The notes below the pieces were generated by a model, which had not been told where the DNA came from, searched no databases, and worked only from the letters and a program-made list of their open reading frames with translations. Source: a virus (Duplodnaviria > Heunggongvirae > Uroviricota > Caudoviricetes). From it: a stretch of 64,000 nt of DNA. Position numbers and translations under genes: made by a program. Positions 1-64,000 of the stretch are shown here, piece after piece. Every line of letters begins with the position of its first letter. The first letter of the stretch is position 1. The stretch is taken from the IMG/VR virus record IMGVR_UViG_2671180724_000008. One strand, written 5' to 3'.

Positions 1-2
1 AC

Positions 3-311
3 CCGAACGCACACCTGCATATTCCATCATGGTACACCGGCGATAACGACATTCTCGACCAGAACTACCGAAACGAAGGATTGGTACGGCTTGCACCCGG
101 AACAGAGCCTCAACGTGGGGACATCTTCTTTATCCAATACGGGAAAATGCCTGACCACTGCGCGGTTTATATCGGTGATGGAATGATTCTTCATCACCAG
201 ATCGACCGCCTTAGTTGTCGTGCTTATTACGGCGGGATGTATCAGAAACATACGACGCATCACTTGCGTCACAAAGACTTGCTCAAGGGAGATGAGACGT
301 GTCTGAGTTAG
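3..311 (+). CDS. tail assembly protein K-like (NlpC/P60-type peptidase domain), 5' end lies outside window
   Basis: Frame is open from the window edge to the stop at 311. Cys/His motif HCAVYIGDGMILHH. Position immediately upstream of I-like and J-like genes. Confidence 0.55.
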   Translation, partial: PNAHLHIPSWYTGDNDILDQNYRNEGLVRLAPGTEPQRGDIFFIQYGKMPDHCAVYIGDGMILHHQIDRLSCRAYYGGMYQKHTTHHLRHKDLLKGDETCLS

Positions 312-889
312 TTCATGTGCAGCTTGGCGGCCCTATGGCCAAACATTTTGGCCGCCACTGGCATCTAAAGGTGCGCAATACAAAACAGGCTCTGGATTTA
401 ATTGAGGCCAACAAGCCTGGGTTTAAAGCATGGATGAAGCGCAATATCAAAACCTATGACAGATACCACATCCAGATCACCAATAAACAGGGCCACAAGT
501 GGTCTGTGGACGAGAGTGAATATCAGATGATGGGGCAGTCTGACAATATTGCAAAAATCCGCATTACCCCTGTTCCGCGAGGAAGTGGTGGATCTGCTTT
601 TGGATGGTTTCAGACGGTTGTTGGAGCAGTATTAATGGTTGCCTCGATATGGGTGCCCGCTCTTGCGCCTCTCGGTTTGTCACTGATGATGGGCGGTATA
701 GCGCAAATCATATCTCCGCAAGCCACTAACGAAAGTGTGAGGCAGGCGGATAACTCGAACTCTTATTACTTTGATGGACCTCAAAACACAACAAACCAGG
801 GGAACCCTGTACAGCTTATCTATGGCGAGGAAATTTTAGTTGGCTCACAGGTCGTGAGTTCTTCTATCACCATCGACCAGCTTATGTAA
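299..889 (+). CDS. tail assembly protein I-like
   Basis: 196-aa ORF overlapping the K-like stop and directly preceding the J-like gene. Hydrophobic C-terminal segment as in lambda gpI-type proteins. Confidence 0.5.
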   Translation: MSELVHVQLGGPMAKHFGRHWHLKVRNTKQALDLIEANKPGFKAWMKRNIKTYDRYHIQITNKQGHKWSVDESEYQMMGQSDNIAKIRITPVPRGSGGSAFGWFQTVVGAVLMVASIWVPALAPLGLSLMMGGIAQIISPQATNESVRQADNSNSYYFDGPQNTTNQGNPVQLIYGEEILVGSQVVSSSITIDQLM

Positions 890-900
890 TCAAGGATTTT

Positions 901-3900
901 TTGGACATGGAACAGTTCAAGAAGAAAAAATTACCGCTTCTTATTGCCGGTGCTGGTGGCAAGAAAAGTAAAAGCTCCAGCCGTACACCGGTTGAAGCTG
1001 ATGATACTGTCAATTCTCGTGCTATGGCAGCCATCCTCGACCTTCTTGGCGAGGGGGTTATCGGTGGCCTGGTAAATGGCGCAAAGTCGATCTTCATCGA
1101 CGATTTACCGATCTTGAATGAAGATGGCTCTTCCAACTTCAGCGGTATTACATGGGATTTTCGTGACGGCTCACAAGACCAGACGCCAATGGCTGGTTTT
1201 GATTTTGTTGAAACGCCTAAGTCCGTAAATATTCAGCTTAAAAAAACACACGACGTTACGGTTTCAATCGATAACGATGAAGCTGATCGCGTTCGTGTCA
1301 TCATGAAATTCCCCTCTTTACGTAGCGTTGATAAAAGCTCTGGCGATACAAATGGCACTACGGTGAAGTACAAATTCCAGATCGCCAACGGAGACGCAAC
1401 ATTTTCTGATGTAGTGGCAGAAGGTGAGAAAAGCGTTGATATCACGCTAACGGCAAAGAAAACCGGCGTGTATTACCGTAGCTATGAGCTGAAACTGCCT
1501 AAGCCTGGTCGTGCATACAAGGTTAGGGTAATTCGTCTTACAGATGATAACAGTAGCCAGTACCTCTACAACGACACATGGGTTGATTCCATAGGTGAGA
1601 TTGTAGATACACCCATGAACTACCCTAATTCTGCACTTGTTGGCTTAAAGGTCAATTCAGAGCAGTTTGGTAGCACAATGCCTTCCCGTTCGTATTTGGT
1701 GCGCGGTATCAAAATTCGAGTACCGTCAAACTACAACGAATACACCAATACTTATGTCGGCGTATGGGACGGTACTTTTAAGCTGTTGTCTTCTTCAAAC
1801 CCTGCGTGGATTCTCTACGATTTGCTTACCAATACTCGGTATGGTCTTGGGCAATTTGTGTCGGAATCCATGATTGACCTCGGCCAGCTCTACCAGATTG
1901 GTCGATATTGTGACGAAGAGGTCGATGATGGCTTTGGGGGTAAAGAGAAACGCTTTGCAATCAATACGCAGATCACTAGTCGACAAGACGCATACCGATT
2001 AATTCAGGATATTGCCGGTGCATTCCGCGGCATGGTGTTTTGGGCTGGTGGCATGGTTAACATCATGCAGGATAGCCCATCAGATCCGGTAATGATGTTT
2101 ACCAACTCCAACGTCAAAGATGGGCTGTTTACCTATAAAGGTTCTGCGCGTAAAGATCGCCCATCCGTTGCGCTCGTAACCTACAACAACAAGGAGGACG
2201 GTTATAAGCAAAACATCGAGTACGTTGAAGATCAGGACGCAATGCGCCGTTATGGTGAGCGTAAAACAGAAGTCGTAGCATTTGGATGTACAAGCCGAGG
2301 CCAGGCTCACCGAGTTGGTTTGTGGCTTTTGTATACCGCCAGAATGGAGTCGGATGTAATTACATTTACTGCCGGCTTAGACGCCTCATTTCTGATGCCC
2401 GGTGAAACCGTTCTGATTCAGAACAAATATCGTGCAGGTAAACGTAACTCCGGTCGAATTGTGGAGTTTACCAAAAACAGCATCACTCTCGATGCGCCTG
2501 TGTCGTTAGCTAAAAGCGGCAGCTTTATTCGGATATTGAATCAGGAAGGCAAAATCGTTGAACGCGATGTTCTTGAAACTGGCGAAAACATAACAAAGGT
2601 TACGTTTTCAAAAGCCCTGTCGTCAGCGGAAACGCCTGTTTTGAACGGTGTCTGGACAATTACAGAACCAGATCTCGAACCTATGCGCGTTCGCATCGTT
2701 AACATCGCGCAGGGGGAAACGCCGGGTAGCTTTGACATCACCGCTGTTGAGAACAATCCGTCTAAATATGAGGCAATCGACAATGGTGCAACGCTTATCC
2801 CGCAGAATACGACGGTATTGGACCCGACTTACTCCAAGCCATCTAATTTGCAAATCACTGAAGGGACTTATCTCTCAAGCCCGGGAAACCTGTCAGTAAA
2901 ACTGACTGCAACATGGGAAGGGAAATCTCCAGAGTATTGGATCAGTTGGCGACGTTCTGATGAAAACAATGTATCGAACTGGCAATCGGCGCGTGTAACC
3001 GAAGAGCAATACGAAATCGTTAATGTCGCGGAGAATGGACGCTACGACTTCCAACTGTATGCGGTTTCATTCAACGGTAAAAAAACAGAAATTATCAGTA
3101 CCGTTTATCAGGTGCTGGGCACAATGACACCGCCGGATGCACCAACGTCATTAACGGCCGTTGGAGACTATCGTAATGTGATACTAAATTGGGTTAATCC
3201 AGATTCGGTAGACCTTGATCACATTAATGTTTACGCATCCCAGACCAACAATCTGGATACGGCGAAACTGATCGCGGAGTCTGCAAGCACCACCTTTACA
3301 CATGCTGGTCTTGGGGATAGTGAAACGTGGTATTACTGGGTTCGAGCATCGAACAAGCGCGGCATGTTAAGTCCTCCGAACTCAAACTTGGGTACAGAGG
3401 CGACAACTCGCGATGTACTGTCGTTCCTGGAAGGTAAGATTACATCGTCTGAGCTTGGTCAGGCTCTGCTTGAGGACATCCACAGCAAAGCCTCTCAAGA
3501 AGCAGTTGACGAGTTAAATGAGCATATCAACCAGAGCGTCGAATCTTTGGAGGGGGCGGTAAACGACGTTAAGGAAGATATAGCTGAATTAGATAAGCAG
3601 TTCAGCGATAACCTCGCGGATTTTGAAATAAAATTCAACGAGCGTAGCGATGCTTTGGAGAACGCACAAACCGAGCTTAAAGGTGAGGTTTCGGCAACGA
3701 TCGACAAGGTCAATGAAGCGTTTGAAAAAATTGGTGCTACTGATGCTGCAATTGTTGAAATCGAAAACACCGTATCTGAACACGATAAAGCTCTCGCTAA
3801 TACAGTCGAGGCAATAAAGGCTGCAAGAGATGAAGCAGCAGCTCTTATTGCTAAGGAAAGCGAGGCTCGTGTTGAAGGCGATGCTGCAAACGCTAAACAA

Positions 3901-5631
3901 CTGGAAGTGTTGCAGTCAACGGTAGAGGAAAGCTCCGCTGCCGTTGAAGAAATGAAAAAGACGGTTGCAGAGGTCGATCGTGCCAGTGCAGAACTGACTA
4001 CGAACATTGAGGCGTTAGCCAAAACAAATATTGACCTGGCTCTTCGTCAAGATGAAGACCAGCGCAAGCAGATGGTCAATAACGCGAAGATCGCAACAAC
4101 ACAGAAAACCTTTGCTGATGATATGTCTGCAATGGCCACGAAGGTTGAGGAAATTCGCGTAGAAATTGGCGAAGACATTAAGGCCAGTATTCTGGAAGAG
4201 TCCACCGCTCGTGCCGATGGCGATGAAGCGTTGGCAAAGCGTGTCACTCAGCTGCAATCTAAGTTTGAAGGAGATATCAGCGCGGCGATTAGTACAGAGC
4301 AGGAGGCTCGTACATCTGCCGATGAAGCTCTGACGACACAGATCACTCAGCTTGAGTCGAAAGTAAGCAACGATATCGTCGCAGCTATTAAGGAAGAGCA
4401 AGAAGCCCGAGCAACGGAAGATTCGGCTCTGGCAAGCCAGATCACCCAACTTCAGGCAAAGGTTGATGATGATATTTCTGCTGCAATACGTAGTGAGCAG
4501 GAGGCTCGAGCAAGCGGGGACTCTGCATTAGCCAAACAAATAAACCAGCTTCAGTCAAAGGTTGACGGTGATATATCCGCTGCCATCACTCAGGAGCAGG
4601 AGGCCAGGGCAAGTGCTGACCAGGCGCTCTCACGAGAAATTAACAGCCTGCGAGCACAGACCGGAACTGATATTGCCGCAGCGGTTGCTGTAGAGACAAA
4701 GGCAAGGACTGATGCCGATAGTGCATTGTCCACTCAGATTACGTCTCTTACAGCAAAAGCTAATGATCTCGAGGCATCTCTTGCCAGAGAAACAACGGCT
4801 CGTGCAGATGGTGATACCGCTTTAACAAAAGAGGTTTCAAGTTTAAAAGCACAGACTGCGAAAGATATTAGTGCGGCCGTTGCAGTTGAAACGCAGGCTC
4901 GAACTGATGCTGACTCGGCGTTGTCATCTCAGATCACCAAGCTGACCTCTCAATACAAAGAGGATATTAAAGCGGCTGTAGCAACCGAAACGAAAACGCG
5001 TACAGAGCAAGATGCGGCACTGGCGACTCAAATCACAAACTTAGAGTCTCAAACAGCAGCCAACATTTCTGCGGCGGTCACAACTGAAACGACAGCGAGA
5101 ACGCAGGCAGATAATGCTCTAAGTGGGCGAATCGATACTCTGAAAGCAGAGGTGGATGGAAATACCGCGACAATTCAACAGCAGGCAACGGCCATTGCTG
5201 ATACCAACAAAAAAGTCTCAACCGCGTGGACGTTGAAAATGGAGACTTCAACGAGCGGAGGGCAGAAGTATGTTGCCGGTATTGCGCTTGGTATCGACAC
5301 CACCGGTCTTTCTCAGTTTTTGGTGCAGGCGGACAGATTTGGTTTGGTCAACTCTGTTAACGGGAAGATCACCACGCCATTTGTTATCGAAAACAGTATC
5401 GCCTATATGAATGGTGCGTATATCAAGGATGGCACAATCACCAATGCAAAAGTAGGCGATCTGCAATCTACCAATTTTGTTAGCGGTAGATCTGGATGGC
5501 GGTTCGGCAAAAATGGAACGCTTGAGATCAACGGTAATAGCGGAGGTAATGGGCGACTGGTCATAAATGGTCAGCGGATTGACGTTTATGACGATAACAA
5601 CGTCCTACGAGTAAGAATTGGCCTTCTGTAA
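901..5631 (+). CDS. host specificity / tail tip protein (lambda J-like) with C-terminal coiled-coil repeat extension
   Basis: 1576-aa ORF with RBS-like aaggat upstream. Contains the J-family motif NPAWILYDLLTNTRYGLGQF and fibronectin-III-like segments, followed by about 300 aa of periodic Ala/Glu/Gln-rich repeats. Confidence 0.8.
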   Translation: MDMEQFKKKKLPLLIAGAGGKKSKSSSRTPVEADDTVNSRAMAAILDLLGEGVIGGLVNGAKSIFIDDLPILNEDGSSNFSGITWDFRDGSQDQTPMAGFDFVETPKSVNIQLKKTHDVTVSIDNDEADRVRVIMKFPSLRSVDKSSGDTNGTTVKYKFQIANGDATFSDVVAEGEKSVDITLTAKKTGVYYRSYELKLPKPGRAYKVRVIRLTDDNSSQYLYNDTWVDSIGEIVDTPMNYPNSALVGLKVNSEQFGSTMPSRSYLVRGIKIRVPSNYNEYTNTYVGVWDGTFKLLSSSNPAWILYDLLTNTRYGLGQFVSESMIDLGQLYQIGRYCDEEVDDGFGGKEKRFAINTQITSRQDAYRLIQDIAGAFRGMVFWAGGMVNIMQDSPSDPVMMFTNSNVKDGLFTYKGSARKDRPSVALVTYNNKEDGYKQNIEYVEDQDAMRRYGERKTEVVAFGCTSRGQAHRVGLWLLYTARMESDVITFTAGLDASFLMPGETVLIQNKYRAGKRNSGRIVEFTKNSITLDAPVSLAKSGSFIRILNQEGKIVERDVLETGENITKVTFSKALSSAETPVLNGVWTITEPDLEPMRVRIVNIAQGETPGSFDITAVENNPSKYEAIDNGATLIPQNTTVLDPTYSKPSNLQITEGTYLSSPGNLSVKLTATWEGKSPEYWISWRRSDENNVSNWQSARVTEEQYEIVNVAENGRYDFQLYAVSFNGKKTEIISTVYQVLGTMTPPDAPTSLTAVGDYRNVILNWVNPDSVDLDHINVYASQTNNLDTAKLIAESASTTFTHAGLGDSETWYYWVRASNKRGMLSPPNSNLGTEATTRDVLSFLEGKITSSELGQALLEDIHSKASQEAVDELNEHINQSVESLEGAVNDVKEDIAELDKQFSDNLADFEIKFNERSDALENAQTELKGEVSATIDKVNEAFEKIGATDAAIVEIENTVSEHDKALANTVEAIKAARDEAAALIAKESEARVEGDAANAKQLEVLQSTVEESSAAVEEMKKTVAEVDRASAELTTNIEALAKTNIDLALRQDEDQRKQMVNNAKIATTQKTFADDMSAMATKVEEIRVEIGEDIKASILEESTARADGDEALAKRVTQLQSKFEGDISAAISTEQEARTSADEALTTQITQLESKVSNDIVAAIKEEQEARATEDSALASQITQLQAKVDDDISAAIRSEQEARASGDSALAKQINQLQSKVDGDISAAITQEQEARASADQALSREINSLRAQTGTDIAAAVAVETKARTDADSALSTQITSLTAKANDLEASLARETTARADGDTALTKEVSSLKAQTAKDISAAVAVETQARTDADSALSSQITKLTSQYKEDIKAAVATETKTRTEQDAALATQITNLESQTAANISAAVTTETTARTQADNALSGRIDTLKAEVDGNTATIQQQATAIADTNKKVSTAWTLKMETSTSGGQKYVAGIALGIDTTGLSQFLVQADRFGLVNSVNGKITTPFVIENSIAYMNGAYIKDGTITNAKVGDLQSTNFVSGRSGWRFGKNGTLEINGNSGGNGRLVINGQRIDVYDDNNVLRVRIGLL
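4200..5120 (+). repeat. imperfect tandem coding repeats (about 40-aa period, coiled-coil-like) inside the J-like gene
   Basis: Recurring peptide pattern EQEARASADSALxxQIxxLxxKVxxDISAAI repeated more than 8 times. The same repeats generate the spurious long minus-strand ORFs in this region. Confidence 0.7.
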
Positions 5632-5723
5632 TGTAGAAAAAAATATTTACATCGGTAAAAATAAGTATGTACTTACTTAATGGCGGGCAAGGATAGCCCG
5701 CCAAATCAAGGAGCATATTCAAC

Positions 5724-8700
5724 ATGTGGTACAGGGAAGGTACTATCACATTTACACAGGGTAGCAATACTCTGGTTGGGGTTGGGACAGCCTGGAACGT
5801 AACAGCTAATGGTGTGTTGCCGGGGATGATCGTCATTGGCCCCGACAATAAGCTGTATGAGATCAAGCGCGTAACAAGCGATACGAATATTGTTCTCTCA
5901 GAACCTTATACCGGCGAAACTCAGTCTGAAGTTCCGTGCCGAATCATTACGACCTATGAAGGCGACTTAACACAGTTTAGCGCGCGCTTTACTGCGCTAA
6001 TGTCGCGTATGTCGGCTGATTCCAAGTCCATGCGCAGTTGGTTGACTGCTCTTGATGAGGTGACAATCGAGCGTGAAGACGGTACAGAAGTTACCGTTAA
6101 GCCGCTGATGCAGATCGTCAACGAGCACAACGAAAACGTTGAGTGGTATAAAAATAACACCGACGCGATTGACGCTGCTGGCGACAAAGCTCGTGAGGCG
6201 GCGGCCAGTGCTGCCGCAGCAGCAGAAAGCGCCAATACCGCTGGAGAAAAAGCCTCTCAAGCGTCTCAAAGTGCATCCGCTGCGGAATCCTCACAAAGTG
6301 CTGCAAGTGCGAGTGCAACTGCTGCGAAAAAATCTGAAACGAACGCAGAATCAGCATATGTCGCGGCAGCAGAATCAGCATCTGTAGCGTCGACTAAAGC
6401 ATCGGAGGCGGCCACATCTGCGTCCAGTGCCTCTGCATCTAAGGATGCGGCTAAAGCATCAGAGGCTAACGCTTCATCGAGTGCAAACGCGGCGGCATCA
6501 TTTGCAACAGAAGCTGAAAATTCGTCTAAGGCAGCAAAAGCGTCAGAGACAAACGCAAAAGCATCTGAAACGGCAGCCGGGCAGAGTGCATCGTCTGCAA
6601 ACAGTTCGAAATCTGCGGCAGAAGCGTCAGCAAGCGCAGCCTCAGCAAGTGCGGATAGTGCTTCATCAAGTGCAACTGCGGCAGGAAAATCTGCGGAAAG
6701 CGCGTCGTCATCAGCGGCAACAGCTACCGCAAAAGCGACTGAGGCGACGAATCAGGCTACAGCCGCTAAAAATTCAGCATCAGCAGCGAAAACCTCTGAA
6801 ACAAATGCAAAGTCTTCAGAAGACAATGCCGCTTCCTCTAAGACTGCGGCTGCTGAATCTGCAAGTTCTGCGTCAGCATCAGCCACCTCGGCGTCTGCTT
6901 CAAAGGATGAGGCGACCAAGCAGGCATCAGCTGCGAAGGGTAGTGCTTCAACGGCATCCACGAAAGCAACAGAGGCGGCAGGCAGTGCGACGGCTGCATC
7001 TCAGAGCAAAACTGCTGCTGAATCCGCTGCGACTCGTGCAGAAGCTGCCGCTGATCGTGCTGAAGAGATTGCCGGTGCAGTTGCGATGGAAGACGCAAGC
7101 CTTACAACTAAAGGTGTTGTGAAACTTAGCAGTGCTGTCGATAGCACCAGCGAATCACTGGCTGCAACTCCAAAGGCAGTTAAAGCTGCGAATGACAATG
7201 CGAATAGCCGATTGGCGAAGAACCAGAATGGTGCTGATATACCAGGTAAGGATACCTTCACGAAAAATATTGGCGCTGGGCGAGCATTTGGAGGCTCTGT
7301 AAGTACAACAGCAGGAAACTGGACTACGGCACAGTTTGTCGAATGGTTGGACTCTCAAGGGGCGTTTAATCATCCGTACTGGATGTGTAAAGGCTCATGG
7401 TCGTATGGCAACAACAAAATCATTACTGATACTGGTTGTGGCAATATTCATCTTGCCGGGGCAGTAATTGAGGTAATGGGGATAAAGTCAGCAATGACGA
7501 TCCGCGTTACCACACCAACAACATCTAGCGGTGGTGGTACTGCTAACGCTCAATTTACTTATATTAACCACGGGACAGATTATTCTCCAGGCTGGCGACG
7601 AGACTACAATACAAAATACAAACCTACGCCATCGGATATAGGTGCATTATCAACATCAGGAGGGACGGTTTCAGGTCCGTTGTCTGTTACTGGTGGATTA
7701 ACTGGTTCATTGAATGGCAATGCGAGTACCGCCACGAAATTGCAGACTGCAAGAACTATCGGCGGCGTGGCCTTCGATGGATCTGCGAACATAAATTTGC
7801 CTGGTGTAAACACGGCAGGTAATCAGAGCACTACTGGTAATGCCGCAACCGCTACAAAACTTCAAACGGCAAGAACGATTGGTGGCGTTTCATTTAACGG
7901 AACTGCCAACATCGACTTGCCCGGAGTTAACAAAGCTGGCAACCAAAGCACCACAGGTAATGCTGCTACAGCTACTAAATTGCAGACAGCAAGAACCATC
8001 GGTGGTGTAAGCTTCGATGGCACTGCGAATATTAATTTGCCTGGTGTTAATGCTGCCGGTAATCAGAACACTACCGGTAACGCGGCCACAGCGACCAAGT
8101 TGCAAACTGCTAGAACTATTAACGGGGTGTCGTTTAACGGCTCTGCGAATATTTCAATACCAACAATTACGTCCAGAGGACGCGTTACTGCGCTCACCGG
8201 TACAACACAAGGTGCTGCGACTGGATTGCAGATGTACGAGGCATATAACAATGGCTACCCTTCGACTTACGGGAATGTGCTTCATCTTAAGGGCGCAACG
8301 GCCGTTGGTGAAGGTGAGTTGTTCATAGGTTGGAGCGGTACAAGTGGTGCTCATGCGCCTGTACATGTACGTTCGCGACGAGATACGGATACATCCAGTT
8401 GGTCTGAATGGGCGCAAGTTTATACGTCCAAAGACTCTATTCCAGGTGTCAATGCCACCGGTAATCAGAACACTACTGGCAACGCAGCCTCTGCAACGAA
8501 GTTGCAGACAGCCAGAACAATTGGAGGTGTGTCGTTTAATGGTACCGCCAATATTAACTTGCCGGGTGTTAATATAGCGGGTAATCAGAATACGACTGGT
8601 AACGCAGCTTCAGCCACGAAGTTACAAACGGCTCGTACCATCGGTGGTGTTAGTTTTAACGGTACAGCCAATATTAACTTACCTGGTGTGAATACGACCG

Positions 8701-9251
8701 GTAATCAGAACACTACTGGTAATGCTGCAACCGCCACAAAATTGCAGACAGCAAGGAAAATTGCTGGTGTTGCGTTTGATGGCTCTGCCGATATAACTTT
8801 GACTGCGGCTAACCTTAATGCTTATACGAAAACAGAGGTAACAAACCTTCTAAGTTCCTATGTGAAGAGCAGTGCTCTTCCAAGCATGACTGTGCGAACT
8901 TCCTCTGTATCAGGTGGGGATATGGGCATGAGTTTGTCTGCGTTCATTAGCCACCTTAAATCAAATGGAGCGTTTAGCAAAAGTTATTGGATTGGCTTTG
9001 GCGATGCTATGGGATTCAATGCTGGTAGTATCAACAATATAACGGGATTTGGTGCTGTAGAATTAGCAGAATCTATAATCGAAGTTTTTAATCTACCTAA
9101 CGGTGATTATACAATTCGTTTAACAACATCACATAAAGCTGACTACGGTGGAGTTACAAACGCAATCCTCGTTTATCACTACCGTAGTAATAGAAGTCCG
9201 TCAGGTCAATGGCTGAAATTTGCCGGTACTGTTGGGGCAACAAGCAACTGA
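5724..9251 (+). CDS. side tail fiber protein with phage-tail-fiber tandem repeats
   Basis: 1175-aa ORF with RBS aaggag upstream. Long Ala/Ser-rich low-complexity N-terminal third, then 9 copies of a 33-aa unit (TGNAATATKLQTARTIGGVSFNGTANINLPGVN). Confidence 0.7.
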   Translation: MWYREGTITFTQGSNTLVGVGTAWNVTANGVLPGMIVIGPDNKLYEIKRVTSDTNIVLSEPYTGETQSEVPCRIITTYEGDLTQFSARFTALMSRMSADSKSMRSWLTALDEVTIEREDGTEVTVKPLMQIVNEHNENVEWYKNNTDAIDAAGDKAREAAASAAAAAESANTAGEKASQASQSASAAESSQSAASASATAAKKSETNAESAYVAAAESASVASTKASEAATSASSASASKDAAKASEANASSSANAAASFATEAENSSKAAKASETNAKASETAAGQSASSANSSKSAAEASASAASASADSASSSATAAGKSAESASSSAATATAKATEATNQATAAKNSASAAKTSETNAKSSEDNAASSKTAAAESASSASASATSASASKDEATKQASAAKGSASTASTKATEAAGSATAASQSKTAAESAATRAEAAADRAEEIAGAVAMEDASLTTKGVVKLSSAVDSTSESLAATPKAVKAANDNANSRLAKNQNGADIPGKDTFTKNIGAGRAFGGSVSTTAGNWTTAQFVEWLDSQGAFNHPYWMCKGSWSYGNNKIITDTGCGNIHLAGAVIEVMGIKSAMTIRVTTPTTSSGGGTANAQFTYINHGTDYSPGWRRDYNTKYKPTPSDIGALSTSGGTVSGPLSVTGGLTGSLNGNASTATKLQTARTIGGVAFDGSANINLPGVNTAGNQSTTGNAATATKLQTARTIGGVSFNGTANIDLPGVNKAGNQSTTGNAATATKLQTARTIGGVSFDGTANINLPGVNAAGNQNTTGNAATATKLQTARTINGVSFNGSANISIPTITSRGRVTALTGTTQGAATGLQMYEAYNNGYPSTYGNVLHLKGATAVGEGELFIGWSGTSGAHAPVHVRSRRDTDTSSWSEWAQVYTSKDSIPGVNATGNQNTTGNAASATKLQTARTIGGVSFNGTANINLPGVNIAGNQNTTGNAASATKLQTARTIGGVSFNGTANINLPGVNTTGNQNTTGNAATATKLQTARKIAGVAFDGSADITLTAANLNAYTKTEVTNLLSSYVKSSALPSMTVRTSSVSGGDMGMSLSAFISHLKSNGAFSKSYWIGFGDAMGFNAGSINNITGFGAVELAESIIEVFNLPNGDYTIRLTTSHKADYGGVTNAILVYHYRSNRSPSGQWLKFAGTVGATSN
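7720..8165 (+). repeat. 99-bp (33-aa) tandem repeat block 1 inside tail fiber gene
   Basis: Five consecutive near-identical units encoding ATKLQTARTIGGV(S/A)F(N/D)G(S/T)ANI. Confidence 0.75.
8440..8800 (+). repeat. 99-bp (33-aa) tandem repeat block 2 inside tail fiber gene
   Basis: Three to four further units of the same repeat after an intervening unique domain. Confidence 0.75.
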
Positions 9252-9288
9252 TTTAGACATTATTTCTAATAAGGATAATTTATAAGAT

Positions 9289-9321
9289 GGTTGTGAGGTC
9301 GATAAATATGGCCTCACAACC
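9289..9321 (+). terminator. stem-loop downstream of tail fiber gene (putative terminator or RNA stabiliser)
   Basis: 10-bp perfect inverted repeat ggttgtgagg / cctcacaacc around a 13-nt loop. No clear T-tract follows, so efficiency is uncertain. Confidence 0.35.
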
Positions 9322-9341
9322 GCAGTTATAAGGATATATTT

Positions 9342-9596
9342 ATGAGCTATGGTGCACAGGTTTGGTCGCCATCAAGACAGGAGATGGTCGATGCGTTGGC
9401 CCCTGTTTATTACCTCGATTATTTTACTCCCTCTGGTTCTGGAAGTAGAACATATGATGTTGAGGCGGGATTGGGAATCGACTATTACATAATGGACGTA
9501 ACCAATGGGAAATACACAAGTCTTACGGTTTCTGGAAATACCATTTCATGGTCTGGAGCTAGTGGTAATTTAAACATATTGGTTTTTCAAAAATAA
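9342..9596 (+). CDS. hypothetical protein
   Basis: 84-aa ORF; stop overlaps the start of the next ORF (translational coupling). Lies in a lower-GC segment after the tail fiber. Confidence 0.4.
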   Translation: MSYGAQVWSPSRQEMVDALAPVYYLDYFTPSGSGSRTYDVEAGLGIDYYIMDVTNGKYTSLTVSGNTISWSGASGNLNILVFQK

Positions 9597-10204
9597 TGTA
9601 CGGAAGCAAGATATATCGATCTGACGGGAAGGTCTGGATGTCTCCTTCTTTGTCTCCTATCGTTTTTCAGAGAAAGCAGGTTGTTTCTTTATCCGGCGGG
9701 ACAGAGTTTAACACCCAAATATCTCCAGATCGTTCACCGATGATTTTTGTTGCCTATTCGAAAGCTGTTTCATTAATAGCCAACAGAATAGTGCGTAACA
9801 ACCAGGTGATTTACAGTTTCGGAGGTCAGGGTAGCGACTCTAGTGCCACGATATACGTATTTTCGAAAGGTATAGCCAAAAAAGAAACTTGGGGCATGAG
9901 TTTTTTCAATGCACAAGGGGAGGAAATCTATAATACGGCAAATATCCCACTTTCATTTACCTTTCTTAATAATACGGAGTGGAACAGCTCTGGAGGGCAT
10001 GTTTTTGATTACCCACCAGCGATAATCCCAACGTATGCGAATGTGTTCGCTGTTCCAGTACCGGGCGGAGCCATGACAATGGTTTATGGATATGCGGCAT
10101 ATGGAAATACTGTTAGCTCGATATTCGTAAACCAACTTAATGGCGGCCATAGTTTTAGCGTAAATGGCAGAGTACCGGTAATAAATAGAAATCTGTATAA
10201 CTGA
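9596..10204 (+). CDS. hypothetical protein (possible tail fiber accessory protein)
   Basis: 202-aa ORF translationally coupled to the preceding ORF. Position after the fiber gene; no recognisable motif. Confidence 0.4.
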   Translation: MYGSKIYRSDGKVWMSPSLSPIVFQRKQVVSLSGGTEFNTQISPDRSPMIFVAYSKAVSLIANRIVRNNQVIYSFGGQGSDSSATIYVFSKGIAKKETWGMSFFNAQGEEIYNTANIPLSFTFLNNTEWNSSGGHVFDYPPAIIPTYANVFAVPVPGGAMTMVYGYAAYGNTVSSIFVNQLNGGHSFSVNGRVPVINRNLYN

Positions 10205-10211
10205 TGAGTAA

Positions 10212-10445
10212 ATGATGAAAAGATTATTTCTAACAATAGCTGTTGTTCTCTCTCTTACTGGCTGCCAGAAATTGCCGACACCTATATGTTATGGTGAGGC
10301 TATCATTGGTGGACAGGAGACTGTCATACCTATATATGCTGTTAAAAAAGTGAACGACTATACCTTATACAAAGCGGGTAGCATCTATAACTGGCGATGG
10401 GTTGGAGTAGGTGCTTTCTCATCAGTCCGTTGCAATGCTGAATGA
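10212..10445 (+). CDS. small lipoprotein, candidate superinfection-exclusion (Cor/Llp-like) protein
   Basis: 77-aa ORF with lipoprotein signal MMKRLFLTIAVVLSLTGC (lipobox LTGC). Sits immediately after the receptor-binding genes. Confidence 0.45.
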   Translation: MMKRLFLTIAVVLSLTGCQKLPTPICYGEAIIGGQETVIPIYAVKKVNDYTLYKAGSIYNWRWVGVGAFSSVRCNAE

Positions 10446-10514
10446 TAGGTAAGTACACACCTACAACAAAAGGGTGAAATGTGATATAAATCCGCCATCC
10501 CGATTTGACTTTTC

Positions 10515-10850
10515 ATGGAGGAAAACATGTCGAACGAGATGGCGGGCGTTACAACAGAGCAAGTTGAGCGTATTGCCGCGATCGTTGCTCGGGAGGTTGT
10601 TGGCAAATTAGGTAAAGAGCTACGTGAAGAAATTGGCCAGGAGGTCAATGATCAGCTGAAAACCTACTTTGGTGATATGACCCCGGCGCAACATAGTATT
10701 CAACACTCCAATCTGGACAAACTCCTTAACCGGTTAGATTCCATCTCAAGTGGGTTCTTTGGCGGCATTGTTTCTAAAATAACGTCGTTCATTATTACCG
10801 CACTGCTTTTGGGGTTAGCCGCGTATGGCGTAAAAAATGGACTGCAATAA
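10515..10850 (+). CDS. membrane protein of lysis cassette (holin candidate)
   Basis: 111-aa ORF with a single C-terminal hydrophobic helix, directly upstream of the endolysin-like and spanin genes. Confidence 0.35.
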   Translation: MEENMSNEMAGVTTEQVERIAAIVAREVVGKLGKELREEIGQEVNDQLKTYFGDMTPAQHSIQHSNLDKLLNRLDSISSGFFGGIVSKITSFIITALLLGLAAYGVKNGLQ

Positions 10851-10863
10851 CAGGAGATCAAGG

Positions 10864-11556
10864 ATGAAGACTCCGAGAGGCATTCGTAATAATAACCCCG
10901 GTAATCTTGATAAAGGATCACCGTGGCAAGGTCTGGTTGTGAATCCAGACGAACCGCGCTTTTGCACGTTTAAAGACCCTGTTTGGGGGATTCGTGCGCT
11001 GGCGGTGACTCTAATTACCTACCACGACAAACGTCGCGCAAAAGACGGCTCAAGTATCGATACCATTCGTGAAGTTATTGAACGTTGGGCACCGCCGAAT
11101 GAAAACAACACTGACGCCTACATTAATGAGGTGTCTAAAGCCGTTGGTGTAACCGCAGACATGATCATCGATCTGCATGATTACGACATCCTTCGACCTT
11201 TGGTTGAGGCAATCATTCGCCACGAGAATGGTCGAGGTCCACTAAAAACGCTGAATACCTGGTATGCGGCAGAAGTTATTGAGGAAGGTCTGCGTCGAGC
11301 TGGCGTCGTTAAGCCGGTGAAAACCGTGAAGGCTGTTCCTGTAACTAAAGAAACAGCAGGCGCAACTGTCACAGCAGGTATTGGTCTGGCGCAGCTTGCC
11401 GATGTTATGCCGCAGGTTTCCGCTGCTATGGATAAGGCACAAGGTCATATCTCTAGCGGGGATACAGTACGCATCATCTTCGGTATTGCCACTATTGTTG
11501 TGGCAGGATTCATTGCCTGGTCGCAGGTAAGAAAACACCAGAAAGGGATGGTCTAA
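10864..11556 (+). CDS. putative endolysin / peptidoglycan hydrolase with C-terminal membrane anchor
   Basis: ATG at 10864 preceded by caggag. Conserved-looking N-terminal motif GIRNNNPGNL; C-terminal hydrophobic segment. Position between holin candidate and spanins. The ORF track offers an earlier start at 10837. Confidence 0.4.
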   Translation: MKTPRGIRNNNPGNLDKGSPWQGLVVNPDEPRFCTFKDPVWGIRALAVTLITYHDKRRAKDGSSIDTIREVIERWAPPNENNTDAYINEVSKAVGVTADMIIDLHDYDILRPLVEAIIRHENGRGPLKTLNTWYAAEVIEEGLRRAGVVKPVKTVKAVPVTKETAGATVTAGIGLAQLADVMPQVSAAMDKAQGHISSGDTVRIIFGIATIVVAGFIAWSQVRKHQKGMV

Positions 11557-11557
11557 T

Positions 11558-11809
11558 ATGCTAGGCAGCCTGATGACAAAGCTAAAAGTTGCTTTGATTA
11601 CGCTGGCTGCCGTTCTTTTCGTTCTGGTCGGCGCTTACACGATGGGCGGAAATGCGGCGCGACGAGCAATGGAAGAGAAGGCAAAACAGGAAGACAGGAA
11701 ACGACTTCAAAGCACATTGGACGTCAAAAATGAAACACTTGATGAGTTACGGAGCAAGGATGCTTCTACTGTTCATCATGAGTTGCACAATAAGTGGTTG
11801 CGTGATTAA
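11558..11809 (+). CDS. i-spanin (Rz-like)
   Basis: 83-aa protein with an N-terminal transmembrane helix followed by a charged helical periplasmic region; its start overlaps the endolysin stop. Confidence 0.55.
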   Translation: MLGSLMTKLKVALITLAAVLFVLVGAYTMGGNAARRAMEEKAKQEDRKRLQSTLDVKNETLDELRSKDASTVHHELHNKWLRD

Positions 11810-11960
11810 GCCTCAACCCGCTGGTGTGCTTTTCTGCGATGCGGCTACACCGCTATACATCAGCCGTGATGATCTCATGACCGAAGAGACTGAAAGAGAG
11901 GTGCTTTTTCACAATATGATAGGGGAGCGATTGTGTGGATGGGGCAGAAAAGTACCCTAA
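11730..11960 (+). CDS. o-spanin (Rz1-like lipoprotein), overlapped with i-spanin in another frame
   Basis: Internal start MKHLM in the 11652..11960 ORF. Lipoprotein signal with lipobox ISGC. Begins inside the i-spanin gene and extends beyond it. Confidence 0.5.
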   Translation: MKHLMSYGARMLLLFIMSCTISGCVIKPQPAGVLFCDAATPLYISRDDLMTEETEREVLFHNMIGERLCGWGRKVP

Positions 11961-12137
11961 CAGAAGAGGAGTTTTCTAACATAAAATTTGCATATTATTA
12001 GAGCACAAGGTAGATTTGGCACATGGATGTCAAGTAAATCATCCCTTGCATTAATGCTGCGACGCATACTCGTAGCCTCTAAACCCTGACAAGGGTCGCC
12101 GCTATGACATTAAGTTAATACCGGCTAAGGTGGACAC

Positions 12138-12521
12138 ATGCTGAACGAAAAACGTTCTATACAAACAATTCGCGATTGCACGAGTGTTATCGCAACTCAT
12201 GTGCTGAATAAGCGCAAACTTGAGGTGCGTAAACTTAACAACGATGCGACTGCGCCAAAAGACACTCGCTTCATCGTAACTTTCAAAGACGATGTTGAGA
12301 ATGCTGGTGCCAGTGTAAAACCGTTGGCTGAAGCGATTTTCCTGAACGATCGTGTTCGTTTCATTGTGAAGCCAGCAAAACAATACCCTGAATTAGCACG
12401 GTTTAGTGACCAATTCTCTGAAATTATTGAGAGTGCAATTCGCCGCTTTCTTAATACTCATGGTAGCATTGTCAGCAATACAACTGCTGATGGTACTGCT
12501 CTAAGATGGCACCTACACTAG
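12138..12521 (+). CDS. hypothetical protein
   Basis: 127-aa ORF with RBS-like aaggtgg upstream. Confidence 0.4.
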   Translation: MLNEKRSIQTIRDCTSVIATHVLNKRKLEVRKLNNDATAPKDTRFIVTFKDDVENAGASVKPLAEAIFLNDRVRFIVKPAKQYPELARFSDQFSEIIESAIRRFLNTHGSIVSNTTADGTALRWHLH

Positions 12522-13258
12522 AACGCACATACTCTAAAAATCTTTATGAGTTTCCTCACCGTGGGGAAACTCGCGTTTCACGTTTTGGCTACCTCATCAA
12601 CGAAGCATCGCTTTTCAAAATATCTGAAATAACCATTATCGAGCCTGATGATGATATCTGTCTGTATATCCTGATGGAGAAAGTTGGAGCACGAGATCAG
12701 GGTGAACTGATGGACTTCATTCTGGACAGAGGCGAAGATGGAATGTCTGATTCGGACATTATTCAAGCAATTCTGCGTTCCGACATGCTCGATCAGAGCA
12801 GAAACACGATAGCAGGCAGAATTGCATTGCGTGAATACACATTCATCGAGGATGGGGTAGAGATTGACTGCTATCAGATTGCAGGTGTTGAAACAGAAAG
12901 AGCAATAAGGCAAAGGGGACTGTGCAACCTCACGTATCGCTTCCTCCTTCATTGGTACGAACATCTTGTCTGTGATTACAATCAGACCATTCCTGGCGCA
13001 AAAATCTGGGCCGGTCCATTAATGCGAACAGGTGATGTAAGAATTTACAACGCAAAAACTGAGACGTTCGAGGATGTGTTAGGCGAATATGGGATGGGAA
13101 AAGAAACCGGCTTTTTGCCGTGGAACAGAGGATTGTTACTTGATCCAGAATTAAGCTCTTGGTTTCCAAATAAGGTGCAAGTTAACGTTGAGAAATTTAT
13201 CGTACTTATCATCTCCCGCAAAACAAGAACCCCAGTTGGTTTATATCTAAAAGATTAA
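12506..13258 (+). CDS. hypothetical protein
   Basis: 250-aa ORF overlapping the preceding stop; followed by a canonical terminator. Confidence 0.45.
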   Translation: MAPTLERTYSKNLYEFPHRGETRVSRFGYLINEASLFKISEITIIEPDDDICLYILMEKVGARDQGELMDFILDRGEDGMSDSDIIQAILRSDMLDQSRNTIAGRIALREYTFIEDGVEIDCYQIAGVETERAIRQRGLCNLTYRFLLHWYEHLVCDYNQTIPGAKIWAGPLMRTGDVRIYNAKTETFEDVLGEYGMGKETGFLPWNRGLLLDPELSSWFPNKVQVNVEKFIVLIISRKTRTPVGLYLKD

Positions 13259-13263
13259 CAATT

Positions 13264-13286
13264 AGGCGACTTCTGTCGCCTTTTTT
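13264..13286 (+). terminator. rho-independent terminator
   Basis: aggcgac-ttct-gtcgcc hairpin followed by tttttt. Confidence 0.7.
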
Positions 13287-13434
13287 GTTAACAGCCATTG
13301 ATTCTCGCCTAAAAATTCTAAGGCAGCACCTACCATTTAACCTTTACACAGCAGCCGTAGGCATTTAGGCTATATCACATATAAGAAAACAAGTTGTTTC
13401 AGACAATAATAATAGACGCAAAGGGAACTCTCCA

Positions 13435-14103
13435 ATGACCAAGATCTTTGTGGTTGGCGGCACAAAGGGCGGGCCTGGCAAATCCACTGTTGCCCAGCAA
13501 ATTGCCGTTTGCCTGAAAGTCAAAAAGAAGAAGAAGGTTTATATCACTGATATAGATATTCAGCGCACGACAACAAGCTGGTGTGAAGACCGTCGACAGA
13601 ACGAAGACCTTGAGCTGATTCCTTTTGCCTACGTTCAGGATGACATCATTAAGCACCTAAAATCGCTTCAGGGTAGAGCTGAGTTTGTAGTGGTAGATGC
13701 TGGTGGCTTTGACTCCGAAATTCAGCGACAAGCGATGCTGATGGCCGACGTTATCATTATCCCGCTGCGTCCTAAGCGTCGTGATTTGAAATCTCTGCGT
13801 GACATCGATCCTATTATCGACAATGTTCGTAATGTAAACGATAAAGTGAAGGTCCGCGCGGTCATGAACCAGTGCCCGGCTTTGCCATCACAAGTGTCTC
13901 GCATTCTGGCGGCTAAAGAGATTGTCGAGACGTTTGGCATCGAGTCTGCGCCAGTCAATCTATATAACCGCAACGTCTACGATGATGCGGAAGAGTCTGG
14001 TCGTTCTATCTTCGAAATGACCGGTAGCGAGCGCGACAAAAAGGCTGAAGCCGAGTTTGAAGAATTTGTAGATTATCTGTTGAGTCTGGAGGAAGAAGAA
14101 TAA
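13435..14103 (+). CDS. parA: ParA-family partition ATPase
   Basis: 222-aa protein with deviant Walker A GGTKGGPGKST near the N-terminus. Small size is typical of type Ib ParA. Confidence 0.8.
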   Translation: MTKIFVVGGTKGGPGKSTVAQQIAVCLKVKKKKKVYITDIDIQRTTTSWCEDRRQNEDLELIPFAYVQDDIIKHLKSLQGRAEFVVVDAGGFDSEIQRQAMLMADVIIIPLRPKRRDLKSLRDIDPIIDNVRNVNDKVKVRAVMNQCPALPSQVSRILAAKEIVETFGIESAPVNLYNRNVYDDAEESGRSIFEMTGSERDKKAEAEFEEFVDYLLSLEEEE

Positions 14104-14462
14104 TGTCCATGAAAATGGGTGACCTAGCAAAGCGCAAAGAGCCTGATGCACCGGCTAAGAACACAACTCCTTTGCGCCAACCAGTCAGACCACAGGGACG
14201 CCCGACTCGTGGCAAAGAGAAAATTAAGAGCCGCACGATGTCACTGGAGGACGAATACTTCGAACTGCTGGAGATGATGAAGTTCATCCCTCGTTTCGAG
14301 AAATTCACCCGTTCAGACGTGATTCGCGCAGCCATTTTCCATCTGGCAGAGAAGTCACCGCAGGAAATCGAGGACATCGTGAAACTTAACGAGGCGATCA
14401 CAGCTGCCGATGTCACGATGCGTACCGATGAAATCAAACGAGAGTTGATGAAAAAAGGTTAA
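14103..14462 (+). CDS. small ParB/ParG-like centromere-binding protein (putative)
   Basis: 119-aa ORF translationally coupled to parA (ATGA overlap). Basic disordered N-terminus and a C-terminal helical region compatible with a ribbon-helix-helix fold. Confidence 0.45.
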   Translation: MSMKMGDLAKRKEPDAPAKNTTPLRQPVRPQGRPTRGKEKIKSRTMSLEDEYFELLEMMKFIPRFEKFTRSDVIRAAIFHLAEKSPQEIEDIVKLNEAITAADVTMRTDEIKRELMKKG

Positions 14463-14499
14463 AAATCATGCATTGGCGCAATGTACGCGCCAATGCATG
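14448..14499 (-). terminator. terminator hairpin between convergent genes
   Basis: 13-bp perfect inverted repeat catgcattggcgc / gcgccaatgcatg with a 7-nt loop. A T-rich run follows on the minus strand (plus-strand gaaaaaaggttaaaaat). Confidence 0.6.
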
Positions 14500-14514
14500 A
14501 CTACAGTGTCAGCT

Positions 14515-15282
14515 TTATGCCGCGCTAACACTATGTTCAGTCCTAACCACCCCAACCTTCACAAAAGGGCTACCGTAGCTTGGTGGCTTCTTGATTAATT
14601 TGCCTACATACAGTTTTCTAATATGCTCATCGGCTATTCTGCCAACAAATTCATAACGTTTTGTGTCGGGGCCAAGAGCTATATCCCTTGTAAAGTACTG
14701 CTGAGAACCGGCTTTGACCCAGCATTCAATCCGATAAACTTCCATTATCAGCCCACCATATGTAGCGTAGGCATATTTGAGATTCTCGTCTCTTGGAACC
14801 TTTGCCCATACGCCACGCGTAGCTTCATATAATGCCAGAGCGGACATTCCTGACTTGTAGGTGCTGTTTAGCAGGAAGGCAAGACCGGCGTGCTCAGGAG
14901 CAATTTCAGTTTCCTCTTGCAGCACTAAGTGATGGTAGGCGTCCAGTGATATTCTGCCCATCATGGAACCACTTCCTCGTACCTTATTCGTAAGCTCTCC
15001 GACCCCCATAAGGTCGATGCATGTCGCCTCAACAAGTTTGGCTGTGGTTTCATCCATACCATGACGAAGTATATCTATGCCTAATTTTTTATTAGCCAAA
15101 AGTTCTTTGATCCGCATGGATTTGGGAGAGTCATCGGGATACTTGATGTGATCGAGACAACGAGTCGATTTGCCTTTTCCTATGTAAAACGGTCTTTTCA
15201 TCTTGTCTTCTGTATCATAGAGACAGTAAACATAGTATTTAGCCTTATCCAATGATCTCGCGTATACCGATAAATCGTCCAT
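14515..15282 (-). CDS. GIY-YIG family nuclease with uncharacterised C-terminal domain
   Basis: 255-aa minus-strand ORF. N-terminal YVYCLYD...PFYIGKGK..R..H matches the GIY-YIG catalytic pattern. It is the only minus-strand gene in a plus-strand block. Confidence 0.55.
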   Translation of the reverse strand: MDDLSVYARSLDKAKYYVYCLYDTEDKMKRPFYIGKGKSTRCLDHIKYPDDSPKSMRIKELLANKKLGIDILRHGMDETTAKLVEATCIDLMGVGELTNKVRGSGSMMGRISLDAYHHLVLQEETEIAPEHAGLAFLLNSTYKSGMSALALYEATRGVWAKVPRDENLKYAYATYGGLIMEVYRIECWVKAGSQQYFTRDIALGPDTKRYEFVGRIADEHIRKLYVGKLIKKPPSYGSPFVKVGVVRTEHSVSAA

Positions 15283-15392
15283 TATTGCATCTCTTAGCTA
15301 CTGACTAATGCGTTCTATTTTACACATAAGTTTTTAATCAATTTAACAGGCTCAAAGTGTAGAGCTTCTGGGCGTCTAAGACGACAAGTTAT

Positions 15393-15455
15393 GCCTGCTT
15401 CCGTATATATAAATAATAAGTAACTTATTAAATATATACAGAAGCAGGTCTTTTA
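15393..15455. repeat. conserved hairpin element, copy A (cctgcttc / gaagcagg stem around an AT-rich loop)
   Basis: 8-bp stem enclosing a roughly 39-nt AT-rich loop, followed by a T-run. A near-identical element recurs at 62088..62148. Confidence 0.5.
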
Positions 15456-15555
15456 AAAGACACCACCAGAACAACTCCCTTCCGTTTCCACTTCCAAAAA
15501 CTGCCACCAGTCGCTATCATCCGCCCATTGTGATAAGTAAGTAACTACCTACCAG

Positions 15556-16305
15556 GTGAGCCACATGAGCCAAATCTTTTTCGACACCATCGACAACGAC
15601 CAGTACGACTTCATGACAGAGTGGAATACCGCTGTTATGGATAAGTGGGTTGCTGAAAACATTGGTTTGTCGCGTTGCAAAGACGAGGCTGAACTCTTCG
15701 ATACGAAGTGGTTTGATTACCGCGACATGCATCCTCTTATGGCCACCTGTCTGTTTACAGAGGCATACAAACGTCAGTACTCAAATATCATGCTGACGCA
15801 CGGTCGAGAACACTTTGAAACAGCTCCGTTCACCACCGGGTTAAAACGCCTGCCTTATCAGGAGTTGTCGACTGCCAATAAAACGTCGCTATGGAAAGCA
15901 CGCCAGTTTGCTGACCGCTATTGCTGCTCATACGACTACTTTATTTCCACCGTTCTTTCCGCAGCTGCACGACGACTGTGGGACAAGCTGCCGCGTCCGC
16001 AGCATTTGTGGCAGCCAGAACTGATTGAGATATTCGAAGATAAATTAGCCAGACGCGCAACAACCCGTCTGGATGACTCTCTGGTTAGCTTTAAGCATAT
16101 GGGAGACATGCAGTTCAACCCGATTCAGGAAAGCTATTTTGAGTGGATTCTGGAGCGTTTACGCGCCATCCCCCGCAGCAAGCGCATACGCGCAATTTTC
16201 TCCGCTATCTGGCTAATGGAAATCGTTCCAGAGCGCCTTATTTCCGCCCACTTTCCAGAAGAACTGGAAGAAGCACGGCGGTTTATTGATCCCCTATCTA
16301 ATTAA
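15556..16305 (+). CDS. hypothetical protein (upstream of replicative helicase)
   Basis: 249-aa ORF, no recognisable motif. Any helicase-loader role is speculation from position only. Confidence 0.45.
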   Translation: MSHMSQIFFDTIDNDQYDFMTEWNTAVMDKWVAENIGLSRCKDEAELFDTKWFDYRDMHPLMATCLFTEAYKRQYSNIMLTHGREHFETAPFTTGLKRLPYQELSTANKTSLWKARQFADRYCCSYDYFISTVLSAAARRLWDKLPRPQHLWQPELIEIFEDKLARRATTRLDDSLVSFKHMGDMQFNPIQESYFEWILERLRAIPRSKRIRAIFSAIWLMEIVPERLISAHFPEELEEARRFIDPLSN

Positions 16306-16348
16306 CTAATACTAGAAAACAATTTGTTTAAAAAACAAAGGAAAGCAC

Positions 16349-17689
16349 ATGACCGAACTTTGCCATACAGGACGCGGGCTGTCCGAAGAGTTTGATGAAG
16401 ATTTCCAGAACAGACTGACGGCATATTTTTGTCGTGATCACGAGTTTCTTACTCGTGCGGGAGATCTGGTTGTGCCTAGCCAATTTGCCAATGCGGCCAA
16501 TGCCATATTGGTTAATATGGTTTCGGGCTATTACCGTATGTACAAGAGCGCGCCCTCTTCATCTGCAATTCTGGATATGCTTAAGCGTGCGAAACGCGAT
16601 AAGACTATCCGTGAGGAACTATTCGCCGATGTTGTTGCTGCGTTTAAGCGCATCCTTGCAGAAAAATTGTCCGATACCTCGTACATGGTTGACCAGGTAT
16701 CAACCTTCGCAAAAAGCGTAGCGTTTGATGATGCTCTGATTAAGGCTGCTGAACTGAAAGAGAAGGGCGACTTTCAGGGGGCGATGGCAATCATGGCCAA
16801 GGTTCAGCAGATTGGATCGAATGAAGCGACCGGAATCTATGACTACTACACCTCCGCAAGTGAGCGATTGAAAGCGCGTGAATATGAGGCTTCAGAGGAG
16901 TATGTACCAAACAGTATTACAACTGGACTCCCTCTTCTCGATAGGTTGCTGTACCAAAAAGGCTGGGCAAAGCGCGAAATGGTGCTCTTCATGGGGTTCG
17001 CTAAATCCGGTAAATCGACCGCAATGGGTGAGTTTTCCATAAACGCAACGCTTGCCGGCTACAATGTTCTGTATCTCTCGCTGGAGGTTCACACCAACAT
17101 TTTGTCCGACCGCTTTGATGCAAGATTGTCGGAGACGGAAATGTCCAAGCTGGTGGAACGGCGCGATGAAGTTCATCGTAAGTTGGCAGAGTTGGGAGCC
17201 ACGAAGGGGATTGGTAGTTTGTGGGTTGTTGAGCGTCCGTCAGGAAGTATGTCACCGGCCGATCTGGACCGTATGCTTAACAGTATGAAAGCCAATGGCA
17301 TGGTGCCTGACATGGTTGTTGTCGACTACGCAGATTTGATGCGTGCCAGTTATGACCTTCGTGATGATCGCGCCAATATTCGTAGTATCTACACCGATTT
17401 ACGTGCTCTTTATGACAAACATAACGTTGCTGGGATCACGGCATCGCAGACAAACCGTGAAGGTGGCGCGTCAGAAGTTGCCACAATGATGCACGCTGCC
17501 GACAACATCGAAAAAGTACGTATTGCTGACCTGGTAATAACGATCAACAAAACCGAAGAAGAAGAAGCGAAAGGAGAGGCTCGTCTCTACTTTGCTGGTT
17601 CGCGTAACCAGCAGGGAGGGATCAGCATTCGCGTTAAACAAAACCTCGAACAAATGCGCTTCATTGAGCGAATCTTAGACGTTACCTAA
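16349..17689 (+). CDS. DnaB-like replicative DNA helicase
   Basis: 446-aa protein with Walker A GFAKSGKST in a RecA-like C-terminal domain. Start preceded by aaaggaaagcacATG. Confidence 0.75.
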   Translation: MTELCHTGRGLSEEFDEDFQNRLTAYFCRDHEFLTRAGDLVVPSQFANAANAILVNMVSGYYRMYKSAPSSSAILDMLKRAKRDKTIREELFADVVAAFKRILAEKLSDTSYMVDQVSTFAKSVAFDDALIKAAELKEKGDFQGAMAIMAKVQQIGSNEATGIYDYYTSASERLKAREYEASEEYVPNSITTGLPLLDRLLYQKGWAKREMVLFMGFAKSGKSTAMGEFSINATLAGYNVLYLSLEVHTNILSDRFDARLSETEMSKLVERRDEVHRKLAELGATKGIGSLWVVERPSGSMSPADLDRMLNSMKANGMVPDMVVVDYADLMRASYDLRDDRANIRSIYTDLRALYDKHNVAGITASQTNREGGASEVATMMHAADNIEKVRIADLVITINKTEEEEAKGEARLYFAGSRNQQGGISIRVKQNLEQMRFIERILDVT

Positions 17690-17770
17690 AAAATAAGCGT
17701 GGAGAACACCTCCACGCTTGATTCATTGGTGAAACAACTTTTCTTTTGCCAAACCACAAAAGAAAAACAC

Positions 17771-18952
17771 ATGAGCCTTTATGTTATATCAACATTTAGG
17801 TTGGTCACAATATTGCCTGTTAAAAGTGGAATTATCGTGAGCGAGCTGAAAGAGCTAATTACCGAATTAGATTTTGAACAATGGTTGGACACTGAAGGTA
17901 TCGTTTATCGACGTGGAGGTGTGAGTGCTCGCGGTCGTGAAGTGAATATCAAGGAGTGTCCGGTATGCGGCAGCTCCAACTGGAAGGTATATTTCAATCT
18001 GACCAGTGGCGTCGGCAAATGCTTCGCTGGTGATCATCCCGAAGAGATTCAGTTCAATAAGCTGGTCTTCCTCAAGCACTACAGCGGTAAATCACGACGA
18101 CAGTTCGAGGAATATGTGCAGAACGCTCTTCTTTCCCAGGGGTGGGCACCAAAGAAAGAAGAGATAGTGCTTGCAAGCACAGTCGAGTTAGAGGGACCAC
18201 TTGCACTCCCTCGTCATTACGAGCTTCCTATAGATGGCCGTCTTCCAGACTATCTGGTTGAACGAAACATATCACCTGAAATGGCAAAGTATTTTGACCT
18301 ACGATACTGCGTCGAAGGCAAGCACGCTTATGTAGATCCGTATACAGATCAGGTAAAAGGACAGATATTCGATATGCGAGTACTGATACCGGTTTACGAT
18401 CTGGATGGGGTAATGAAGACATTTCAGGGACGAGACATTACCGGTACAGCAGACCGCCGCTACCTCTTTCCTATGCAGCTTCCAGCTTCAGGTAAGTTTC
18501 TCTACAACGGCCATAATGCGGTCGGCAAACAGACTGTAGTTGTCTGTGAGGGGGCGTTCGATGTTATGGGGGTTAAACGAGCTATTTTTGATGAAGAAAC
18601 ATTACGTGATTACGTGGAACCGATAGGAACGTTCGGGATGCATCTATCTGGTAACACCACTCAGGATGCAGAAGATCAGTTAGGCGCGTTCCTGACGCTC
18701 AAGGCGCGTGGGTTACGTAATGTGATCATGATGTGGGATAGTGAAAAGCAAGCTATACGCAACACTATGGCCGCAGCCAGGCGACTGACCAGTATCGGTC
18801 TTAATGTCAAAGTTGCGTGTTTGGGTGAGGAAGGACTCGACCCAGGCGGTGCAACGCCAGAACAAATTATCAAAGCCTATTATCGGGCAAAACCGTATAC
18901 CAAACAGTTGGAGTTGCAAAGCAAGGTTTTGGGCATTAAGGCTCTATCGTAA
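17771..18952 (+). CDS. DNA primase (zinc-ribbon plus TOPRIM)
   Basis: Zinc ribbon CPVCGSSNWKVY...GKCF and TOPRIM-like VVVCEGAFDVMG. Start chosen at the internal ATG preceded by ccacaaaagaaaaacacATG (conserved start context); the ORF track offers an earlier start at 17699. Confidence 0.65.
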   Translation: MSLYVISTFRLVTILPVKSGIIVSELKELITELDFEQWLDTEGIVYRRGGVSARGREVNIKECPVCGSSNWKVYFNLTSGVGKCFAGDHPEEIQFNKLVFLKHYSGKSRRQFEEYVQNALLSQGWAPKKEEIVLASTVELEGPLALPRHYELPIDGRLPDYLVERNISPEMAKYFDLRYCVEGKHAYVDPYTDQVKGQIFDMRVLIPVYDLDGVMKTFQGRDITGTADRRYLFPMQLPASGKFLYNGHNAVGKQTVVVCEGAFDVMGVKRAIFDEETLRDYVEPIGTFGMHLSGNTTQDAEDQLGAFLTLKARGLRNVIMMWDSEKQAIRNTMAAARRLTSIGLNVKVACLGEEGLDPGGATPEQIIKAYYRAKPYTKQLELQSKVLGIKALS

Positions 18953-19027
18953 CAAACGCCGTTAAAATAAGTAGATGATTACTTATCTTTCTGTAAGAAT
19001 ACTTTCATCTGTTAGCTAGGAGTTGGT

Positions 19028-19810
19028 ATGAAAGACGAAATTCAGAAATTAGCCTGCGACATCATTGATAAAACTGGTTTAGAAATCAGCGAGAGCAATC
19101 GACTAGACATCATTGAAAAAGCGGTAAAAACAGCAATGGATCATATCGCCACTCGTTTGGTTGAGATCCCGCTACCAGGGCTACCTTATCTGAAGGTTGA
19201 GTTACACGTATGGGGTGAACCTTCTTGTGCACGGCGTTCTGCATTAGTTGTTTTTATTAGCAAAGAAAACCCGCTCAGTCTTAAAGTGCAGGTTGGTGCA
19301 TGGATGGATGGAAAAGTGATCTACACAAATACCGTTTTTTGTGCGCCAAACGACAGTATTATTGAAGAGGCTATTCAGGAATCACTTCTAACTATGCATA
19401 GCTTAGTTTTGCTGGAAGACAAGCAAAACTACGAAGAGTACTTACGGTCGATAAAAGGTGAGAGAACATTGTCACTTAAAGCCGATTTTGTTACCCCGAC
19501 AAACCTGTTGGAAGTCTTGCTTAATAAAGGGGCTAATGATGCCGTAAATGTAATCAGAGAGAGTGAGTATGCGTCTCTTTGCGACATGTGCAAAAGCCAG
19601 TTGGATCTGGTGCATATCGTTATTGATGCTGGGAAGGCATGTGATGGCGTAATGGCGGAATTTGCTGGGAAGATGGTCAGGATTGCTAACGAATTACCGA
19701 TGATAGAGCAAGAGGCTAAATCATACGCCACCAATCATGTCACAGAGCTTCTTGTCCCCTATCGCTTAGAAAGCAATCAGCGCAAGATGGTTAGCTGGGG
19801 AAGTTGGTAA
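19028..19810 (+). CDS. hypothetical protein
   Basis: 260-aa ORF with RBS aggag upstream. Confidence 0.45.
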   Translation: MKDEIQKLACDIIDKTGLEISESNRLDIIEKAVKTAMDHIATRLVEIPLPGLPYLKVELHVWGEPSCARRSALVVFISKENPLSLKVQVGAWMDGKVIYTNTVFCAPNDSIIEEAIQESLLTMHSLVLLEDKQNYEEYLRSIKGERTLSLKADFVTPTNLLEVLLNKGANDAVNVIRESEYASLCDMCKSQLDLVHIVIDAGKACDGVMAEFAGKMVRIANELPMIEQEAKSYATNHVTELLVPYRLESNQRKMVSWGSW

Positions 19811-19865
19811 TCTCTCCGCGCGTCGTTTTTTACGCAAATAACGATAGGTAAGTACAAGATTATTT

Positions 19866-20348
19866 ATGGCGGTAGTTGTGAAAGCTGATTTGTCAAAAAT
19901 CCCCTCTATTTCAGGAAATAATGGTTATTCACTTCGTTGTGAGGAAGTAAAGATAAACGGTGAGTCGGCATATTGCAGCTACTCCGTTTGCCAGCACACC
20001 ATTCTTGCCTTCAAAGAAAACCGTCTTCCTCGAACTTCATTCCAGTCGTGCGCAACCACTATCAAAGCAGGCAAATGCAAGGCGTTAAAAATGATGGTTG
20101 AAGAGATTCGTAAAGGAGAATCTCTGTATTTCGAAGATATGACCGCGCTCATTAAGGAGGTTGAAGAACGGAATAAACAAGCCAGAACTATAAAACGAAA
20201 ACGTGACAGTGTAACGATTAATAGCATGGTTAAGAAGAGCACCACATCACAAACAGCGATCACTGACGTGTATGCGGCGTTGCTTGAAGAAACAACAAAA
20301 GAAACACATGAGCAAATCGATCAACATATGGAGGCAAAACAACAATGA
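19866..20348 (+). CDS. hypothetical protein (Cys-rich N-terminus)
   Basis: 160-aa ORF; several Cys in the first 70 aa (possible metal-binding). Confidence 0.4.
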   Translation: MAVVVKADLSKIPSISGNNGYSLRCEEVKINGESAYCSYSVCQHTILAFKENRLPRTSFQSCATTIKAGKCKALKMMVEEIRKGESLYFEDMTALIKEVEERNKQARTIKRKRDSVTINSMVKKSTTSQTAITDVYAALLEETTKETHEQIDQHMEAKQQ

Positions 20349-21667
20349 AAAAGTTGATCGCACTTAAGCATAAGCTGGACGAAATGAAAGCTATGGGAAC
20401 CAATGCAAAAAAAGAGGCATTGGCCAACATGGATGACTTCGAGCAAAGCATGGTTTCATTGATGCTCAACCCTTTCATCCGTTTTGGGGTAAAGAAATAC
20501 AAAGTGGCAGAGCCGCTTAGTGAGTCCGTCCCAAGTGACGAAAAAGCCATTGATATACTGAATAAGCTGGCCTCTCGCGAGCTGACGGGGAACGCAGCAA
20601 TAGCTGCTGTTGAGTCTATCGTGGCGTCAATGTGCGCCGATGGGCAGGACGTGTTCCGTCGTTTCCTCTTAAAAGATCCGAAAGCTGGCGTTGGGATTAG
20701 CCTATGCAACAAGGTTTTTGAAAATCCCATTCCGAAATTCGAGGTGCAGCTGGCGTCACCGTATAAAGAAAAAGGCGACAAATACCCCTTCAAGCCAAAT
20801 CCTAAAGCAAAATGGCCGATGATTGGCAGCCTTAAGCTCGATGGTTTGCGAGTAATTTGCGAGGTTATTGTTGACGAGGAAGAGGTGAACTTCCTTTCTC
20901 GTACTGGTAATCCAATCACGTCTCTCGATCACCTAAAGCCAGCCATGCTCGAATTAGGCAAACTTTCAGGCCACAAACACATCTTCTTCGATGGTGAAGG
21001 AACAGCCGGTTCATTTAACAAGTCCGTATCTGCATTGCGCAAAAAGAACGTGCAGGCAATTGGCGCTATTTATCATGTTTTCGACTTCTTCCTACCGGAA
21101 TGGCGGGCACAGGCTAAATCCAAAGAGTATGCAAAGACAGGTATGAAGCTGAAAGAGCGCCTGGCTATTCTCGTGGCGTTGTTCAAAAACGATCGCAGTG
21201 AAGACTACGCGCAAGACATTCACCTACATCCGTTCTACATCATCCATAGCCACGAAGACTTCATCGAACGCTTCATGAAACGCCTGGACGATAACGAAGA
21301 AGGGGAGATGGGCAAAGATCCGAACTCTGTTTACGAGTTTAAACGTACCCGCAGCTGGTGGAAGTTAAAAGACGAAGATTCAGAAGATGGTGAAATTATC
21401 GACTTTGAGCCGGGCGACCCGGACTCTGGTTTTGCCAACACACTTGGAAAAATTGTTATTCGTCTTGAAAACGGCGTCATCGTTCGTGCGAGCGGCATTA
21501 AGCATAAATATCTGGACGAGATCTGGAACAACAAAGAGAAGTACCGTGGTCGTATTGTCGAGGTTCATTGTCACGAGAAAACACCGGACGGCAGCTTACG
21601 CCACCCACGACTGAAATGGCCGCGTTGCTTACGCGATACAGAAGATCGAATCGGAGATAAAGAATGA
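20345..21667 (+). CDS. ATP-dependent DNA ligase
   Basis: 440-aa ORF with nucleotidyltransferase motif I KLDGLR (GSLKLDGLRV). Confidence 0.65.
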   Translation: MKKLIALKHKLDEMKAMGTNAKKEALANMDDFEQSMVSLMLNPFIRFGVKKYKVAEPLSESVPSDEKAIDILNKLASRELTGNAAIAAVESIVASMCADGQDVFRRFLLKDPKAGVGISLCNKVFENPIPKFEVQLASPYKEKGDKYPFKPNPKAKWPMIGSLKLDGLRVICEVIVDEEEVNFLSRTGNPITSLDHLKPAMLELGKLSGHKHIFFDGEGTAGSFNKSVSALRKKNVQAIGAIYHVFDFFLPEWRAQAKSKEYAKTGMKLKERLAILVALFKNDRSEDYAQDIHLHPFYIIHSHEDFIERFMKRLDDNEEGEMGKDPNSVYEFKRTRSWWKLKDEDSEDGEIIDFEPGDPDSGFANTLGKIVIRLENGVIVRASGIKHKYLDEIWNNKEKYRGRIVEVHCHEKTPDGSLRHPRLKWPRCLRDTEDRIGDKE

Positions 21668-21843
21668 TGCTCGGCTGGATGATTGCATTTTTAGCGGTTG
21701 GTTTTTTAATCGGTATTGTGGTGATGTCCAGTTGCATCAATGACTACATTAAAAGCGGTGTTATAGAACGACGCGGTCGTATTTATCGCATTGTAGAAAT
21801 AACCCACACAGTGAAGGAGATTAAGGATGATCGTATTAAGTAA
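21664..21843 (+). CDS. small membrane protein (paralog A)
   Basis: 59-aa ORF, absent from the ORF track (under 60 aa). ATGA overlap with the ligase stop. One TM helix and a conserved C-terminal GRIYRIVEITH motif shared with the ORF at 22039. Confidence 0.35.
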   Translation: MMLGWMIAFLAVGFLIGIVVMSSCINDYIKSGVIERRGRIYRIVEITHTVKEIKDDRIK

Positions 21844-22042
21844 GCGGGAGAAGGAAACGCTTCATGAAATCAGTAAGTGGCCGGAGTTCCCTGAGTACTG
21901 GAAGCCTAAAACGCGGGCTAAGTTAGAGCGGTTAGGGTTGGTTGCAAACGTTTCTGAAACGTGGTGTTCGGCCAACTACCAGTTAACTGATAAAGGGAAA
22001 GTATTGCTACAGCAATTAGTAGAATCAGGAGCGTTCAAATGA
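21827..22042 (+). CDS. hypothetical protein
   Basis: 71-aa ORF overlapping the preceding small ORF. Confidence 0.35.
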   Translation: MIVLSKREKETLHEISKWPEFPEYWKPKTRAKLERLGLVANVSETWCSANYQLTDKGKVLLQQLVESGAFK

Positions 22043-22191
22043 TTCCATACATCTCATTAGCTTTTATGGGTGGCTTCCTTATTGGCTTCGGCATCTGTCG
22101 TGATTTAATTAAGCAGGAACTTAAAACCAAAACACTGTGCATCGGAAAGCGTGTGTATCGGGTAGTTCATGAAACAAAGGTGAAAAAATGA
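22039..22191 (+). CDS. small membrane protein (paralog B)
   Basis: 50-aa ORF, ATGA overlap with the preceding stop. One TM helix and a C-terminal KRVYRVVHETK motif paralogous to the ORF at 21664. Confidence 0.35.
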   Translation: MIPYISLAFMGGFLIGFGICRDLIKQELKTKTLCIGKRVYRVVHETKVKK

Positions 22192-22478
22192 GCAATTTAA
22201 CTTCTTGGGAATGGTGGTTGGCCACCTATTTCTTAGCGGCCGGAGTCGCATTCGCCTTTTACGTAGGTCAGTTAGTCGTAAAACTGTTGCTGATTAAATT
22301 TGCTAGTCATAAACGTATCGATGATGGTCTGTGGCGTCTTGGCACCCTGGTGGAAACTCGCTACGGGCAACTTAAGGAGAACGAAACCATTACTATCCAA
22401 GCGAAACGATTCACTGCCACCATCACAAGAACACCTAGTCGTAGAGTGGCATTGATCAAAAAAGTCACAACCGAATAA
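22188..22478 (+). CDS. hypothetical membrane protein
   Basis: 96-aa ORF with an N-terminal TM helix; ATGA overlap with the preceding ORF. Confidence 0.35.
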   Translation: MSNLTSWEWWLATYFLAAGVAFAFYVGQLVVKLLLIKFASHKRIDDGLWRLGTLVETRYGQLKENETITIQAKRFTATITRTPSRRVALIKKVTTE

Positions 22479-23256
22479 AAACATATTGATAAGTATTTAC
22501 TTACTTATCTTTTGTGTATAAGATGACTTTGTTTTCGTTGAGACGCGACTGTTTGAACTTAAATACAAGTGCAAACGAAGAAGTCTATCTGGCAGTAGCC
22601 TAATAAGCCAAACACCAGCGAGGTCAGTTTCCAGCCTCGTTACCGAAATGGGACACACTGAGCGAGTGTGATTGCAGAACGCAGGAGGGAACATTCATGT
22701 TCCCTCCGATGAAGTAACAGAATGGGCGGTTGGTATATTTTCAACTCCATATGACTCCCGGATTCTTAGCCACTGACCGCCCATCCTGTTACGTCATTTT
22801 GTTCAATTATGTCGTTTATACTGGGTTAAAAAGCGGCGACGTAGCCCGGCTGGTATGGTTAGCCAGCACACAACGTTGAGGCCATTACATTTTTATCAAT
22901 TCTAAGGTTCTATTCACAGAGATACCGGCGAGCGTTGATATGTAACATGTTGGGCAAACATTCAATCGGAGTAGTGGCCTCAACGTTGTGAAGACGGGAT
23001 TGTTGTGTAGGTTTAACCACTGTTGCCATTGGTGCCTGTTTTCACAACAAATGATTCCATACATCACATTGTATAAATTACAAAGTAGGTGCTGTCCTCA
23101 GAAACATCATCTACTTAAAGATTTTGCCTTCTACTATTGAGCGAAGTCGAAAGCGTCTGGCACTAACGAAAAGTGCAAGTAGCGGTGCGTTTCCTGGCAG
23201 AAACTAAACCGTCGCGATTGGCACTGTTGAGTAATAAATACTGGCAGTGCTGAATT

Positions 23257-23331
23257 GATGGTGTAGCTCAGCGGTAGAGCAGTTGGCTGTTAACCAACTG
23301 GTCGGTGGTTCGAATCCACCCACCATCGCCA
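23257..23331 (+). tRNA. tRNA-Asn (anticodon GTT)
   Basis: Canonical cloverleaf read by eye: acceptor gatggtg / caccatc, D-arm gctcagcggtagagc, anticodon loop ctGTTaa, T-arm ggtggttcgaatccacc, encoded CCA. Confidence 0.8.
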
Positions 23332-23336
23332 ATTTA

Positions 23337-23423
23337 GGGGAGTTAGTCCGTAGAGGTAGCGGTGTAGACTGTAAATCTACTGTCATTGCGACTCGGGTGG
23401 TTCGACTCCATCACTCCCCACCA
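23337..23423 (+). tRNA. tRNA-Tyr (anticodon GTA), type II with long variable arm
   Basis: Acceptor ggggagt / actcccc, anticodon stem-loop gtaga-ctGTAaa-tctac, long variable arm, T-loop ttcgact, encoded CCA. Confidence 0.7.
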
Positions 23424-23427
23424 AATT

Positions 23428-23503
23428 GCCGGTTTAGCTCAGTTGGTAGAGCGCCTGCCTTGTAAGCAGGATGTCAGCGGTTCGTGTCCGTTAACCGGCA
23501 CCA
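23428..23503 (+). tRNA. tRNA-Thr (anticodon TGT)
   Basis: Acceptor gccggtt / aaccggc, D-arm gctcagttggtagagc, anticodon loop ctTGTaa, T-loop ttcgtgt, encoded CCA. Confidence 0.75.
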
Positions 23504-24171
23504 ACATAATATTGAGAACATTGGCGTAACGGGGTCATATCCCAATCTATGAATAAATGTTACGTTGCCGCGTGACAACCAGTGTTCTCAACATTGTGGT
23601 GAATGCACAGGCTGATGTGCCGCAACTACAGTAGTGCGCGCTTTGCGGGGCTTGCTACAACCCTGTGTCGGAGATCAGCGCCGACCATCACAATTTGGCT
23701 CTCTTGCAACAGCATAACGCTGAAATATGTCCAACCTGGTGCGGCCTGTTCACCCGCCGTTAGCTCCACGAAACGGAGCGCACAACAGATAAGAGAACTT
23801 CCCATATGGGGCTTGGCTTAAATGCATCGAGTTCTCTTATCGCTGTGTCACAGACAAATTTCCGACAGCCCTGTTTATCATCGGACGCAACCTAAAAGGT
23901 CGAGGCAAAGCCAGGTAATAGCGGAGGGAGTGACACAGCACACAACAGGTAAGAGCATTTGTAGAGTTCGACTCTCTACCGTGGGCTTTTTCCCGCGATG
24001 CGAGCCATAAATGCTCTTTCCGTTGTGGTGGATTCGCAGACTGATGCGATAGCTTTCTTGGATGTTAGGGAAATGCGGCCGCAAATCTTCCCTTTCGCGA
24101 GCGGTGATCGTCCGTAGTCCTAATTGGCTGCACCGTATGCCGGAGATTCAGTACCGGCCACCACAACGGCC

Positions 24172-24258
24172 GGAGAGTAGGGAGCATGGTGCTCAAGCGG
24201 TCTTGAAAACCGTCCCATTGTGCAAACGATGATGGTTCGATTCCATTACTCTCCGCCA
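24172..24258 (+). tRNA. tRNA-Ser-like (anticodon TGA), type II, non-canonical D-arm
   Basis: Acceptor ggagagt / actctcc, anticodon stem-loop gcggt-ctTGAaa-accgt, long variable arm, T-loop ttcgatt, encoded CCA. The D-arm is irregular, so function is uncertain. Confidence 0.5.
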
Positions 24259-24260
24259 GA

Positions 24261-24338
24261 CACAGCGTTGAGCGGTTTGGCCTTTTAATCAACTCGATTA
24301 AGACTCCGCTAACATAAACCAGACCGCTCAACGCTGTG
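24261..24338. repeat. long imperfect inverted repeat immediately after the tRNA cluster
   Basis: 20-bp arms (19/20 match): cacagcgttgagcggtttgg and ccagaccgctcaacgctgtg, separated by a 42-nt loop. Confidence 0.6.
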
Positions 24339-24370
24339 ATAGACAATTACGGCAGACGTTCTTAACCATA

Positions 24371-24400
24371 GCTTGCTAACATCCTAGCAACACTTTTTTT
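24371..24400 (+). terminator. rho-independent terminator after tRNA region
   Basis: ttgcta-acatcc-tagcaa hairpin followed by cacttttttt. Confidence 0.5.
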
Positions 24401-24413
24401 CAGCGCAAAATTC

Positions 24414-24436
24414 AAAGGGGCTTCGGCCCCTTTTTT
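24414..24436. terminator. bidirectional rho-independent terminator
   Basis: aaaggggc-ttcg-gcccctttttt, with an A-run upstream and T-run downstream. Lies just past the 3' end of the minus-strand gene 24454..25788. Confidence 0.75.
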
Positions 24437-24453
24437 GAAAGCAATGGGCAAGT

Positions 24454-25788
24454 TCATGCCAAATTATCCAGATTTCTTTTCTTTTTTTCAATTATATTTC
24501 TCGCGCCAGAAAAAATTTTACTCAAAATAATTGATTTGCTTGCTCTATTATTAAGATGTAACAACGCGCTATAAAATACATAGTTATCTATTTTACTATT
24601 TAAAGTATTCCCAAGCTTCCCGTTATATGTGCTATTAATAGTATTAAAATATACATGTTCAGGACCTATATTACAAATACCCCTATCAACTCGCTTTAAA
24701 TAATGTTTAACTAAAGAAATAGCATCTTCCTTATCATTAATAACATAAAGTCCTGAGCGTTTACCTAGCTTGCTGTCCGAGAATAATTTATAACCAACAA
24801 GTTCATTTAACGTATTATCCACTTTTGTCAACTCTTTGTTGGCAATCTCCAAATAATACTCAATCTCTTTCTCCATATTACTTATTAAAGAGTTAAATTC
24901 TGCTCGTAACAAATCACCACCAGGTGATTTATAACTCCATAAAATTGAATTGGTAATACGTACTACGTCAGATACTTCTGGTTTCTCTGAATAGTTTTTG
25001 TATCTAGTGCAAATAATGCTGTGCTTTATATATTCTCTAACTAATGATCGATAATCCCTTTCGAAAAGGTTTTTGACATCTAGTCTTCCATTGCTTGTTG
25101 TTATTAAGGTGGTGTTTAAAACTGGGTCGCCTTCAAAAAAATTATATTTATTTAGTAATCGTTTTAGCTTGTGTGAATTATGTGATGTTTCGCCATAATA
25201 ATTTATCCCAAAAATAGCAATTATTAGCATAACATCAGGAGTGATGAAATGTCGTAATTGCTCGGCATAAACTTTTTTATCTTCGATTTTCGAAGATGGA
25301 GAGTAAAAACCTTTGTCTATATATTCTAATATTGAAACAATATTACTAACATAACGTATAAAAACTTGATTCATTACAACGGAATCATAAACCTGATGCA
25401 AATAATCTACTCTCAAGTTGTTTTTTATTTTTTCCCCTGTACTAGATGATAACTCTTCTTTTACCTGCCCAAGTAGCTTTTCGTGGTGCTCCAGCAATGT
25501 TTTAAACCATTGTTCAAATGATGATTTTCTTGCCTCAGTTAATGAATCTGATGTTATCTGGACAGCTTTCATAGCTGCTTTCGCACTTTTCTTTGCTTCA
25601 TAAGCGTTCCATGCTGAAGCACAAAAAGCTGCCGCCGTGATGCAACTGGTAAAAATAGAAATCCTATCTGCAACATTCAAGCTCCAGAACCAATCAGACG
25701 ATGAAATCAAAACCACAGATATTACGGGAACAATGAAAATCAAAACAGGCATGTATGTACTCGCTCTAATAGTTATTAGTCGAGGCAA
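24454..25788 (-). CDS. low-GC membrane protein of unknown function (candidate accessory / defence or exclusion gene)
   Basis: 444-aa minus-strand ORF in a markedly AT-rich segment. Two predicted N-terminal TM helices, then a largely helical soluble region with no nucleotide-binding or nuclease motif recognisable by eye. Own terminator at 24414..24436. Confidence 0.5.
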   Translation of the reverse strand: MPRLITIRASTYMPVLIFIVPVISVVLISSSDWFWSLNVADRISIFTSCITAAAFCASAWNAYEAKKSAKAAMKAVQITSDSLTEARKSSFEQWFKTLLEHHEKLLGQVKEELSSSTGEKIKNNLRVDYLHQVYDSVVMNQVFIRYVSNIVSILEYIDKGFYSPSSKIEDKKVYAEQLRHFITPDVMLIIAIFGINYYGETSHNSHKLKRLLNKYNFFEGDPVLNTTLITTSNGRLDVKNLFERDYRSLVREYIKHSIICTRYKNYSEKPEVSDVVRITNSILWSYKSPGGDLLRAEFNSLISNMEKEIEYYLEIANKELTKVDNTLNELVGYKLFSDSKLGKRSGLYVINDKEDAISLVKHYLKRVDRGICNIGPEHVYFNTINSTYNGKLGNTLNSKIDNYVFYSALLHLNNRASKSIILSKIFSGARNIIEKKKRNLDNLA

Positions 25789-25848
25789 ATATTATATAAA
25801 TCTCGTTATGATTTACAGACATGTATACGTATTGCTAATTATCACCAA

Positions 25849-25880
25849 CAAATGATAGGTGTGTACATATCTATCATTTG
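25849..25880. promoter_or_regulatory. palindromic operator-like site in a divergent intergenic region
   Basis: Perfect 10-bp inverted repeat caaatgatag ... ctatcatttg with a 12-nt spacer, between the minus-strand membrane-protein gene and the glutaredoxin gene. Confidence 0.45.
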
Positions 25881-25930
25881 TTGTAAAATTAATGTATACG
25901 CTATGAATACACTAATAATATGAGGTAATC

Positions 25931-26176
25931 ATGACTATCGTTATCTACGGACGAGATAACTGTTCATACTGCAAACGTGCGGTCGAGCTGGCGAAGCAAC
26001 TAAAGGGACATGGCTACGGTGATTATGAGTACATCGACATCACTACTACCGGTATCGATAAGGAAAAACTTAGCGAAATTGTTGGTAAACCGGTAGAGAC
26101 TATACCCCAGGTACTGATCGATGGCCAGCCGATTGGCGGATACACAGAACTGGCTGCATACGTCAGCACCCTCTGA
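25931..26176 (+). CDS. glutaredoxin (NrdH/Grx-like thiol-disulfide redoxin)
   Basis: 81-aa protein with active-site CSYC near the N-terminus and the TIPQVLIDGQPIGG motif. Confidence 0.7.
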   Translation: MTIVIYGRDNCSYCKRAVELAKQLKGHGYGDYEYIDITTTGIDKEKLSEIVGKPVETIPQVLIDGQPIGGYTELAAYVSTL

Positions 26177-26180
26177 TTTT

Positions 26181-26206
26181 AACGGCTCACAGGAGCCGTT
26201 TTTATT
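26181..26206 (+). terminator. rho-independent terminator
   Basis: aacggctc-acag-gagccgtt hairpin followed by tttatt. Confidence 0.7.
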
Positions 26207-26386
26207 CCCACCAAACTCACTCCCGTTTCCCTTAAAATTCAAAAAACAACGTCAAAATGATTCCATACCTACTATGTATGGAATCATTCGTGAAAATGAG
26301 TTACTTTTACTCTTGATCCTATAAGAATCTATGCCTAATATACTGTTTACTTATACAGTGAATCGGCGTAACTCGGTGATTGTCAT

Positions 26387-27490
26387 ATGAAAAATAGCTT
26401 TGACAGAGCACGCGCTGCGGAGAACACCTCAAAAGAGGCGATTGAGTATCTCGAAAGAGCATCTCAAATGCAGGCCGTTATGATCTCGCAGGTTAGCAAT
26501 GACATGAGATTCTCGGACGCATTCATGTTATTCACTCGCTTATCTCTGCTTATAACCAGACGTCGGCCAGAGATCGCTGTTCATTGTATTTTGATACATG
26601 TTTTGCCGCACATTGCTGATGTAAAAGTAAGTGACATTAATAGGTTCATGGTGAACCAACTGGTAAACCCACTAATACTGGATGGCAAAATTGTTATGGG
26701 CCGCCGCGTTTTCTCTCTGATGAAGCAGTTCCTTAGCTGGTGCGCCTTCCAGGGGATGATAGACGTGTCACCGTTAAACGATATGTCACTAAACAAAGTT
26801 GCCGGTGGCGCAAAGCCCACACCTCGCGAGCGGAAGCTGACCGACGCAGAGGTATGGGTGTTCTGGAATATATGGGACTACTTCAATGTGTGCGCTGGTA
26901 CAAAATGGGCGGCCAGGCTGTGTCTTGTATCAGCAAGACGACCTGACGAAGTACTGCGGGCTAAAAAAAGTGAGTTCAATCTTAAGCGTGGGGTTTGGAA
27001 TCAAGGCAAGAGAAACAAGTCAGCACGTGAGCATTCGCTGCCTTTAAGCACATTAATGCGCACATGCATTGAAGAGTTGTTCGAATACGGTAAAGACAGC
27101 CAGTGGCTCGTGCCTTCGAATAAAAAAATCGGGAAAGACCTTCCTATGTCTAAAGTGGCAATAGCCCAGGCATTACGTCGTATTCTGGAACGACCAGAAC
27201 TGATGGAGCTTGAGCCATTTACACCCCGAGATTTGCGCCGTACTGCGCGTAGTTACTTCCCAGCATTAGGCATAAGCCAGGAGGTATCACGCAAAATCAT
27301 GAACCACAGTCTTGAGGGGATAGATCGGGTCTACGACCGGCACGATTATATGGACGAGATGCGAGACGCCTTAGAAAGTTTCTCGACGTACATCGCATCA
27401 ATCGTAGAGCAACCGGATTTAGACGAAATTGACCACAAATTCAAGGGAGATCGTCTATCAACAGAGCTTATTCGTGTAAATTTTTCATAG
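26387..27490 (+). CDS. tyrosine-type site-specific recombinase (integrase / resolvase family)
   Basis: 367-aa ORF. C-terminal catalytic region carries R..DLRRTARS ... HS ... YDRHDY, consistent with the R-H-R-Y tyrosine recombinase signature. Confidence 0.7.
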   Translation: MKNSFDRARAAENTSKEAIEYLERASQMQAVMISQVSNDMRFSDAFMLFTRLSLLITRRRPEIAVHCILIHVLPHIADVKVSDINRFMVNQLVNPLILDGKIVMGRRVFSLMKQFLSWCAFQGMIDVSPLNDMSLNKVAGGAKPTPRERKLTDAEVWVFWNIWDYFNVCAGTKWAARLCLVSARRPDEVLRAKKSEFNLKRGVWNQGKRNKSAREHSLPLSTLMRTCIEELFEYGKDSQWLVPSNKKIGKDLPMSKVAIAQALRRILERPELMELEPFTPRDLRRTARSYFPALGISQEVSRKIMNHSLEGIDRVYDRHDYMDEMRDALESFSTYIASIVEQPDLDEIDHKFKGDRLSTELIRVNFS

Positions 27491-27871
27491 AGACTTTATG
27501 GCCTCAACAACCTTTTGTGATGCGCCTTTCTCTTTACCGAATCGCTCGTTATATGCAGCAAGAACCTGTTTTTCGTCCTCGTTAAGAGGAGCGGTGCCTT
27601 CTTTGTATAAAAATGCTGCGAGTTCAGGTTGGCGTTCTTCCAGCACCATCATCATAAGACGACTTGGCTCAATACCCAGCGCCAGCGCCAGCGGACGAAC
27701 CTTATCGATAGGCAAAGGAATTTTGCCACTTTTAATTAAAGAAAGGTTGTTGGCATTTTTATAACCAATAAGTCTGGCTATTTGGGCCTGACTCATAGGT
27801 GAGGATTCAATCAGCCCTGCGATAAAAGCAGCATAGCGACTTTCTATAAATTCAATCTTGTTGTCAGACAT
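27485..27871 (-). CDS. XRE-family helix-turn-helix transcriptional regulator (repressor-like)
   Basis: 128-aa minus-strand ORF with HTH segment SQAQIARLIGYKNANNLSLIKSG. Convergent with the recombinase gene and divergent from the operon beginning at 28123. Confidence 0.6.
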   Translation of the reverse strand: MSDNKIEFIESRYAAFIAGLIESSPMSQAQIARLIGYKNANNLSLIKSGKIPLPIDKVRPLALALGIEPSRLMMMVLEERQPELAAFLYKEGTAPLNEDEKQVLAAYNERFGKEKGASQKVVEAIKSL

Positions 27872-28122
27872 TGTTACAACCTTTGCGCGTTTAATTCTCT
27901 CTGGTAAGTGCTTACCGATATTACATCAAAGGTTAGGGTTGTAAAGCTATTATCATTTTTTTCGGCAGGCACTTGTAAGACCGAGCAAAGGTCCATGCAT
28001 GGAGAAAAACTAGCCCAAAATAGGTAAGAAAATTAACTTGCATCTGATATAGATGTATTCAGTATTGATACAAATTTTAGTAGTATTCCTTACCATAGTA
28101 TAAGTTAGAATGGATTGATTGA

Positions 28123-28335
28123 ATGAAAACCACTATTTCCAGCCTAATCGCTCTTGAGATCGGACACGTACAGAAATTAGCTGATGAGTGTGTAGCTGAC
28201 ATCCTCACCGATCTACCGAATGAGCAGATTCAGGTTGGTGTGAATGACACAACTGGCTTTATATTCGAACTTAACAACAAACGCTTCACGCTTCTCAATA
28301 CCGGCTCCGGGTCTTTAGCCGTCAGAATCTGTTAA
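28123..28335 (+). CDS. hypothetical protein
   Basis: 70-aa ORF, first gene divergent from the HTH regulator. Confidence 0.3.
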   Translation: MKTTISSLIALEIGHVQKLADECVADILTDLPNEQIQVGVNDTTGFIFELNNKRFTLLNTGSGSLAVRIC

Positions 28336-28433
28336 CCCCTCTTCTCCCTGCGCGAATGGCTTAGTTCCCTGTTCGCGCAGTGCTACATTAAACACACTAG
28401 TAAATAATTTGTTTTCATAACAAAGGATTAGCC

Positions 28434-30542
28434 ATGTCTAAAAAACGTTCCATCAAAGAGGTTCAGGACTTCCGTGACAGTGTAAAACGAGTAGTCGCTC
28501 TCCTTTCAGGTAAAAACATCCCTGTTGCAGAACGAGGGGACGACGCTTATGTACGCTATAACGATGATGGAGAGCCAATTCTCGTAAACATCCCATCAAT
28601 CCCGGATAACGCAACACCGGCATTGATGAATGCTGTGCGCGGATTTCTCGATCATGAGGTTGCTCACATTTTGTTTACCGATATTCGTGTGTCCAACAAA
28701 ATGAGAGAAAAAGGACGCGTTCCTTCCTGGTCGCTATGGAATGCCTTAGAAGACGTGTTCATCGAGCGAAAAATGGGGCAGGTCTTTAACGGAACAAGAC
28801 GTAATCTGATGGCAACTCAGCGCCTTATAATCGAAAAAGTCTTTAAACCAAAGGCTTCAGAGGCTATTGCTTATTGTGGCAAAGATCAGCGCGCGCTTTT
28901 TCTAAACTTCTTTCTCTGTCCGGTTGTAAGAGCCTGGGATGGCCAAGCACCGTTCGTAGATTTCATGGATGAATACTGGCCTGTCATTGAGAAACCAATT
29001 TCATTATTAAAAGAACATGGTATCGATGTGGCCGTGCGTAACATGTCTTGCACCGAGGATTGTGTAAAGGTGGCTGCGACCATAGCTAAGATCCTCAAAG
29101 ACACTGAAAGTGAAAGCAAAGGTAAGGAGTCAGCTCCGGGAAAAACTTCCGATCCTTCAGACGCTGACCAGACGGATGCCTCTGGAGAAAACAATGAAGA
29201 CAACGAAGATCATGAGACACCCTCAGCGTTAGATAATCACAAATCTATCGAATCAGAATCACACAGTAAGCACAAACATGATAATAACGACAGTGATGAT
29301 TCAGATAATTCTGAATCATCAGAAACAATATTCGATGATACAGAAAATGATAAAGAGGTATCAGATTCTGATGCTTCTGATAACGCGGCGTCAGAATCAT
29401 TAACCGCTGGCCACGAAAAAAGAAAAACGACAGAAGACGGCTCTTCAGATATTCCAACTCCGTCAAAAATGAGTCTGGAAGAGGCTTTAGAGGAGCTGGA
29501 TAGCATAGAAGATGAAGTCGGAGGCATGACAGAAGATGCTCTATCCGAAACGATTAAAAGCGAGTTAACAGAAAGCTCGAAAAGCGAATACAGGCCATAC
29601 AATCGCTCATACGACTTCATCGGCTCGATTGATCAGGCAGAAGCCCATATCAAACGGCTTATTAAAACATTCTCCGATATTGATTTAGGAGGATATCCAA
29701 TCAGCCGCTATCGCATCGTTCCTGAAGGCAACCAGCTCTTCGACAAATATATTGAAAAGCATCTTTCGTCAGGTGTTTCGTCGACGCTGGCAAAAGACCT
29801 GGAGCGAGCAATAGCAAGCAGAAACAGAGTTCAGTTTATACCGGGCCAGCGTCGGGGGCGCATTCATGGTTCTAGTATCTACAGATTAGCAATGAATGAT
29901 GATCGCGTGTTTCGTAAAAAAGAAGAATCTAAAGCCGTTAACGCCTGTGTTCAACAAGTGATTGATTTATCAGGTTCAATGAGTGGCGAAACGATAAAAC
30001 TAGCTCTTGCAAGTGCATATACCATCGCCGATGCTCTTGATCGAATAAATGTTCCCAACATTATCACCGGCTTCACTACATTTGGCAGTCATCTGGCAGC
30101 GATAGAACTTAAGGCTATCAAGTATGAGTTCTCTCGCTTTGAATCTTTAATGCTACCTATCATCAAAAATTGGAATGAAAAAGCAAATTCTCGCGAAGTT
30201 CGCTCACGTATGGGGTGCGTAGGCTACACATTCCCACTTCTTAATAACGTGGATGGTGAAAGCATAGCCAGCCTTGCATCGTTATTTTCCGGTCGCATGG
30301 AGGACAGGAAGATCATGCTTGTTCTGAGCGATGGCGAGCCGCTGGCTGTTGGGAGAGGTTTTGACGCTCATTTGCGTTCGGTTGCGAAGCAAATTGAAAC
30401 GCAGACTGACATTGATTTGATGGCAATTGGCATCATGACTGACGCACCGGAGAGATTTTACGCAAATCATGCCCTGGTAACGAGCGTTGATAGTCTTGGT
30501 TCATCTGTAGTTACTGAACTATCTCGTATCATTTTGAAGTGA
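28434..30542 (+). CDS. CobT-like von Willebrand factor A domain protein with acidic disordered linker
   Basis: 702-aa ORF. C-terminal VWA domain with MIDAS DLSGSMSG, central Asp/Glu/Ser-rich low-complexity region, and an N-terminal HEVAH (HExxH) motif. Confidence 0.6.
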   Translation: MSKKRSIKEVQDFRDSVKRVVALLSGKNIPVAERGDDAYVRYNDDGEPILVNIPSIPDNATPALMNAVRGFLDHEVAHILFTDIRVSNKMREKGRVPSWSLWNALEDVFIERKMGQVFNGTRRNLMATQRLIIEKVFKPKASEAIAYCGKDQRALFLNFFLCPVVRAWDGQAPFVDFMDEYWPVIEKPISLLKEHGIDVAVRNMSCTEDCVKVAATIAKILKDTESESKGKESAPGKTSDPSDADQTDASGENNEDNEDHETPSALDNHKSIESESHSKHKHDNNDSDDSDNSESSETIFDDTENDKEVSDSDASDNAASESLTAGHEKRKTTEDGSSDIPTPSKMSLEEALEELDSIEDEVGGMTEDALSETIKSELTESSKSEYRPYNRSYDFIGSIDQAEAHIKRLIKTFSDIDLGGYPISRYRIVPEGNQLFDKYIEKHLSSGVSSTLAKDLERAIASRNRVQFIPGQRRGRIHGSSIYRLAMNDDRVFRKKEESKAVNACVQQVIDLSGSMSGETIKLALASAYTIADALDRINVPNIITGFTTFGSHLAAIELKAIKYEFSRFESLMLPIIKNWNEKANSREVRSRMGCVGYTFPLLNNVDGESIASLASLFSGRMEDRKIMLVLSDGEPLAVGRGFDAHLRSVAKQIETQTDIDLMAIGIMTDAPERFYANHALVTSVDSLGSSVVTELSRIILK

Positions 30543-30637
30543 TTAAAACAGCCTTAACGATAAGTAACTACTTATGATAGTTAATGATATATTTATATAA
30601 GAAGTTGAACGCTCATTAGAGAACAAAGGAAAAACGC

Positions 30638-31873
30638 ATGACTACTACTGCACTGCAAAATGAAAAAAATCCTTCTGATTACCTTGTTTGCAAGTGGTGC
30701 GGAAAATCATTTCACTATTTTAAGTCCCATGTAGCCTATGGTAATTGCGAGGGCATTCCTGAGTCGGTAAAAGATGCCGATCCTGACACCGTACTGAAAA
30801 TGTACACAACGCAGTTTCCAGATGAACCAACGCTATCGAAAAAGGCACTTGATGCAATTCAAGCTAAACGTGCCGAGCAAAAAAGCGAAATGGCCAAATC
30901 TTCTGGTGTGACCAGTAGCCCAGGCTACATAGGCACAGTTGAGTACAAGACAGATCTGGTCGCAGCTCACGAACTGCTAGACGTAACGGTGGAAGAACTC
31001 GGAACAAAACGTGGGACGCCGCTCATGGTTAGCGTCAACGTCAATACGCCGTTTCCAGAGTTCGTTCCTGAAGTGAAGAAGGGCTACGTATATGGCGACT
31101 TCGAACTGATCAAAGACATTTTCATGATGCTTGAACTTGGCATACCAGGCTATTTGTGGGGACATGCAGGAACAGGCAAATCGTCATTGCCTACACAGCT
31201 ATGTGCTTTGCTCAATCGTCCGTTGATCCGTGCCCAACATACAGCATCAATGGAAGAAGCTCATGTTACGGGTCAAATTCTGGCGCGTGATGGCTCTACG
31301 TATTTCGAGCCAGGCTTGCTTGCGCTCGCAATGAAGCATGGCTGGGTTTACCTCGCGGATGAATACGACTTTGCGTTTCCACAAATTCTTGGCGTGTATC
31401 AGCCAGTGCTGGAAGGTGAAGCGTTGGTCATCAAAGAGGCGACACCAGAATGGCGTCGCATTACTCCGCATAAACGGTTTGCTTTTATTGGCACTGGCAA
31501 CACGAACGGATCTGGTGATGAAACCGGCTTGTACCAGGGTACAAACATCCAGAACGCCGCGAACTTTTCGCGTTTTGGCATCGTTTCGAATGTGAAATAC
31601 ATGAGCAAAGAGGCAGAGATCAACATGTTGATAAATGCCGGCATTGTGGATGAGTACGCTGAAAAGATGGTTAAGTTTGCCGGTATCGTTCGCGATGGTT
31701 ACGAAGAACACAATATCAGCCAACCGATTGGGCCTCGTGAGCTTTTGTTGTCGGCCAAGATTGGAATGATGCGAGGCGACTTTGTGACAGGTATTGAGCG
31801 TTCTTTCATTAACAAACTCCCTTCAGCTTCTGCACAAGCGGCTCGTGAAGTTGTTCAAAAAATATTTGGTTGA
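30638..31873 (+). CDS. CobS/MoxR-like AAA+ ATPase
   Basis: 411-aa ORF with Walker A GHAGTGKSS and an N-terminal Cys-rich segment CKWCG...C. Start preceded by aaaggaaaaacgcATG. Confidence 0.6.
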   Translation: MTTTALQNEKNPSDYLVCKWCGKSFHYFKSHVAYGNCEGIPESVKDADPDTVLKMYTTQFPDEPTLSKKALDAIQAKRAEQKSEMAKSSGVTSSPGYIGTVEYKTDLVAAHELLDVTVEELGTKRGTPLMVSVNVNTPFPEFVPEVKKGYVYGDFELIKDIFMMLELGIPGYLWGHAGTGKSSLPTQLCALLNRPLIRAQHTASMEEAHVTGQILARDGSTYFEPGLLALAMKHGWVYLADEYDFAFPQILGVYQPVLEGEALVIKEATPEWRRITPHKRFAFIGTGNTNGSGDETGLYQGTNIQNAANFSRFGIVSNVKYMSKEAEINMLINAGIVDEYAEKMVKFAGIVRDGYEEHNISQPIGPRELLLSAKIGMMRGDFVTGIERSFINKLPSASAQAAREVVQKIFG

Positions 31874-32079
31874 TCGTGCGTAAAGGATGTTTCGGCTCTC
31901 TTATCGCTGCTTCTGAAACTGGTAAGGCTTGTCTGGTGTGTCCAGACAAGCCCGATTGTCACCAATCAGCAAAAGAAGTTGCGATTTCGATGCACGGGAA
32001 GTTCGTAGGCTTCCCAAATGACAAAATCAAAAAAACCAGAAAGGTAAAAACACATGAAGGCACTGATGGTTCGAACTGA
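31870..32079 (+). CDS. small Cys-rich hypothetical protein
   Basis: 69-aa ORF, ATGA-coupled to the upstream gene and overlapping the polymerase start. Contains CLVCPDKPDC. May be spurious. Confidence 0.25.
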   Translation: MIVRKGCFGSLIAASETGKACLVCPDKPDCHQSAKEVAISMHGKFVGFPNDKIKKTRKVKTHEGTDGSN

Positions 32080-35000
32080 CTTCTCACTTGGGGAGTCGGC
32101 TTTAAAAGCGGAAAACGCGGTGAAGATTGCCAGAGAAGCTGGCTACACCGCTGTAATTTCAGCAGATAGCATGAATATTGCGAGTGTTATTCCACTACAA
32201 CGTGCCGCTGGTGACGACATGGCGGTTATTTGTGGTGTGAAACTAAATATCGTTGATGATCCCACATACGAGTACCGGGCTAAACTTGCTAAAGAGTCTA
32301 AGGGATGTATGGAATCATTAGAGCGAGGACGTAACTACTCGTTTACCGCTCTAATTAAAAATGAGCAAGGATATCGCGACATCTGCGAACTAATGACGGT
32401 GGCCAACACACGAGAACAGTTCTACTTTGTACCGCGTCTCTCGCTCGAACAGTTGGTTTCTACATATGCCAAAGGCAACATCATCCTGCTCACTTCCGAC
32501 ATCGGTAGCGTGTTCCAACGCAACGATTTTGCAAAAATCATAAGCACACTGATTACAGCGGGTGGAAAAGACAACTTCTATAGTGTGGTTTATCCGCACC
32601 CTACCCCATTCTACGACCAGATTAACGTCCGGGCGATGAAAGTCGCCAGCGCATTGAAAATAGAGCCAGTGGCGTTCTATCCCGCTTATTACGAATCGAT
32701 CGACGATGCAGACATTAAAGACATTGCGCACATGGTTACGAACAACATCAAAATCGACCAGCCGCATCGTCTGCGTATCCCCCACCAGCGAGATAACGCC
32801 GTCAATGGTCGCCGCCATCTCCTTGAGGCTCTTAAAGCCTTCTCCGTTCGCATGGATGTGCCGGTAACAGCTGCAATGGCCTCAACAACGCAGGATACCA
32901 TTATCGATGCCTGCACATGGCGCTGGCATGAATTGCCGCCAGCACTGCCAAAGATGGCAGACGACGAGCCTGCAACGCTTATGAAACTGGCTGTTGCAGG
33001 GCTGCGTAAACGTCTTACCACAAAAGAGTTTGGCTACACACCACCTGCTTCTGAGAACAGGGTTTATGTTGAGCGGCTAAAGTACGAAATGGACACGCTG
33101 ACTCGCCTGGGATTTTGTGGTTACTTCCTGATGGTACGCGATCTGATGAATCACAGCCGTGAAACTGGCATTCCTGTCGGGCCTGGTCGTGGTTCCTCCG
33201 CTGGATCTCTGGTGGCATGGTGCATAGGCATAACCAACGTCGACCCAATCCGTCACGGTCTTCTGTTTGAACGTTTCATCAACCCTGAGCGTCTCGACTT
33301 GCCGGATGCGGATTTGGACTTCAGCCAGGCACGTCGCCATGAAGTGATCGAGTATTTGAATGAACGCTACGGCGAAGATTACGTTGCGGGTATTCCGAAC
33401 TTCACATATCTGGGCGCAGCCTCTGCACTACGTGACACCGCTCGTATTTATGGTGTGGAGTCCGCAGATATGGCGGTATCAAAAGAACTGAAGAACGTCG
33501 AGGATGATAGCCTTCCATTGGAAGAACTGCGCGAACAACTGGCAAGTCTCGACAAATACGCAACAAAATATCCTGATGCATTCAATGCAGCCTGCAAGTT
33601 ACAAAGCCTTATGCGTGGCTTTGGTAGACATGCGGCAGGGATGATCGTAGCAGGTGTTCCTCTGACAGAACGTACACCGGTTGAGCGCCGTGGTGACGCG
33701 CGTTGTATCGCATTTGACAAGCGTTACTGCGAGGCTATGGGCCTAATTAAGCTGGACGTGCTTGGCCTGGCAACTCTCGATTTGCTCGATAGTGCAAAAC
33801 GCTACATAAAAGAGAACACAGGTGAAGATATCAATCTTGATGCCATTTCTCTTGAGGATCGCAAGGTGCTGGATGGTTTTGCTGCTGGGTACACTCAAGG
33901 TGTTTTCCAGCTTGAATCAGGCCCAATGCGCAAGCTGCTTAAAGATTTAGGTGGTGGAATTGAGCCAATGAGCTTTAAAACGGTTGTTGCTACGACTGCG
34001 CTCTTCCGGCCGGGGCCAATTCAGTCAGGCATGTTGGATGATTATGTTTCTGTCGCCAAAGGCTTTATGACGCCGGAATCATTACACCCCGTTCTTGATG
34101 AACTTACCGCAGAAACAAATGGCGTGATTCTCTATCAGGAACAGACGATGAACGCGACTCGATTGCTTGCTGGCTTCACAATGGCTGAAGCTGACGGTGT
34201 TCGTAAAGCGATCGGCAAAAAAGACATGGAAAAAATGAAGAGCATGGGCGAGAAGTTCATCGTTCAGGCTCAAGCTGGCTGGATAGACGTTGAGCTGGAA
34301 GATGGCACTACACAGCGCATTCACCGTGCGGAACATTTTAAATGCGAAGACGGAACTCTGAAAACTGTCGAAGAGGCACTTGAGTACGGCGCAAAACTAC
34401 CTATAAACGCAGTACGCGTTACAGCGTCACATCCAGGGCTATCAGAGATGAAAGCGAAGGAGATCTGGACCGCATTCGAAAAGAATGGTGCCTACCAGTT
34501 CAACAAATCACACTCTGTTGCTTACTCCTTAATCAGTTATCAATCTATGTGGTTGAAAACTCATTATCCCGCAGAGTTTTTCGCTGCTGCTCTCACTATT
34601 CTTGGCGAAGATAAACACCAGGGGCTGGTTAAAGATGCGCTGACCTATGGTATTCGCGTATTGCCACCAGACGTTAACGTGTCATCTAACCGAATCGAGA
34701 TCCGCACGCTTGAAGATGGCAGCCAGGTGCTGTATGCGCCCTTCTCTGCTGTGAAAGGTTGTTCTGAGAATGGCTGCCAGGCCATCATGAGAGCGCGAGA
34801 AAAAGTTGGCGGCAAATTCGAGTCACTGGCGCAATTCGAAGAAGCTGTCGAGAAACGTGCCTGTAATAGTCGAGTGCGCGAATCACTGCAAAAAGTAGGG
34901 GCGTTTGCATCCATCGAGCCAGGTAGTCTGCCAGCAACTGATCCAGAGCGTCTCCGCGACCAAGCTGAATTGATGGGAAACCTTGTCATAGACGCAGTTA

Positions 35001-35572
35001 AAGCCTCACGTCCGTTTGAGATGAACCCCAAACGTTCGGCTGAGATTAACGTGCTCATGACACGGATGGCGGCTGAAATGGGATTAGGTGATGAACTAAT
35101 CCGCCCTAGCATTGGCATTAAGCCGAAAATCATGATCATTCTGGACAATGCAAACGGCAATGATGCTCGAACCGGTTACTTTATGGAGAACGGATACGAC
35201 GATTTTAAGGCCAAGCTGTTGACGGCTGGGGATTTGCGCATGGGCGATCTCTATGTCACAGGCGTTTGCAAAAAGGTGAAAGACAAAGAAAAGGACTACA
35301 CCAAAGACGAGATCGGCCAGTTCACCGACTTTATGCGTGAAGAGATCAATCTGGTGCGCCCGACCTATGTGCTGACGTGTGGCAGCCGGGCAACGGCATT
35401 GTTTAACAACAAAAACAAGCCATCCGATTTGGTCGGCAGGAAGGAGTACCTTCCAGACCTTGACGTTACTGTCTTTTACGGGTTTAACCCCAACATTCTT
35501 TACTTCAGACCTGAAGAGGGAGAACGACTAGAAGCGATATTAGCCGACGTAGCAGAAACCATTAAGACGTGA
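32054..35572 (+). CDS. dnaE: DNA polymerase III alpha subunit-like replicative polymerase (DnaE family) with C-terminal extension
   Basis: 1172-aa ORF. N-terminal PHP-like region, central Pol III alpha-type palm/fingers, and an extra C-terminal domain of about 200 aa. Start preceded by aaaggtaaaaacacATG. Confidence 0.75.
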   Translation: MKALMVRTDFSLGESALKAENAVKIAREAGYTAVISADSMNIASVIPLQRAAGDDMAVICGVKLNIVDDPTYEYRAKLAKESKGCMESLERGRNYSFTALIKNEQGYRDICELMTVANTREQFYFVPRLSLEQLVSTYAKGNIILLTSDIGSVFQRNDFAKIISTLITAGGKDNFYSVVYPHPTPFYDQINVRAMKVASALKIEPVAFYPAYYESIDDADIKDIAHMVTNNIKIDQPHRLRIPHQRDNAVNGRRHLLEALKAFSVRMDVPVTAAMASTTQDTIIDACTWRWHELPPALPKMADDEPATLMKLAVAGLRKRLTTKEFGYTPPASENRVYVERLKYEMDTLTRLGFCGYFLMVRDLMNHSRETGIPVGPGRGSSAGSLVAWCIGITNVDPIRHGLLFERFINPERLDLPDADLDFSQARRHEVIEYLNERYGEDYVAGIPNFTYLGAASALRDTARIYGVESADMAVSKELKNVEDDSLPLEELREQLASLDKYATKYPDAFNAACKLQSLMRGFGRHAAGMIVAGVPLTERTPVERRGDARCIAFDKRYCEAMGLIKLDVLGLATLDLLDSAKRYIKENTGEDINLDAISLEDRKVLDGFAAGYTQGVFQLESGPMRKLLKDLGGGIEPMSFKTVVATTALFRPGPIQSGMLDDYVSVAKGFMTPESLHPVLDELTAETNGVILYQEQTMNATRLLAGFTMAEADGVRKAIGKKDMEKMKSMGEKFIVQAQAGWIDVELEDGTTQRIHRAEHFKCEDGTLKTVEEALEYGAKLPINAVRVTASHPGLSEMKAKEIWTAFEKNGAYQFNKSHSVAYSLISYQSMWLKTHYPAEFFAAALTILGEDKHQGLVKDALTYGIRVLPPDVNVSSNRIEIRTLEDGSQVLYAPFSAVKGCSENGCQAIMRAREKVGGKFESLAQFEEAVEKRACNSRVRESLQKVGAFASIEPGSLPATDPERLRDQAELMGNLVIDAVKASRPFEMNPKRSAEINVLMTRMAAEMGLGDELIRPSIGIKPKIMIILDNANGNDARTGYFMENGYDDFKAKLLTAGDLRMGDLYVTGVCKKVKDKEKDYTKDEIGQFTDFMREEINLVRPTYVLTCGSRATALFNNKNKPSDLVGRKEYLPDLDVTVFYGFNPNILYFRPEEGERLEAILADVAETIKT

Positions 35573-35581
35573 TCCCATAAA

Positions 35582-35604
35582 CATGGCCTCTATGGCCATG
35601 TTTT
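35582..35604 (+). terminator. rho-independent terminator
   Basis: catggcc-tcta-tggccatg hairpin followed by tttt. Confidence 0.6.
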
Positions 35605-35697
35605 CCCTTATCCCCTCATATCCCCTATCCTCGAACTCCTTGCCTTATCATCACAATGATATAATCAATATAAAATGATAAGTAAAAAGGAAAGCAC

Positions 35698-36129
35698 ATG
35701 ATCACCGATATTTACGAGAAAATAATGTCTGATCTCGAGTTTGACCGAGACAATCTGGAGGAAGTCTGGCGTAGACAACCCCGCCTTTTAATGGAGTATG
35801 GCTCAAAACTCGCTCATGCAGAAAGAAGTGTCGCAGAGGCAAAACTTAACCTTGAAGCTGTTGAAGCAAAGCTATACGACACAGAGCGTAAGAACTTGAG
35901 TATGAACGGCATTAAGTTCAACGAGTCTGTACTGGACGCTAAGGTTAAAACAAACCCACAGTATCTGTCTAAACGGCAGAAGTTGGATGAAGCACGGCAC
36001 ATCGCAGACATATACAAACATGCTGTCGCCGCCTTTTCGCATCGCCGAGACATGATCGTTCAGGCGTCGAAGATGGCCATCGTTGAGTTAGATCGATTAG
36101 GCTCTGAACGCTTTATTACTCCCCGTTGA
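35698..36129 (+). CDS. hypothetical protein
   Basis: 143-aa ORF with the conserved start context aaaaggaaagcacATG, between the polymerase and SSB genes. Confidence 0.45.
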   Translation: MITDIYEKIMSDLEFDRDNLEEVWRRQPRLLMEYGSKLAHAERSVAEAKLNLEAVEAKLYDTERKNLSMNGIKFNESVLDAKVKTNPQYLSKRQKLDEARHIADIYKHAVAAFSHRRDMIVQASKMAIVELDRLGSERFITPR

Positions 36130-36246
36130 TTTTTGATAGATAATAAGTAAGTACTGATCTATCATTTAACAGCTCGAAAGAGCCACGAATGAACGAAAGC
36201 CCAACGCGCATAGCGCCATCGGCCAAATCACAACAAGGAGAAACAC

Positions 36247-37269
36247 ATGTCTAAGACATTACTTGATTTGCTTAACAAAACTCGTGAAGACATTGCCGCC
36301 AAACGTGGCAAAAACACTGATTTGACCCGCTTAAAAGACGGCATCAACTATATCCGCATCTTCCCTAATAAAGACGACCCGAATGGTAAGTTCTTCCAGA
36401 CTTTTGGTATGCACTACATTAAGTATCAGAACGAGGAAGGTAAAGAAGCAACCAATGCTTATATTTGTGAGCAACATACTCACGGTCGCGCTTGTCAGCT
36501 ATGCGAAATGGTGATGGAAGGTCGCGCTCGTCACAAGGGTAACAAAGCAATGGAAGAGCGCATCGGTCAAATGCGTGCAACCCCTCGCTACCTGGTAAAC
36601 GGCATTCTTTCAACTCGTGAGGATTTCTCCGATGCAGAGAAATGTCAGTTAATCGAACTGCCTTCCACTGTGTTCGATGATATCTGCAAAGCAATCACCG
36701 AAGACATCGCTGACGATATCGGCAATCCATTAAGCAAAGAGGAAGGTTACGCATTTCAAATTAAGCGCACAGGCTCTGGTCGCGATACAGAATATGACGT
36801 TTCACCAAAACGTAAAGTCTTCAAAGGTGATATCGAAGATAAATTCTGGAACAACCAACATGACCTGATTGCTTATGTGAATCAGGCCGATGAAACTCGC
36901 CTTCTTGCGACAGTTCGCACTATGGGTCGTCTGATTGGCATCGCTGCACCAACTGCCACTGCATCGGCACCAGCAATTTCCTCAACAGCGAAAACATCGG
37001 CCTCTGCACTGCCTGGATTTGGCTCGATCACTGGTCATACGGAAGGAGCGACGGCTGTAGCAACCGCCCACACTCCAGCTTCTGAACCAACCAGTCTGGT
37101 TGATGAAGAAGTCCTGCGAGCAATGGAATCTGAATTTAAATCAGAAACAAGTTCTGCTGCCACATCAGCCAAAGAGTCTGAAGCAGACGCAACGACATCT
37201 GTAGCAGCCGCATCTGCGGCGGAAGATGAAGGTATTGATGACCTGCTGAAAGAACTGGAGTCTCTGTAA
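36247..37269 (+). CDS. single-stranded DNA-binding protein (T4 gp32-like) with acidic C-terminal tail
   Basis: 340-aa ORF. N-terminal region aligns by eye with gp32 (INYIRIFPNKDDPNGKFF versus gp32 AVIRFLPSKNDEQAPF) and carries a Cys/His cluster CEQHTHGRACQLC. Acidic C-terminus EDEGIDDLLKELESL. Confidence 0.6.
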   Translation: MSKTLLDLLNKTREDIAAKRGKNTDLTRLKDGINYIRIFPNKDDPNGKFFQTFGMHYIKYQNEEGKEATNAYICEQHTHGRACQLCEMVMEGRARHKGNKAMEERIGQMRATPRYLVNGILSTREDFSDAEKCQLIELPSTVFDDICKAITEDIADDIGNPLSKEEGYAFQIKRTGSGRDTEYDVSPKRKVFKGDIEDKFWNNQHDLIAYVNQADETRLLATVRTMGRLIGIAAPTATASAPAISSTAKTSASALPGFGSITGHTEGATAVATAHTPASEPTSLVDEEVLRAMESEFKSETSSAATSAKESEADATTSVAAASAAEDEGIDDLLKELESL

Positions 37270-37286
37270 TCCCATTACGTGACCAG

Positions 37287-37314
37287 TAAGGCGTCTACGG
37301 ACGCCTTACTTTTT
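37287..37314 (+). terminator. rho-independent terminator after SSB gene
   Basis: taaggcgtc-tacg-gacgcctta hairpin followed by ctttttgg. It lies inside the longest version of the next ORF, arguing for a later start. Confidence 0.6.
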
Positions 37315-37329
37315 GGAAGGAATGTACCG

Positions 37330-38274
37330 GTGAATTATCTCTTCGTAGATGGCAATAGCCTGGGTTATTACCACCAACAATCTGACAAATTGCACAACGG
37401 CGAAATGGAAGTACAGGCTGCTTTCGGCTTTGTTAAGAACGTCCGTCGTTATGCCTCCATCCTCCATGCCCGACCTATGATTCTTTGGGATGGATTTAGT
37501 GACAAGCGTCGCGACTTTTACCCGGACTACAAAGCAAATCGCGACGACGATCCTGATATGAAAAAGATGAAGGAAGGCTTTGCTGTCCAGAAGCCATACA
37601 TCCTCAAAATGATGACCGCGCTTGGTGTTAACCAAATCATTGCAAAAGATGCAGAAGCGGATGATCTGGCCGGGCTGCTGGTATCCCGCATGGCACCGCA
37701 GCCAACCGTTGAACACATCTATCTGTTAACAGGCGATAGCGACTGGCTTCAGTTAGTTCGCGAAAACGTAAGCTGGGTAAGCCTGCGTGAAGACGCCAAA
37801 AACAAGCAGGTTAATTTTGAGCAATTTGCGGAGCTGACAGGATTCGCCACGCCTCGCGCATTTTTGGAAGCAAAAGCATTACAAGGCGATAACTCGGACA
37901 ACATTAGCGGTGTTGGTGGCATTGGTGCTGGCGGCGCGAAAGAGCTGCTGCATGAATGGGGAAGTGTCGCAACGATGGTACGCGGCATCAACGACGGCTC
38001 AATCGTGGTTAATAAAGGGCGTCATAAGACCGCCTTCAACAAACTAGCGAAGAATGCCTTCAACGAGAAAACAGGCTGTCGAATGCTCGAAGCGTTCAAG
38101 AGAAACATCACGCTAATGAACCTGATTGAGACGAAGTTTCCGCCTACCGAAATCGAAACAATCAAAGGCAATCGTGACGTGAAAGCATTCGAGCAACTGT
38201 GCTACGAGCTGAATTTCCGTTCGTTCCTTGAAGACCTTGAAGTGTTTGTTCTTCCATTCGAAAGGTATTGCTAA
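37330..38274 (+). CDS. 5'-3' exonuclease / flap endonuclease (T4 RNase H / T5 D15-like)
   Basis: N-terminal LFVDGNSLGYY and downstream acidic clusters typical of the FEN/PIN fold. Start set at GTG 37330 after the terminator, with ggaagg RBS; the ORF track start is 37279. Confidence 0.6.
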   Translation: MNYLFVDGNSLGYYHQQSDKLHNGEMEVQAAFGFVKNVRRYASILHARPMILWDGFSDKRRDFYPDYKANRDDDPDMKKMKEGFAVQKPYILKMMTALGVNQIIAKDAEADDLAGLLVSRMAPQPTVEHIYLLTGDSDWLQLVRENVSWVSLREDAKNKQVNFEQFAELTGFATPRAFLEAKALQGDNSDNISGVGGIGAGGAKELLHEWGSVATMVRGINDGSIVVNKGRHKTAFNKLAKNAFNEKTGCRMLEAFKRNITLMNLIETKFPPTEIETIKGNRDVKAFEQLCYELNFRSFLEDLEVFVLPFERYC

Positions 38275-38540
38275 TGCTTAAATCGATTATTAATGGCGCT
38301 ACCACCACCCCTACCCAACTGGCAAAAGAGATTGTCTTTTATCACGGTGAGTACGCTGTCATCGCACTGCCGTCAATTCTAGGCGCTGCCGGAATGAAAG
38401 CGACAGATCGCGAGTTTGGATTAGTCAGCGAGCAGGTCGTAAAAATCCTCGCTCGTGTATCCAAACACCTTAACCACGATGCGATTGTATTCGACGAATC
38501 CGCCGCTTTAAAACGAATCAACAAAACAAAAGGAGCCTGA
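38268..38540 (+). CDS. hypothetical protein
   Basis: 90-aa ORF overlapping the stop of the exonuclease gene. Confidence 0.3.
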   Translation: MLMLKSIINGATTTPTQLAKEIVFYHGEYAVIALPSILGAAGMKATDREFGLVSEQVVKILARVSKHLNHDAIVFDESAALKRINKTKGA

Positions 38541-38542
38541 TC

Positions 38543-39616
38543 ATGGCAAAAGGAAAATCCGCACTGGCACTTGCTCTGAAAAAGAAAATCGGTAGCAACG
38601 ACGAAATTCAGAAAGTAACCCATTGGATTGACACAGGCTTTCCTCCGTTAAACAAAGCTATTTCAGGTCGTTACGATGGCGGTTTCCCATGTGGTCGTAT
38701 CGTAGAAGTATTCGGGCCGCCAAGCGCGGGGAAAACCTTTTTGGCAACAGCAGCAATGATCTCCGCTCAGAAACAAGATGGTCTGGCGGTATTCCTCGAT
38801 CATGAGAACAGTTTTGACGTTGGCCTGGCGGTAGCCAATGGCCTGAATGCAGATGAGGATGACGGCCAGTGGGTATACAAGCAGCCTGATACCTTCGAAG
38901 ACTCTGTAGAGTTGATCGGCACAATACTTAAATTGGTACGTGATGAAGAGCTTATCCCTGAATCAGCACCTATCTGTATCGTGGCTGACTCACTTGCGTC
39001 TATGGTTCCGAACTCCAAAGCCGAGAAGTTCGAAAAGATGGCTGAAGGCACTGCCAAAGACAAAGATCAGCTAAACATGAACGACAATACGGCGCTTGCT
39101 CGTGCGACGAGCGCGAACTTCCCCACTCTGGCTTTGTGGGCACGCAAATATAACGCCTGCATCATCTTCTTGAATCAGGTTCGCACAAAAATCGGTGTAA
39201 TGTTTGGCGACCCTACGACGTCACCAGGCGGCGATTCACCGAAGTTTTACGCTTCTGTGCGCATCCGTCTCGGTGCATCGGTGATGAAGGATGGTAAAGA
39301 GAAGATCGGTCAGGACGTAGGCGCAGAGTGCATCAAAAACAAAGTTGCACCACCGTATGGCAAATGCACCTGGAAATTCTACTTCGATCCTACTCGTGGC
39401 CTCGACGTTATCGAGTCGCTCGTCGAGTACATGCTGGAAGAAGGATACCTGCCAAAGAACGCCAGCGGGCGCGTAGAAATTGGTGACAAGAAATACACCA
39501 AATCACAGATCGTCGAGATGTATCGGGAGAAGCCACTAGCTGAAATCATTGCGGCTTTACAGGCAATCGACGACCGGAGATCAAAAGACAATCCCACCGA
39601 GTCAGTAGAAGAGTAA
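38543..39616 (+). CDS. RecA-family recombinase (RecA/UvsX-like)
   Basis: 357-aa ORF. Walker A region RIVEVFGPPSAGKTFLA closely resembles RecA GRIVEIYGPESSGKTTL. Confidence 0.6.
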   Translation: MAKGKSALALALKKKIGSNDEIQKVTHWIDTGFPPLNKAISGRYDGGFPCGRIVEVFGPPSAGKTFLATAAMISAQKQDGLAVFLDHENSFDVGLAVANGLNADEDDGQWVYKQPDTFEDSVELIGTILKLVRDEELIPESAPICIVADSLASMVPNSKAEKFEKMAEGTAKDKDQLNMNDNTALARATSANFPTLALWARKYNACIIFLNQVRTKIGVMFGDPTTSPGGDSPKFYASVRIRLGASVMKDGKEKIGQDVGAECIKNKVAPPYGKCTWKFYFDPTRGLDVIESLVEYMLEEGYLPKNASGRVEIGDKKYTKSQIVEMYREKPLAEIIAALQAIDDRRSKDNPTESVEE

Positions 39617-39621
39617 ACACA

Positions 39622-39645
39622 AGGCGTCCACAGGACGCCTTTTTT
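39622..39645 (+). terminator. rho-independent terminator
   Basis: aggcgtcc-aca-ggacgcct hairpin followed by ttttt. Confidence 0.75.
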
Positions 39646-39708
39646 ATCTCTTGAAAATATATAAGTACTTACTTATCATTTTCACATAACAACCACATAG
39701 GAAAACAC

Positions 39709-39909
39709 ATGATCAAAATCTATCTATTGGCAGTAGCCACAGGCCTTTCAGTGGCTCTCATCTACGGATTACTGGTTCCGTCGCTGATTTCTGCAAAGAG
39801 TGATTTGGCCGTCATGCTTGGAGTTCTCGTTGGTTTTGGTACTCCTGTAATCGGTCTTATTGCTGGTCGTAAGTTTATTAACTCATTAATCAAAGCAAAG
39901 GGGAAATAA
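39709..39909 (+). CDS. small two-helix membrane protein
   Basis: 66-aa ORF with two hydrophobic helices. Start context cataggaaaacacATG. Immediately upstream of the SPFH gene. Confidence 0.4.
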   Translation: MIKIYLLAVATGLSVALIYGLLVPSLISAKSDLAVMLGVLVGFGTPVIGLIAGRKFINSLIKAKGK

Positions 39910-39912
39910 GTA

Positions 39913-40743
39913 ATGAAGAAACGTTTACCTGTAATTGCTCTGGCGGCTATTTGCACAATGGGTATTATTGGCTATGACCGCGTAGAACCTGGATTTGTTG
40001 GCATCAAAGTAAACAAAGTAGGTGAAGATAAAGGGATTGGTGAAGTTGTTGGTGTTGGCCACCAATGGGTAGGCATTAACACTGAACTTTATGTATTCCC
40101 GACCTTCAAACAAATGAAGATCTACGACGAGCCGTTCACATTCCAGATGAGTGACGGTACTGCTATCGGTCACAAAATTGGCGTTACGTATCTGGTTAAT
40201 CGTGACAAGGTAACGACAGTGTTCCAGACCTATCGCAAAGGCGTAGACGATATCACCGAATCAGATCTGCGTCAGAAAATTGCCGACTCTCTAAACCGTT
40301 TGGCCAGCCGTATGACCACTGACTCATTTATCGACGGTGGTAAGGCACAATTGCTGGACAACGCACTGAAAGATATTCAGAAAGAGATGTCTCCGGTTGG
40401 TATTGAGGTACTGAGCCTGTCATGGGTTGGAAAACCTGATTACCCAAAAACCGTCATTGAATCCATCAACGCCAAAGTAACGGCTAACCAGCGTACTCTG
40501 CAACGTCAGCAGGAAGTCGAACAACGTAAAGCTGAGGCGAATATGCTGCGTGAACAGGCTAATGGTGAAGCTGATGCTATCCGTGCTCGTGCGCAAGCAG
40601 AAGCAGACGCCATTCGTCTGCGCGGTGAAGCTCTGCGTCAAAACCCGAACGTTATGGAACTGGAAGCCATCAATAAATGGAATGGCCAGTTACCGCAGTA
40701 CATGACTCAAGGGGCTAACACTCCTTTCATTACCGTGAAATAA
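39913..40743 (+). CDS. SPFH / band-7 (stomatin-prohibitin-like) domain protein
   Basis: 276-aa ORF. N-terminal signal/anchor, central region with SPFH-like sequence character, C-terminal Ala/Glu/Arg-rich coiled coil (QRKAEANMLREQANGEADAIRARAQAEADAIR). Confidence 0.55.
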   Translation: MKKRLPVIALAAICTMGIIGYDRVEPGFVGIKVNKVGEDKGIGEVVGVGHQWVGINTELYVFPTFKQMKIYDEPFTFQMSDGTAIGHKIGVTYLVNRDKVTTVFQTYRKGVDDITESDLRQKIADSLNRLASRMTTDSFIDGGKAQLLDNALKDIQKEMSPVGIEVLSLSWVGKPDYPKTVIESINAKVTANQRTLQRQQEVEQRKAEANMLREQANGEADAIRARAQAEADAIRLRGEALRQNPNVMELEAINKWNGQLPQYMTQGANTPFITVK

Positions 40744-40761
40744 CTCTCTTTGAGAAGTTCA

Positions 40762-40786
40762 GGCGTCCAGTTGGACGCCGTTTTAT
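40762..40786 (+). terminator. rho-independent terminator
   Basis: ggcgtcc-agtt-ggacgcc hairpin followed by gtttta. Confidence 0.7.
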
Positions 40787-40838
40787 TCTCGTTATTATCA
40801 CATACAAGAAAACAATTTGTTAAAAGGTTAAGTTAATT

Positions 40839-41663
40839 ATGCCCAACCACATTACAAACGAAATCCGAGTCATAGGTGGCACAAATAAACAACGCTTAGA
40901 TTTCATACGTGCCATAACTAACAAAAAAGGTCTAATTGACTTTAATACCATTTGCAGACGTCCGAAAAGTATAGAAATGGAAGAAAACAATCATATCAGG
41001 CGCATGGCCTCTGCAATGGCGGGCGAAACAGTTTACGACTACATGTTCGGTGAATTAAAGACTCCAGAACAGCTCGAATTAGCTATGCGTGAATCAGGAA
41101 TGACACGCAAGGAAATTCGCAAAATCAAAGAGCAGGCTCTTATGCGGCTTGAGAATTATCGTCGCTATGGCTATTACTCATGGTTTGACTGGTCGCGAGC
41201 TAATTGGGGAACAAAATGGAATGCCTACAACATCGAAATGCCCGTAAAACGTATCCCTACACGTATTAAGTACGGCCATAATTTCCGCCATACACACGTT
41301 CGAGCATATGCAAAACGAATCTATAAAAAACGTCTTGCAAGACATGCCGCAACTGGTGGTGAGTTGGTGATTCGCTTTGAAACAGCCTGGTCTATGCCAA
41401 AACCAATTTATCAAGCGATGGCTAGAAAGTTCCCGCACCTTGAGTTTGTAATACGTTATGCAGACGAAGACTTCGGCAATAACTGCGGATTCATTTTACT
41501 TCGCAACGGCAAATGGGAATATGACTACATTGCACCGGCGAATAACGAACAATCGTCAGAAGAAAAAATCAAATGGCGCAAGTTCGCCTTTGAGTTATGT
41601 TGTCCTGGTATCACTCCACAAGAATACGGTCTAAATGAAGAATACGAATACGCCGGATATTAA
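40839..41663 (+). CDS. hypothetical protein (conserved-looking SWFDWSRANWGTKWN motif)
   Basis: 274-aa ORF; Trp-rich motif of unknown function. Confidence 0.45.
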   Translation: MPNHITNEIRVIGGTNKQRLDFIRAITNKKGLIDFNTICRRPKSIEMEENNHIRRMASAMAGETVYDYMFGELKTPEQLELAMRESGMTRKEIRKIKEQALMRLENYRRYGYYSWFDWSRANWGTKWNAYNIEMPVKRIPTRIKYGHNFRHTHVRAYAKRIYKKRLARHAATGGELVIRFETAWSMPKPIYQAMARKFPHLEFVIRYADEDFGNNCGFILLRNGKWEYDYIAPANNEQSSEEKIKWRKFAFELCCPGITPQEYGLNEEYEYAGY

Positions 41664-41709
41664 AAAAATTGTCATTTAGCTTTACGCATGAAGCATAGAG
41701 GTTAATAAG

Positions 41710-42450
41710 ATGAAAAGAAAAATTGAAGAACCAAAAACGACCCTTAATAAACATGGGGAAAAAATTCAAACACATCCAGCGTTCGGTCTTGTGAAAACAA
41801 GCCGTGTTAGCACAACTGGCATTCGCCTATTTGATTCAGAACTGGAACATAGAGACTATATTGAAATAGGCGTTTACGAGGCGGAACTGTCCTTAGACAA
41901 TGAACGAACCCGGCCACAAAGAAGTAGCAATAGACGGCCTTTAGTTGAAATCAGACTTAGTCAGGCACAATGGGCTGCTATGGTTAGCAGTTTTGGTGTG
42001 GGCGAAGGTGTGCCATGCACTATTTCATATAAAACCATTGGCGACTCAATTAGAGTTCATGATATTGCCGAGCAAAAAAGTATTCGGCAAAAATTCAACG
42101 ATCAAATAAAGGCAGCTACGAATAGTGAGATTGATCGACTTAATCAGCAAGTTTCAGAGCTAGGTGAGCTTGTGAAAAAAGGAAGAGCTGGAAAACGTGA
42201 CCTTGAAGAACTATATAGAAAACTTGCATCTGCTGTAGCTAACCTTCCTGAAAATCTGTGCTTTGCTACCGAATTAATGCAGGAGCAAATGGATGAAATT
42301 GTCTCATCTGGAAAGGCGGAGATTGAGGCGTATGTTGCGGGCACGGTTATGCGTAAAGGGTTAGCAGCATTAGGCACAGAATCATGCATTAACGATGATC
42401 CTACTGTCTCTATCACCAAAATGGAAAGCGGTAAAGAATTACTGCCATAA
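41710..42450 (+). CDS. hypothetical protein
   Basis: 246-aa ORF with RBS gaggt upstream. Confidence 0.45.
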   Translation: MKRKIEEPKTTLNKHGEKIQTHPAFGLVKTSRVSTTGIRLFDSELEHRDYIEIGVYEAELSLDNERTRPQRSSNRRPLVEIRLSQAQWAAMVSSFGVGEGVPCTISYKTIGDSIRVHDIAEQKSIRQKFNDQIKAATNSEIDRLNQQVSELGELVKKGRAGKRDLEELYRKLASAVANLPENLCFATELMQEQMDEIVSSGKAEIEAYVAGTVMRKGLAALGTESCINDDPTVSITKMESGKELLP

Positions 42451-42470
42451 ATGCATCTGAGGTACTGACA

Positions 42471-42860
42471 ATGCTTTTAATTCAACCTGGGTTCGGTTTA
42501 AAGATAAAAAAAGGGCATATGTTTGGTGAGCGAGATTCCAAACGAAAAATTCTGTCTATTCGATTACCATTTATCACCATTCATTGGTTAAACAGAGAGT
42601 CAACCGATTATTGGTATAAATGCGCAAGAGCAGCATTTAACGACCCTGACTGGTTTGTAGAAAATCACCACGCGGTTCGTCAGGCAAAAAGAAAGGCTAA
42701 TACGACATATATGAAGGCATATCAGGATGCCTGGGAAGAACATCGTGGCCGATACCAAAAAAACATTGAAAAACTTGAATCAGAAAATATGGACCTAAGA
42801 AGAAAACTTGGTGAAGCACGTCGAGACATCGAAGCATATAAACGTCTTGTATCGGAGTGA
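42471..42860 (+). CDS. hypothetical protein
   Basis: 129-aa ORF. Confidence 0.35.
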   Translation: MLLIQPGFGLKIKKGHMFGERDSKRKILSIRLPFITIHWLNRESTDYWYKCARAAFNDPDWFVENHHAVRQAKRKANTTYMKAYQDAWEEHRGRYQKNIEKLESENMDLRRKLGEARRDIEAYKRLVSE

Positions 42861-42922
42861 ATATATCTTTGCTTTATTTTTTCAAAGGTGATTATTTTCC
42901 TATTTATAAGGAGAAGTAAAAC

Positions 42923-43348
42923 ATGGCAGCAATTAAGAAACTCTACGATGCCGCAAACGCGGCTCTGGATGTTATTGATGATGAAGTATCAAAAGGCTTT
43001 CCTGAACCTGATTGGGCGCATCAGCTACGAAACGCTATCGCCGAAATGAATCCACCAGATCCGACCACCGACGAGACAGACTGGCAGCGATTTATCCGTA
43101 TGTACGCTCAGGAAATAGGTCCAACGCCAACGGCAGAGCAAGCAATGCTGCTGAAATACTTCAAAGAGGCGGGAGAGGATTTACCAATTGATGACTCAGC
43201 ATATTGGTTCCACTGCGCATGGCGTAAGTATGACGTGATATTCACACAAGGCATGGGGAGCAAAGATATGGTTGTGTGGCATCTACTCCATATAGACACA
43301 GCCGTTGACAGAGTTATTGAACAGTTTTTCCCTAAACAAGAAGATTGA
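42923..43348 (+). CDS. hypothetical protein
   Basis: 141-aa ORF with RBS aggag upstream. Confidence 0.4.
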   Translation: MAAIKKLYDAANAALDVIDDEVSKGFPEPDWAHQLRNAIAEMNPPDPTTDETDWQRFIRMYAQEIGPTPTAEQAMLLKYFKEAGEDLPIDDSAYWFHCAWRKYDVIFTQGMGSKDMVVWHLLHIDTAVDRVIEQFFPKQED

Positions 43349-43403
43349 TCGCCTATTCATAACTAACAAAATAAGTAAACACTAACCACAAAAGGAAAAA
43401 CAC

Positions 43404-43679
43404 ATGAGAGTTTTAGTTCGAATCGTTACCAGCACTGTCTATGACGTGTTTCCGCTTTTTATGGTCAAAGCCGATGGTCTTAACGACGAAGAAACTGACG
43501 CGCTGATCCAGCGTATTCTCGTTGAATATACAGGTCATGACGCTGATTCAGTGATGGTTGATGATGATGGTGTTTGTTGGCATAACGGCAACTGTTGGTA
43601 CGTAGAAGAGACTCAACAAATCAGTGATGAAGATGCCGCACATCTTGAGCGTATTTTAAGCATCAGCACTTTTGAGTGA
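43404..43679 (+). CDS. hypothetical protein
   Basis: 91-aa acidic ORF with the conserved start context aaaaggaaaaacacATG. Confidence 0.4.
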   Translation: MRVLVRIVTSTVYDVFPLFMVKADGLNDEETDALIQRILVEYTGHDADSVMVDDDGVCWHNGNCWYVEETQQISDEDAAHLERILSISTFE

Positions 43680-43718
43680 GTTTACAGTAAAATTTATATA
43701 AGTTAGTATCTACCTATC

Positions 43719-43898
43719 ATGAAGATTTTTATTGAATACTTGTTACTCATCGTGTCAATAGCTTTTGTCATCGACTGCATTTTCACTGGTGTCATTCGTA
43801 AAGTCTTTTCCCCGGTGAACGACGTAGTAATAAACGCTTTGGCTATCGTGCTCGTATTTAATTCAGCATTTGATGTAATCAAAGAGGTGGCAGCATGA
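43719..43898 (+). CDS. small membrane protein
   Basis: 59-aa ORF, absent from the track (under 60 aa). Two hydrophobic helices; ATGA overlap with the next gene. Confidence 0.25.
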   Translation: MKIFIEYLLLIVSIAFVIDCIFTGVIRKVFSPVNDVVINALAIVLVFNSAFDVIKEVAA

Positions 43899-44230
43899 AG
43901 GCCATCCCATTCGCGCTGTTGTTCCTTTCTTCGATCGTTGTGGCCGACACCACTGTTTATCAGTGTGAAATGTCTGTAGCCGACGTTAAGAATGGCGCTC
44001 TTACCGACGTCATAAAAGCACCATATGGAGCGATGGTCGTAGACAGCGGCGACCAGTTCTATGTTGTGCGTGACGATCGAGTATTGTCATCCCCATATCT
44101 CACAAACCGTAATGGCAAATTAACCGGCGTTGGAGAAGACCACTTCGTATACAACAAATACAAGGGCTTCTATGGCGTTCACGCTTCTCAGCAAAGCTAC
44201 CTTTTCGATGACTGCAAGGAGGTTGGATAA
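43895..44230 (+). CDS. secreted hypothetical protein
   Basis: 111-aa ORF with signal-peptide-like N-terminus MKAIPFALLFLSSIVVA. Confidence 0.4.
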   Translation: MKAIPFALLFLSSIVVADTTVYQCEMSVADVKNGALTDVIKAPYGAMVVDSGDQFYVVRDDRVLSSPYLTNRNGKLTGVGEDHFVYNKYKGFYGVHASQQSYLFDDCKEVG

Positions 44231-44442
44231 TGGCATTAACACTGGCAGGTCTGGAAATCGAGAAAACAAGCGGCTACTGGCGTGCTAAGGGTTTCAAGCA
44301 GCCAGGCATTCTTGAGCGTCTGGAACGTGAAGATGGGTATATCGTCCACCAGCGGCGTGAATGGCGTATGTACGATCCAGAAACAGGAAAACTGACTACA
44401 AAAGCCGGAACACTCTGGGGTCTGTTGAAGAAAATACACTAA
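44230..44442 (+). CDS. hypothetical protein
   Basis: 70-aa ORF translationally coupled to the preceding gene. Confidence 0.35.
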   Translation: MALTLAGLEIEKTSGYWRAKGFKQPGILERLEREDGYIVHQRREWRMYDPETGKLTTKAGTLWGLLKKIH

Positions 44443-44487
44443 ATGCAAACTGACTGCGGCTCGTTCCGCAGTCATATTTCATAGTCG

Positions 44488-45022
44488 TCACCGCTGACAG
44501 CATACACAATCAACTACCGCTGATAGCATATCGAGAGTCTATCTTACCGCTCACAGCATACTTTACTCGATTTTTTACCGCTGACAGCATACTTAAGACA
44601 TTGCATGAATAATGTGTACCGGTATGGGTATAACCAGAACAAAATTACCGCTGGCAGCATACGAAGGTCTGACATATACCATTAATTACCGCTGATAGCA
44701 TATCCAAACAAAAATTCCTCAATAAAACACCGCTGACAGCATACGTTCTATCAGGGAGCAGCAGGCAATAAATGCCTTTCACTACAAGCAATCAGCGCAA
44801 TAGCAATAGAATGTTAGTGAGCGCAAACCTATATGGAATGCACTCTTCGAGGTTAGTAACCACTGGGGAGGTATGACAGAGCATTGAGTGGTGATAGATG
44901 ATTTACCGCTCACAGCATACGTTCATCTCACTATACCGCTGGTAGCATATCTTTAACCGTTCACAGCATACTTTTCAGAAAAATAGCCGCTGATAGCATA
45001 CATTTCACCGCTGACAGCATAT
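44488..45022. repeat. iteron array downstream of repA (12 copies, incA-like)
   Basis: Twelve direct repeats with consensus (T)ACCGCTGACAGCATAC at irregular 20-45 bp spacing, in two clusters (7 + 5) separated by about 140 bp. Confidence 0.85.
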
Positions 45023-46116
45023 CAAAGCAGTTTGAGACTATTGGAAAGGATCTCAATCATCTTGATATTTTCAGGCGTCAAATTCTGCGAAAGTTCGGTT
45101 ATCTTGTTGATAATGTTCTGTTTAGCATCAATTTCCCCGGCTTTCTCATCTGGTTTTTTGGGTTCGATGTCTTCAGGTTTTGGCGGTGCGACTTTAAGTT
45201 TTGGATTACGGCTGTGAATCTGGATATAGATCGACCGCCCTCGCTTAATCTCGCTGTATTCGAGATAGCCCAAATCTTGGAGAGCTTTTAAGCCGTTACG
45301 TATAGTCTGATTCTGCGAGCTGACATTCCTGCTACTCAAATTGAGTCGCGCACGCAATCGAGCAAGCGATACCGGCGCAGGCTTGGTTGGAAGACTTTCG
45401 ATGAAGGTGTACAGAGCCTGTGCTGTTTCTTTGCGTGGTAGCTTATTGATAACCTTTAACTGCAAAAGAACCTTATGGTCAAAGCGATATAGTTCGGCCA
45501 GCTTCGGTTCTGCATAGAACACCACCGTATCTTTCTGCTCGTTGTAGTCCACGCTATTGATGAGGTGCACCATCAGAAGCGAGATCTTGTTAGAGCCGTC
45601 GACGTTCTTTTCTTCATACGTTCTCTGGAAAGACAGAGTTGTACGCATGATCTTCAAAAGACTGTTTGTAAGCCGGTCGCGGAGTGTTTTGCGGATCTGT
45701 GACGATGGATAGCCACAAAACTTCGCAAATTTCGTGATGCTTAACTCGACACGACCGTTAGGTTCGCCGTATTCTGCCAGCGAACGCACAACGCCCACCC
45801 ACGTTTTGAAATCATGATCCATGTCGAGACGAGGACCGGTTATCTTGATGTCGGAATAGCCTTCAGAACGGGCTACTTCGAGCTGAACAAGCTCCTTTGA
45901 AGCATCGATTTCATTTGGCTTGTTACGCTTGCTGTATTTTGTCCCCTTGAGCGTGGGCACGAACAACCCCAGCCGCATCAACGCAATTGGTTGGACTGTA
46001 TTGTTGCTATTAGGGACAAGTTCCCCTGTGTACAATTCAAGGGAACCTTCTTCAAAGTTGTCGAGATTATCTTCTACTTCTTTGTTATTTTTACCTTTTT
46101 TATTTTTTGTGGACAT
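45022..46116 (-). CDS. repA: RepA-like iteron-binding plasmid replication initiator
   Basis: Minus-strand ORF flanked on both sides by iterons. Start set at MSTKNKKGKNNK (ATG at 46116-46114) so that the coding region does not overlap the upstream iterons; the track start is 46236. Confidence 0.7.
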   Translation of the reverse strand: MSTKNKKGKNNKEVEDNLDNFEEGSLELYTGELVPNSNNTVQPIALMRLGLFVPTLKGTKYSKRNKPNEIDASKELVQLEVARSEGYSDIKITGPRLDMDHDFKTWVGVVRSLAEYGEPNGRVELSITKFAKFCGYPSSQIRKTLRDRLTNSLLKIMRTTLSFQRTYEEKNVDGSNKISLLMVHLINSVDYNEQKDTVVFYAEPKLAELYRFDHKVLLQLKVINKLPRKETAQALYTFIESLPTKPAPVSLARLRARLNLSSRNVSSQNQTIRNGLKALQDLGYLEYSEIKRGRSIYIQIHSRNPKLKVAPPKPEDIEPKKPDEKAGEIDAKQNIINKITELSQNLTPENIKMIEILSNSLKLL

Positions 46117-46134
46117 GTGGACACCTTTGTCATT

Positions 46135-46237
46135 CAACCGCTGACAGCATACTTGATTTGCCGCTGGCAGCATACAAAAAACAGTTGGCAGCATACGGCG
46201 AACCGTTGACAGACTATCAATTACCGCTGACAGCATA
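46135..46237. repeat. iteron array upstream of repA (5 copies, origin/incC-like)
   Basis: Five copies of the same CCGCTGACAGCATAC-type repeat, two of them degenerate, in the repA promoter region. Confidence 0.8.
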
Positions 46238-46278
46238 CATGAACATGGCTTCAGACCAGTCGTGGCGCGGCTTACAGC

Positions 46279-46351
46279 GATCGGGGATCTTATTTGATCT
46301 ATACAAGGATCTATCTATGGATCTCTTTATTAGGATCTATCCTGTGGATAT
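46279..46351. promoter_or_regulatory. origin-associated GATC cluster with DnaA-box-like sequence
   Basis: Six GATC sites within about 60 bp (46279-46337), followed by tgtggatat (reverse complement atatccaca, 8/9 match to the DnaA box TTATCCACA), adjacent to the iterons. Confidence 0.65.
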
Positions 46352-46437
46352 GTGAATAATTAAAACAGGCATTTACTACCTTCGGCGCACCTGGTGGGTT
46401 ATCGTTGCCTCGGCTAACAATCACAGAAAAATGACAT

Positions 46438-47082
46438 ATGGATCTAAAACGCACGCGCTGGGTTCGTCGTCTTGAAGACGGCTCATACACTATCGAATCA
46501 AATTCCAACCTGAATAAGCAGAAGTTGCTTTGTGACATCTGCGGTATAGCGGCGAAGTGCCCGATCTACGAAACCAGAATAAAACTTGATAAGGCTGGTG
46601 TGAATTTTCATTTAAACAGTTGCATCAGGTACGTTCCATTGCTCGCATTTCGTAAACCGATCATCGGATTGGATGCCCCCTACTTCAACACACTCCGTTC
46701 AGGTGTGACGTGGCGAGATCGTTTATCACCAGACAAGCTGATTTGCCTTGTATCCGCAGACACAGGGAAAATCATCCGTTTTGGGAAAGTAGACAAGGTT
46801 TACTCAGGTCCAGTAGACGAAATGTTGCGGAAACACAGCCGGTTTAATCATCTCTGTATGGGTGGTGAGAAAATCGAAAAGGTGGAAGAAGTGATCCGTA
46901 AATCCTACGGACACTTTCTGACCAAAGATAGCCTGCTCACCGCAATCTACATCAGACATGTAAAACGTGAGTTCGACCTCGAATACCACAGCGAAGAAGA
47001 GCTTAACCTTGTTGACCCACGTCCAAAAGCTGGCGTCATAAGCATAAACGCAGCGCGTAAAAAGCCCACTGACGCGCTGTAA
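46438..47082 (+). CDS. hypothetical protein
   Basis: 214-aa ORF next to the origin. Confidence 0.4.
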   Translation: MDLKRTRWVRRLEDGSYTIESNSNLNKQKLLCDICGIAAKCPIYETRIKLDKAGVNFHLNSCIRYVPLLAFRKPIIGLDAPYFNTLRSGVTWRDRLSPDKLICLVSADTGKIIRFGKVDKVYSGPVDEMLRKHSRFNHLCMGGEKIEKVEEVIRKSYGHFLTKDSLLTAIYIRHVKREFDLEYHSEEELNLVDPRPKAGVISINAARKKPTDAL

Positions 47083-47336
47083 CCCTCCAGATCGTATATT
47101 GGCGTAGATAGAATCTACGCCCCCTCAAAATAGCTCTCATAGCGTTCTACAGTGATCCTGTCTTATTTTTAGTCATACAGGCAAGCAAAGTTGCGCCACA
47201 ACAAATAGGTATATACTTACTTATAAATTTTGTATATTAAGACGCTCGTTTCATTCCTAACATACCGTTATGCATAGTTGTTTACCTTCTCATTGCTCTT
47301 AAAATTTGTATCAAAATAACCACAAAGGAAAAACAC

Positions 47337-48422
47337 ATGACTTTGCCATACGGCGTCATTTCTGACTGCCACTACCACAAATGGGATGCGTTCTCCACGA
47401 CGAACGCTGAGGGGCTTAACTCCAGACTTGAAATACAGTTGGAAGCAACGAAAGAAGCAGCCATCGCCATGAAGAAGGCCGGTTGTAAGTACATGTTGGT
47501 TGCCGGTGATACATTTCACGTCCGAGGAACTGTGTCCCCTTCTGTTTTGCATTACGTAACTGAAACGTACAAGTGGATTATCAACGAGCTTGATCTGACA
47601 GTAGTAATGCTGGCCGGTAATCACGATCTTGAAACCAACGATTCAGTATATAGCGCCAACGCAGCAGCATCGCTGAGTTCTATCGGCGTGGTAATCGTAT
47701 GTGGCAAGCGCCCACACTCAATAAAAATTGGTGATGTGACTGTCCACCTGATTAGCTGGCGTAACAATCATGCGGAGCTTATCAGCGATCTGAAAGCATT
47801 ACGTAAGAGCGTAGAAGGTGATAATCATGACGTTGTTATCCATACATCCATTAACAAAGCCATTCCAACAATGCCTGACGTCGGTATCGATGCGCAGGAG
47901 TTAAAGGATATCGGCTTTCGTCTCGTGCTTAGTGGGCATTACCACAACCACAAAGAGGTCATTCCTGGTGTTATCAGTGTCGGTGCGCTGACCCATCAAA
48001 ATTGGGGAGATGTTGGATCTCTGGCTGGTTACATGATCGTAAACCCGGACGGCAGTTTCAGTCACTACGAAACCAGTGCGCCTAAATTCATTAACCTGGA
48101 AGATTATGTTGCCGATGACCAAATTCGCGGCAACTACGTGCGTTTCCGCGCCGTAATTGAGAACGATGAAGAAGGCATTAAGTACCAGAATATCCTCAAA
48201 ACAATGGGCGCAAAAGGTGTCGTGTGCAACTTCATCCGTAAGTCATCAATGATGGAAGGGACAGCAAGCACAACGGAAACCAGCAAAATCGATAGCTTGG
48301 GAGAGTCGGTATCTGCTTATTGCAAGATTGTCCACGATACTGACGGCGGATTTGATCTGAGCAAGTTGGATATTTTGTGTCAGGAAATCCTCACCGAAGC
48401 GGAGAGTTCGGAGGCTGTGTGA
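47337..48422 (+). CDS. SbcD/Mre11-like nuclease (calcineurin-like phosphoesterase)
   Basis: 361-aa ORF with phosphoesterase motifs DCHYH, GDTFH and GNHD. Start context acaaaggaaaaacacATG. Confidence 0.65.
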   Translation: MTLPYGVISDCHYHKWDAFSTTNAEGLNSRLEIQLEATKEAAIAMKKAGCKYMLVAGDTFHVRGTVSPSVLHYVTETYKWIINELDLTVVMLAGNHDLETNDSVYSANAAASLSSIGVVIVCGKRPHSIKIGDVTVHLISWRNNHAELISDLKALRKSVEGDNHDVVIHTSINKAIPTMPDVGIDAQELKDIGFRLVLSGHYHNHKEVIPGVISVGALTHQNWGDVGSLAGYMIVNPDGSFSHYETSAPKFINLEDYVADDQIRGNYVRFRAVIENDEEGIKYQNILKTMGAKGVVCNFIRKSSMMEGTASTTETSKIDSLGESVSAYCKIVHDTDGGFDLSKLDILCQEILTEAESSEAV

Positions 48423-48651
48423 GGCAAAGTCGTTATGGGAGCTTTCGAGACTTTGCCATCACGATGAAAAGACTTGAACGAGGCCAGACGGTGATGTTTC
48501 ACAAGCCCTACCCGCCACAAGGAAATCCCGTAGCGTTTTATCTTGGAAGGTTAACAAGAAAAGGCGTATTGAGACGCAGATCCTTCCCGGCGCATACGGA
48601 GTTCAGATTGAAAGAAGGTCAAAAGCTAACACACGGTATCAAAGGTGTTAT

Positions 48652-50568
48652 ATGAAGTTTTTAAAGCTCCAGGTTGAGAATTTTATGGCTATCGCCAGCG
48701 CGGAGGTCGAGTTAGATCAGCGTGGTTTAGTGCTAATTCAGGGCGTTAATAGTGATGATAGTTCCGCATCAAGTAATGGCTCTGGAAAGTCAACTCTAAT
48801 GAATAGCCTGATGTGGTGTCTTTATGGCGAAACAGCTCATGGTGTGAAGGGTGACGATGTGTTGTCTACCGACCATGAAAAGAACTGTCGTGTTGCAGTA
48901 ACCATCGAGGATGAAGGCAAGAGATATGCGATCATTCGTCACCGTAAACACAAAGAGTTCAAAAATCGTCTTATCGTTCGTGGTGAAGATGGCGATATGA
49001 CGAAAGGCAAAGATGCGCTGACGCAGGAGTTCGTCGAGCGTCTGATCGGTGCATCTAAAGAGGTTTTCATGGCTTCCATCTATGCGAGCCAAGAAGCTAT
49101 GCCAGATTTACCTGGAATGTCCGACAAAAACCTCAAAACCATCGTAGAAGAAGCCGCTGGCGTTGACAGACTGACACGCGCCTACGCTATTGCTCGTGAG
49201 CGAGCTAATGCAGCTGCCGCACGTATGGATGTGGTTAAAACCAAATTGGAGTCGACAATCTCGACCATTGAGGCAACACAGTCAGAAATTGAGTCCGCGA
49301 AAGCCTCCTCTGAATCATGGGAACAAGAGCGTTCTAAACGTTATGACGATGCCTTGGCTGGGCTGGCAAGTGCCGAAGTTGAGTTAACGGAAGTTGAACT
49401 TGAGATCCGCACTCTTCCCGAACAGATCCGTGATACCGAGAAGGCAATCGAAAGTGAGCGCAAAAAGTTAGCCTCAAAAGAAGAACATGACGCCAAGTTG
49501 CTCAAAGTGCGTGGTGCGATAACTGATATTCGGGCAAGCATCAAAGCTACAGAAAATAGTCAGGCTGATGCAATGAGCCGCGCGCGCAATTTTAAGACTA
49601 AAGCAGAAGAGGTTGGTACTAAAGTGGGATCGCCATGCCCTACTTGTGGCAAAGCCTACTGCGAAGAAGATCTATCAACGGTGAAGGAGAATTTCATTGA
49701 ACAAGCACGTCAGGAAATTGGTCAGGCGAAGACACTTGCAGAGGCAATGGCTAAACACAAAACGAATCTTGAGAAAGCGTTAAGCATTGAGTCTGCCCTT
49801 GTTAAAACGACACCTGATGTAACGGCTATCATTGCACGGATTGAAGAGCTTACTAAACAACTCTCATCTTTGCGTCATCGTGAGAAGGAGGTTGTTGCTA
49901 TTGAGTCTCTTGTTACTCGTGCTCGTGCAGAGGTAGATCGTATCTCAAAAGAGGTTAATCCGTTTATTGCACTTATCGCCAGACACGAAGATAACCTGGC
50001 ATCCAGTAAGTCTACCTTCAAGTCCTTAAAAGATGAGTTGAAGGCTATTCAGGAACAAACGTTGCTATTGGAAAAAGCTCGTCAGGTCTACTCTCCTGCC
50101 GGGGTGCGTTCTCATATTTTGACGTCTGTTACGCCTTTCCTGAATACACGTACAGCTGAGTATCTCAATACGTTGTCTGACGGGAATATTACTGCTGAGT
50201 GGTCGACGATGGATGTCACTAAAAAAGGTGAGTATCGCGACAAATTCAACATTAGTGTGCAGAAGAAAGGTTCAAGTAAGTCGTTCCAGACCCTCTCTGG
50301 TGGTGAGAAGCGGAAGGTTCGCATTGCGTGTTCTTTGGCATTGCAGGATCTGGTTAGTAACCGGGCGAGTAAAAACATCGATTTGTTTATCGGCGACGAA
50401 ATTGACGATGCACTCGATACAGCCGGTCTTGAACGCCTCATGGGTATTCTGGAGTCCAAAGCTCGCGAGCGAGGTACTGTGCTGATTATCTCCCATAAAG
50501 AGATGAAGTCATGGTTCCGGGAAACTATTACGCTGGAAGTTAAAGAGGGGCGCAGCTATGTCGTTTAA
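48652..50568 (+). CDS. SbcC/Rad50-like ATPase
   Basis: 638-aa ORF. N-terminal Walker A NGSGKST, central coiled coil with CPTCGK zinc hook, C-terminal signature LSGGEKRK and Walker B LFIGDEID. Confidence 0.65.
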   Translation: MKFLKLQVENFMAIASAEVELDQRGLVLIQGVNSDDSSASSNGSGKSTLMNSLMWCLYGETAHGVKGDDVLSTDHEKNCRVAVTIEDEGKRYAIIRHRKHKEFKNRLIVRGEDGDMTKGKDALTQEFVERLIGASKEVFMASIYASQEAMPDLPGMSDKNLKTIVEEAAGVDRLTRAYAIARERANAAAARMDVVKTKLESTISTIEATQSEIESAKASSESWEQERSKRYDDALAGLASAEVELTEVELEIRTLPEQIRDTEKAIESERKKLASKEEHDAKLLKVRGAITDIRASIKATENSQADAMSRARNFKTKAEEVGTKVGSPCPTCGKAYCEEDLSTVKENFIEQARQEIGQAKTLAEAMAKHKTNLEKALSIESALVKTTPDVTAIIARIEELTKQLSSLRHREKEVVAIESLVTRARAEVDRISKEVNPFIALIARHEDNLASSKSTFKSLKDELKAIQEQTLLLEKARQVYSPAGVRSHILTSVTPFLNTRTAEYLNTLSDGNITAEWSTMDVTKKGEYRDKFNISVQKKGSSKSFQTLSGGEKRKVRIACSLALQDLVSNRASKNIDLFIGDEIDDALDTAGLERLMGILESKARERGTVLIISHKEMKSWFRETITLEVKEGRSYVV

Positions 50569-51301
50569 ATTAAGCCGCTCGCAGTTTTTGCAGGTATTTG
50601 CAGTGATGCAGTCGATAAAACTGATCAATGGGCATACTTCCAATAGTGCGGCTCCACGTATTCTGTGGGGCAGCAATAATATTGACAAAGCACAATTCGC
50701 CCCGTTGCTTGGTCTAATATCCGAGACACCATTGATGCAAAGTTTGGAATCACTACCGTCTGGATGTATTGCGCCGATCTTGATTAATCCTTTTGTTGAG
50801 GGGGGATATCTTCCCAACGTCGGACCTGGGTTTATCGCAACCCATGAAACTGAAGATCTTAACATTAATAGCGAAGGGTTCTTTGGGGCAATGGATGCGC
50901 ATCTCTGTATGGCTTTCACGAACCTTATTCGACTTGCCAATAAGCGGGCGGATAGTTTGGCATCGCCAGGTGATGCTTTTACTGGTTTCCTTATCCAAAG
51001 GAGGGATAAAAAGTACAGTGCGGACAAACTACAGTTTGTTGGTAAGTATGGAGAAATGGTAGAAATCGAACTTCAGCTCCCTCATGTTTTAGCAAACGAT
51101 AGTGCAGACAGTCGGAGGCTGTTGGGCATCATGCGTCATTTCATAGCAAGTGGCGTTAAACATGCCGTAGATAAACGTGTCACGCAGGAAAATGAGTATT
51201 CAGACTTTGCAAGCTATCCCCAACCAACGTTGCAAACGGCAATAGTAGCCAATTCGTTGGAGGCGAGATTATTGGAAAACCCTATATGGGGAACATGGTA
51301 A
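50558..51301 (+). CDS. hypothetical protein
   Basis: 247-aa ORF overlapping the SbcC-like stop. Confidence 0.4.
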   Translation: MSFKLSRSQFLQVFAVMQSIKLINGHTSNSAAPRILWGSNNIDKAQFAPLLGLISETPLMQSLESLPSGCIAPILINPFVEGGYLPNVGPGFIATHETEDLNINSEGFFGAMDAHLCMAFTNLIRLANKRADSLASPGDAFTGFLIQRRDKKYSADKLQFVGKYGEMVEIELQLPHVLANDSADSRRLLGIMRHFIASGVKHAVDKRVTQENEYSDFASYPQPTLQTAIVANSLEARLLENPIWGTW

Positions 51302-51310
51302 GGAGACTAT

Positions 51311-51880
51311 ATGAGTAAAAAAATCAGCGTAGTTGGTGTTGATCCCTCAATGAGCAACTTTGGGCTTGCTGTGGGCACTTTAGACCTTGAAACGGACGAA
51401 CTTGAGATTCACGGCCTTACTCTTGTTGAGACTAAAGCGGGGAGTAACAAAAAGACAGTTCGTGTGAACAGTGACGATCTGCGCCGTGCCAGTGAAATAT
51501 GGCGTGTTGCGAAGCCAATCATTGATAAGGCAAATATGGTTTTTTGTGAGCTACCGGTTGGGAGCCAAAACTCTCGTTCGCAGACGTCTTACGGTATTTG
51601 TATCGGTGTACTTGCGTGTGTGGATAAGCCATTGATCCAGGTCACTCCAAACGAAATTAAGCATTTTGTCGGCAATAAACTTACTACATCGAAAGAAGAG
51701 ATTATCCAGTGGGCTACGAAAAAACACCCTAAAGCACCGTGGCTGCGTCGTAAGCAATCTGGACAGGATGTTCTCGTGAACAAAAACGAACATTTGGCTG
51801 ATGCGGTGGCTGCCATCCATACCGGTATGCAAACGGATCAGTTCCGCCAGGTGCGCGATGTTCTTAAGTCTCTCATTTGA
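51311..51880 (+). CDS. RuvC-like Holliday junction resolvase (putative)
   Basis: 189-aa ORF. N-terminal ISVVGVDPS resembles the RuvC/YqgF catalytic Asp motif. RBS aaggag upstream. Confidence 0.5.
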   Translation: MSKKISVVGVDPSMSNFGLAVGTLDLETDELEIHGLTLVETKAGSNKKTVRVNSDDLRRASEIWRVAKPIIDKANMVFCELPVGSQNSRSQTSYGICIGVLACVDKPLIQVTPNEIKHFVGNKLTTSKEEIIQWATKKHPKAPWLRRKQSGQDVLVNKNEHLADAVAAIHTGMQTDQFRQVRDVLKSLI

Positions 51881-51914
51881 TTTCATTGATAGGTAAGTGC
51901 TTATCTATTAACAT

Positions 51915-51947
51915 GGGCCACTATATTTAGTGGCCCTCTTTATTTGG
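51915..51947 (+). terminator. rho-independent terminator
   Basis: gggccact-atattt-agtggccc hairpin followed by tctttatttgg. Confidence 0.65.
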
Positions 51948-51953
51948 TGATAC

Positions 51954-54269
51954 ATGATAAGCATCGTAAAACGTAACGGCCAAACAGAGCCGTTATCCGA
52001 AGAAAAATACAACCGCGTCGTAATGTATGGCGTAGAAGGCATTCGTGGTGTAAGCGCATCCGCTGTAGCAATGGGAGCTGCGGCCAGCATTTTTGATGGG
52101 ATTACCACCAGCCAGTTGCATGAGGCTTTGGTTAAATCTGCCGCTGATTTGATCTCACCAGATGCACCAAATTACTCGCAGGTGGCTGCCCGCCTGAACA
52201 TTTTTAAAATCCGCAAAGATGCCTTCGGTCGTTACGACTATCCGAACTTCTACCAACACATTGTCAAGAACGTTAACAAGGGCGTCTATGACAAGGATTT
52301 GCTGACACATTATTCATTTGAAGAGATCGAAGAACTCGGCAATTACATTAAGCCTAAACGTGACGATCTTTTTGGCTATGCAGCTACGGTGCAATTGCAA
52401 AGCAAATATCTCGTTCAAAACCGTGTTACTGGTGAGATTCATGAGGGGCCGCAACATATCTATATGCTGGTAGGCATGTGTCTGTTCCAGAATTGGGAAG
52501 ACGACTGCGCTGGCAAAACACGTATGGAGATGGTCAAAGGTTTCTATGACGTTACAAGTACGTTCAAACTGTCTCTGCCCACACCAATCATGGCCGGCGT
52601 CCGTACTCCAACCCGTCAGTTCTCCAGTTGTGTGCTGATTGAGTCTGGCGATAGTCTGAAAGGTATTAGTGCAGCTTCAGCCGCAATTATCGACTACGTT
52701 TCACGTCGTGCTGGAATTGGTATTGGTTTTGGCCGTATCCGTGCGCTGGGCAGCGAGATCCGCAATGGTGAAGCCACCCATACCGGAGTTATTCCATTCC
52801 TGAAGCATTTCCAGACGGCTGTTAAATCTTGTTCGCAAGGTGGTGTTCGTGGTGGCGCAGCAACAGCGTTTTACCCGATCTGGCATCTTGAAGTTGAAAG
52901 TCTGCTGGTGGTGAAAAATAACCGTGGTATTGATGAAAACCGCGTTCGCCATCTTGATTACGGCGTCATGAGTAACCGTCTAATGTACCGTCGACTCGTC
53001 AGAAGCGAGAACATCACTCTGTTCAGCCCGCATGATGTGCCTGATATGTACGAAGCCTTCTTCACAGACCAGGATCTGTTTGAAAAGCTGTACCATAAAT
53101 ACGAAGCCGATGATTCAATTCGCAAGAAGTCAGTACCTGCCATTGAGCTGTTCTCATCTCTGATGCAGGAACGAGCGTCCACGGGCCGAATTTATATTGC
53201 GAACGTCGATCATATTAATGAGCATGGCGCTTTCATTCCTGCTCTTGCACCTGTCCGCCAGTCAAACCTGTGCATGGAGATCACTCTACCCACTCGTCCA
53301 CTGGCATTTACCGACGACCCGAACGGTGAGATCGCGCTATGCACTTTATCCGCTTTTAACCTCGGAGCCATCCGTTCACTGGAGTCTCTTAAAGAGGTGG
53401 CGTTCTATGCCGTTGCTGCACTGGATTCGTTACTGGATTATCAAGACTATCCGATGGAGGCAGCCGAAGTGCCTGCCAAAGCTCGTCGTAGCCTGGGAAT
53501 CGGTGTAACCAACTTTGCTTATTACCTGGCAAAGAATGGCGTTCGTTATTCTGATACCGCTGGCAATAAACTGGTGCATGAAACGTTCGAAGCTATCCAG
53601 TATTACCTTCTTGATGCCAGCTGCCGACTTGCTGAAGCAAAAGGTGAGTGTGACTGGTTTGAGCAGACCAAGTACGCAATTGGTCAGTTGCCGATCGACC
53701 ATTACCGTTCTTCATTAGACGAAAGTGACGAAACCAACTTTGAGTTAAAGATGCCGTGGGAAGAACTGCGTGAACGTATTGCGAAATACGGCCTTCGCAA
53801 CTCCACACTGACGGCACAAATGCCATGTGAGACTTCCAGCCAGATCACTAATTCCACCAACGGCATCGAACCGCCTCGTGGCCCGGTGTCGGTGAAATCT
53901 TCTAAGGACGGCATCGTTAAGATGGTCGTGCCTGAGTTTGAAAAACTGAAGGAACAGTATGAATACCTGTGGGATATGCCGGACAACCGCGGCTATCTGA
54001 CAAAGGTGGCGATCATCCAGAAGTTCTTCGACCAGGCTATTTCAGCCAATACCAACTATGACCCTTCTCGCTTTGAAGGCGATAAAGTCCCAATGATGAC
54101 GCTACTGTCAGATTTGCTTCTCGCCTACAAGATGGGAGTTAAAACGCTTTACTACCACAACACCAGAGATGGGGCAGGAAAGCGTGATGACGACGAACCG
54201 CAGAATCCACTGACGCAAGCTGTAGCCGTCGAGCCAGAAGATGAGTGCGACGGAGCCTGCAAAATCTGA
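51954..54269 (+). CDS. nrdA: ribonucleoside-diphosphate reductase alpha subunit (class Ia NrdA)
   Basis: 771-aa ORF. Near-collinear, high-identity match (by eye) to enterobacterial NrdA along its length, including N-terminal ATP-cone, catalytic-site segments and C-terminal Cys pair. Confidence 0.9.
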   Translation: MISIVKRNGQTEPLSEEKYNRVVMYGVEGIRGVSASAVAMGAAASIFDGITTSQLHEALVKSAADLISPDAPNYSQVAARLNIFKIRKDAFGRYDYPNFYQHIVKNVNKGVYDKDLLTHYSFEEIEELGNYIKPKRDDLFGYAATVQLQSKYLVQNRVTGEIHEGPQHIYMLVGMCLFQNWEDDCAGKTRMEMVKGFYDVTSTFKLSLPTPIMAGVRTPTRQFSSCVLIESGDSLKGISAASAAIIDYVSRRAGIGIGFGRIRALGSEIRNGEATHTGVIPFLKHFQTAVKSCSQGGVRGGAATAFYPIWHLEVESLLVVKNNRGIDENRVRHLDYGVMSNRLMYRRLVRSENITLFSPHDVPDMYEAFFTDQDLFEKLYHKYEADDSIRKKSVPAIELFSSLMQERASTGRIYIANVDHINEHGAFIPALAPVRQSNLCMEITLPTRPLAFTDDPNGEIALCTLSAFNLGAIRSLESLKEVAFYAVAALDSLLDYQDYPMEAAEVPAKARRSLGIGVTNFAYYLAKNGVRYSDTAGNKLVHETFEAIQYYLLDASCRLAEAKGECDWFEQTKYAIGQLPIDHYRSSLDESDETNFELKMPWEELRERIAKYGLRNSTLTAQMPCETSSQITNSTNGIEPPRGPVSVKSSKDGIVKMVVPEFEKLKEQYEYLWDMPDNRGYLTKVAIIQKFFDQAISANTNYDPSRFEGDKVPMMTLLSDLLLAYKMGVKTLYYHNTRDGAGKRDDDEPQNPLTQAVAVEPEDECDGACKI

Positions 54270-54374
54270 CATATGGTGGGGGGTATCCCCACCTTCTCTT
54301 TGATTTGTAAGCCTTGTTTAAACAAATAAGATAACAACTTGTTTAAACACATCAAAAAGCAAAAGGAAAAACAC

Positions 54375-55517
54375 ATGTCATATTCAACGTTCCGTTTGGG
54401 TGCTAATGATGCAACCAAAGAGCCTATGTTCCTCGGACAATCTGTCAACGTGGCACGTTACGATCAGCAAAAATACCGTGATTTTGAAAAGTTGATTGAA
54501 CGTCAATTGTCTTTCTTCTGGCGGCCGGAAGAAGTTGATATTTCGAGCGATCGCATCGACTTCAATACGAAGCTGCGGGACCACGAACGCCACATTTTCC
54601 TGAGTAATCTCCGTTATCAAACGTTGCTCGATTCAGTTCAGGGACGTAGCCCAAATGCAACGCTGCTGCCGCTTATCTCTATTCCTGAACTGGAAACGTG
54701 GGTTGAAACGTGGTCTTTCTCTGAGACTATCCATAGCCGTAGCTACACCCACATTATTCGTGGCATGGTGGACGATCCGAGCATTGTTTTTGACGGTATT
54801 GTTACGGATGAAGAAATCATCAACCGAGCGATCAGTATCTCTGCTGAATATGACAGGCTTTATGGGATGACATGCGAGCGCCAGTCGTTAGGTGAGAAGG
54901 AGTTTGAACGTCTGTACGTAAATGAATATGGCTGGGAGCCATACCCTTTGCACCGTCAGCTTTTCCGCACGTTGGTGTCCATTAATGCGCTTGAGGCGAT
55001 CCGTTTCTATGTAAGTTTTGCATGTACGTTTGCCTTTGGCGAACGGAAGTTGCTTGAGGGTAACACCAAAATTATGCGCTTTATTGCCCGTGATGAAGCT
55101 CTGCATTGCGAAGGAACTGAACGCATGATCCGCTTCATGCGTACCGGTCGAGAAGGTTTATTGTGGAAAGAGATTGCTGCTGATGAAGAAAACGTCATTT
55201 ACGACACCATGAAATCAGTCGCCGAACAAGAAATGAACTGGGCAGACTATCTCTTCAAAGACGGTTCGATGATTGGTTTAAACGCGGATATTCTCAAAAC
55301 CTATGTAAAATACCGCACCAATCTGGCTATGAATCGTCTTGGCCTGAAGGCTTTATTTCCAGAAGTTACCACTGATCCGCTGGTCTGGATGAACAAGTGG
55401 TTGTTAACCGACACACTGCAAATTGCACCACAAGAGGCAGAGCAAAGCACATATCTGGTAGGTCAGATCGATTCTACCGTGGATAAGGCTTCTCTAAGCC
55501 AGTTTGCAGACCTGTAA
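54375..55517 (+). CDS. nrdB: ribonucleoside-diphosphate reductase beta subunit (class Ia NrdB)
   Basis: Start at the ATG preceded by aaaaggaaaaacacATG. Iron-ligand and tyrosyl-radical region [18 protein letters not shown] and ARDEALH conserved as in E. coli NrdB. Confidence 0.9.
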
Positions 55518-55594
55518 ACCGATACAAAGCATTATGTGGCCTGGCAACGCTGGGCCACAATGGATCACAAGAATTAAGAAGGAACAAAACTAGC

Positions 55595-56464
55595 ATGAAC
55601 TTTACCAAACTGACTGACCACCTGAAACTTGCCACCGATCGACTCATTGGATTTAAGCCAGAACCATATGAGTTGCATGAAGGTCATGGTGTAGCTACTG
55701 AAAGTATTTACAAGATGGTCGATCAGTTTCATGAACTCTTCCAGCATCCGAGACGCGTTATGCCGACACCAGAGCTGCTTCGTCTCCGTGCAAGCCTGAT
55801 TCATGAAGAAGCTGTAGTGGAAGGTATTCCAGCCGCAATGAATGGGGATATTGAGCAACTGCTGGATGCAATGGCCGACTTTTTATACGTTGGTGTTGGT
55901 ACGATGGTCGCCATCAAAGGTGGTATTTCTACCGGCATGACCTATTACACGCAGGAACAGAGCATTGATCGCTTTATGCAGACAATTTTTGTGCCTGGTA
56001 ACACTGTTTTCGATGATATGGCAATGCCATTTCAGGAAGCTCGTGAGGCGTCATGTATGCTCGAAGAGCTGGCAGATAAACTTGAGAACAAGACTGTTAA
56101 GGATTCTGAGCTGATTCAGGAACTGCGCCGTGTAATGAACAAAATCTATGTGGCGTGCATGATGACCTATCGACTGGCTGATTTCCTCGGTATCAATGTC
56201 GTCGAGCTGGTTGGCGAAATTCATCGGTCCAACATGACAAAATTATGGCCTGCAGATGCCGAAGAGCGTCGCCATGCTGTGGCCAACTGCAAATACGACT
56301 CTTCTGACCTGGGATTTCGCCATGCTGATGGCACCGATAAGATGATCGGTTTTCGAATTTCCGATGGAAAGATTCTGAAGTCTCCAACCTATAGTGATGT
56401 CGATTTATCCTCCTTTGTTGAGCAAGCTAAAGCCTCAGCAATGTACGGAATGATCAAAAAATAA
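55595..56464 (+). CDS. MazG-like nucleoside triphosphate pyrophosphohydrolase (putative, tandem all-alpha NTP-PPase modules)
   Basis: 289-aa ORF with two EE..E...D..D acidic helical motifs (IHEEAVVEG...DIEQLLDAMADFLY and EEL..K...D.E.I.E), located between nrdB and thyA. Confidence 0.35.
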   Translation: MNFTKLTDHLKLATDRLIGFKPEPYELHEGHGVATESIYKMVDQFHELFQHPRRVMPTPELLRLRASLIHEEAVVEGIPAAMNGDIEQLLDAMADFLYVGVGTMVAIKGGISTGMTYYTQEQSIDRFMQTIFVPGNTVFDDMAMPFQEAREASCMLEELADKLENKTVKDSELIQELRRVMNKIYVACMMTYRLADFLGINVVELVGEIHRSNMTKLWPADAEERRHAVANCKYDSSDLGFRHADGTDKMIGFRISDGKILKSPTYSDVDLSSFVEQAKASAMYGMIKK

Positions 56465-56533
56465 TTGTAGGTAGTTATCTATCTGTGTATATTGCATTGG
56501 CGCGTTAAATTTCTGAAACAACTATTCGTTTTT

Positions 56534-56558
56534 GGTGGCCTATGGCCACCATTTTTTT
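56534..56558 (+). terminator. rho-independent terminator
   Basis: ggtggcc-tat-ggccacc hairpin followed by attttttt. Confidence 0.75.
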
Positions 56559-56635
56559 ATCTATCTGGTCTTGTTCGCTCAATAAATGTAAACTCACATA
56601 ATGAATAAGTAGTTACTTATCTTTGTGAGGTTTTT

Positions 56636-57739
56636 GTGTCACTCCTTTTGAATCGTGAGCATACGAACGGTCAGGTAACAAACGCATCGTATGCAAAAGT
56701 TATTGAGACGGTGCTTAAAAGCGGCGTGCAGGCTGATGATCGCACAGGCACTGGTACTTTAAGCACCTGCTACGTTCCCTCTTACTACATGCTTACTGGT
56801 GGGACTGTGCCGCTTATTTCTGGAAAGGCGGTAAATCTTAAGCCACTACTTGTCGAACTTGAGTGGTATCTGAAAGGCACGGGCAACATCCAATTTCTCA
56901 AGGATAACGGCGTTAAGATTTGGGATGCATGGGCCGATGAGAATGGCGATTTGGGGCCGGTTTACGGTAAGCAGTGGCGTCGCTGGGAAGATACCCGCAT
57001 CGTGAGCCATAGTGAGTATCTGAGCAAGATCGATACGTTCCGTGAACGCGGGTACAAAGTCGAGGGATACCTGGGTATCAGTGAAGATCGCGTAGTGCTG
57101 TCCCGTGAAATCGATCAGCTACAGCGTATTGTCGATACACTGCGCACGAACCCTACCGATCGTCGCATCATGCTTAACGCATGGAACGTAGGCGAGCTTG
57201 AGGATATGAAACTGCCACCTTGCCACTTTGTCTTCTCTTTGTGGAGTCGTGAGCTTGATTTTGAAACCCGTTTAACGATGGCAACTGACATTGGTCTTCA
57301 ACACAGTCGCCTCGGTTACGAGTCTATCTACACCAAGATGCTATACGATCTGGAGATGGTCGGCAGTGTTACTGAAACTGAACTGGATGAACTTGGAATC
57401 CCCAAACGCATCCTCAACTCCTGCCTCGTACAGCGTAGCGTAGACACTTTTGTTGGTATGCCATTCAATATTGCTGGTTATGGCATTCTCACTCATTTTC
57501 TCGCGAAGATTACGGGTCACATGGCCGGTGCCTTTGTGCATTTTGGCTTTGACGTGCATTTGTACAATAACCACATGGAAAGTGTGTGTGAGCTAATGAA
57601 ACGACAGGCTCCAGAGCATTCAGATCCGGTCGTTATTTTCCCTCATGAATGGTCTGAGCTGGATGATTTCAAATGGGACGATATTCTGATTCTTGGCTAT
57701 GACCCTCTACCGTGGATCAAGGTTCCAGTGGCGGTGTGA
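56636..57739 (+). CDS. thyA: thymidylate synthase (ThyA family) with internal insertion
   Basis: GTG start. Conserved DRTGTGTLS, RRIMLNAWN and catalytic LPPCHFVF motifs plus QRSVDTFVGMPFNIAGY. At 367 aa it is about 100 aa longer than E. coli ThyA, mainly from an insertion after the catalytic Cys. Confidence 0.8.
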   Translation: MSLLLNREHTNGQVTNASYAKVIETVLKSGVQADDRTGTGTLSTCYVPSYYMLTGGTVPLISGKAVNLKPLLVELEWYLKGTGNIQFLKDNGVKIWDAWADENGDLGPVYGKQWRRWEDTRIVSHSEYLSKIDTFRERGYKVEGYLGISEDRVVLSREIDQLQRIVDTLRTNPTDRRIMLNAWNVGELEDMKLPPCHFVFSLWSRELDFETRLTMATDIGLQHSRLGYESIYTKMLYDLEMVGSVTETELDELGIPKRILNSCLVQRSVDTFVGMPFNIAGYGILTHFLAKITGHMAGAFVHFGFDVHLYNNHMESVCELMKRQAPEHSDPVVIFPHEWSELDDFKWDDILILGYDPLPWIKVPVAV

Positions 57740-57740
57740 T

Positions 57741-58154
57741 ATGGCAAGAGGTATGTATGTCTTATGCGAAATTGAAGGTGTGCTGGCAAATACCAGCCAT
57801 CGTAAATCTGTATCTGACGCGGATGCAGGCCAGCTCATTGCCGGTGATGAACTCATTTTCCCTACCAGCCGTATGTTGCGTGGTTTTGCTCGCTCAGGGG
57901 CTGAAGTGGTGCTTATCAGTAGCCGCTCTGAAACCCTTGAAGCGCCCACTAAACGATGGCTGAAAGATTTTGGTGTTGATTACGACTGGCTTCATCTCGT
58001 ACCGAATGGCATCAGTTATGAGAAGCATATTAAGCGCACATTAGCGGAGCATAAAGGCGATCTGCTTATCGCTGCGCTGGTGCACGATCCTCGACTCCGT
58101 GCCGCTTTAGCTGACTCTCATCATAGACCGGTCATCTATGAGGTGGGCAAATGA
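57741..58154 (+). CDS. HAD-fold hydrolase-like protein (putative nucleotidase-like; atypical motif I)
   Basis: Start at the ATG immediately after the thyA stop. Motif YVLCEIEGVLA resembles HAD motif I DxDGVL but with Glu in place of Asp. Confidence 0.3.
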   Translation: MARGMYVLCEIEGVLANTSHRKSVSDADAGQLIAGDELIFPTSRMLRGFARSGAEVVLISSRSETLEAPTKRWLKDFGVDYDWLHLVPNGISYEKHIKRTLAEHKGDLLIAALVHDPRLRAALADSHHRPVIYEVGK

Positions 58155-58627
58155 AGATGATAGCTGCTGTTGGCCGTAATTATGAGATCGGTAGAGCGAA
58201 CGAACTGCCCTGGCGTTGCTCTACCGATCTGAAGCTATTTAAGAGACTCACCAAAAACGCCACTGTCGTTATGGGACGTAAAACGATGGAAAGTCTCAAA
58301 CGCCCTCTTCCAGAGCGTCATAATCTCGTTTTGACGCGCTCTCATGGCTTTGTACCAAATGGATTCTACCCTGCTGGTGTGGATGATGTGTTGCGATTAC
58401 CAGAGCCTGTGTGGGTGATTGGCGGGGAACAAATTTACTCGCTATTCATGCCGCATGTTGAAGAGATTTGGCTCTCCCACATCGGCGTTGATGTACCAAA
58501 CGCTGATGCATTCTTCCCGGCAAGCATGATGCGTAACTTAGGCTTTGTGCCTGTTGAAACAGCTTATACCCAACGAGCCAGCGAGGAAGAGCCTGGCTTT
58601 TCGCAGATCGTATACAGAAGGTCGTAA
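58151..58627 (+). CDS. folA: dihydrofolate reductase
   Basis: 158-aa ORF with N-terminal MIAAVGRNYEIGRANELPW and VVMGRKT motifs typical of DHFR; translationally coupled to the upstream gene. Confidence 0.8.
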   Translation: MKMIAAVGRNYEIGRANELPWRCSTDLKLFKRLTKNATVVMGRKTMESLKRPLPERHNLVLTRSHGFVPNGFYPAGVDDVLRLPEPVWVIGGEQIYSLFMPHVEEIWLSHIGVDVPNADAFFPASMMRNLGFVPVETAYTQRASEEEPGFSQIVYRRS

Positions 58628-59271
58628 TGGATTACCGGATTGGGATCACTGGTGCTCAGGGCAGTGGGAAAACAACCCTGGCTAAATATATCGACAAACA
58701 TTACGGAATCCCTTACGTGGATGCTGGTGTCGGAAGTTTGATGAGCCGCCTCGGTGTTCGAGTAGGTGAGTCTATGCCTCTATATGAGCGGCTTCAGATT
58801 CAAATGGAAATAGCAAAGCATATAGAGCTACTTACGCGTGGTGTTGAAGGCTTTGTTATCGATCGTACACCTGCTGATGTTATGGCCTACACGTTGGATT
58901 TGGTCGGCCATACAAATGAAGAGCGGTGTATTGAGTTAGCCCTCGATATCGAAAAGTTTTGCCACAAAACTGCCATTTCAAACTTTAACGCCATTGCTGG
59001 CTTACGCCCGGGAGTCGCTCTCTCAGAGCGAGATTACTTGCGATCACAACGAGCATCATTAGACCGTCTGTATGTTGCTCGTATTGATGCGTTGATGTGC
59101 GGGGAACTGACAAAAATTCACCTGCATCCGCAAAGGGGAGATCTGCAAACCTTCGTCGTTTCCAACCGATATCGCACGGTTGAAGCAAGAGCCAGATCAG
59201 TGATGAGAATGCTAGATAACGCTGTAGAAAAGATAGAAAACCGGTTCTGTGGCCGAGTGACCGTTCATTAG
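58627..59271 (+). CDS. P-loop nucleotide/nucleoside kinase (putative dNMP kinase)
   Basis: 214-aa ORF with Walker A GITGAQGSGKTT at the N-terminus; sits in the nucleotide-metabolism cluster. Confidence 0.45.
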   Translation: MDYRIGITGAQGSGKTTLAKYIDKHYGIPYVDAGVGSLMSRLGVRVGESMPLYERLQIQMEIAKHIELLTRGVEGFVIDRTPADVMAYTLDLVGHTNEERCIELALDIEKFCHKTAISNFNAIAGLRPGVALSERDYLRSQRASLDRLYVARIDALMCGELTKIHLHPQRGDLQTFVVSNRYRTVEARARSVMRMLDNAVEKIENRFCGRVTVH

Positions 59272-59332
59272 AAATTGTTCGCCTCTTCTACATTGCGACA
59301 ATAAAACTCTCAAAATGGGTTAAGGATAAAAA

Positions 59333-59752
59333 ATGTTTAGTGAAATGTTGCTTGAAGATGAACTGGATCGGAAAACAACAGAGGCTTTGATTCGTGTGGC
59401 GGACGAACATTCTCGGTCGTTTATGAGCGATCGAGAGGCTCGTCTGGCTATTCGTGCCATATTCGAAACTGCGCAAGGGCTTGTTGGCGCACAAGTAGGT
59501 GAAGCCATTAACATCGCCATGTCTCAGTTCAGTGAAGGCAGTAAAAAGCCTCTGTTTCCTATGCATTTGATGCTGGCTGGTGGCACGGTGCTTTATATCT
59601 CTGTTTGTCTGGATAGCAACCAAATCAATATTCTCAACACTGCGTCAGGTAAGTGGAAAGATCCGATTGTCTGTGAAACCAGTGAAGAAACTTTGAAAAA
59701 AGCGGCTCAATTTGTACGTAGCGCACTACTTAAGGGCGCTAAGAAGTTGTAA
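59333..59752 (+). CDS. hypothetical protein
   Basis: 139-aa ORF with RBS aaggat upstream. Confidence 0.4.
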   Translation: MFSEMLLEDELDRKTTEALIRVADEHSRSFMSDREARLAIRAIFETAQGLVGAQVGEAINIAMSQFSEGSKKPLFPMHLMLAGGTVLYISVCLDSNQINILNTASGKWKDPIVCETSEETLKKAAQFVRSALLKGAKKL

Positions 59753-59761
59753 GGAGTTCTG

Positions 59762-60319
59762 ATGACAACGATTGTTGCAGGCATCGATATCGAGTCTACG
59801 GGACTGGATTTCCTTGCTGGTCATAAAATTATTGAAATCGCAATTACCCGCTATGAACTGGAGACACAGAGACATATTGATAGTCTGGAGATGCGTTTTA
59901 ACCCTCGCAGAAACATAGATCCGAAAGCTCAAGCCGTTCATGGCATTTCATTGGAACAGCTCGCAGCTGAACCTTTGTTGTCAAATCATGCCAGCGAAAT
60001 TGGCGCTTATATGGGGGCATGTAGTGCGTGGATTGCTCATAACGGCGAAGCGTTTGATATACCATTTATTCGGCACGAGTTTTCAGGGTATGGAGTAAGA
60101 CTGCCAGACGTTCCTGTTATAGATACTATGTTATCGGGATTGTGGGCCACAGAAGACGGTAAACGCCCCCGCCTTGAAGAGTTGGCCTTCTCTCTTGGCT
60201 TTATATACGATCATGCCAAAGCACATAGTGCCTTATATGACACAAACTTAATGATGCAATGCTTCTTTAAGGCACGTAATAAGTACGGATTTTTTAAATT
60301 ACCCTCTGAAATTGTGTAA
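59762..60319 (+). CDS. DnaQ-like 3'-5' exonuclease (DEDDh family)
   Basis: 185-aa ORF with Exo I GIDIESTGL, Exo II AHNGEAFDIPF and Exo III H..LYDT motifs. Confidence 0.7.
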   Translation: MTTIVAGIDIESTGLDFLAGHKIIEIAITRYELETQRHIDSLEMRFNPRRNIDPKAQAVHGISLEQLAAEPLLSNHASEIGAYMGACSAWIAHNGEAFDIPFIRHEFSGYGVRLPDVPVIDTMLSGLWATEDGKRPRLEELAFSLGFIYDHAKAHSALYDTNLMMQCFFKARNKYGFFKLPSEIV

Positions 60320-60323
60320 AACA

Positions 60324-60361
60324 AAAGCCTACTTTAAAAAGTTTAAAGTAGGCTTTCTTTT
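60324..60361 (+). terminator. rho-independent terminator
   Basis: 15-bp perfect inverted repeat aaagcctactttaaa / tttaaagtaggcttt with a 3-nt loop, followed by ctttt. Confidence 0.75.
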
Positions 60362-60477
60362 AAAGAACAGTCGCCTTTCAATCATTTCCTGCCTGTATTT
60401 AATACTTTTCCGCCTGATAGGTTTAGTCAAAATGTAGCCATCGAAACGCAAATGTAACCAAACAGAAGGAGACTTAC

Positions 60478-61287
60478 ATGAGTTCGGTTGAAAATGTAAT
60501 GACAAATGATGATCTGGACGAGCTGACAGCCATGTTGCAATCACTTGATGAACCAGTAAAAAAAGCTGCACAGGTTGAAAATACTGATGATATTGACGAT
60601 CTGCTGCTCGGCCTCGATGCTGGCGTAGCCATGAGTTCTGATGATGTTGCCGAAGAACTGTTCAATGAAGAAAAAGCAGGTGATTTCAGCTCTGCTTTAA
60701 ATGAGTTGGAGTTAGCGCATGAGCCTATAAACGTAATTAACGCTGAAAGTGGTGAAGCTGCCGAAAATGAGCCAGAACAGTTGGGGATCATTGAGGTTGA
60801 AGAGTGTGTTGAGGTTAATGATGAATTAAAAGTTCAACAGTCAAATGATAGCAATACAAATAAAAAAACTCGTGCTGCAAGAGGTCCTCGTTTTACTTTA
60901 AGTGATAAAGATGATTCGTTTTTCAATAAAGCAGGCTTAGAAAAAGATATTTTCTTAGACGCTTACGAAAACGCGCCTGTCAAAGCGAAGGATAAGATAT
61001 TAAACCTTCTTAATTGGTTTAGCGGAGGTCCAGATATTAGTGTTTACACGGTAATTTCCATGAGACACCTTCTTACAGAAAAGAAGGCTACAAGTAATAG
61101 TATTAAGATTGCTTTAATGAGCAATCCAGAAAAACCGTATCCGCTTAACACTGCGTCAACTCAGGCTGGGCAAATGATGGCTGTATTTCCAGCTACAGGA
61201 ATTGCCGTTAGAGACGGTGGAAATCTAACATTGAACGAAGAATCACCGATCGTTAAGAAGTTTGTCGCGGAGTACACTATTGGATGA
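60478..61287 (+). CDS. acidic hypothetical protein
   Basis: 269-aa ORF with RBS aaggag upstream; Asp/Glu-rich N-terminal half. Confidence 0.4.
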   Translation: MSSVENVMTNDDLDELTAMLQSLDEPVKKAAQVENTDDIDDLLLGLDAGVAMSSDDVAEELFNEEKAGDFSSALNELELAHEPINVINAESGEAAENEPEQLGIIEVEECVEVNDELKVQQSNDSNTNKKTRAARGPRFTLSDKDDSFFNKAGLEKDIFLDAYENAPVKAKDKILNLLNWFSGGPDISVYTVISMRHLLTEKKATSNSIKIALMSNPEKPYPLNTASTQAGQMMAVFPATGIAVRDGGNLTLNEESPIVKKFVAEYTIG

Positions 61288-61364
61288 CGTTCCCCTACTG
61301 AAAATAAAGCCCATAGAGAGCTTTATAGTGCTGGGTAAGCTAATCACATACCCAGCACCATAAA

Positions 61365-61410
61365 AACGCGCCAGAGAGCTTCTTGTTCGCATTTCTGGCG
61401 CGTTTTATTT
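61365..61410 (+). terminator. rho-independent terminator
   Basis: aacgcgccaga / tctggcgcgtt 11-bp stem followed by ttatttgatt; a second hairpin gtgctgggt / acccagcac lies just upstream. Confidence 0.7.
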
Positions 61411-61470
61411 GATTGCCATACATAAAATCAAATGCAAAAATAGGTAATCACTTACCTATCGAGAAAGAAG

Positions 61471-62064
61471 ATGATTGCAGCCGAAAAAATCAAACAGCGA
61501 AAGCGCGACAACTCTCTTCGTGACCTCTGGAGAACACCTGATTGGCTGTTTTCTGCCATTCAACGTTATCTTGGAGTGACATTTGATGTTGACGTTGCCT
61601 GCAACAAGGACAATGCAAAGCTGCCTAATTTCATAGGCATTGAGCGTGATGCTTTGAAATCTGAATGGGGACAGCCAGGTACAATTGCCTTCCTCAATCC
61701 ACCCTACTCCAAAATCTCCCCCTGGATTGATGCGGCTATACGTGAGCAGGCTCGCGGAGTTACAACAGTGATGCTAATTCCTCAATCCCTCGATACAAAG
61801 TGGTATGAGCGTGCAACAGAGTATGCGAATGAGACGATTATTCTGTCTGGTGGCCGCGTAGCGTTTGTCGAGCCTGACGTCAATTTGGGTCAGGTAGAAG
61901 TAAACATCAACCCCGGTGGCAGTATGCTCGTTGTTTTTCGAGGATTCTGTCAGGACGCTGGGCACTCTATAAGCAAGATCCCTTTGGACGTCATGAAAAG
62001 TCTGGGAGGGTATGATCCTGCGAATGTGGTCAGGAAAAAAAGACCATCAAAGAAGGCTGCTTAG
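61471..62064 (+). CDS. phage-type DNA N6-adenine methyltransferase (Dam-like)
   Basis: 197-aa ORF with catalytic NPPY motif (AFLNPPYS); small size is typical of the phage Dam family. Confidence 0.6.
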   Translation: MIAAEKIKQRKRDNSLRDLWRTPDWLFSAIQRYLGVTFDVDVACNKDNAKLPNFIGIERDALKSEWGQPGTIAFLNPPYSKISPWIDAAIREQARGVTTVMLIPQSLDTKWYERATEYANETIILSGGRVAFVEPDVNLGQVEVNINPGGSMLVVFRGFCQDAGHSISKIPLDVMKSLGGYDPANVVRKKRPSKKAA

Positions 62065-62087
62065 TTTGTTCTGGCGAGTGTAATTAA

Positions 62088-62148
62088 CCTGCTTCTGTAA
62101 ATAAATAACTACATATTAATTATTAATATACGGAAGCAGGCTGTTTTG
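62088..62148. repeat. conserved hairpin element, copy B (cctgcttc / gaagcagg stem around an AT-rich loop)
   Basis: Same 8-bp stem and similar AT-rich loop (gtaaataaataa...) as copy A at 15393..15455, followed by ctgttttg. Confidence 0.5.
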
Positions 62149-62249
62149 TATCAGAGACTCCCAGACCTGAACACCACTACAGAATCCACTAGAACCCCTT
62201 CTCAGACGCTTTAAAATCGATTTTATGAACCACTTTAAGGAAAACTAAC

Positions 62250-62480
62250 ATGTCATACCCGACCAATGTTGTTGCGCTCGTAGAGAGCGATTTTCTGGCT
62301 AAGGCTCGTGAAATGATGAAAGATCGCGAGCAGGCTTTCAACTTGTACGAATGGGCAATTAAGTGCTTGCATCTTGGGGAGCATCGCGAACTTGTTGAAC
62401 AGCTTTTAGGTGAGTTGATCAACGAGGTGTTTGCCTTGAATGTTCAACTACATGGTCGAGAAAATAATCAATCGAAATGA
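62250..62480 (+). CDS. hypothetical protein
   Basis: 76-aa ORF with start context aaggaaaactaacATG. Confidence 0.35.
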   Translation: MSYPTNVVALVESDFLAKAREMMKDREQAFNLYEWAIKCLHLGEHRELVEQLLGELINEVFALNVQLHGRENNQSK

Positions 62481-62997
62481 TAGATAAGTACAAACTATTC
62501 ATAAGATGAATTGTAAGTGCTAAGATCTGATAGTTTCCAGTCATAGACTGGAGACTCGACCTGATGGGTGGGGGTAAGCGTCACTGGCGTCAGGTTTAAA
62601 AAAGCTCACTACCAGCGTAGAACCGGTGCCGTTTAGGTGTCGGGGAAGGGGGAACCAAAGTGAGCAGAGACAAGGGTCACTTTATGATTGTCGAGTCTGG
62701 GGTGTTTCGAGAGGTTGAATCCAGTACTCCCCTTCATAAAGTGTGGGAAGATCTCGGTTCTGGGGTGCTGTCATCCATAACTTCCCAAGTCTAAGCTGGC
62801 AGTAGACTTAGACCATAGCTTTTCAGGTTATGAAACGACCAGGTTGGTGAGGAATTTTATACTCACCTCCCTGGGAGAGTATTACCTGAAAAGACAACCT
62901 CTCACTTCGTTCGAGGTGAACTTCACTCACTTCGTTCGTTCAGTTCAGGTTTATAAAAACCTGTACTGGGAAGTAATTTGTTTATTTTAATAATTAT

Positions 62998-63023
62998 TAC
63001 ACGCACGCGTGTGCGCACGCGCG
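62998..63023. repeat. 26-nt perfect alternating purine-pyrimidine tract (Z-DNA-prone)
   Basis: tacacgcacgcgtgtgcgcacgcgcg alternates Pu/Py without interruption and contains the direct repeat cgcacgcg twice. Lies about 40 bp upstream of the RNase H start. Confidence 0.6.
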
Positions 63024-63062
63024 AGGAAAAAAATAGGCGCGGCGCTTGATTCAGGAGTTTAT

Positions 63063-63653
63063 ATGACGTCGAAGACACCAGCCCGGTCGCAAGCAAAAAC
63101 TCGCAAAAAAGACAAAAACAAAAATTCTCCCCGCACCAATCCCACAACGCCTGTCGTAGAGTTCAATCCCCAGCTTAAAACCGTGAAAATCTTCAGTGAT
63201 GGCTCTTGCCTTAAAAATCCGGGTGGCCCGGGCGGTTACGGTATAGTTCTCCAGTATCGTGGTGAGGAACGCGAGTTCTCAGATGGTTTTCATAGCACCA
63301 CCAATAACCGCATGGAGATGATGGGGGCACTTATCGGGCTGGAGCGTTTGAAATATCCATGCAACGTTATTTTGCACTCTGATAGCCAGTATCTGAAAAA
63401 CGGCATGACACAGTGGATGAAATGGTGGAAACGCAATGGATGGATGACTTCTGACAAAAAACCGGTAAAGAATGTTGATCTGTGGAAGCGTCTGGATGAG
63501 GCCGCAAGTCGACATAATGTTCGCTGGAAGTGGGTTAAAGGTCACGCCGGGCATCGTGAAAATGAAATATGTGATCGACTCGCGAAGATCGCAGCTTTTT
63601 CAGCAGCAGATATGCCTCACAAGAAAGATATTGGTTTTGTTTATAACAATTAG
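63063..63653 (+). CDS. rnhA: ribonuclease HI
   Basis: Start at the ATG preceded by caggag. Motifs [28 protein letters not shown] and [14 protein letters not shown] are typical of RNase HI. Has a short basic N-terminal extension. Confidence 0.8.
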
Positions 63654-63801
63654 TAAGTAAGTATTTACCTATTATTTTAAATCATGTATCTTATCGGCGT
63701 CAGGATGACAATGTGTCGGTAAGACACAGTTCCAGGATGGAACGAGAAAGGCGGCTGGCAATCGCCAGCCGCAACTCTTTCTGACACTGGATGGAGTCCA
63801 C

Positions 63802-64000
63802 ATGGCACGTCAAACCTATTTCACTTCTGCAACTAAACGTCCTCGTTCTTTACGTCAAATTTTGGCCGAATTATTTAGCGGTCGTGTTATGTCACGTCTT
63901 GATGAACTAGAGACTACCGTTCGGTTGCTGAATGAACGTTTAGATAATCAAGCGTCAGTTGTTGCGAACGTGGGGGCGATTGTTGCCTCTGGTTCTTCAC
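63802..64000 (+). CDS. hypothetical protein, 3' end outside window
   Basis: ORF opens at ATG 63802 and runs off the window edge; a GC-rich hairpin lies upstream. Confidence 0.3.
   Translation, partial: MARQTYFTSATKRPRSLRQILAELFSGRVMSRLDELETTVRLLNERLDNQASVVANVGAIVASGSS

Follow-up and report, generated by a model that had tools for sequence, protein, structure and literature searches.

Several groups of small membrane proteins have been described. AcrZ, MgrB, and MgtS, which consist of 30–60 residues with one transmembrane (TM) helix and short tails, exert their function by binding to larger membrane proteins. In the Bacillus phage phi29, the small membrane proteins p16.7 and p1 organize replication and are encoded together with replication genes. 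The proteins studied here, which comprise a family of single-TM proteins called X-type below and a second membrane protein called D-type, resemble both groups in part. The X-type proteins have the size, the single TM helix, and the small-xxx-small packing motif in common with AcrZ, MgrB, and MgtS, but there is no sequence relation, and the X-type proteins are encoded by phage-plasmids, their genes belong to a lytic replication operon, and a second membrane protein accompanies them. With p16.7 and p1, the X-type and D-type proteins share the small size, the membrane anchor, the neighborhood of replication genes, and, according to predictions, basic cytoplasmic parts. However, homology is not detectable, the host clade and the type of phage are different, and the tails of the X-type and D-type proteins are much shorter and are devoid of a recognized DNA-binding or coiled-coil domain. 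A further likeness exists to UPF0154 (PF03672), a family of small membrane proteins from Firmicutes. Weak matches were found in 3 of 16 X-type proteins (best E = 4.8e-4); they span the TM helix and the juxtamembrane basic stretch, but exclude the R-x-Y-R-x-V motif of the X-type tail. Gene product C of the analyzed DNA reached 13.1 bits against a Pfam cut-off of 27.1, and UPF0154 itself has no known function.

The analyzed DNA of 64,000 nt (the window) belongs to an SSU5/pHCM2-type phage-plasmid of E. coli and is 97–99% identical to the phage Cyrano and to plasmids of E. albertii or E. coli. Phage-plasmids of this type are common among clinical Enterobacterales, and their small genes have hardly been studied. 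The locus is plasmid-borne in 234 of 5426 complete E. coli genomes and is present in more than 650 plasmids of PLSDB, including Y. pestis pMT1 and S. Typhi pHCM2. It consists of four small genes, A to D, that follow the gene for an ATP-dependent DNA ligase, which is the final enzyme gene of a helicase-primase-ligase replication operon and is annotated as a DNA ligase in Cyrano, SSU5, and pJN2-26. The four genes correspond to SSU5_045 to SSU5_048 (A is SSU5_045 and C is SSU5_047), they occur in the same order in SSU5, pHCM2, pMT1, pJN2-26, and Cyrano, and they have hitherto been annotated as encoding hypothetical proteins. In RefSeq, D often carries the name "C-type natriuretic protein", for which Pfam and NCBIfam give no support. 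Each of the four proteins matches one PHROG family, namely A phrog_4381 (E = 8e-39, residues 1–59 of 59), B phrog_4054 (E = 4e-46), C phrog_6302 (E = 1e-36, residues 1–50 of 50), and D phrog_4507 (E = 2e-58), and all four families are annotated as "unknown function". A literature search for the RefSeq accessions of these proteins found no published work that names them. A consensus scan of the plus strand from 17000 to 24600 revealed no promoter-like site, and the number of terminator-like sites in a consensus scan did not exceed the expectation from shuffled sequences.

Table 1. Positions of the ligase gene, the four small genes, and the direct repeat in the window
Feature	Position	Strand	Description
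ATP-dependent DNA ligase gene	20345..21667	+	Pfam DNA_ligase_A_M, E = 4e-13
Left 16-nt direct repeat	21653..21668	+	GGAGATAAAGAATGAT; spans the SD motif and the start of A
Gene A	21664..21843	+	59 aa (58 aa from the conserved ATG at 21667), single-pass membrane protein, PHROG 4381
Right 16-nt direct repeat	21816..21831	+	GGAGATTAAGGATGAT; spans the SD motif and the start of B within the 3′ end of A
Gene B	21827..22042	+	71-aa soluble protein, probably a minimal winged helix, PHROG 4054
Gene C	22039..22191	+	50-aa single-pass membrane protein, PHROG 6302
Gene D	22188..22478	+	96-aa single-pass membrane protein with a predicted basic cytoplasmic tail, PHROG 4507

The original prediction had proposed A and C as two overlooked genes for paralogous single-TM proteins, each overlapping the preceding and the following gene, and both ORFs were recovered at the proposed positions. 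The overlaps are also real. The sequence ATGA at 21664–21667 combines the ATG of A with the stop codon of the ligase gene, B begins 17 nt ahead of the stop codon of A, ATGA at 22039–22042 combines the ATG of C with the stop codon of B, and ATGA at 22188–22191 connects the stop codon of C with D. The Shine-Dalgarno-like motifs GGAG, AGGAG, or AGGTG are located 6–8 nt upstream of each gene. For A, the conserved start is the second ATG, because the first codon is CTG in SSU5, pHCM2, pMT1, and a Cronobacter plasmid. Thus, the genes form an overlapping, translationally coupled chain as proposed, but the interpretation as duplicated modules did not hold, and a toxin-antitoxin system is disfavored (see below).

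Both proteins contain the proposed single TM helix, a hydrophobic stretch of 19 residues with a Kyte-Doolittle mean of 2.60 in A (residues 6–24) and 1.84 in C. No lysine or arginine precedes the TM segment of A, and its tail is net positive. An AlphaFold2 model of A, based on the merged family alignment, consists of one long helix that is confidently predicted only in the TM part, with a pLDDT of about 59 in the tail. The proposed C-terminal motif is shared by both proteins, but C deviates from the written form (GRIYRIVEIT versus GKRVYRVVHET). The proposed cysteine after the TM helix did not turn out to be a family feature, as the cysteines occupy different alignment positions in A and C, and deeper relatives lack them. 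Instead, G12, R38, and Y40 are invariant throughout the family, R41, V43, and T46 are nearly invariant, and the small-xxx-small motif G12...G/A/S16 is conserved in the TM helix.

Both A and C are real genes and are subject to purifying selection. The dN/dS values are 0.10–0.19 for A and 0.14–0.44 for C, the variation is concentrated at third codon positions, and both frames remain free of stop codons across genera, in contrast to 1–9 stops in the other frames. Their paralogy was confirmed by four approaches. BLASTP aligned A and C with E = 1e-5. In a shuffle test that preserved the compositions of the TM segment and the tail separately, the z-score was 5.9, and the observed score was reached by 0.04% of the shuffles. 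A comparison of the two ortholog alignments with hhalign resulted in a probability of 85% and E = 6e-6 over 48 ungapped columns. Lastly, when the HMMs of the A and C families were run against the 1462 six-frame ORFs of the window, the next-best hit of each was the other gene (E = 0.005 and 0.0035), followed by hits with E values of 0.5–1.2, and no further paralog was found in the 64 kb. In an independent lineage, the two copies A′ and C′ align without gaps with 37% identity and E = 2e-7. Although A and C belong to separate PHROG families, bridging members match both: the single-copy X of locus L096 matches phrog_6302 (1e-8) and phrog_4381 (6e-8), and C′ of L098 also matches both profiles (1e-15 and 1e-6). 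PHROGs keeps 4381 and 6302 apart; on the basis of these profile matches, we treat them as one family, the X family. An exhaustive HMM search recovered 22 clusters of this family among 1.84 billion representative proteins. The inspected clusters belong to the same family, with the exception of one weak match to a repeat protein (P0125, E = 1.3e-4), and the X family is confined to the clade of SSU5-type phage-plasmids. D was considered as a third paralog, as its TM helix plus hairpin resembled A and C by eye, but this was rejected: BLASTP found nothing, the shuffle z-score was at most 0.5, and the hhalign probability was 1–2%.

The original prediction had viewed A-B and C-D as two copies of one module. 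However, only the small TM gene was duplicated, and B and D are mutually unrelated; a shuffle z-score of 0.0 for B against D ruled out the duplication of a true pair. When the conservation of the two pairs was checked in relatives, the C-type gene and D were found to be kept together, and the adjacency of A and B turned out to be secondary. The gene order is ligase-X-D in L096 and L100, ligase-A′-C′-D′ in L098, and ligase-B-C-D without A in L004, and therefore, the conserved pair is the C-type gene together with D. In all five lineages examined, an X-type gene comes immediately after the ligase gene and overlaps it, and in every lineage, the overlap between the X-type and the D-type gene is 4–14 nt. 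C or X directly behind the ligase gene together with an overlapping D-type gene (phrog_4507) was found in five lineages. Between A and D lie B and C. The positional orthologs of D in L087, L098, L096, and L100 all have phrog_4507 as their top match (E = 0.044 to 8e-15) and align collinearly. The proteins of single-copy relatives are 36–46% identical to C, but only 13–27% identical to A. The ancestral unit is thus one C-type gene (X) directly behind the ligase gene, with its stop codon overlapping the start of a D-type gene. Gene A arose later as a tandem copy of the C-type gene and was often lost again. In some lineages, B, which is absent from L096, L098, and L100, entered between the two paralogs after the duplication that generated A.

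The boundaries of A are marked by a 16-nt direct repeat (Table 1). The two copies are 163 nt apart and match at 14 of 16 positions. The alleles devoid of A, from the E. coli plasmid pYPE3-114k (L004) and from Buttiauxella (L015), contain one repeat copy and lack exactly these 163 nt. The plasmid counts show that A is dispensable: it is present in 532 of 759 ligase-bearing plasmids, compared with 682 plasmids for C, 653 for D, and 637 for B. In Escherichia, A occurs in 139 of 220 plasmids (it is absent from about 37%) and C in 218 of 220. C and D persist in plasmids without the ligase gene, A, and B (L013 and L099), and thus, the role of C-D is not strictly tied to the ligase. In Klebsiella plasmids, the cluster is often rearranged, which argues for a dispensable accessory role.

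Published RNA-seq data exist for lysogens of Cyrano, which is nearly identical to the element of the window. The genes CYRAN_36-39 (ligase, B, C, and D) had 5–8 normalized reads, which is the background and equals the level of the structural genes, while the real toxin-antitoxin genes of Cyrano, KacT, RelE, and HicAB, were 9–60 fold above background (PMC9928086, S1 Table). A is not annotated in Cyrano, and therefore, its RNA level was deduced from the overlapping neighbors. RNA-seq of an induced SSU5-type element was not found in the literature, and expression during lytic growth is predicted from the position in the operon. The charge distribution was analyzed in 14 X-type and 8 D-type sequences. 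They contain no lysine or arginine N-terminal of the TM helix and have positive tails, with two exceptions, i.e., one N-side K/R in X of L100 and a net-zero tail in A of a Klebsiella plasmid. The net charge of the tails is +3 to +8 in C-type and D-type proteins and 0 to +3 in A-type proteins. Because of this pattern, the X-type and D-type proteins are predicted to be inserted with the N-terminus outside and the C-terminus inside.

With moderate confidence, we lean towards the explanation that the locus encodes a small inner-membrane module with N-out/C-in orientation that is produced together with the replication genes in lytic growth and does not serve addiction. After induction, X and D would be made in a fixed ratio with the replication proteins via translational coupling, would be inserted N-out/C-in, and would act as a small complex at the inner membrane during lytic growth. 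The TM helices of this putative complex may pack via the small-xxx-small motif, and the short basic tails with the invariant R38 and Y40 and the nearly invariant R41 would face the cytoplasm. The likeliest job of the complex would be to bind and modulate a membrane partner of the host or the phage, as bacterial small membrane proteins do. The original prediction had also mentioned host takeover, and a membrane-targeting role in the lytic cycle agrees with the gene context. A more specific version, which we put forward as possible but doubtful, is that X and D, together with the extra copy A, constitute a hitherto unrecognized two-component inner-membrane module, specific to SSU5-type phage-plasmids and produced in step with the replisome, that tethers lytic replication to the membrane or disables a host membrane function. 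If true, these proteins would form a new family of small phage membrane effectors, characterized by a defined packing motif in the TM helix and by the signature R-x-Y-R-x-V on the cytoplasmic side. What is conserved is a pair of membrane proteins coupled to a replication operon rather than a toxin-antitoxin system, and A, C, and D are clear, testable targets for the lytic biology of phage-plasmids. The finding does not overturn established knowledge.

Alternatively, the X-type and D-type proteins might block one particular host inner-membrane protein, e.g., a transporter, a DNA-entry route, or a division protein, and thereby shield the infected cell from other phages or stop host functions in lytic growth. 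The size, the single TM helix, and the small-xxx-small motif are typical of binders of larger membrane proteins, and the cluster is variable and has been repeatedly remodeled, like accessory or arms-race genes. However, a PADLOC match was not obtained, and without expression in the lysogen, the genes cannot represent classical prophage-encoded exclusion. We regard this explanation as unlikely.

By analogy with p16.7 and p1 of phi29, X and D might instead use their basic cytoplasmic tails to fasten the replisome or the replicating DNA of the phage-plasmid to the inner membrane. The genes lie at the end of the helicase-primase-ligase operon and overlap with the ligase gene in every lineage, the tails carry the positive net charges given above, and in some lineages, a small winged-helix-like gene, B, is part of the cluster. 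The winged-helix character of B is suggested by HTH_45, which was matched by all 9 B orthologs scanned, in each case below the Pfam cut-off (best E = 0.0012), and by weak matches to the C-terminal winged helix of Csa3 (E = 0.0015) and to the wing of PDB 2f2e (E = 0.36), while profile searches of the PDB with B and D yielded only chance-level matches. The AlphaFold2 model of D has low confidence (pLDDT 60). The tails have only about 30–55 residues, a DNA-binding domain was not detected in them, a sequence link to p16.7 or p1 is lacking, and plasmids without the ligase gene have nevertheless retained C-D. A replication-organizing function therefore seems decidedly improbable to us.

The toxin-antitoxin interpretation of the original prediction, with A and C as membrane toxins that are neutralized by the downstream B or D, was not substantiated. 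A superficial resemblance is that genes for small hydrophobic proteins are followed by small genes that overlap them, and the examined loci that have lost A have kept B (L004 and L015), while an intact A without B was never seen. However, B thus also occurs without A, and it is unrelated to D, which is a membrane protein as well. There is no fixed pairing, as A′ and C′ adjoin without B in L098 and X is accompanied only by D in L096 and L100. Searches of Pfam (including Hok/Gef), NCBIfam, and PADLOC gave no match for A, C, and D, and only the weak winged-helix matches for B. In addition, B, C, and D stay at the lysogen background, in contrast to the 9–60 fold higher levels of real toxin-antitoxin genes (PMC9928086). 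The Hok/Gef type I toxins are similar in appearance, being single-TM peptides of about 50 amino acids on enterobacterial plasmids and prophages. In contrast to these, A and C have no positive N-terminus, their cysteines are not conserved, they are silent in the plasmid state, and they lie within a coding operon and are not stand-alone genes under antisense control; a Pfam match to Hok/Gef was not obtained even at E<=1. The orientation of Hok is opposite to that predicted from the charge distribution of A and C. Taken together, an addiction function is very improbable.

Even less credible is a function of X and D as holin- or antiholin-like regulators that set the timing of lysis. D weakly matches the holin family phrog_2359 (E = 0.027, TM region only), and 1 of 16 X-type proteins weakly matches Phage_holin_5_2 (PF16079, E = 0.048), but these matches are below the threshold and limited to the TM helix. 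Furthermore, X and D are located in the replication operon, and a complete cassette of holin, endolysin, Rz, and Rz1 genes (CYRAN_22-25) is already present about 10 kb upstream of A-D. Lipoproteins, such as a Cor-type exclusion protein or an o-spanin, were also considered and rejected, as no lysine or arginine lies ahead of the hydrophobic stretch and C has no lipobox; the cysteine of the "MSSC" sequence of A gives way to arginine or serine in some orthologs, and A′ lacks it. Lastly, the notion that A and C are misannotated, untranslated chance ORFs with a purely compositional hydrophobic similarity can be dismissed, since their shortness and the missing annotation of A in Cyrano and of C in several RefSeq plasmids are outweighed by the purifying selection, the third-position variation, and the frames kept open across genera, which effectively refute it, as well as by the conserved motif outside the TM helix and the hhalign probability of 1–2% for the TM-protein control D versus 85% for A-C.

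A separate observation concerns the region just downstream of D, where a highly conserved tmRNA-like RNA is located. ARAGORN did not call a tmRNA at the default or 90% thresholds, and at 80%, it placed the tRNA-like parts inconsistently, within different coding genes. Literature linking a tmRNA to SSU5, pHCM2, or phage-plasmids was not found. Rfam matches the mRNA-like part with scores of 22.7 and 39, which are below the gathering threshold of 47. Positions 22571–22606 read GCA AAC GAA GAA GTC TAT CTG GCA GTA GCC TAA TAA and encode the peptide ANEEVYLAVA. The segment thus has the characteristics of the mRNA-like domain of a tmRNA, i.e., a GCA resume codon, an SsrA-like tag with a hydrophobic end, and stop codons. 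Six variants of the SsrA-like tag were found, and the tag is conserved at the peptide level across 89 loci.

The region 20300-22600 shares 97.8–98.0% identity with Escherichia phage Cyrano (pLF82 phage-plasmid) and 79% with Salmonella phage SSU5. A 901-nt query spanning genes A–D, four small genes directly behind the DNA ligase gene, was matched by 752 PLSDB plasmids from Klebsiella, Escherichia, Enterobacter, Salmonella (pHCM2), Yersinia (pMT1), Citrobacter and Cronobacter, and by 234 of 5426 complete E. coli genomes, each time on a plasmid. These matches identify the window, by its sequence, as an SSU5/pHCM2-type phage-plasmid. The local features are compiled in the table; in Cyrano, helicase and primase genes stand ahead of the ligase-to-D chain.

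Features of the region around genes A–D (window positions)
Feature	Position	Strand	Remarks
160-aa ORF	19866-20348	+	heads the local chain
ATP-dependent DNA ligase gene	20345-21667	+	adjoins A
Direct repeat, 16 nt, left copy	21653-21668		GGAGATAAAGAATGAT; flanks A
Gene A	21664-21843	+	SSU5_045
Direct repeat, 16 nt, right copy	21816-21831		GGAGATTAAGGATGAT; flanks A
Gene B	21827-22042	+	SSU5_046
Gene C	22039-22191	+	SSU5_047
Gene D	22188-22478	+	SSU5_048
Stretch without long ORF, ~780 nt			3′ of D, before the tRNA genes
Promoter-like TTTACT-17 nt-TAAGAT	22496-22524		conserved; read by eye; 8/12 consensus positions, below promoter-scan threshold
Tag frame GCA AAC GAA GAA GTC TAT CTG GCA GTA GCC TAA TAA	22571-22606		encodes ANEEVYLAVA
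Hairpin	22684-22707		in conserved stretch after D
Inverted repeat	22869-22883 / 22976-22990		in conserved stretch after D
tRNA-Asn, tRNA-Tyr, tRNA-Thr	23257-23503	+	after the ~780-nt ORF-poor stretch

The ORFs of A and C, their ATGA overlaps and the 17-nt overlap of A with B were recovered as predicted originally, and each of the two proteins contains one hydrophobic stretch of 19 residues, compatible with the single TM helix proposed. A Shine-Dalgarno-like sequence is located 6–8 nt 5′ of each of the four genes. Comparison with five orthologs from other genera yielded dN/dS values of 0.10–0.19 for A and 0.14–0.44 for C, the variable columns at codon positions 1/2/3 numbered 30/12/44 and 21/13/35, respectively, and the other two frames contained 1–9 stops. 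The low dN/dS, the third-position variation and the stops in the other frames show that A and C are real coding genes. SSU5, pHCM2, pMT1 and a Cronobacter plasmid begin A with CTG, and therefore, the conserved start is the second ATG at 21667.

Several independent lines agreed that A and C are paralogs, as had been proposed. BLASTP aligned them with E=1e-5, a shuffle that kept TM and tail composition apart gave z=5.9, and hhalign of the ortholog alignments reached a probability of 85% over 48 ungapped columns. Among the 1462 ORFs of the window, the next-best match of the A-family HMM was C and vice versa. Mere TM likeness was controlled for with D, which reached an hhalign probability of only 1–2% versus either family. 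In L087, a divergent IMG/VR lineage, the two small genes match more closely (E=2e-7, 37% identity, 46 ungapped residues). Two bridging proteins from related loci match the PHROG profiles of both C and A, namely the single-copy relative X of L096 (phrog_6302, 1e-8; phrog_4381, 6e-8) and the C counterpart of L098 (1e-15 and 1e-6). PHROGs keeps these two clusters separate, both with the annotation "unknown function". When 1.84 billion representative proteins were searched exhaustively with the profile, only 22 clusters emerged; those inspected belonged to the same family, except for one weak repeat-protein match. The signature proposed for the two proteins had to be reworded. Conserved residues do exist, but in the ungapped family alignment the invariant ones are G12, R38 and Y40, and R41, V43 and T46 are nearly invariant. 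The cysteine after the TM is not a common feature, as the cysteines of A and C occupy different alignment columns and are absent in deeper relatives.

The proposed duplication did not extend to the downstream partners (B versus D, z=0.0 in the shuffle). Comparison of the gene order in five lineages revealed ligase-X-D in L096 and L100, ligase-A′-C′-D′ without B in L098, ligase-A′-B-C′-D′ in L087, and ligase-A-B-C-D in the SSU5 type, which includes the window. The best match of all D-type genes compared was phrog_4507 (E 0.044 to 8e-15), with collinear alignment. The single-copy X proteins are 36–46% identical to C versus 13–27% to A, and a neighbour-joining tree placed them inside the C clade. 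In all five lineages, the X/C-type gene overlaps the D-type gene by 4–14 nt. A second overlap joins the ligase stop to the small gene that comes first behind it. The gene orders, the closeness of X to C and the constant X/D overlap show that the ancestral module, placed behind the ligase gene, was a single C-type gene coupled to D; A is a derived tandem copy and B a later insertion between the copies.

A is the dispensable copy. A single copy of the 16-nt repeat is present in the A-less alleles of E. coli pYPE3-114k and of a Buttiauxella plasmid, in which precisely the 163 nt separating the repeats are missing. A tblastn census against PLSDB detected the ligase in 759 plasmids (220 from Escherichia), A in 532 (139), B in 637 (220), C in 682 (218) and D in 653 (218). 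Klebsiella plasmids are remodelled further: the L013 type has kept C-D and lost the ligase, A and B, and in L011, L012 and L014, C is truncated and runs on into other sequence and D has been replaced; in the Klebsiella type, the place of D is taken by an ORF of 138 aa that ends in a TM segment. Natural in-frame chimeras join the C N-terminus (MIPYI...) to the TM/juxtamembrane part of D (..QFIVKMFFVKFASHKRI) in Buttiauxella p1WJP83 (L015, 2775-2948), and the C N-terminus to unrelated sequence in K. pneumoniae pKPN1402_2 (L011, 2238-2453). The A–D cluster is a rearrangement hot spot. A–D were already known as hypothetical proteins with PHROG clusters; what appears to be new is that the two PHROGs form one family, that X and D, rather than the pairs A-B and C-D, make up the conserved unit, and that A is a repeat-bounded duplicate that is often lost.

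In Y. pestis pMT (L005, NZ_CP045155.1, 1-3900), A-B-C-D is intact and the ligase gene is truncated, its tblastn alignment being limited to residues 93–440, with an IS100 istB gene adjoining just upstream. About 500 nt after D begins caf1R, which encodes the F1 capsule operon regulator and occupies the place of the conserved RNA and the tRNAs of other elements.

Among 14 X-type and 8 D-type sequences, none has a K or R N-terminal of the TM, with one exception (a single residue in X of L100), and nearly all have net positive tails. From these charges, the positive-inside rule predicts an N-out/C-in orientation. Small-xxx-small motifs often take part in helix-helix packing, and a conserved motif of this kind is formed in the X-type TM by invariant G12 and a G, A or S at position 16. 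AF2 models of A and D were confident in the TM helices only (A: pLDDT 82–90 in the TM, about 59 in the tail; D: mean 60). Searches of Pfam, NCBIfam and PADLOC with A, C and D retrieved no matches, and UPF0154 matches were weak and limited to the TM and juxtamembrane stretch. A lipoprotein reading failed because the n-region is not positive and the Cys is not conserved. Winged-helix matches of B were consistent but below threshold: 9 of 9 orthologs matched HTH_45, and B matched the C-terminal domain of Csa3 as well as the wing in PDB entry 2f2e. Many RefSeq and GenBank records call D (22188-22478) and its orthologs "C-type natriuretic protein"; no profile library searched, including Pfam and NCBIfam, supported this name, which looks like a propagated misnomer.

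RNA-seq data are available for LF82 lysogens carrying Cyrano (PMC9928086). The ligase, B, C and D (CYRAN_36-39) had 5–8 normalised reads, equal to structural genes and near the floor value of 4.99 (S1 Table), and the Cyrano toxin-antitoxin genes (KacT, RelE, HicAB) and other morons were 6–723 fold above background (PMC9928086). A is unannotated in Cyrano, and both overlapping neighbours are at background level. Therefore, the cluster is silent in the plasmid state, the level of A being judged from its neighbours. Ciprofloxacin induces Cyrano 39-fold (PMC9928086). By position, the cluster is part of the replication operon, which should switch on after induction; as our literature search found no RNA-seq of induced cells, we infer lytic expression.

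The best-supported reading is that the X-D proteins are a small inner-membrane module of lytic growth, which would be made in a fixed ratio with the replication proteins and might act via TM packing and the short cytoplasmic tails, where R38 and Y40 are invariant and R41 nearly so in the X-type. By analogy with phi29 p16.7 and p1, it may serve as a membrane tether for replication, or it may modulate or block a host membrane protein. A role in lysis is disfavoured, since a full holin-endolysin-Rz-Rz1 cassette sits elsewhere. The tandem coupled pairs had been likened to toxin-antitoxin modules; this reading is disfavoured by the missing family match, the silence in lysogeny, the unrelated partners B and D, and a pairing that varies among lineages. 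The result clarifies the picture of a small-protein family, so far uncharacterised, from a group of phage-plasmids common in the clinic, and is no surprise.

Across genera, the ~700-nt non-coding stretch after D (22496-~23250) shows higher conservation than the genes on either side. Its tag frame, with the resume codon GCA, ANEEVYLAVA and two stops, resembles a tmRNA mRNA domain. Six SsrA-like tag variants, the others being ANDNQYLAVA, ANEDTYLAVA, ANEDAYLAVA, ANDDVVLMAA and ANDTQYLAVA, showed peptide-level conservation in 89 loci, and frame-breaking indels occur 5′ of the GCA. Rfam tmRNA models matched the tag part below the gathering score of 47 (22.7 bits in the window, 39 bits in L087), and RNAalifold predicted 76 pairs, with compensatory changes in 21. 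ARAGORN gave no convincing candidate for a tRNA-like domain, and a literature search found no paper connecting tmRNA to SSU5, pHCM2 or phage-plasmids. The RNA may be a phage-plasmid tmRNA, either divergent or made of two pieces, or else an RNA derived from a tmRNA.

The tRNA set downstream differs among close relatives: the window has Asn, Tyr, Thr and Ser (compared sites 23337-23423, 24172-24258), Cyrano (L001) has tightly packed Asn, Thr and Ser, and SSU5 is annotated with Asn only. CYRAN_40 (L001, 6082-6294), reported as a 15-fold "moron" (PMC9928086), is a minus-strand ORF over tRNA-Thr and tRNA-Ser, equivalent to the window tRNA cluster, and its read count may merely reflect tRNA transcription. 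The related phage-plasmid lineages L096 (7810-7885) and L098 (5212-5286) encode a tRNA with the anticodon CTA, which reads the amber stop codon; labelled "tRNA-Pyl" by ARAGORN, it may be a suppressor tRNA.

Follow-up and report, generated by a model that had tools for sequence, protein, structure and literature searches.

The window, a 64,000-nt stretch of caudoviral DNA whose nearest relatives are the E. coli phage-plasmids CMS-2020a and Cyrano, carries at positions 22479-24400 a tRNA cluster embedded in a structured block that is in part common to P1, P7, and D6. The flanking ORF at 22188-22478 matches phrog_4507 at 1.8e-58. Within the region itself lie six ORFs of 59–93 aa, none with a Pfam match and one with a weak PHROG match (E 0.003), in agreement with the first-pass annotation, which saw no credible ORF here. 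The same annotation recognized only four tRNAs, and ARAGORN also calls four:

23257-23331, + strand, tRNA-Asn(GTT), called by ARAGORN and passing the Rfam gathering score
23337-23423, + strand, tRNA-Tyr(GTA), called by ARAGORN and passing the Rfam gathering score
23428-23503, + strand, tRNA-Thr(TGT), called by ARAGORN and passing the Rfam gathering score
24172-24258, + strand, tRNA-Ser(TGA), called by ARAGORN, with an Rfam score of 46.8 against the tRNA-Sec cut-off of 47

At the gathering score, Rfam 15 returns three tRNA matches and no other family over the whole 64-kb window. Relaxed scans with RF00005 and ARAGORN give no further tRNA at E ≤ 10, a cloverleaf with an anticodon being confined to the four genes, and a relaxed Rfam scan of 22300-24600 adds nothing credible. 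The first-pass annotation took such an outcome to speak against additional RNAs; for known families this is formally so, but it is misleading because the elements described below belong to families absent from Rfam.

The excess of structure in the region is pronounced. Counting arms of at least 12 nt with at most one mismatch, the 1.9-kb region holds 7 inverted repeats, compared with 0.22 ± 0.47 in shuffles (maximum 2) and a mean of 0.68 in other 1.9-kb tiles of the window (maximum 3). Fold z-scores range from −2.4 to −10.3 in seven of nine segments. The structures seen on first reading are all present: the perfect 11-bp hairpin at 22684..22707 (arms 22684-22694/22697-22707), the inverted repeat near 22866/22970 (22869-22888/22971-22990; 20 nt, 95%), the T-arm-like GTAGAG-TTCGACT-CTCTAC near 23965 (23961-23979), and the inverted repeat of 24261..24338 (24261-24280/24319-24338; 20 nt, 95%). 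Further inverted repeats are found at 22709-22797, 22985-23048, 23502-23601, 23593-23694, 23781-23849, 23941-24028, and 24023-24167. For the helices across 22666-23215 and in the downstream modules, pairing is kept by compensatory changes among relatives that are 65–69% identical. Signals read from the sequence stand at either end of the region:

22496..22524, + strand, promoter-like TTTACT-N17-TAAGAT, overlapping an AT-rich hairpin (22488-22509) 3′ of the upstream ORF
24371..24440, + strand, two tandem intrinsic terminator-like hairpins

The upstream site is a putative promoter. It scores under the 9/12 threshold of the promoter scan; its spacing is the same in SSU5, and pJN2-26 has TTTACT-17-TATGAT. 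The first terminator-like hairpin is UUGCUA-acaucc-UAGCAA followed by T7, and the second, GGGGC-uucg-GCCCC followed by T6, faces the convergent gene at 24454-25788.

Upstream of the tRNA genes is a chain of hairpins, for which 38 unique SSU5-type leaders served as RNAalifold input:

22684..22707, + strand, the 11-bp hairpin, with compensatory changes in 5 of 11 pairs and a loop of 2–15 nt in relatives
22708..22798, + strand, long hairpin of 25 bp with 3 compensatory pairs
22807..22869, + strand, two conserved hairpins, 22807-22844 and 22848-22869 (RNAalifold)
22869..22990, + strand, C-type module 1, stem CACAACGUUGAGGCC.../...GGCCUCAACGUUGUG with cargo and 20-nt arms
22985..23048, + strand, 13-bp hairpin re-using GUUGUG 22985-22990 with a second CACAAC at 23043-23048
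23083..23215, + strand, helices 23083-23116, 23119-23158, 23160-23176, and 23179-23215, with 5, 0–1, 2, and 1 compensatory pairs, respectively

The 11-bp hairpin and its neighbor together have z = −7.8, C-type module 1 has five compensatory pairs (z = −6.4), and the hairpin at 22985..23048 has four (z = −3.4). The sequestered mini-ORF (MFPPMK) attributed to the 11-bp hairpin exists in this sequence, yet its ATG and frame are lost in relatives. Since the stem persists there although the loop grows to as much as 15 nt (from 2), 22684-22707 acts as an RNA helix rather than as a device for translation.

Cassette-like modules with long closing stems fall into three classes (A, B, and C) that have CACAAC/GUUGUG bases, hold variable cargo, and are shuffled between phages. 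Those downstream of tRNA-Thr, with a small hairpin likewise read from the sequence, are:

23502..23601, + strand, long hairpin module directly 3′ of tRNA-Thr, arms 23502-23524/23579-23601
23593..23694, + strand, B-type module 1, closing stem AUUGUGGUG/CAUCACAAU
23763..23779, + strand, small hairpin GCUCC-ACGAAAC-GGAGC, which recurs 5′ of A modules in lambdoid loci
23781..23849, + strand, A-type module variant (GA/UC for GG/CC) with cargo CCCAUAUGGGGCUUGGCUUAAAUGCA; z = −4.1
23941..24028, + strand, A-type module, CACAAC-A-GG-U-AAGAGCAUU ... AAUGCUCUU-U-CC-GUUGUG; z = −4.25
24023..24167, + strand, B-type module 2, GUUGUGGUGG/CCACCACAAC; z = −2.4
24261..24338, + strand, C-type module 2, CACAGCGUUGAGCGG.../...CCGCUCAACGCUGUG, 20-nt arms, 95%; z = −10.3

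The module that follows tRNA-Thr is an 88–91% identical block in P1, D6, and P7. In P7 and Ro157c2, the place directly 3′ of tRNA-Thr is taken by the 23781..23849 block, whose cargo sits in another stem in Felix-like L257 and in L128. The 132 A modules collected comprise 31 distinct stems with compensatory changes and 86 cargo types, and the T-arm-like hairpin 23961-23979 lies within the cargo of the A-type module at 23941..24028. B modules number 56 in 20 scaffold variants; both of their stems covary, and their loops pair as GCUGA(U):(A)UCAGC. In B-type module 1, the hairpins are GCACA-GGCUGA-UGUGC and UCGG-AGAUCAGCG-CCGA, with complementary loops. Those of B-type module 2, UCGCA-GACUGA-UGCGA (24035-24050) and CCGG-AGAUUCAGUA-CCGG (24140-24157), bear a compensatory loop-loop change, ACUGA:UCAGU versus GCUGA:UCAGC. 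The two C-type modules have a CGUUGAG/CUCAACG core in common, and CACAGC/GCUGUG is a compensatory variant of the CACAAC/GUUGUG base.

Known systems resemble the modules in part. In the T4 tRNA cluster, the stable RNAs "species 1 and 2" (rnaC and rnaD), with no function assigned, are co-transcribed with and processed from the tRNA precursor. The likeness is of non-tRNA stable RNAs accompanying phage tRNA genes, and the difference is that rnaC and rnaD are not known to have a tag frame of the kind described below. The closing stems also resemble the RNase III stems of rRNA (16S, 23S) and T7 early mRNA, where flanks pair over ~20 bp with a bulge or mismatch in a polycistronic precursor; the modules differ in their hypervariable cargo of 26–260 nt and in the kissing loops of the B type, and their cleavage is predicted. 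Y RNA (YrlA) has a basal stem of 5′ and 3′ ends around a T-arm module, as in 23941-24028, whereas the T-loop motif occurs in only 12 of the 86 cargo types. No Y RNA match is found in Rfam at E ≤ 10, and neither rsr nor rtcB is among the flanking ORFs of 21500-25800. AgvB and AsxR, non-coding RNAs that carry a CACAACA motif, occupy the slot 3′ of PR′ in lambdoid phages; AgvB, an anti-sRNA type whose 3′ region is conserved and whose 5′ seed varies, is a 51–60-nt sRNA with a Rho-independent terminator, lacks long closing stems, and has no sequence match here (PMC4104026). The modules are 70–150 nt long, with long closing stems and without terminators. An analogy with integron attC sites or CRISPR was rejected: core sites do not fit, all units lie on one strand, and the stems contain G-U pairs. 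Of the first-pass proposals for the structured DNA, small stable RNAs or processing signals hold up as a general class (non-coding, structured, and apparently transcribed with the tRNAs), while degenerate tRNA genes would account for no more than the T-loop-bearing minority of cargos, and the relaxed scans gave no further tRNA.

The 5′ portion of the region holds an element that looks like the message half of tmRNA without the tRNA half:

22531..22680, + strand, tag element, an apparent orphan tmRNA-like message domain with a GUUUUCG...GCGAC 5′ block, the tag frame, and two pseudoknots
22571..22606, + strand, tag frame, GCA AAC GAA GAA GUC UAU CUG GCA GUA GCC UAA UAA, or ANEEVYLAVA followed by two stops
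22618..22653, + strand, pseudoknot A, with stem 1 at 22618-22623/22635-22640 and the loop 22629-22633 (UUCCA) pairing with 22649-22653 (UGGGA)
22654..22670, + strand, pseudoknot B, stem 1 (CACACU/AGUGUG), alignment columns 163-168/179-184, with CG/UA/GC changes

Overall, 143 instances of the tag element were collected, and statistics on in-frame ATGs and upstream stops were drawn from 134 loci. The element is 76–86% identical across unrelated phage families. Its frame, GCA followed by nine codons and a stop, is preserved in each of the 143 instances and in every lineage, with no indels, and the constant stop position is filled by TAA, TAG, or TGA. Codon-position entropy was discounted as a coding signal, and a tag-agnostic collection used instead, because the search pattern of the first collection freed third codon positions only and so partly built the signal in. 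The frame is intact in 69 of 69 elements gathered by the tag-agnostic anchor. Members found by BLAST show synonymous TAT/TAC, GCA/GCC, and GCC/GCT, and the Y/F position is kept via TAT, TAC, TTC, and TTT. An in-frame ATG is absent, and an in-frame stop lies 5–7 codons upstream, in 92 of 134 elements. An alternative frame, AUG-CAA-ACG over the resume codon, was rejected: other lineages have GUG or CUG in place of its AUG, and P1 has only a truncated version.

The encoded peptides (ANEEVYLAVA, ANDEQFLAVA, ANEEMYLAVA, and ANDDLMMVAA, beside ANDENYALAA of E. coli tmRNA) are ssrA-type, with a hydrophobic, Ala-rich C-terminus; the general form of the phage tag is AN[DE][DEN]x[YF]LAVA. Upstream of GCA, position −4 is always A and position −5 is U with at least 90% conservation (alignment A1), giving a −6A/−5U/−4A signature; in tmRNA, A86/U85 set the reading frame (PMC2481249). 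The tag stop codon sits within a small helix. The frame at 22571-22606, overlooked in the first pass, is the most informative feature of the region.

Covariation supports the fold of the element. Pairing holds in 92.3% of cells, compared with 39–48% in slid controls; 14 of the 28 pairs, and 101 cells, are altered on both sides, and the observed score is reached by none of 500 shuffles. Stem 1 of pseudoknot A has the compensatory variants GUGAGG/CCUCAU, GCAAGG/CCUUGU, GCGAGG/CCUCGU, and ACGGGG/CCCCGU, and its loop pairs downstream as CCAG:CUGG, CCGA:UCGG, CCAA:UUGG, or GUCG:CGAC. Other lineages show stem 2 of pseudoknot B clearly; in the SSU5 type it is uncertain. Two strongly covarying H-type pseudoknots lie 3′ of the tag frame. 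On its 5′ side PK1 is absent, and CUUUG/CAAAG (90% paired) may form a hairpin. The nested fold is about as stable as shuffles (z = −1.1).

The tag element is found in Felixounaviruses, HK620, Klebsiella and Aeromonas siphoviruses, P1/P7/D6, and HK620-type prophages. It occurs in 754 PLSDB records (SSU5/pHCM2-like), among them pHCM2 and plasmids of Y. pestis. Of 5426 E. coli genomes, 157 have it in prophages, and none of the records listed annotates a feature there. It is likewise without annotation in P1, HK620, Felix O1-like phages, and pHCM2/pMT1-type plasmids. A pattern scan of genome contigs (AAACACCAGN{45,75}TGTGATT) was too loose, with chance matches in unrelated phyla, and the survey of bacterial genomes is that of E. 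coli. The element is co-oriented with tRNAs: among the 114 loci with enough flank, a same-strand tRNA lies within 1.5 kb downstream in 69 and an opposite-strand tRNA in none. Promoters stand directly 5′ of GUUUUCG in three lineages. HK620 has the element and no tRNA-like gene, and many lambdoid loci have the element and modules without any tRNA.

Likeness to tmRNA (RF00023; permuted two-piece RF04321 and RF01850) extends to the GCA-started frame without a start codon, the 10-residue AN[DE]E.[YF]...A peptide, the stop in a small helix, the −4 A and −5 U, the downstream pseudoknots, and a gene among tRNA genes. The differences are an absent acceptor stem, G3-U70 pair, CCA end, and T-arm; a possible simple hairpin instead of PK1; just two pseudoknots downstream; a length of ~150 nt against ~360 nt; and a C-terminus of LAVA instead of ALAA. 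ARAGORN in tmRNA mode finds no tmRNA in the window or the 134 loci. A custom scan for a T-arm, 7-bp acceptor, and NCCA yields none in the window and nothing usable overall. T-loop hairpins are confined to a subset of module cargos, and in no case does an acceptor strand with CCA come after them. Weak Rfam matches near the element are to tmRNA models only (E 0.01–0.05) and far below gathering: in the window, RF04321 reaches 22.7 bits against a cut-off of 47 and RF01850 17.3 bits against one of 84, and in wV8 the scores are 29.2 and 15.4 bits. With no tRNA-like domain attached in any lineage, the element fails membership of tmRNA and of all Rfam models.

Candidates for a missing half, and for a recent origin, were rejected. 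A wV8 unit with a G3-U70 acceptor and ACCA is a decayed tRNA-Arg(UCU), since in L257, a diverged relative, a normal tRNA-Arg(UCU) occupies that position. A tmRNA-like topology through alternative pairing of upstream and downstream A-module arms was dismissed because in several lineages a promoter stands directly upstream and the upstream module is missing, and because there is no CCA end. Recent capture of host ssrA was discarded because the alignment covers the tag only (2.1 bits). Predicted duplexes between tag RNAs and E. coli tmRNA are uninformative (z between 0.1 and 1.0 for five of the six phages). Full tmRNAs occur in Bxz1-like mycobacteriophages, Bacillus phage G, and huge phages (PMC4131195, PMC7162821). 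Mycobacteriophage DS6A likewise bears a tmRNA derivative with one half kept (PMC4131195); the half kept there is the tRNA-like one, whereas the tag element family keeps the message half. These phages infect Actinobacteria or Firmicutes instead of Enterobacteriaceae.

The reading we favor, with a probability of roughly 0.55, is that 22496-24440 is one rightward transcription unit of stable structured RNAs, encoding no protein and headed by an orphan tag-template RNA. Such a transcript would begin with a ~150-nt "tag RNA" and a ~550-nt conserved hairpin chain known only from SSU5/pHCM2-like phage-plasmids, and continue with tRNA-Asn, tRNA-Tyr, and tRNA-Thr, five or six cassette-like modules with long CACAAC/GUUGUG-based closing stems and variable cargo, tRNA-Ser, and one more module before the two terminators. 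The precursor would be cut at the tRNAs by RNase P/E, and its ~20-bp stems are probably cut by RNase III, which would free the tag RNA and cargo RNAs. More tentatively, and with considerable doubt, the template half may be read by ribosomes in enterobacterial phages and phage-plasmids, as part of a mobile "translation-repair" RNA island with tRNAs and cargo RNAs. Reading would resemble trans-translation, so that stalled or rescued chains would receive a phage-specified tag ending in LAVA instead of ALAA; tag RNA and tRNAs might then sustain translation in lytic growth or under tRNA- or mRNA-cleaving defences. Entry without an attached tRNA-like domain is the weakest link. As currently understood, trans-translation needs a template tethered to an alanylated tRNA-like domain. 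A literature search found no report of expression, processing, or tag peptides, pHCM2/SSU5 expression included, and the tag peptides in no paper.

An untranslated tag RNA could instead imitate the message domain and pseudoknots of tmRNA and titrate a factor that binds there, such as S1, RNase R, or the SmpB tail. Ribosome rescue would then be changed, or else the decay of non-stop mRNA or a defence that depends on RNase R. The missing tRNA-like domain in every lineage suits this idea, as does the cross-linking of S1 to tmRNA U85 and pseudoknots 2–3 (PMC2481249). A phage anti-CRISPR uses RNase R-binding fragments of host tRNA and tmRNA (PMC11662646), and half-tmRNAs in phages have a precedent in the TLD-only fragment of DS6A, thought to titrate SmpB (PMC4131195). 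We nevertheless hold it to be rather unlikely: a pure RNA mimic needs no stop fixed through three different triplets, no constant 10-codon length in 143 instances, and no Y/F conservation, the RNA-level similarity of the element to host tmRNA is nil outside the tag, and the tags consistently end unlike the host's. An in-frame ATG at 22523 that opens a 26-aa protein (MTLFSLRRDCLNLNTSANEEVYLAVA) with an ssrA-like degron is present in the window and its closest relatives, but this small gene is most improbable given the in-frame TGA six codons upstream in SSU5, the 92 of 134 elements without in-frame ATG, the absence of a Shine-Dalgarno sequence, and conservation 5′ of GCA that ignores frame.

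It is also unlikely that the hairpins are only RNase III/E/P signals of a tRNA operon and the tag frame a functionless relic of a complete phage tmRNA. RNase III typically acts on bulged stems of ~20 bp (rRNA, T7 processing), and the long stems abut tRNA ends (23502 after tRNA-Thr; 24167 before and 24261 after tRNA-Ser). However, tag element and modules occur without tRNA in HK620 and many lambdoid loci, the element retains its covariation and its unbroken frame in phage families with little else in common, and cargo families are conserved while switching between different stems, so inserts matter and not stems alone. That same switching of identical cargo among scaffolds, the 86 cargo types among 132 A modules, and mosaic breaks at module edges in P1, P7, D6, Ro157c2, CMS-2020a, and Cyrano could point to recombination or mobility sites in DNA (MITE-, attC-, or cassette-like) ending in CACAAC/GTTGTG. 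We judge this quite improbable: units are co-oriented on the tRNA strand, stems rich in G-U pairs work in RNA from this strand only, loop-loop and pseudoknot covariation has no DNA rationale, and no recombinase is adjacent; homologous recombination at conserved stems fits RNA as well and is no rival. Very unlikely, finally, is a sponge in which exposed CACAACA at module bases mimics GcvB R1 seed targets, as prophage AgvB does. CACAACA is the GcvB R1 target consensus, and AgvB occupies the same lambdoid "moron" slot (PMC4104026). For each of the GUUGUG copies at 22985 and 24023 there are two CACAAC partners, which leaves one copy without a pairing partner. Mostly, however, the motif forms the paired base of stems that covary, and a terminator-type sRNA architecture is absent.

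Trans-translation is generally held to need a single particle that unites the tRNA-like part of tmRNA with the message-like part. A message half that is conserved, covarying, and frame-preserving yet lacks its tRNA counterpart would represent either a new use or subversion of ribosome rescue, or else tmRNA mimicry of a new class. If the tag is read, the template would reach the stalled ribosome without a covalent tRNA-like domain, for example docked on host tmRNA-SmpB or by another entry route, and the phage would swap the host degradation tag (...ALAA) for its own (...LAVA). The carriers are among the best-studied coliphages and plasmids of S. Typhi, Y. pestis, and Klebsiella. Annotation would change as well, because conserved RNA modules overlap hundreds of "intergenic" stretches and some dubious ORFs, P1 plp and upl among them. 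The view of phage tRNA clusters as islands of anti-defence or translation maintenance would be extended, and the hairpin-framed cassettes with hypervariable cargo, exchanged as a mosaic between unrelated phage families, form a second unexplained RNA class. Relative to E. coli reference values, the codons ACA, UCA, and UCU are enriched about twofold, which fits tRNA-Thr(UGU) and tRNA-Ser(UGA).

The DNA at 22496-24440 is best read as a conserved stable-RNA operon. It lies in an SSU5/pHCM2-like phage-plasmid that is nearest, among database records, to Escherichia phage CMS-2020a and Cyrano (97-99% identity, broken by block-wise gaps). The 5′ neighbour is the final member of a series of small ORFs that comes after a DNA ligase gene. 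The first-pass annotation had seen here four tRNAs within structured non-coding DNA that lacks a credible ORF, and this observation is confirmed well beyond chance. ARAGORN counts exactly four tRNAs, three of which reach the Rfam gathering score; the six ORFs of 59-93 aa have no Pfam match and one weak PHROG match; and every hairpin described is present, together with several additional ones. Inverted repeats with arms of at least 12 nt number seven, against 0.22 ± 0.47 in shuffles and a mean of 0.68 in 1.9-kb tiles covering the rest of the window, and fold z-scores lie between −2.4 and −10.3 in seven of nine segments.

Genes in and beside the RNA region
22188-22478, flanking ORF, phrog_4507 match (1.8e-58)
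23257-23331, tRNA-Asn (ARAGORN)
23337-23423, tRNA-Tyr (ARAGORN)
23428-23503, tRNA-Thr (ARAGORN)
24172-24258, tRNA-Ser(TGA) (ARAGORN)
24454-25788, minus strand, convergent AT-rich gene, 3′ neighbour of the RNA region

The general Rfam tRNA model does not recognise tRNA-Ser(UGA), which scores 46.8 bits as tRNA-Sec (cut-off 47); the D6 record carries the same ambiguity. Anticodon UGA denotes Ser, and a Sec anticodon would be UCA.

The main feature missed by the earlier reading is the tag element (22531-22680), a tmRNA-like message-domain RNA. Distant BLAST of 22479-23256 showed a stretch of ~100-150 nt to be conserved at 76-86% in phages as different as Felixounaviruses, HK620, Klebsiella siphoviruses, and one Aeromonas phage. 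In these the stretch occupies unannotated DNA adjoining tRNA genes in the same orientation; the HK620 copy is in the late leader. The window frame at 22571-22606 reads GCA AAC GAA GAA GTC TAT CTG GCA GTA GCC TAA TAA, or ANEEVYLAVA and two stops, compared with ANDENYALAA and two stops for the ssrA tag of E. coli.

Tag peptides by phage or plasmid
ANEEVYLAVA: window, Cyrano, CMS-2020a
ANDNQYLAVA: pJN2-26
ANEDTYLAVA: SSU5
ANEEMYLAVA: HK620, Carvaje, pIS4-A
ANDNVFLAVA: wV8
ANDDLMMVAA: P1, D6
ANDDLMMAAA: P7
ANDEQFLAVA and ANDDQFLAVA: many lambdoid prophage contigs

The frame is ten codons long without exception, with GCA first and a stop last in all lineages, and the stop may be TAA, TAG, or TGA at the same position. 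Because the pattern used for the first collection fixed most first and second codon positions, the collection was repeated with an anchor solely in the downstream pseudoknot. This yielded 69 elements, 60 of them already known, with the frame intact in all 69 and the new variants ANEEMYLAAA, AKDDQFLAVA, and ANDNAFLAVA. Upstream of the GCA, position −4 is always A, and a U at position −5 is at least 90% conserved. The equivalent nucleotides in E. coli tmRNA, A86 and U85, set the resume codon (PMC2481249).

RNAalifold, unaided, recovers two tag-element helices with compensatory changes. An explicit model, in which a small helix around the stop codon is followed by two H-type pseudoknots, was scored on an alignment of 57 tag elements.

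Pseudoknot stems of the tag element
22618-22623 with 22635-22640, and 22629-22633 with 22649-22653, pseudoknot A
22654-22659 with 22665-22670, pseudoknot B, stem 1

The model pairs 92.3% of cells, versus 39-48% for controls with slid 3′ partners, and 14 of its 28 pairs change on both sides (101 cells). Its covariation score of 0.226 compares with 0.05-0.10 for the slid controls and 0.111 for shuffled alignments, none of 500 shuffles reaching the model's value.

The tag family is like tmRNA yet is not a tmRNA member, as it resembles the message half and fails the defining tRNA-like features. The tmRNA mode of ARAGORN detects no tmRNA in 134 loci, Rfam tmRNA models score 15-29 bits on tag elements against cut-offs of 47-84, and the alignment of the phage-element profile to E. 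coli ssrA is confined to the tag, which rules out recent capture of host ssrA. Promoters abut the invariant GUUUUCG in three lineages, so that there is no space for a 5′ acceptor strand.

Sites directly 5′ of GUUUUCG
Lineage 1, promoter, TTGACA-17-TAGATT
Lineage 2, promoter, TTGACA-17-TATAGT
Window, promoter-like site, TTTACT-17-TAAGAT

The HK620 locus has a tag element and no tRNA-like gene at all. In wV8 (2202-2280), an unannotated tRNA-like unit without a D-arm has an anticodon loop CUUCUAA and a G3-U70 acceptor with ACCA. The only unit of this kind, it was considered as a tRNA-like domain (TLD) and rejected; it is a decaying tRNA-Arg(UCU) gene, because a diverged Felix O1-like relative carries the normal, intact tRNA-Arg(UCU) at that position.

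The family was previously unannotated. A 2014 census of tmRNA in RefSeq viruses placed ssrA in mycobacteriophages and Bacillus phage G only (PMC4131195), and none of the tag peptides turns up in the papers of the searchable library. The query 22479-23256 matched 317 phage records, most over the tag-element stretch alone. In PLSDB the tag element occurs in 754 plasmids, including Klebsiella (310), Escherichia (224), Enterobacter (88), Salmonella (45, with pHCM2 of S. Typhi CT18), and Yersinia (43, with the ~100-kb plasmids of Y. pestis); it is ~92-93% identical in the Y. pestis plasmids and pHCM2. Among the PLSDB matches listed, no feature lies under the tag element in a gene table that carries no RNA genes. 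Of 5426 complete E. coli genomes, 157 carry the HK620-type leader in prophages, and almost all matches listed have no PGAP feature beneath it.

The SSU5-type leader that follows the tag element (22680-23256) is a chain of helices showing compensatory changes in an alignment of 38 unique leaders, which fall into two clades, one 95-100% and the other 65-69% identical to the window.

Leader helices
22684-22707, 11 bp, 5 compensatory pairs
22708-22798, 25 bp, 3 compensatory pairs
22807-22844, 10 bp, 0 compensatory pairs
22848-22869, 7 bp, 1 compensatory pair
22875-22984, 14 bp, 5 compensatory pairs
22985-23048, 13 bp, 4 compensatory pairs
23083-23116, 10 bp, 5 compensatory pairs
23160-23176, 5 bp, 2 compensatory pairs
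23179-23215, 6 bp, 1 compensatory pair

The hairpin at 22684-22707 had been proposed to sequester a mini-ORF, MFPPMK. Compensatory changes in 5 of its 11 pairs make it a real RNA helix; the mini-ORF is unsupported, as loop length ranges over 2-15 nt and relatives lose the frame. The earlier interpretation of the region is partly supported, as regards small stable RNAs or processing signals and not as regards the mini-ORF. A 22-nt direct repeat, caaATGATTCCATACATC, has copies at 23048-23070 and 22036-22057. The upstream copy forms the beginning of ORF 22039-22191 (MIPYIS...); the leader copy is kept in all SSU5-like relatives, and the frame after it is not (MIPYIQ and a stop in SSU5). Two small hairpins have 7-nt loops with ACGAAA: GCACU-AACGAAA-AGUGC at 23160-23176, and GCUCC-ACGAAAC-GGAGC at 23763-23779, which reappears before A modules in several lambdoid loci.

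Three recurrent scaffold classes of module (A, B, and C), long-stem cassettes based on CACAAC/GUUGUG and holding cargo, make up much of the remaining structure, at 23502-24338 and 22869-22990. BLAST against relatives reveals a mosaic, with blocks present, absent, or re-ordered in P1, P7, D6, Ro157c2, CMS-2020a, and Cyrano, and breakpoints that coincide with hairpin edges.

Modules of the window
23941-24028, A-type; 23781-23849, A-type variant
23593-23694 and 24023-24167, B-type, closing stem GUUGUGGUG/CACCACAAC
22869-22990 and 24261-24338, C-type, shared CACA(A/G)CGUUGAG...CUCAACG(U/C)UGUG

The A-type stem consists of CACAAC, a bulged A, GG, a U-U mismatch, and 9 bp. Its 132 examples comprise 31 distinct stems, whose compensatory changes fall at positions 3-8, and carry 86 kinds of cargo, 26-260 nt long. 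The T-arm-like hairpin noticed earlier (23961-23979) does have a T-loop motif, which is shared by only 12 of the 86 cargo types. B-type modules (56 examples in 20 scaffold variants) join the closing stem to two small hairpins with mutually complementary loops; both stems covary, and the loop-loop pairing is maintained from GCUGA:UCAGC to ACUGA:UCAGU. Cargos are units in their own right, as CCCAUAUGGGGCUUGGCUUAAAUGCA (window ~23800-23830) is also found within a different stem of a Felix O1-like phage. Such hairpin-framed cassettes have no known counterpart. Other phages usually arrange the units as (A), tag element, A, B, tRNAs. Among 114 loci with enough flank, a tRNA lies within 1.5 kb downstream on the same strand in 69 and on the opposite strand in none; this strict co-orientation, with frequent G-U pairs, argues that the modules act as RNA. 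GUUGUG at 22985-22990 can pair with CACAAC at 22869 or 23043, and that at 24023-24028 with CACAAC at 23941 or 24162. With partners on both sides, neighbouring modules would compete for or stack on GUUGUG, leaving one CACAAC(A) unpaired.

It is established that the region is conserved and structured, that the tag frame is preserved, that the tRNAs share its orientation, and that modules are exchanged; a working model of the operon can be proposed. A single transcript would run from a weak promoter at ~22496-22524, or from read-through, to tandem terminators at 24371-24440. RNase P and RNase E would release the tRNAs, and RNase III, which cuts stems in rRNA and T7 precursors, would cut the ~20-bp stems to free the tag RNA and cargo RNAs. 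The tag might then be read in a trans-translation-like manner to give a phage-specific tag. The location of other arrays suggests expression during lytic development along with the tRNAs. In lambdoid phages a terminator-like hairpin that comes after PR′/qut lies upstream of the array. In HK620 (positions 1750-1780 and 1860-2310), where the locus has no tRNA, the complete array of one A module, the tag element, and further A and B modules is flanked by a terminator-like hairpin within the annotated qut region on one side and by tQ, annotated as the late terminator, on the other. The P1 tag element (NC_005856 ~1506-1665) sits in the C1-controlled ban-operon leader, just 3′ of an annotated ‘dicF-like region’ and terminator.

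The main rival to a translated tag is an untranslated RNA that imitates the message domain of tmRNA to titrate S1, RNase R, or SmpB. It accounts for the missing TLD and has precedents in the TLD-only RNA of mycobacteriophage DS6A (PMC4131195) and the t(m)RNA fragments bound by AcrIIIA1 (PMC11662646), but leaves the frame-preserving variation unexplained. An ordinary small ORF is a minor possibility: 92 of 134 tag elements have no ATG in frame and an in-frame stop 5-7 codons upstream, and the in-frame ATG of the window (26-aa ORF) is missing even in SSU5. The array is unlikely to be just a processing scaffold or a relic, given that HK620-type loci carry it without tRNAs and that the tag element covaries across phage families. 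A role in recombination at the DNA level may add to the RNA reading, not replace it. A sponge for GcvB, whose R1 target consensus is CACAACA (PMC4104026), is likewise a minor possibility.

The codons ACA, UCA, and UCU occur at ~2× their usual E. coli frequency and match tRNA-Thr(UGU) and tRNA-Ser(UGA); Asn and Tyr codons show no enrichment. Phage tRNAs are now also viewed (PMC10264068, PMC11555353) as counter-measures to tRNA-cleaving defences, and an RNA handling stalled ribosomes would suit such a counter-defence island.

In P1 (NC_005856 2075-2644), ORFs plp and upl may be mis-annotations, as they are opposite in strand to conserved B- and A-type modules and overlap tRNA-Thr. Directly 3′ of the window operon, the 444-aa ORF at 24454-25788 (minus) sits in a 30-32% GC island; it matches phrog_18168 (1.8e-177), and its score of 21.7 bits to putAbiC, a putative abortive-infection protein, narrowly misses the Pfam cut-off of 22. 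It looks like an inserted defence-type gene, because Cyrano, SSU5, and pJN2-26 carry different genes at this position.

Follow-up and report, generated by a model that had tools for sequence, protein, structure and literature searches.

What does a single AT-rich gene, oriented against the backbone genes around it, contribute to a phage-plasmid? The locus lies in a 64,000-nt stretch of viral DNA (hereafter the window). By its sequence, the element is an SSU5-like E. coli phage-plasmid that encodes a Rep3 initiator, and it is 96-99% identical at the nucleotide level to ~110-kb non-mobilizable E. coli plasmids and to the Escherichia phages CMS-2020a and Cyrano. An earlier note on this DNA described the gene as recently acquired cargo and its product as a 444-aa, two-helix membrane protein of no assignable family. 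Our analysis suggests that it is most likely an anti-phage defense gene overlooked by standard annotation; we consider it probable that it forms a single-gene defense cassette encoding a diverged protein of the AbiC/AbiP (putAbiC) family.

The gene and its flanking signals

The gene sits, intact, between a tRNA cluster and grxA/integrase. tRNA-Asn, tRNA-Tyr and tRNA-Thr are found at 23257-23503, and tRNA-Ser(tga) (24172..24258, + strand; ARAGORN) is the final backbone gene ahead of the gene's slot; the first backbone gene past it is the glutaredoxin gene grxA (25931..26176, + strand; Pfam Glutaredoxin, E = 7e-11; RefSeq). An Rfam search of 22400-26400 at permissive thresholds returned four tRNAs and nothing else. 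The G+C content is 0.322 in the gene and 0.319 in the surrounding cassette (24437-25930), compared with 0.457 in the 64-kb window; among all 1.3-kb windows of this DNA, the gene stretch is the lowest (z = -4.55), and no other stretch falls under 0.38. GC3 is 0.27 in the gene and 0.39-0.52 in five neighboring genes. These values confirm the AT-richness described in the earlier note. The gene had also been called the only sizeable antisense gene of the region, which holds locally but not across the window, where the - strand carries three further genes, encoding a GIY-YIG protein (14515-15282), an HTH regulator of 128 aa (27485-27871) and the Rep3 replication initiator (45022-46236).

The open reading frame list gives an antisense frame at 24454..25788 (- strand), with 444 aa counted from a TTG codon. 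By our own calculation, the chance of a 432-codon open frame is ~1e-15, given ~7.6% stops per codon at this composition, and the coding sequence matches phrog_18168 at E = 1.8e-177. We place the start at ATG 25752 because the methionine encoded there is invariant (8/8 aligned homologs begin at a matching Met, and none extends upstream of it), because RefSeq annotates a copy with 99.6% identity as 1299 nt and 432 aa, and because a Shine-Dalgarno-like GAG motif is present only here, 7 nt 5' of the ATG, with none before TTG 25788. The true gene is therefore most likely 24454..25752 (- strand, 432 aa, stop codon at 24454-24456), and the in-frame extension at 25753..25788, which lacks homolog support, is probably non-coding, either 5' UTR or promoter-proximal sequence. 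Thus, the antisense frame of the earlier note is present, but its product is probably 12 residues shorter than stated. The open reading frame list and BLAST breakpoints indicate no second plausible frame in the cassette (24438-25930), and each of the five phage-plasmid alleles examined (L003-L006 and L018) is annotated as a single gene; the gene stands alone, runs counter to the backbone genes and has an intergenic control region to itself.

At the left cassette junction, hairpin folding and conservation identify a G+C-rich hairpin (24414..24433, both strands; AAAGGGGC-TTCG-GCCCCTTT), which is absent from the list of a simple terminator scan. On the + strand it folds with ~-15 kcal/mol and has a clean T-run; on the - strand the energy is ~-14 kcal/mol and the run is broken (TTTGAATTTT). 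The hairpin is the terminator of the tRNA operon on the + strand and probably that of the antisense gene on the - strand. It is kept downstream of every allele, and also in the gp49 variant, which has no antisense gene. The bidirectional terminator that had been credited to the gene as its own is thus real, but it belongs to the backbone.

Upstream of the gene, a candidate sigma-70 promoter can be read from the sequence (CTGTAA-16 nt-TATAAT; 25791..25818, - strand), from which the antisense gene may be transcribed; its -10 box is retained in L003, and a TAATAT box lies at a similar place in L006. The consensus scan missed this site because its -35 box is weak, and the scan itself performs no better than chance on sequence this rich in A+T (9 promoter-like sites versus 7.7 expected), so that promoter assignments here are candidates only. 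The divergent intergenic region contains an inverted repeat with 19-nt arms (25846..25883, both strands; z = -6.2 on the + strand) that are 89% complementary, and the perfect 10-bp palindrome reported earlier at 25849..25880 was verified as its core (arms at 25849-25858 and 25871-25880, spacer of 12 bp). The repeat is overlapped by promoter-like sites in both directions, 25862-25889 (+) and 25867-25838 (-), and is a candidate operator over these hexamers; a similar repeat, GATAGGTGTG..CATAnCTATC, occurs in the cassette type with 30% identity (L006 and L017). The strict core was found once in the 64-kb window, where 0.02 occurrences are expected by chance. A tie to a phage repressor through further copies was rejected, as the core is unique in the window and the lone site with three mismatches, at 36138, is unconvincing.

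A replaceable slot between the tRNA cluster and grxA

In BLAST comparisons with the gp49 variant (L002) and the 30% allele (L006), backbone homology breaks off at 24437-24440 and sets in again at 25919-25931, which delimits a replaceable cassette (24438..25930, both strands) reaching from the backbone terminator to the start of grxA. Related plasmids fill this slot with a gp49-family gene (in 77 complete E. coli genomes), with a PDC-M68A-like nuclease candidate (in another plasmid, E = 5.9e-25) or with AbiC-like alleles, of which three types sharing 30-50% identity are flanked by an identical integrase protein, WP_048959201.1. Backbones that are nearly identical swap entire alleles. The sharp breakpoints and the presence of different genes on such backbones bear out the earlier view of the gene as accessory cargo.

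How recently it was acquired requires a distinction. The allele of the window is rare (6/5,426 complete E. coli genomes, with the backbone in 199-252), but AbiC-like alleles occur in at least 51 of the about 200-250 complete E. coli genomes that carry the backbone and are encoded by about a fifth (136/644) of backbone-matching PLSDB plasmids. They share the slot in phage-plasmids of Escherichia, Klebsiella and Enterobacter, and low G+C content (0.31-0.38) is common to all five alleles examined. On these comparisons, the event is an allele replacement at an old hotspot, not the first arrival of a foreign gene.

The gene also evolves differently from its surroundings. Its dN/dS is 0.37, versus 0.03-0.05 for grxA and int, and the non-synonymous rate of the C-terminal ~220 residues is ~10x that of the flanking genes. 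In comparison with an allele that is 97% identical, 12 of the 20 amino-acid differences cluster at aa 299-326 (24775..24858, - strand). The dS is uneven, 0.0075 in the N-terminal half and 0.106 in the C-terminal half, a pattern better explained by recombination within the gene than by positive selection alone; a dN/dS below 1 is also compatible with relaxed constraint.

Defense genes are reported to be enriched among the genes recently exchanged by phage-plasmids (PMC10879196), and our literature searches found no paper on the slot between the tRNA cluster and grxA. The slot resembles defense hotspots of temperate elements in its fixed site, its conserved flanks and the exchange of alternative defense genes; it differs from other such hotspots in that its carrier is an SSU5-like phage-plasmid and that one diversified family, not many unrelated systems, dominates it. 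A tblastn search of 50,697 phage records found no homolog of the protein and hence no documented carriage in packaged virions.

Family membership and architecture of the protein

The direct match of the protein to PF16872 (putAbiC) is borderline, with 21.8 bits against a cut-off of 22.0 and E = 2.7e-4; it aligns aa 132-207 with positions 7-73 of the 80-position model. The same model matches 5/8 close relatives and 50/63 broad family members (best 1.4e-11), and the PADLOC models for AbiC and AbiP match nine (best 1.3e-6) and six of these 63 members, respectively; in P0031 and P0037, the region that matches the PADLOC AbiC/AbiP models is equivalent to the putAbiC core. In an hhalign comparison, the phage-plasmid clade (A1) aligned with putAbiC-positive proteins (A3), several carrying the NCBI name 'putative phage abortive infection protein', over 351 columns with a probability of 100% and E = 9.2e-41, and profile searches tie the family to putAbiC-positive proteins at E values of 1e-20 to 1e-100. 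Lactococcal AbiC and AbiP themselves were compared through the Pfam and PADLOC models, and the likeness to them is limited to a core of ~60-90 residues. PADLOC AbiC/AbiP gave no match at E <= 0.01 for the window protein or five other phage-plasmid alleles, and an NCBIfam search of the window protein returned noise only. Taken at the profile level, these comparisons correct the statement that no motif was assignable to a known family: the protein is identified by homology as a divergent AbiC/P (putAbiC) member, and the family-level link is firm.

Several other assignments were considered and rejected. Weak Pfam matches to FHIPEP and MxiM are hydrophobic or helical noise, and a SLATT-type effector with two transmembrane helices was suggested by only one of eight relatives (SLATT_1, E = 0.23). 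Holins and lysis proteins are small (<150 aa) proteins with multiple transmembrane helices encoded next to an endolysin gene, whereas the present protein has 432 aa, ~380 of them predicted to be soluble, and its gene neighbors tRNAs, grxA and an integrase gene. A weak match of the relative P0040 to PADLOC PD-T4-4_B (E = 3.6e-4) was treated as spurious because the domains listed for PD-T4-4 are AAA+ ATPase, P-loop NTPase and PD(D/E)XK nuclease.

The protein begins with two transmembrane helices, as had been read from its sequence. Helix 1 (aa 1-19; 25696..25752, - strand) is strongly hydrophobic, with a Kyte-Doolittle mean of 2.36 over 19 aa, and is a helix in the AF2 model; helix 2 (aa ~30-52; 25597..25665, - strand) shows moderate hydropathy in this allele (~1.3 by hand calculation) and is part of an AF2 helix spanning aa 30-102, in which it is continuous with a stalk of ~50 residues. 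By eye, helix 2 appeared more hydrophobic in relatives. The two helices are joined by an acidic loop of 11 aa, and five K/R residues lie in the 23 aa after helix 2; the positive-inside rule predicts a cytoplasmic location for the ~380 residues that remain, a part that is K/R-rich with a net charge of +10. The long helical soluble domain described earlier is likewise recovered in the AF2 model, which is all-helical with a pLDDT of 80.

Conservation divides the protein in two. The N-terminal half, comprising the transmembrane hairpin, the stalk and the putAbiC core (aa 132-207; 25132..25359, - strand), is conserved across the family; the core is the family's most conserved block, and helix 2 and the stalk are also among the most conserved parts. 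The C-terminal domain (aa 211-432; 24457..25122, - strand), which is predicted to be helical with a small beta element and has no known fold, is hypervariable, with high alignment entropy over ~220 residues. Among solved structures, none resembled either the N-terminal or the C-terminal part; PDB sequences gave no match at E <= 1 to a profile built from the 63 family members, and Foldseek found nothing at E <= 0.001 among the BFVD viral structures. No catalytic motif was found in the protein, and a profile of the C-terminal domain, used to search for other architectures, returned only fragments of the family itself.

Proposed defense function and competing explanations

The chromosomal relatives lie in defense or mobile islands. 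In Serratia, the relative has Thoeris (ThsA/ThsB) and an AAA ATPase on one side and a reverse transcriptase on the other; in Yersinia, it adjoins a TerB/BrxC-like ATPase/helicase module and a 1448-aa protein with an NCAB2 domain (PF22726). The Salmonella relatives occupy an integrase-bounded island with a PIN protein, accompanied by HsdM in one of the three loci shown (L009), and the Pectobacterium relative directly follows an N6-methyltransferase gene in a relaxase-bearing element. Together with the borderline PF16872 match and the family-level link to putAbiC and PADLOC models, this context supports the abortive-infection-like effector that the earlier note had raised as a possible function.

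AbiC and AbiP have been known from lactococci for decades, and their mechanism is still obscure. AbiC (Prf, from plasmid pTN20; Pfam PF16872 putAbiC, PADLOC PDLC02343) has been reported to reduce capsid protein production, and AbiP to bind nucleic acids and disturb the early-to-late switch of phage gene expression. The two have been grouped as 'AbiC/P' and act after DNA entry; AbiC has two N-terminal transmembrane helices and AbiP one, their soluble cores superpose over 93 aa at 0.91 A, and AbiP is triggered by a phage major tail protein (PMC13064643). Our protein is similar to AbiC in its two N-terminal helices, its helical soluble domain and its encoding by a single gene without a partner, but it comes from a Gram-negative host and a phage-plasmid, and it adds the hypervariable C-terminal domain, which has no counterpart in the 306-position AbiC model. 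With AbiP it shares the core and the form of a membrane-anchored single protein, and the AbiP trigger offers a plausible model for the variable domain; the K/R-rich cytoplasmic part would, by analogy, be compatible with nucleic-acid binding. AbiP differs in its single helix, its far shorter length (223-position model) and a sequence likeness confined to the core. Further parallels are the enterobacterial PF16872-positive proteins of Pectobacterium, Yersinia, Cedecea and Salmonella (P0090, P0093, P0040 and P0092), which are clearly homologous, have 420-470 aa and the same N-terminal module and lie in defense or mobile islands; they differ in being chromosomal and only 21-30% identical, and many align over the N-terminal ~220 residues alone and carry other C-terminal domains. 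Literature searches found no experimental characterization of these enterobacterial proteins.

We propose that a promoter of its own would drive expression of the gene as long as the element persists as a plasmid and that the protein would stay idle in the inner membrane until infection. The variable C-terminal domain may then sense a product of the infecting phage, upon which the conserved membrane-tethered module would stop phage development late in infection, possibly through nucleic-acid binding that upsets the early-to-late expression switch, as in AbiP, through lowered capsid protein production, as in AbiC, or through membrane damage. Few progeny of the competing phage would emerge, which would protect both the resident phage-plasmid and the lineage of its host. 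These steps are taken from distant relatives because the mechanism of AbiC/AbiP is poorly understood (PMC13064643).

A membrane-anchored protein of a temperate element, encoded near lysogeny control (the integrase and the HTH regulator, named 'putative repressor' in Cyrano), might instead mediate superinfection exclusion, stopping the entry of incoming phage DNA, including that of relatives, at the inner membrane while the cell survives, and allele diversity would suit specificity toward different incoming phages. We regard this as unlikely: relatives reside in chromosomal defense islands and on non-prophage conjugative or mobilizable plasmids, the large domain is predicted to face the cytoplasm and not the periplasm, and the only characterized homologs, AbiC and AbiP, act at a later step. 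It is less likely still that the protein is a non-defense accessory membrane protein serving the life cycle of the element or host physiology, with its AbiC likeness reduced to a shared helical scaffold. The sub-threshold Pfam match and the lack of a catalytic motif or a solved-structure match would agree with such a role, but the profile homology (E = 9e-41) far exceeds scaffold resemblance, the backbone can do without the gene and accept others in its place, and a PDC-M68A-like nuclease candidate fills the same slot elsewhere.

Least probable, in our estimate, is a membrane toxin or competition factor directed against other plasmids or plasmid-free segregants, with a part in addiction or in exclusion between plasmids. 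One remote branch of the family does occur in the maintenance regions of IncK2/Z and IncF plasmids, beside a RelE/ParE toxin and partition genes, and AT-rich toxic genes are commonly held at low expression. Against this, the cassette contains no antitoxin-like partner, many backbones manage without the gene and carry gp49 instead, and both the homology and the defense-island context indicate phage defense.

We tentatively suggest, as a possibility that we would not yet favor, that the slot serves SSU5-like phage-plasmids throughout the Enterobacteriaceae as an immune-receptor locus, one gene in size and polymorphic, combining a conserved, membrane-tethered AbiC/P effector with a rapidly diversifying sensor. 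The C-terminal domain, to which no fold could be assigned, would be the sensor, with each allele recognizing another phage structural protein, and whole and half alleles would be shuffled by homologous recombination with the conserved terminator and grxA as flanks.

The phage-plasmid alleles are annotated as 'hypothetical protein'; they fall just below the Pfam cut-off and are invisible to PADLOC, and surveys based on either would therefore undercount the defense genes of phage-plasmids. A sharply bounded exchange hotspot, from the tRNA cluster to grxA, is now documented for SSU5-like elements. An E. coli family found on a common phage-plasmid as a natural set of alleles, with one conserved and one variable half, would make domain swaps and the mapping of escape mutants straightforward, and if the immune-receptor reading is true, the slot would provide a natural allelic series, in a tractable host, for analyzing how AbiC/P proteins sense phages and arrest them.

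The antisense gene and its family

In the list of open reading frames, the antisense gene spans 24454..25788 (-) and encodes 444 aa if read from a TTG codon, which is the length reported in the earlier note. The frame itself is present, but its start has to be moved: the Met matching the ATG at 25752 is the first residue in 8/8 aligned homologues, a 99.6%-identical copy is annotated as 432 aa by RefSeq, and a GAG motif lies 7 nt upstream of this ATG, with no counterpart ahead of the TTG. We therefore read the gene as most probably 24454..25752 (-), encoding 432 aa. The contrast in base composition pointed out in the earlier note was borne out by the sliding-window GC plot, which falls from 0.42-0.52 in the flanks to 0.30-0.32 over 24400-25400. 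The GC content of the gene, 0.322, is the minimum among all 1.3-kb windows of the 64-kb sequence (z = -4.55), the gene region is the only stretch with a value below 0.38 at this window size, and GC3 is 0.27 versus 0.39-0.52 in the neighbouring ligase, grxA, integrase, HTH and CobT-like genes. By our calculation, stops would make up ~7.6% of random codons at such a composition, and thus an open frame of 432 codons is not due to chance.

The window protein matches phrog_18168, a family of unknown function (E = 1.8e-177), and, over aa 132-207, falls 0.2 bits short of the Pfam cut-off for putAbiC (PF16872, "putative phage abortive infection protein"; 21.8 versus 22.0 bits, E = 2.7e-4); the PADLOC and NCBIfam scans gave no match. 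A search of 1.84 billion cluster representatives with a profile built from 8 homologues recovered just 82 relatives at E <= 0.001, which indicates that the family is small; its named members belong to Enterobacterales without exception. Among the 63 near-full-length members, 50 matched putAbiC (best 1.4e-11), nine matched the PADLOC AbiC model (best 1.3e-6) and six matched AbiP. Members above the Pfam cut-off carry the NCBI name "putative phage abortive infection protein"; the phage-plasmid alleles are named "hypothetical protein". When the profile of the phage-plasmid clade was compared with that of 13 relatives, almost all of them putAbiC- or PADLOC AbiC-positive, the result was a probability of 100% and E = 9.2e-41 over 351 columns. 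On the strength of this link, we assign the window protein to the AbiC/P group as a divergent member, one that single-sequence thresholds missed and whose similarity to the lactococcal prototypes AbiC and AbiP is limited to the core. The earlier view that no motif could be assigned to a known family thus no longer holds.

A replaceable slot in the phage-plasmid backbone

The window region shares 96-99% identity with non-mobilizable E. coli plasmids of ~110 kb (pEC881_2 and others) and, the island excepted, 96-98% with Escherichia phages CMS-2020a and Cyrano. A Rep3-type replication initiator is encoded in the window, which we take to be part of an SSU5-like phage-plasmid. The grxA-integrase backbone was found in 199-252 of 5,426 complete E. 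coli genomes, in every case plasmid-borne.

Backbone homology to L002, a relative without the gene, stops at window position 24440 and restarts at 25931; for L006, which carries a 30%-identical allele, the corresponding positions are 24437 and 25919. The left junction is the end of a terminator T-run, and the right junction is the Shine-Dalgarno sequence and ATG of grxA. The terminator hairpin at 24414-24433, previously regarded as the gene's own, is real, but it is nearly identical 3' of every allele and also occurs in the variant lacking the antisense gene; this, together with the position of the breakpoints, makes it a backbone element. The slot, window 24438-25930, holds one of three kinds of content: a gp49-family gene on the + strand, translationally coupled to grxA (77 complete E. 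coli genomes); two + strand genes, as in L016 (NZ_CP024271.1, 2176-2964); or an antisense gene of the AbiC/P-like family. Of the two L016 products, one of 262 aa gave a match to PDC-M68A, a defence candidate in PADLOC (E = 5.9e-25), as well as to CBASS/Shedu-type nuclease domains; for the other, of 193 aa, no match was obtained.

The AbiC/P-like family is represented in the slot by four or more deeply diverged allele classes in E. coli and E. albertii, namely the window type (6 genomes), the L006 type (40 genomes), the L018 type (5 genomes) and the L003 type (50% identity); additional classes occupy the equivalent position in phage-plasmids of Klebsiella and Enterobacter. In PLSDB, a homologue was detected by tblastn in 136 plasmids, compared with 644 matching the grxA-integrase backbone region. 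The integrase beside the window-, L003- and L006-type alleles is one and the same accession (WP_048959201.1), from which it follows that the alleles have been swapped by recombination and have not diverged in place. The slot is an exchange hotspot with sharp borders in SSU5-like phage-plasmids, and in this respect the proposal of accessory cargo stands. Its use of low GC as a mark of recency needs qualifying: GC is only 0.31-0.38 in each of the five alleles examined, those of Klebsiella and Enterobacter plasmids among them, and chromosomal relatives have values of 0.295 in Pectobacterium and 0.43-0.44, still under their flanks, in Salmonella and Yersinia, so low GC is as much a family trait as a sign of recent arrival.

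Several features of the flanks were also recorded. ARAGORN placed four tRNA genes (+) just upstream of the island: Asn, Tyr and Thr at 23257-23503 and Ser(tga) at 24172-24258. In Rfam, the tRNA-Ser (24171-24255) is a near miss for tRNA-Sec (46.8 bits; gathering score, 47), most likely owing to its long variable arm and not because it is a true selenocysteine tRNA. The region 23253-24011 is also variable between tRNA-Thr and tRNA-Ser: the stretch 23510-24011 is missing in L002, partial in L001 and complete in L006. The tRNAs of phage Cyrano are limited to Asn, Thr and Ser, all within ~250 bp. Parts of the cluster (~23253-24282) are ~90-93% identical to tRNA regions of P1, RCS47, D6 and related phage-plasmids, a similarity which suggests that tRNA cassettes move between families of phage-plasmids. 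Directly 3' of tRNA-Ser, a 20-nt inverted repeat (24261-24338; 95% complementary, 38 nt between arms), also present in the gp49-variant backbone, might mark a site of processing or of recombination. The interval that separates grxA from the integrase gene contains a 33-bp palindrome, nearly perfect, at 26256-26288 (AATGATTCCATACCTA-C-TATGTATGGAATCATT), which is conserved in all four of the E. coli / E. albertii relatives used for comparison (L001, L002, L003 and L006) and is a candidate recombinase or regulator site. Cyrano carries an additional antisense 184-aa gene in the grxA-int interval, which may therefore be a second variable slot. Elsewhere among + strand genes, an antisense 255-aa ORF at 14515-15282 (-) has a LEM-3-like GIY-YIG nuclease domain (E = 5.6e-7) and is possibly a homing-endonuclease-like insertion.

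Protein architecture, expression and proposed action

The earlier description of two N-terminal transmembrane helices followed by a long helical soluble domain agrees with hydropathy and with the AlphaFold2 model (pLDDT 80), which is nearly all helical. Residues 1-19 are strongly hydrophobic and are followed by an 11-residue loop that contains two acidic residues and lacks basic ones; the second helix (aa ~30-52) is moderately hydrophobic, extends in the model as one helix to residue 102, and is followed by five Lys/Arg in the next 23 residues. By the positive-inside rule, this charge pattern places the loop in the periplasm and the remaining ~380 residues in the cytoplasm. The net charge of the cytoplasmic part, +10, would suit nucleic-acid binding but is no proof of it. 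Column entropy divides the protein into a conserved part (aa 25-210; second helix, stalk and putAbiC core) and a highly variable part (aa 211-432), and many distant relatives are alignable over the first ~220 residues only. The family alignment contains no enzyme-like set of invariant polar residues; most invariant or near-invariant positions are occupied by aromatic or aliphatic residues, and one by a His, H90. Between the window allele and the 97%-identical allele L013, dN/dS is 0.37 for the gene versus 0.05 for grxA and 0.03 for the integrase of the same two plasmids, and 12 of 20 amino-acid replacements fall in residues 299-326. These values show relaxed or diversifying evolution centred on the C-terminal domain, the numbers being small and short of proof of positive selection. 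Synonymous divergence, 0.0075 for the N-terminal half, rises to 0.106 for the C-terminal one, and this step points to an intragenic recombination breakpoint.

AbiC has two transmembrane helices and lowers production of the phage major capsid protein, leaving phage DNA replication unaffected; AbiP has one, binds RNA and ssDNA without sequence specificity, requires both its anchor and its binding domain, perturbs the switch from early to middle/late phage transcripts, and becomes toxic once a phage major tail protein is present (PMC13064643). From these properties, we propose that the window protein is a membrane-tethered cytoplasmic sensor-effector, in which the variable domain at the C-terminus would detect a phage product and the conserved N-terminal module would carry out the block, either by trapping nucleic acid at the membrane or by disturbing the membrane itself.

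The stand-alone arrangement of the gene fits expression while the element is maintained as a plasmid. A candidate promoter read from the sequence, CTGTAA-16-TATAAT at 25818-25791 (-), retains its -10 box in L003, and L006 has a TAATAT box at a similar place; it is unproven, since the consensus scan performs at chance level in such AT-rich DNA. The perfect 10-bp palindrome noted earlier in the divergent promoter region was recovered as an inverted repeat at 25846-25883 (arms 25849-25858 and 25871-25880). This candidate operator overlaps promoter-like hexamers in both directions and recurs, altered, in the L006/L017 cassette type; no further copies were found within the 64-kb window. The only other site resembling the repeat (25850-25879) is intergenic, at 36138-36167 before a gene at 36247; with three mismatches, it is probably a chance resemblance.

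Alternative roles and meaning

The earlier note had proposed asking whether homologues sit in defence islands, and chromosomal relatives are indeed located in defence or mobile islands. The Serratia marcescens relative has an AAA ATPase pair with Thoeris (SIR2-STALD ThsA, TIR ThsB) on one side and a reverse transcriptase on the other; that of Yersinia enterocolitica adjoins a TerB / BrxC-like ATPase / helicase module and a 1448-aa NCAB2-domain (PF22726) protein. In Salmonella, the island is at mutS, is bounded by an integrase and also holds a PIN protein and IS elements (HsdM in 1/3 loci shown, L009), and the Pectobacterium relative lies directly 3' of an N6-methyltransferase in a relaxase-bearing element. 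The main alternative, superinfection exclusion at the entry level, is opposed by the presence of relatives in such non-prophage islands, by the predicted cytoplasmic orientation of the large domain and by the post-entry action of AbiC and AbiP.

A more distant branch (~390 aa) occurs in accessory/maintenance regions of IncK2/Z and IncF plasmids (L020 2640-3812, L021 5139-5891). Both genes lie just upstream of a convergent "potassium channel family protein" gene; the L020 gene is also preceded by a RelE/ParE toxin gene, and the L021 gene is interrupted by IS1. The proximity of this branch to toxin-antitoxin and partition genes is the sole hint of an addiction or inter-plasmid role; the window gene has no partner gene and the cassette is dispensable, both of which speak against such a role. 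A role outside defence is hard to reconcile with the profile-level homology to putAbiC proteins and with the alternative cargo of the slot.

Anti-phage defence of the AbiC/P kind is the most likely reading. The finding itself is real, and the cautious guess of an abortive-infection-like cargo was right in kind. The type of system is not new; what is added is a divergent, currently unannotated AbiC/P branch, and in the literature searched we found no paper describing either this branch or the tRNA-grxA slot in which it sits. The finding will hardly surprise a specialist, but it is useful to defence-system censuses and offers a tractable entry in E. coli to an old, mechanistically unsolved Abi family.
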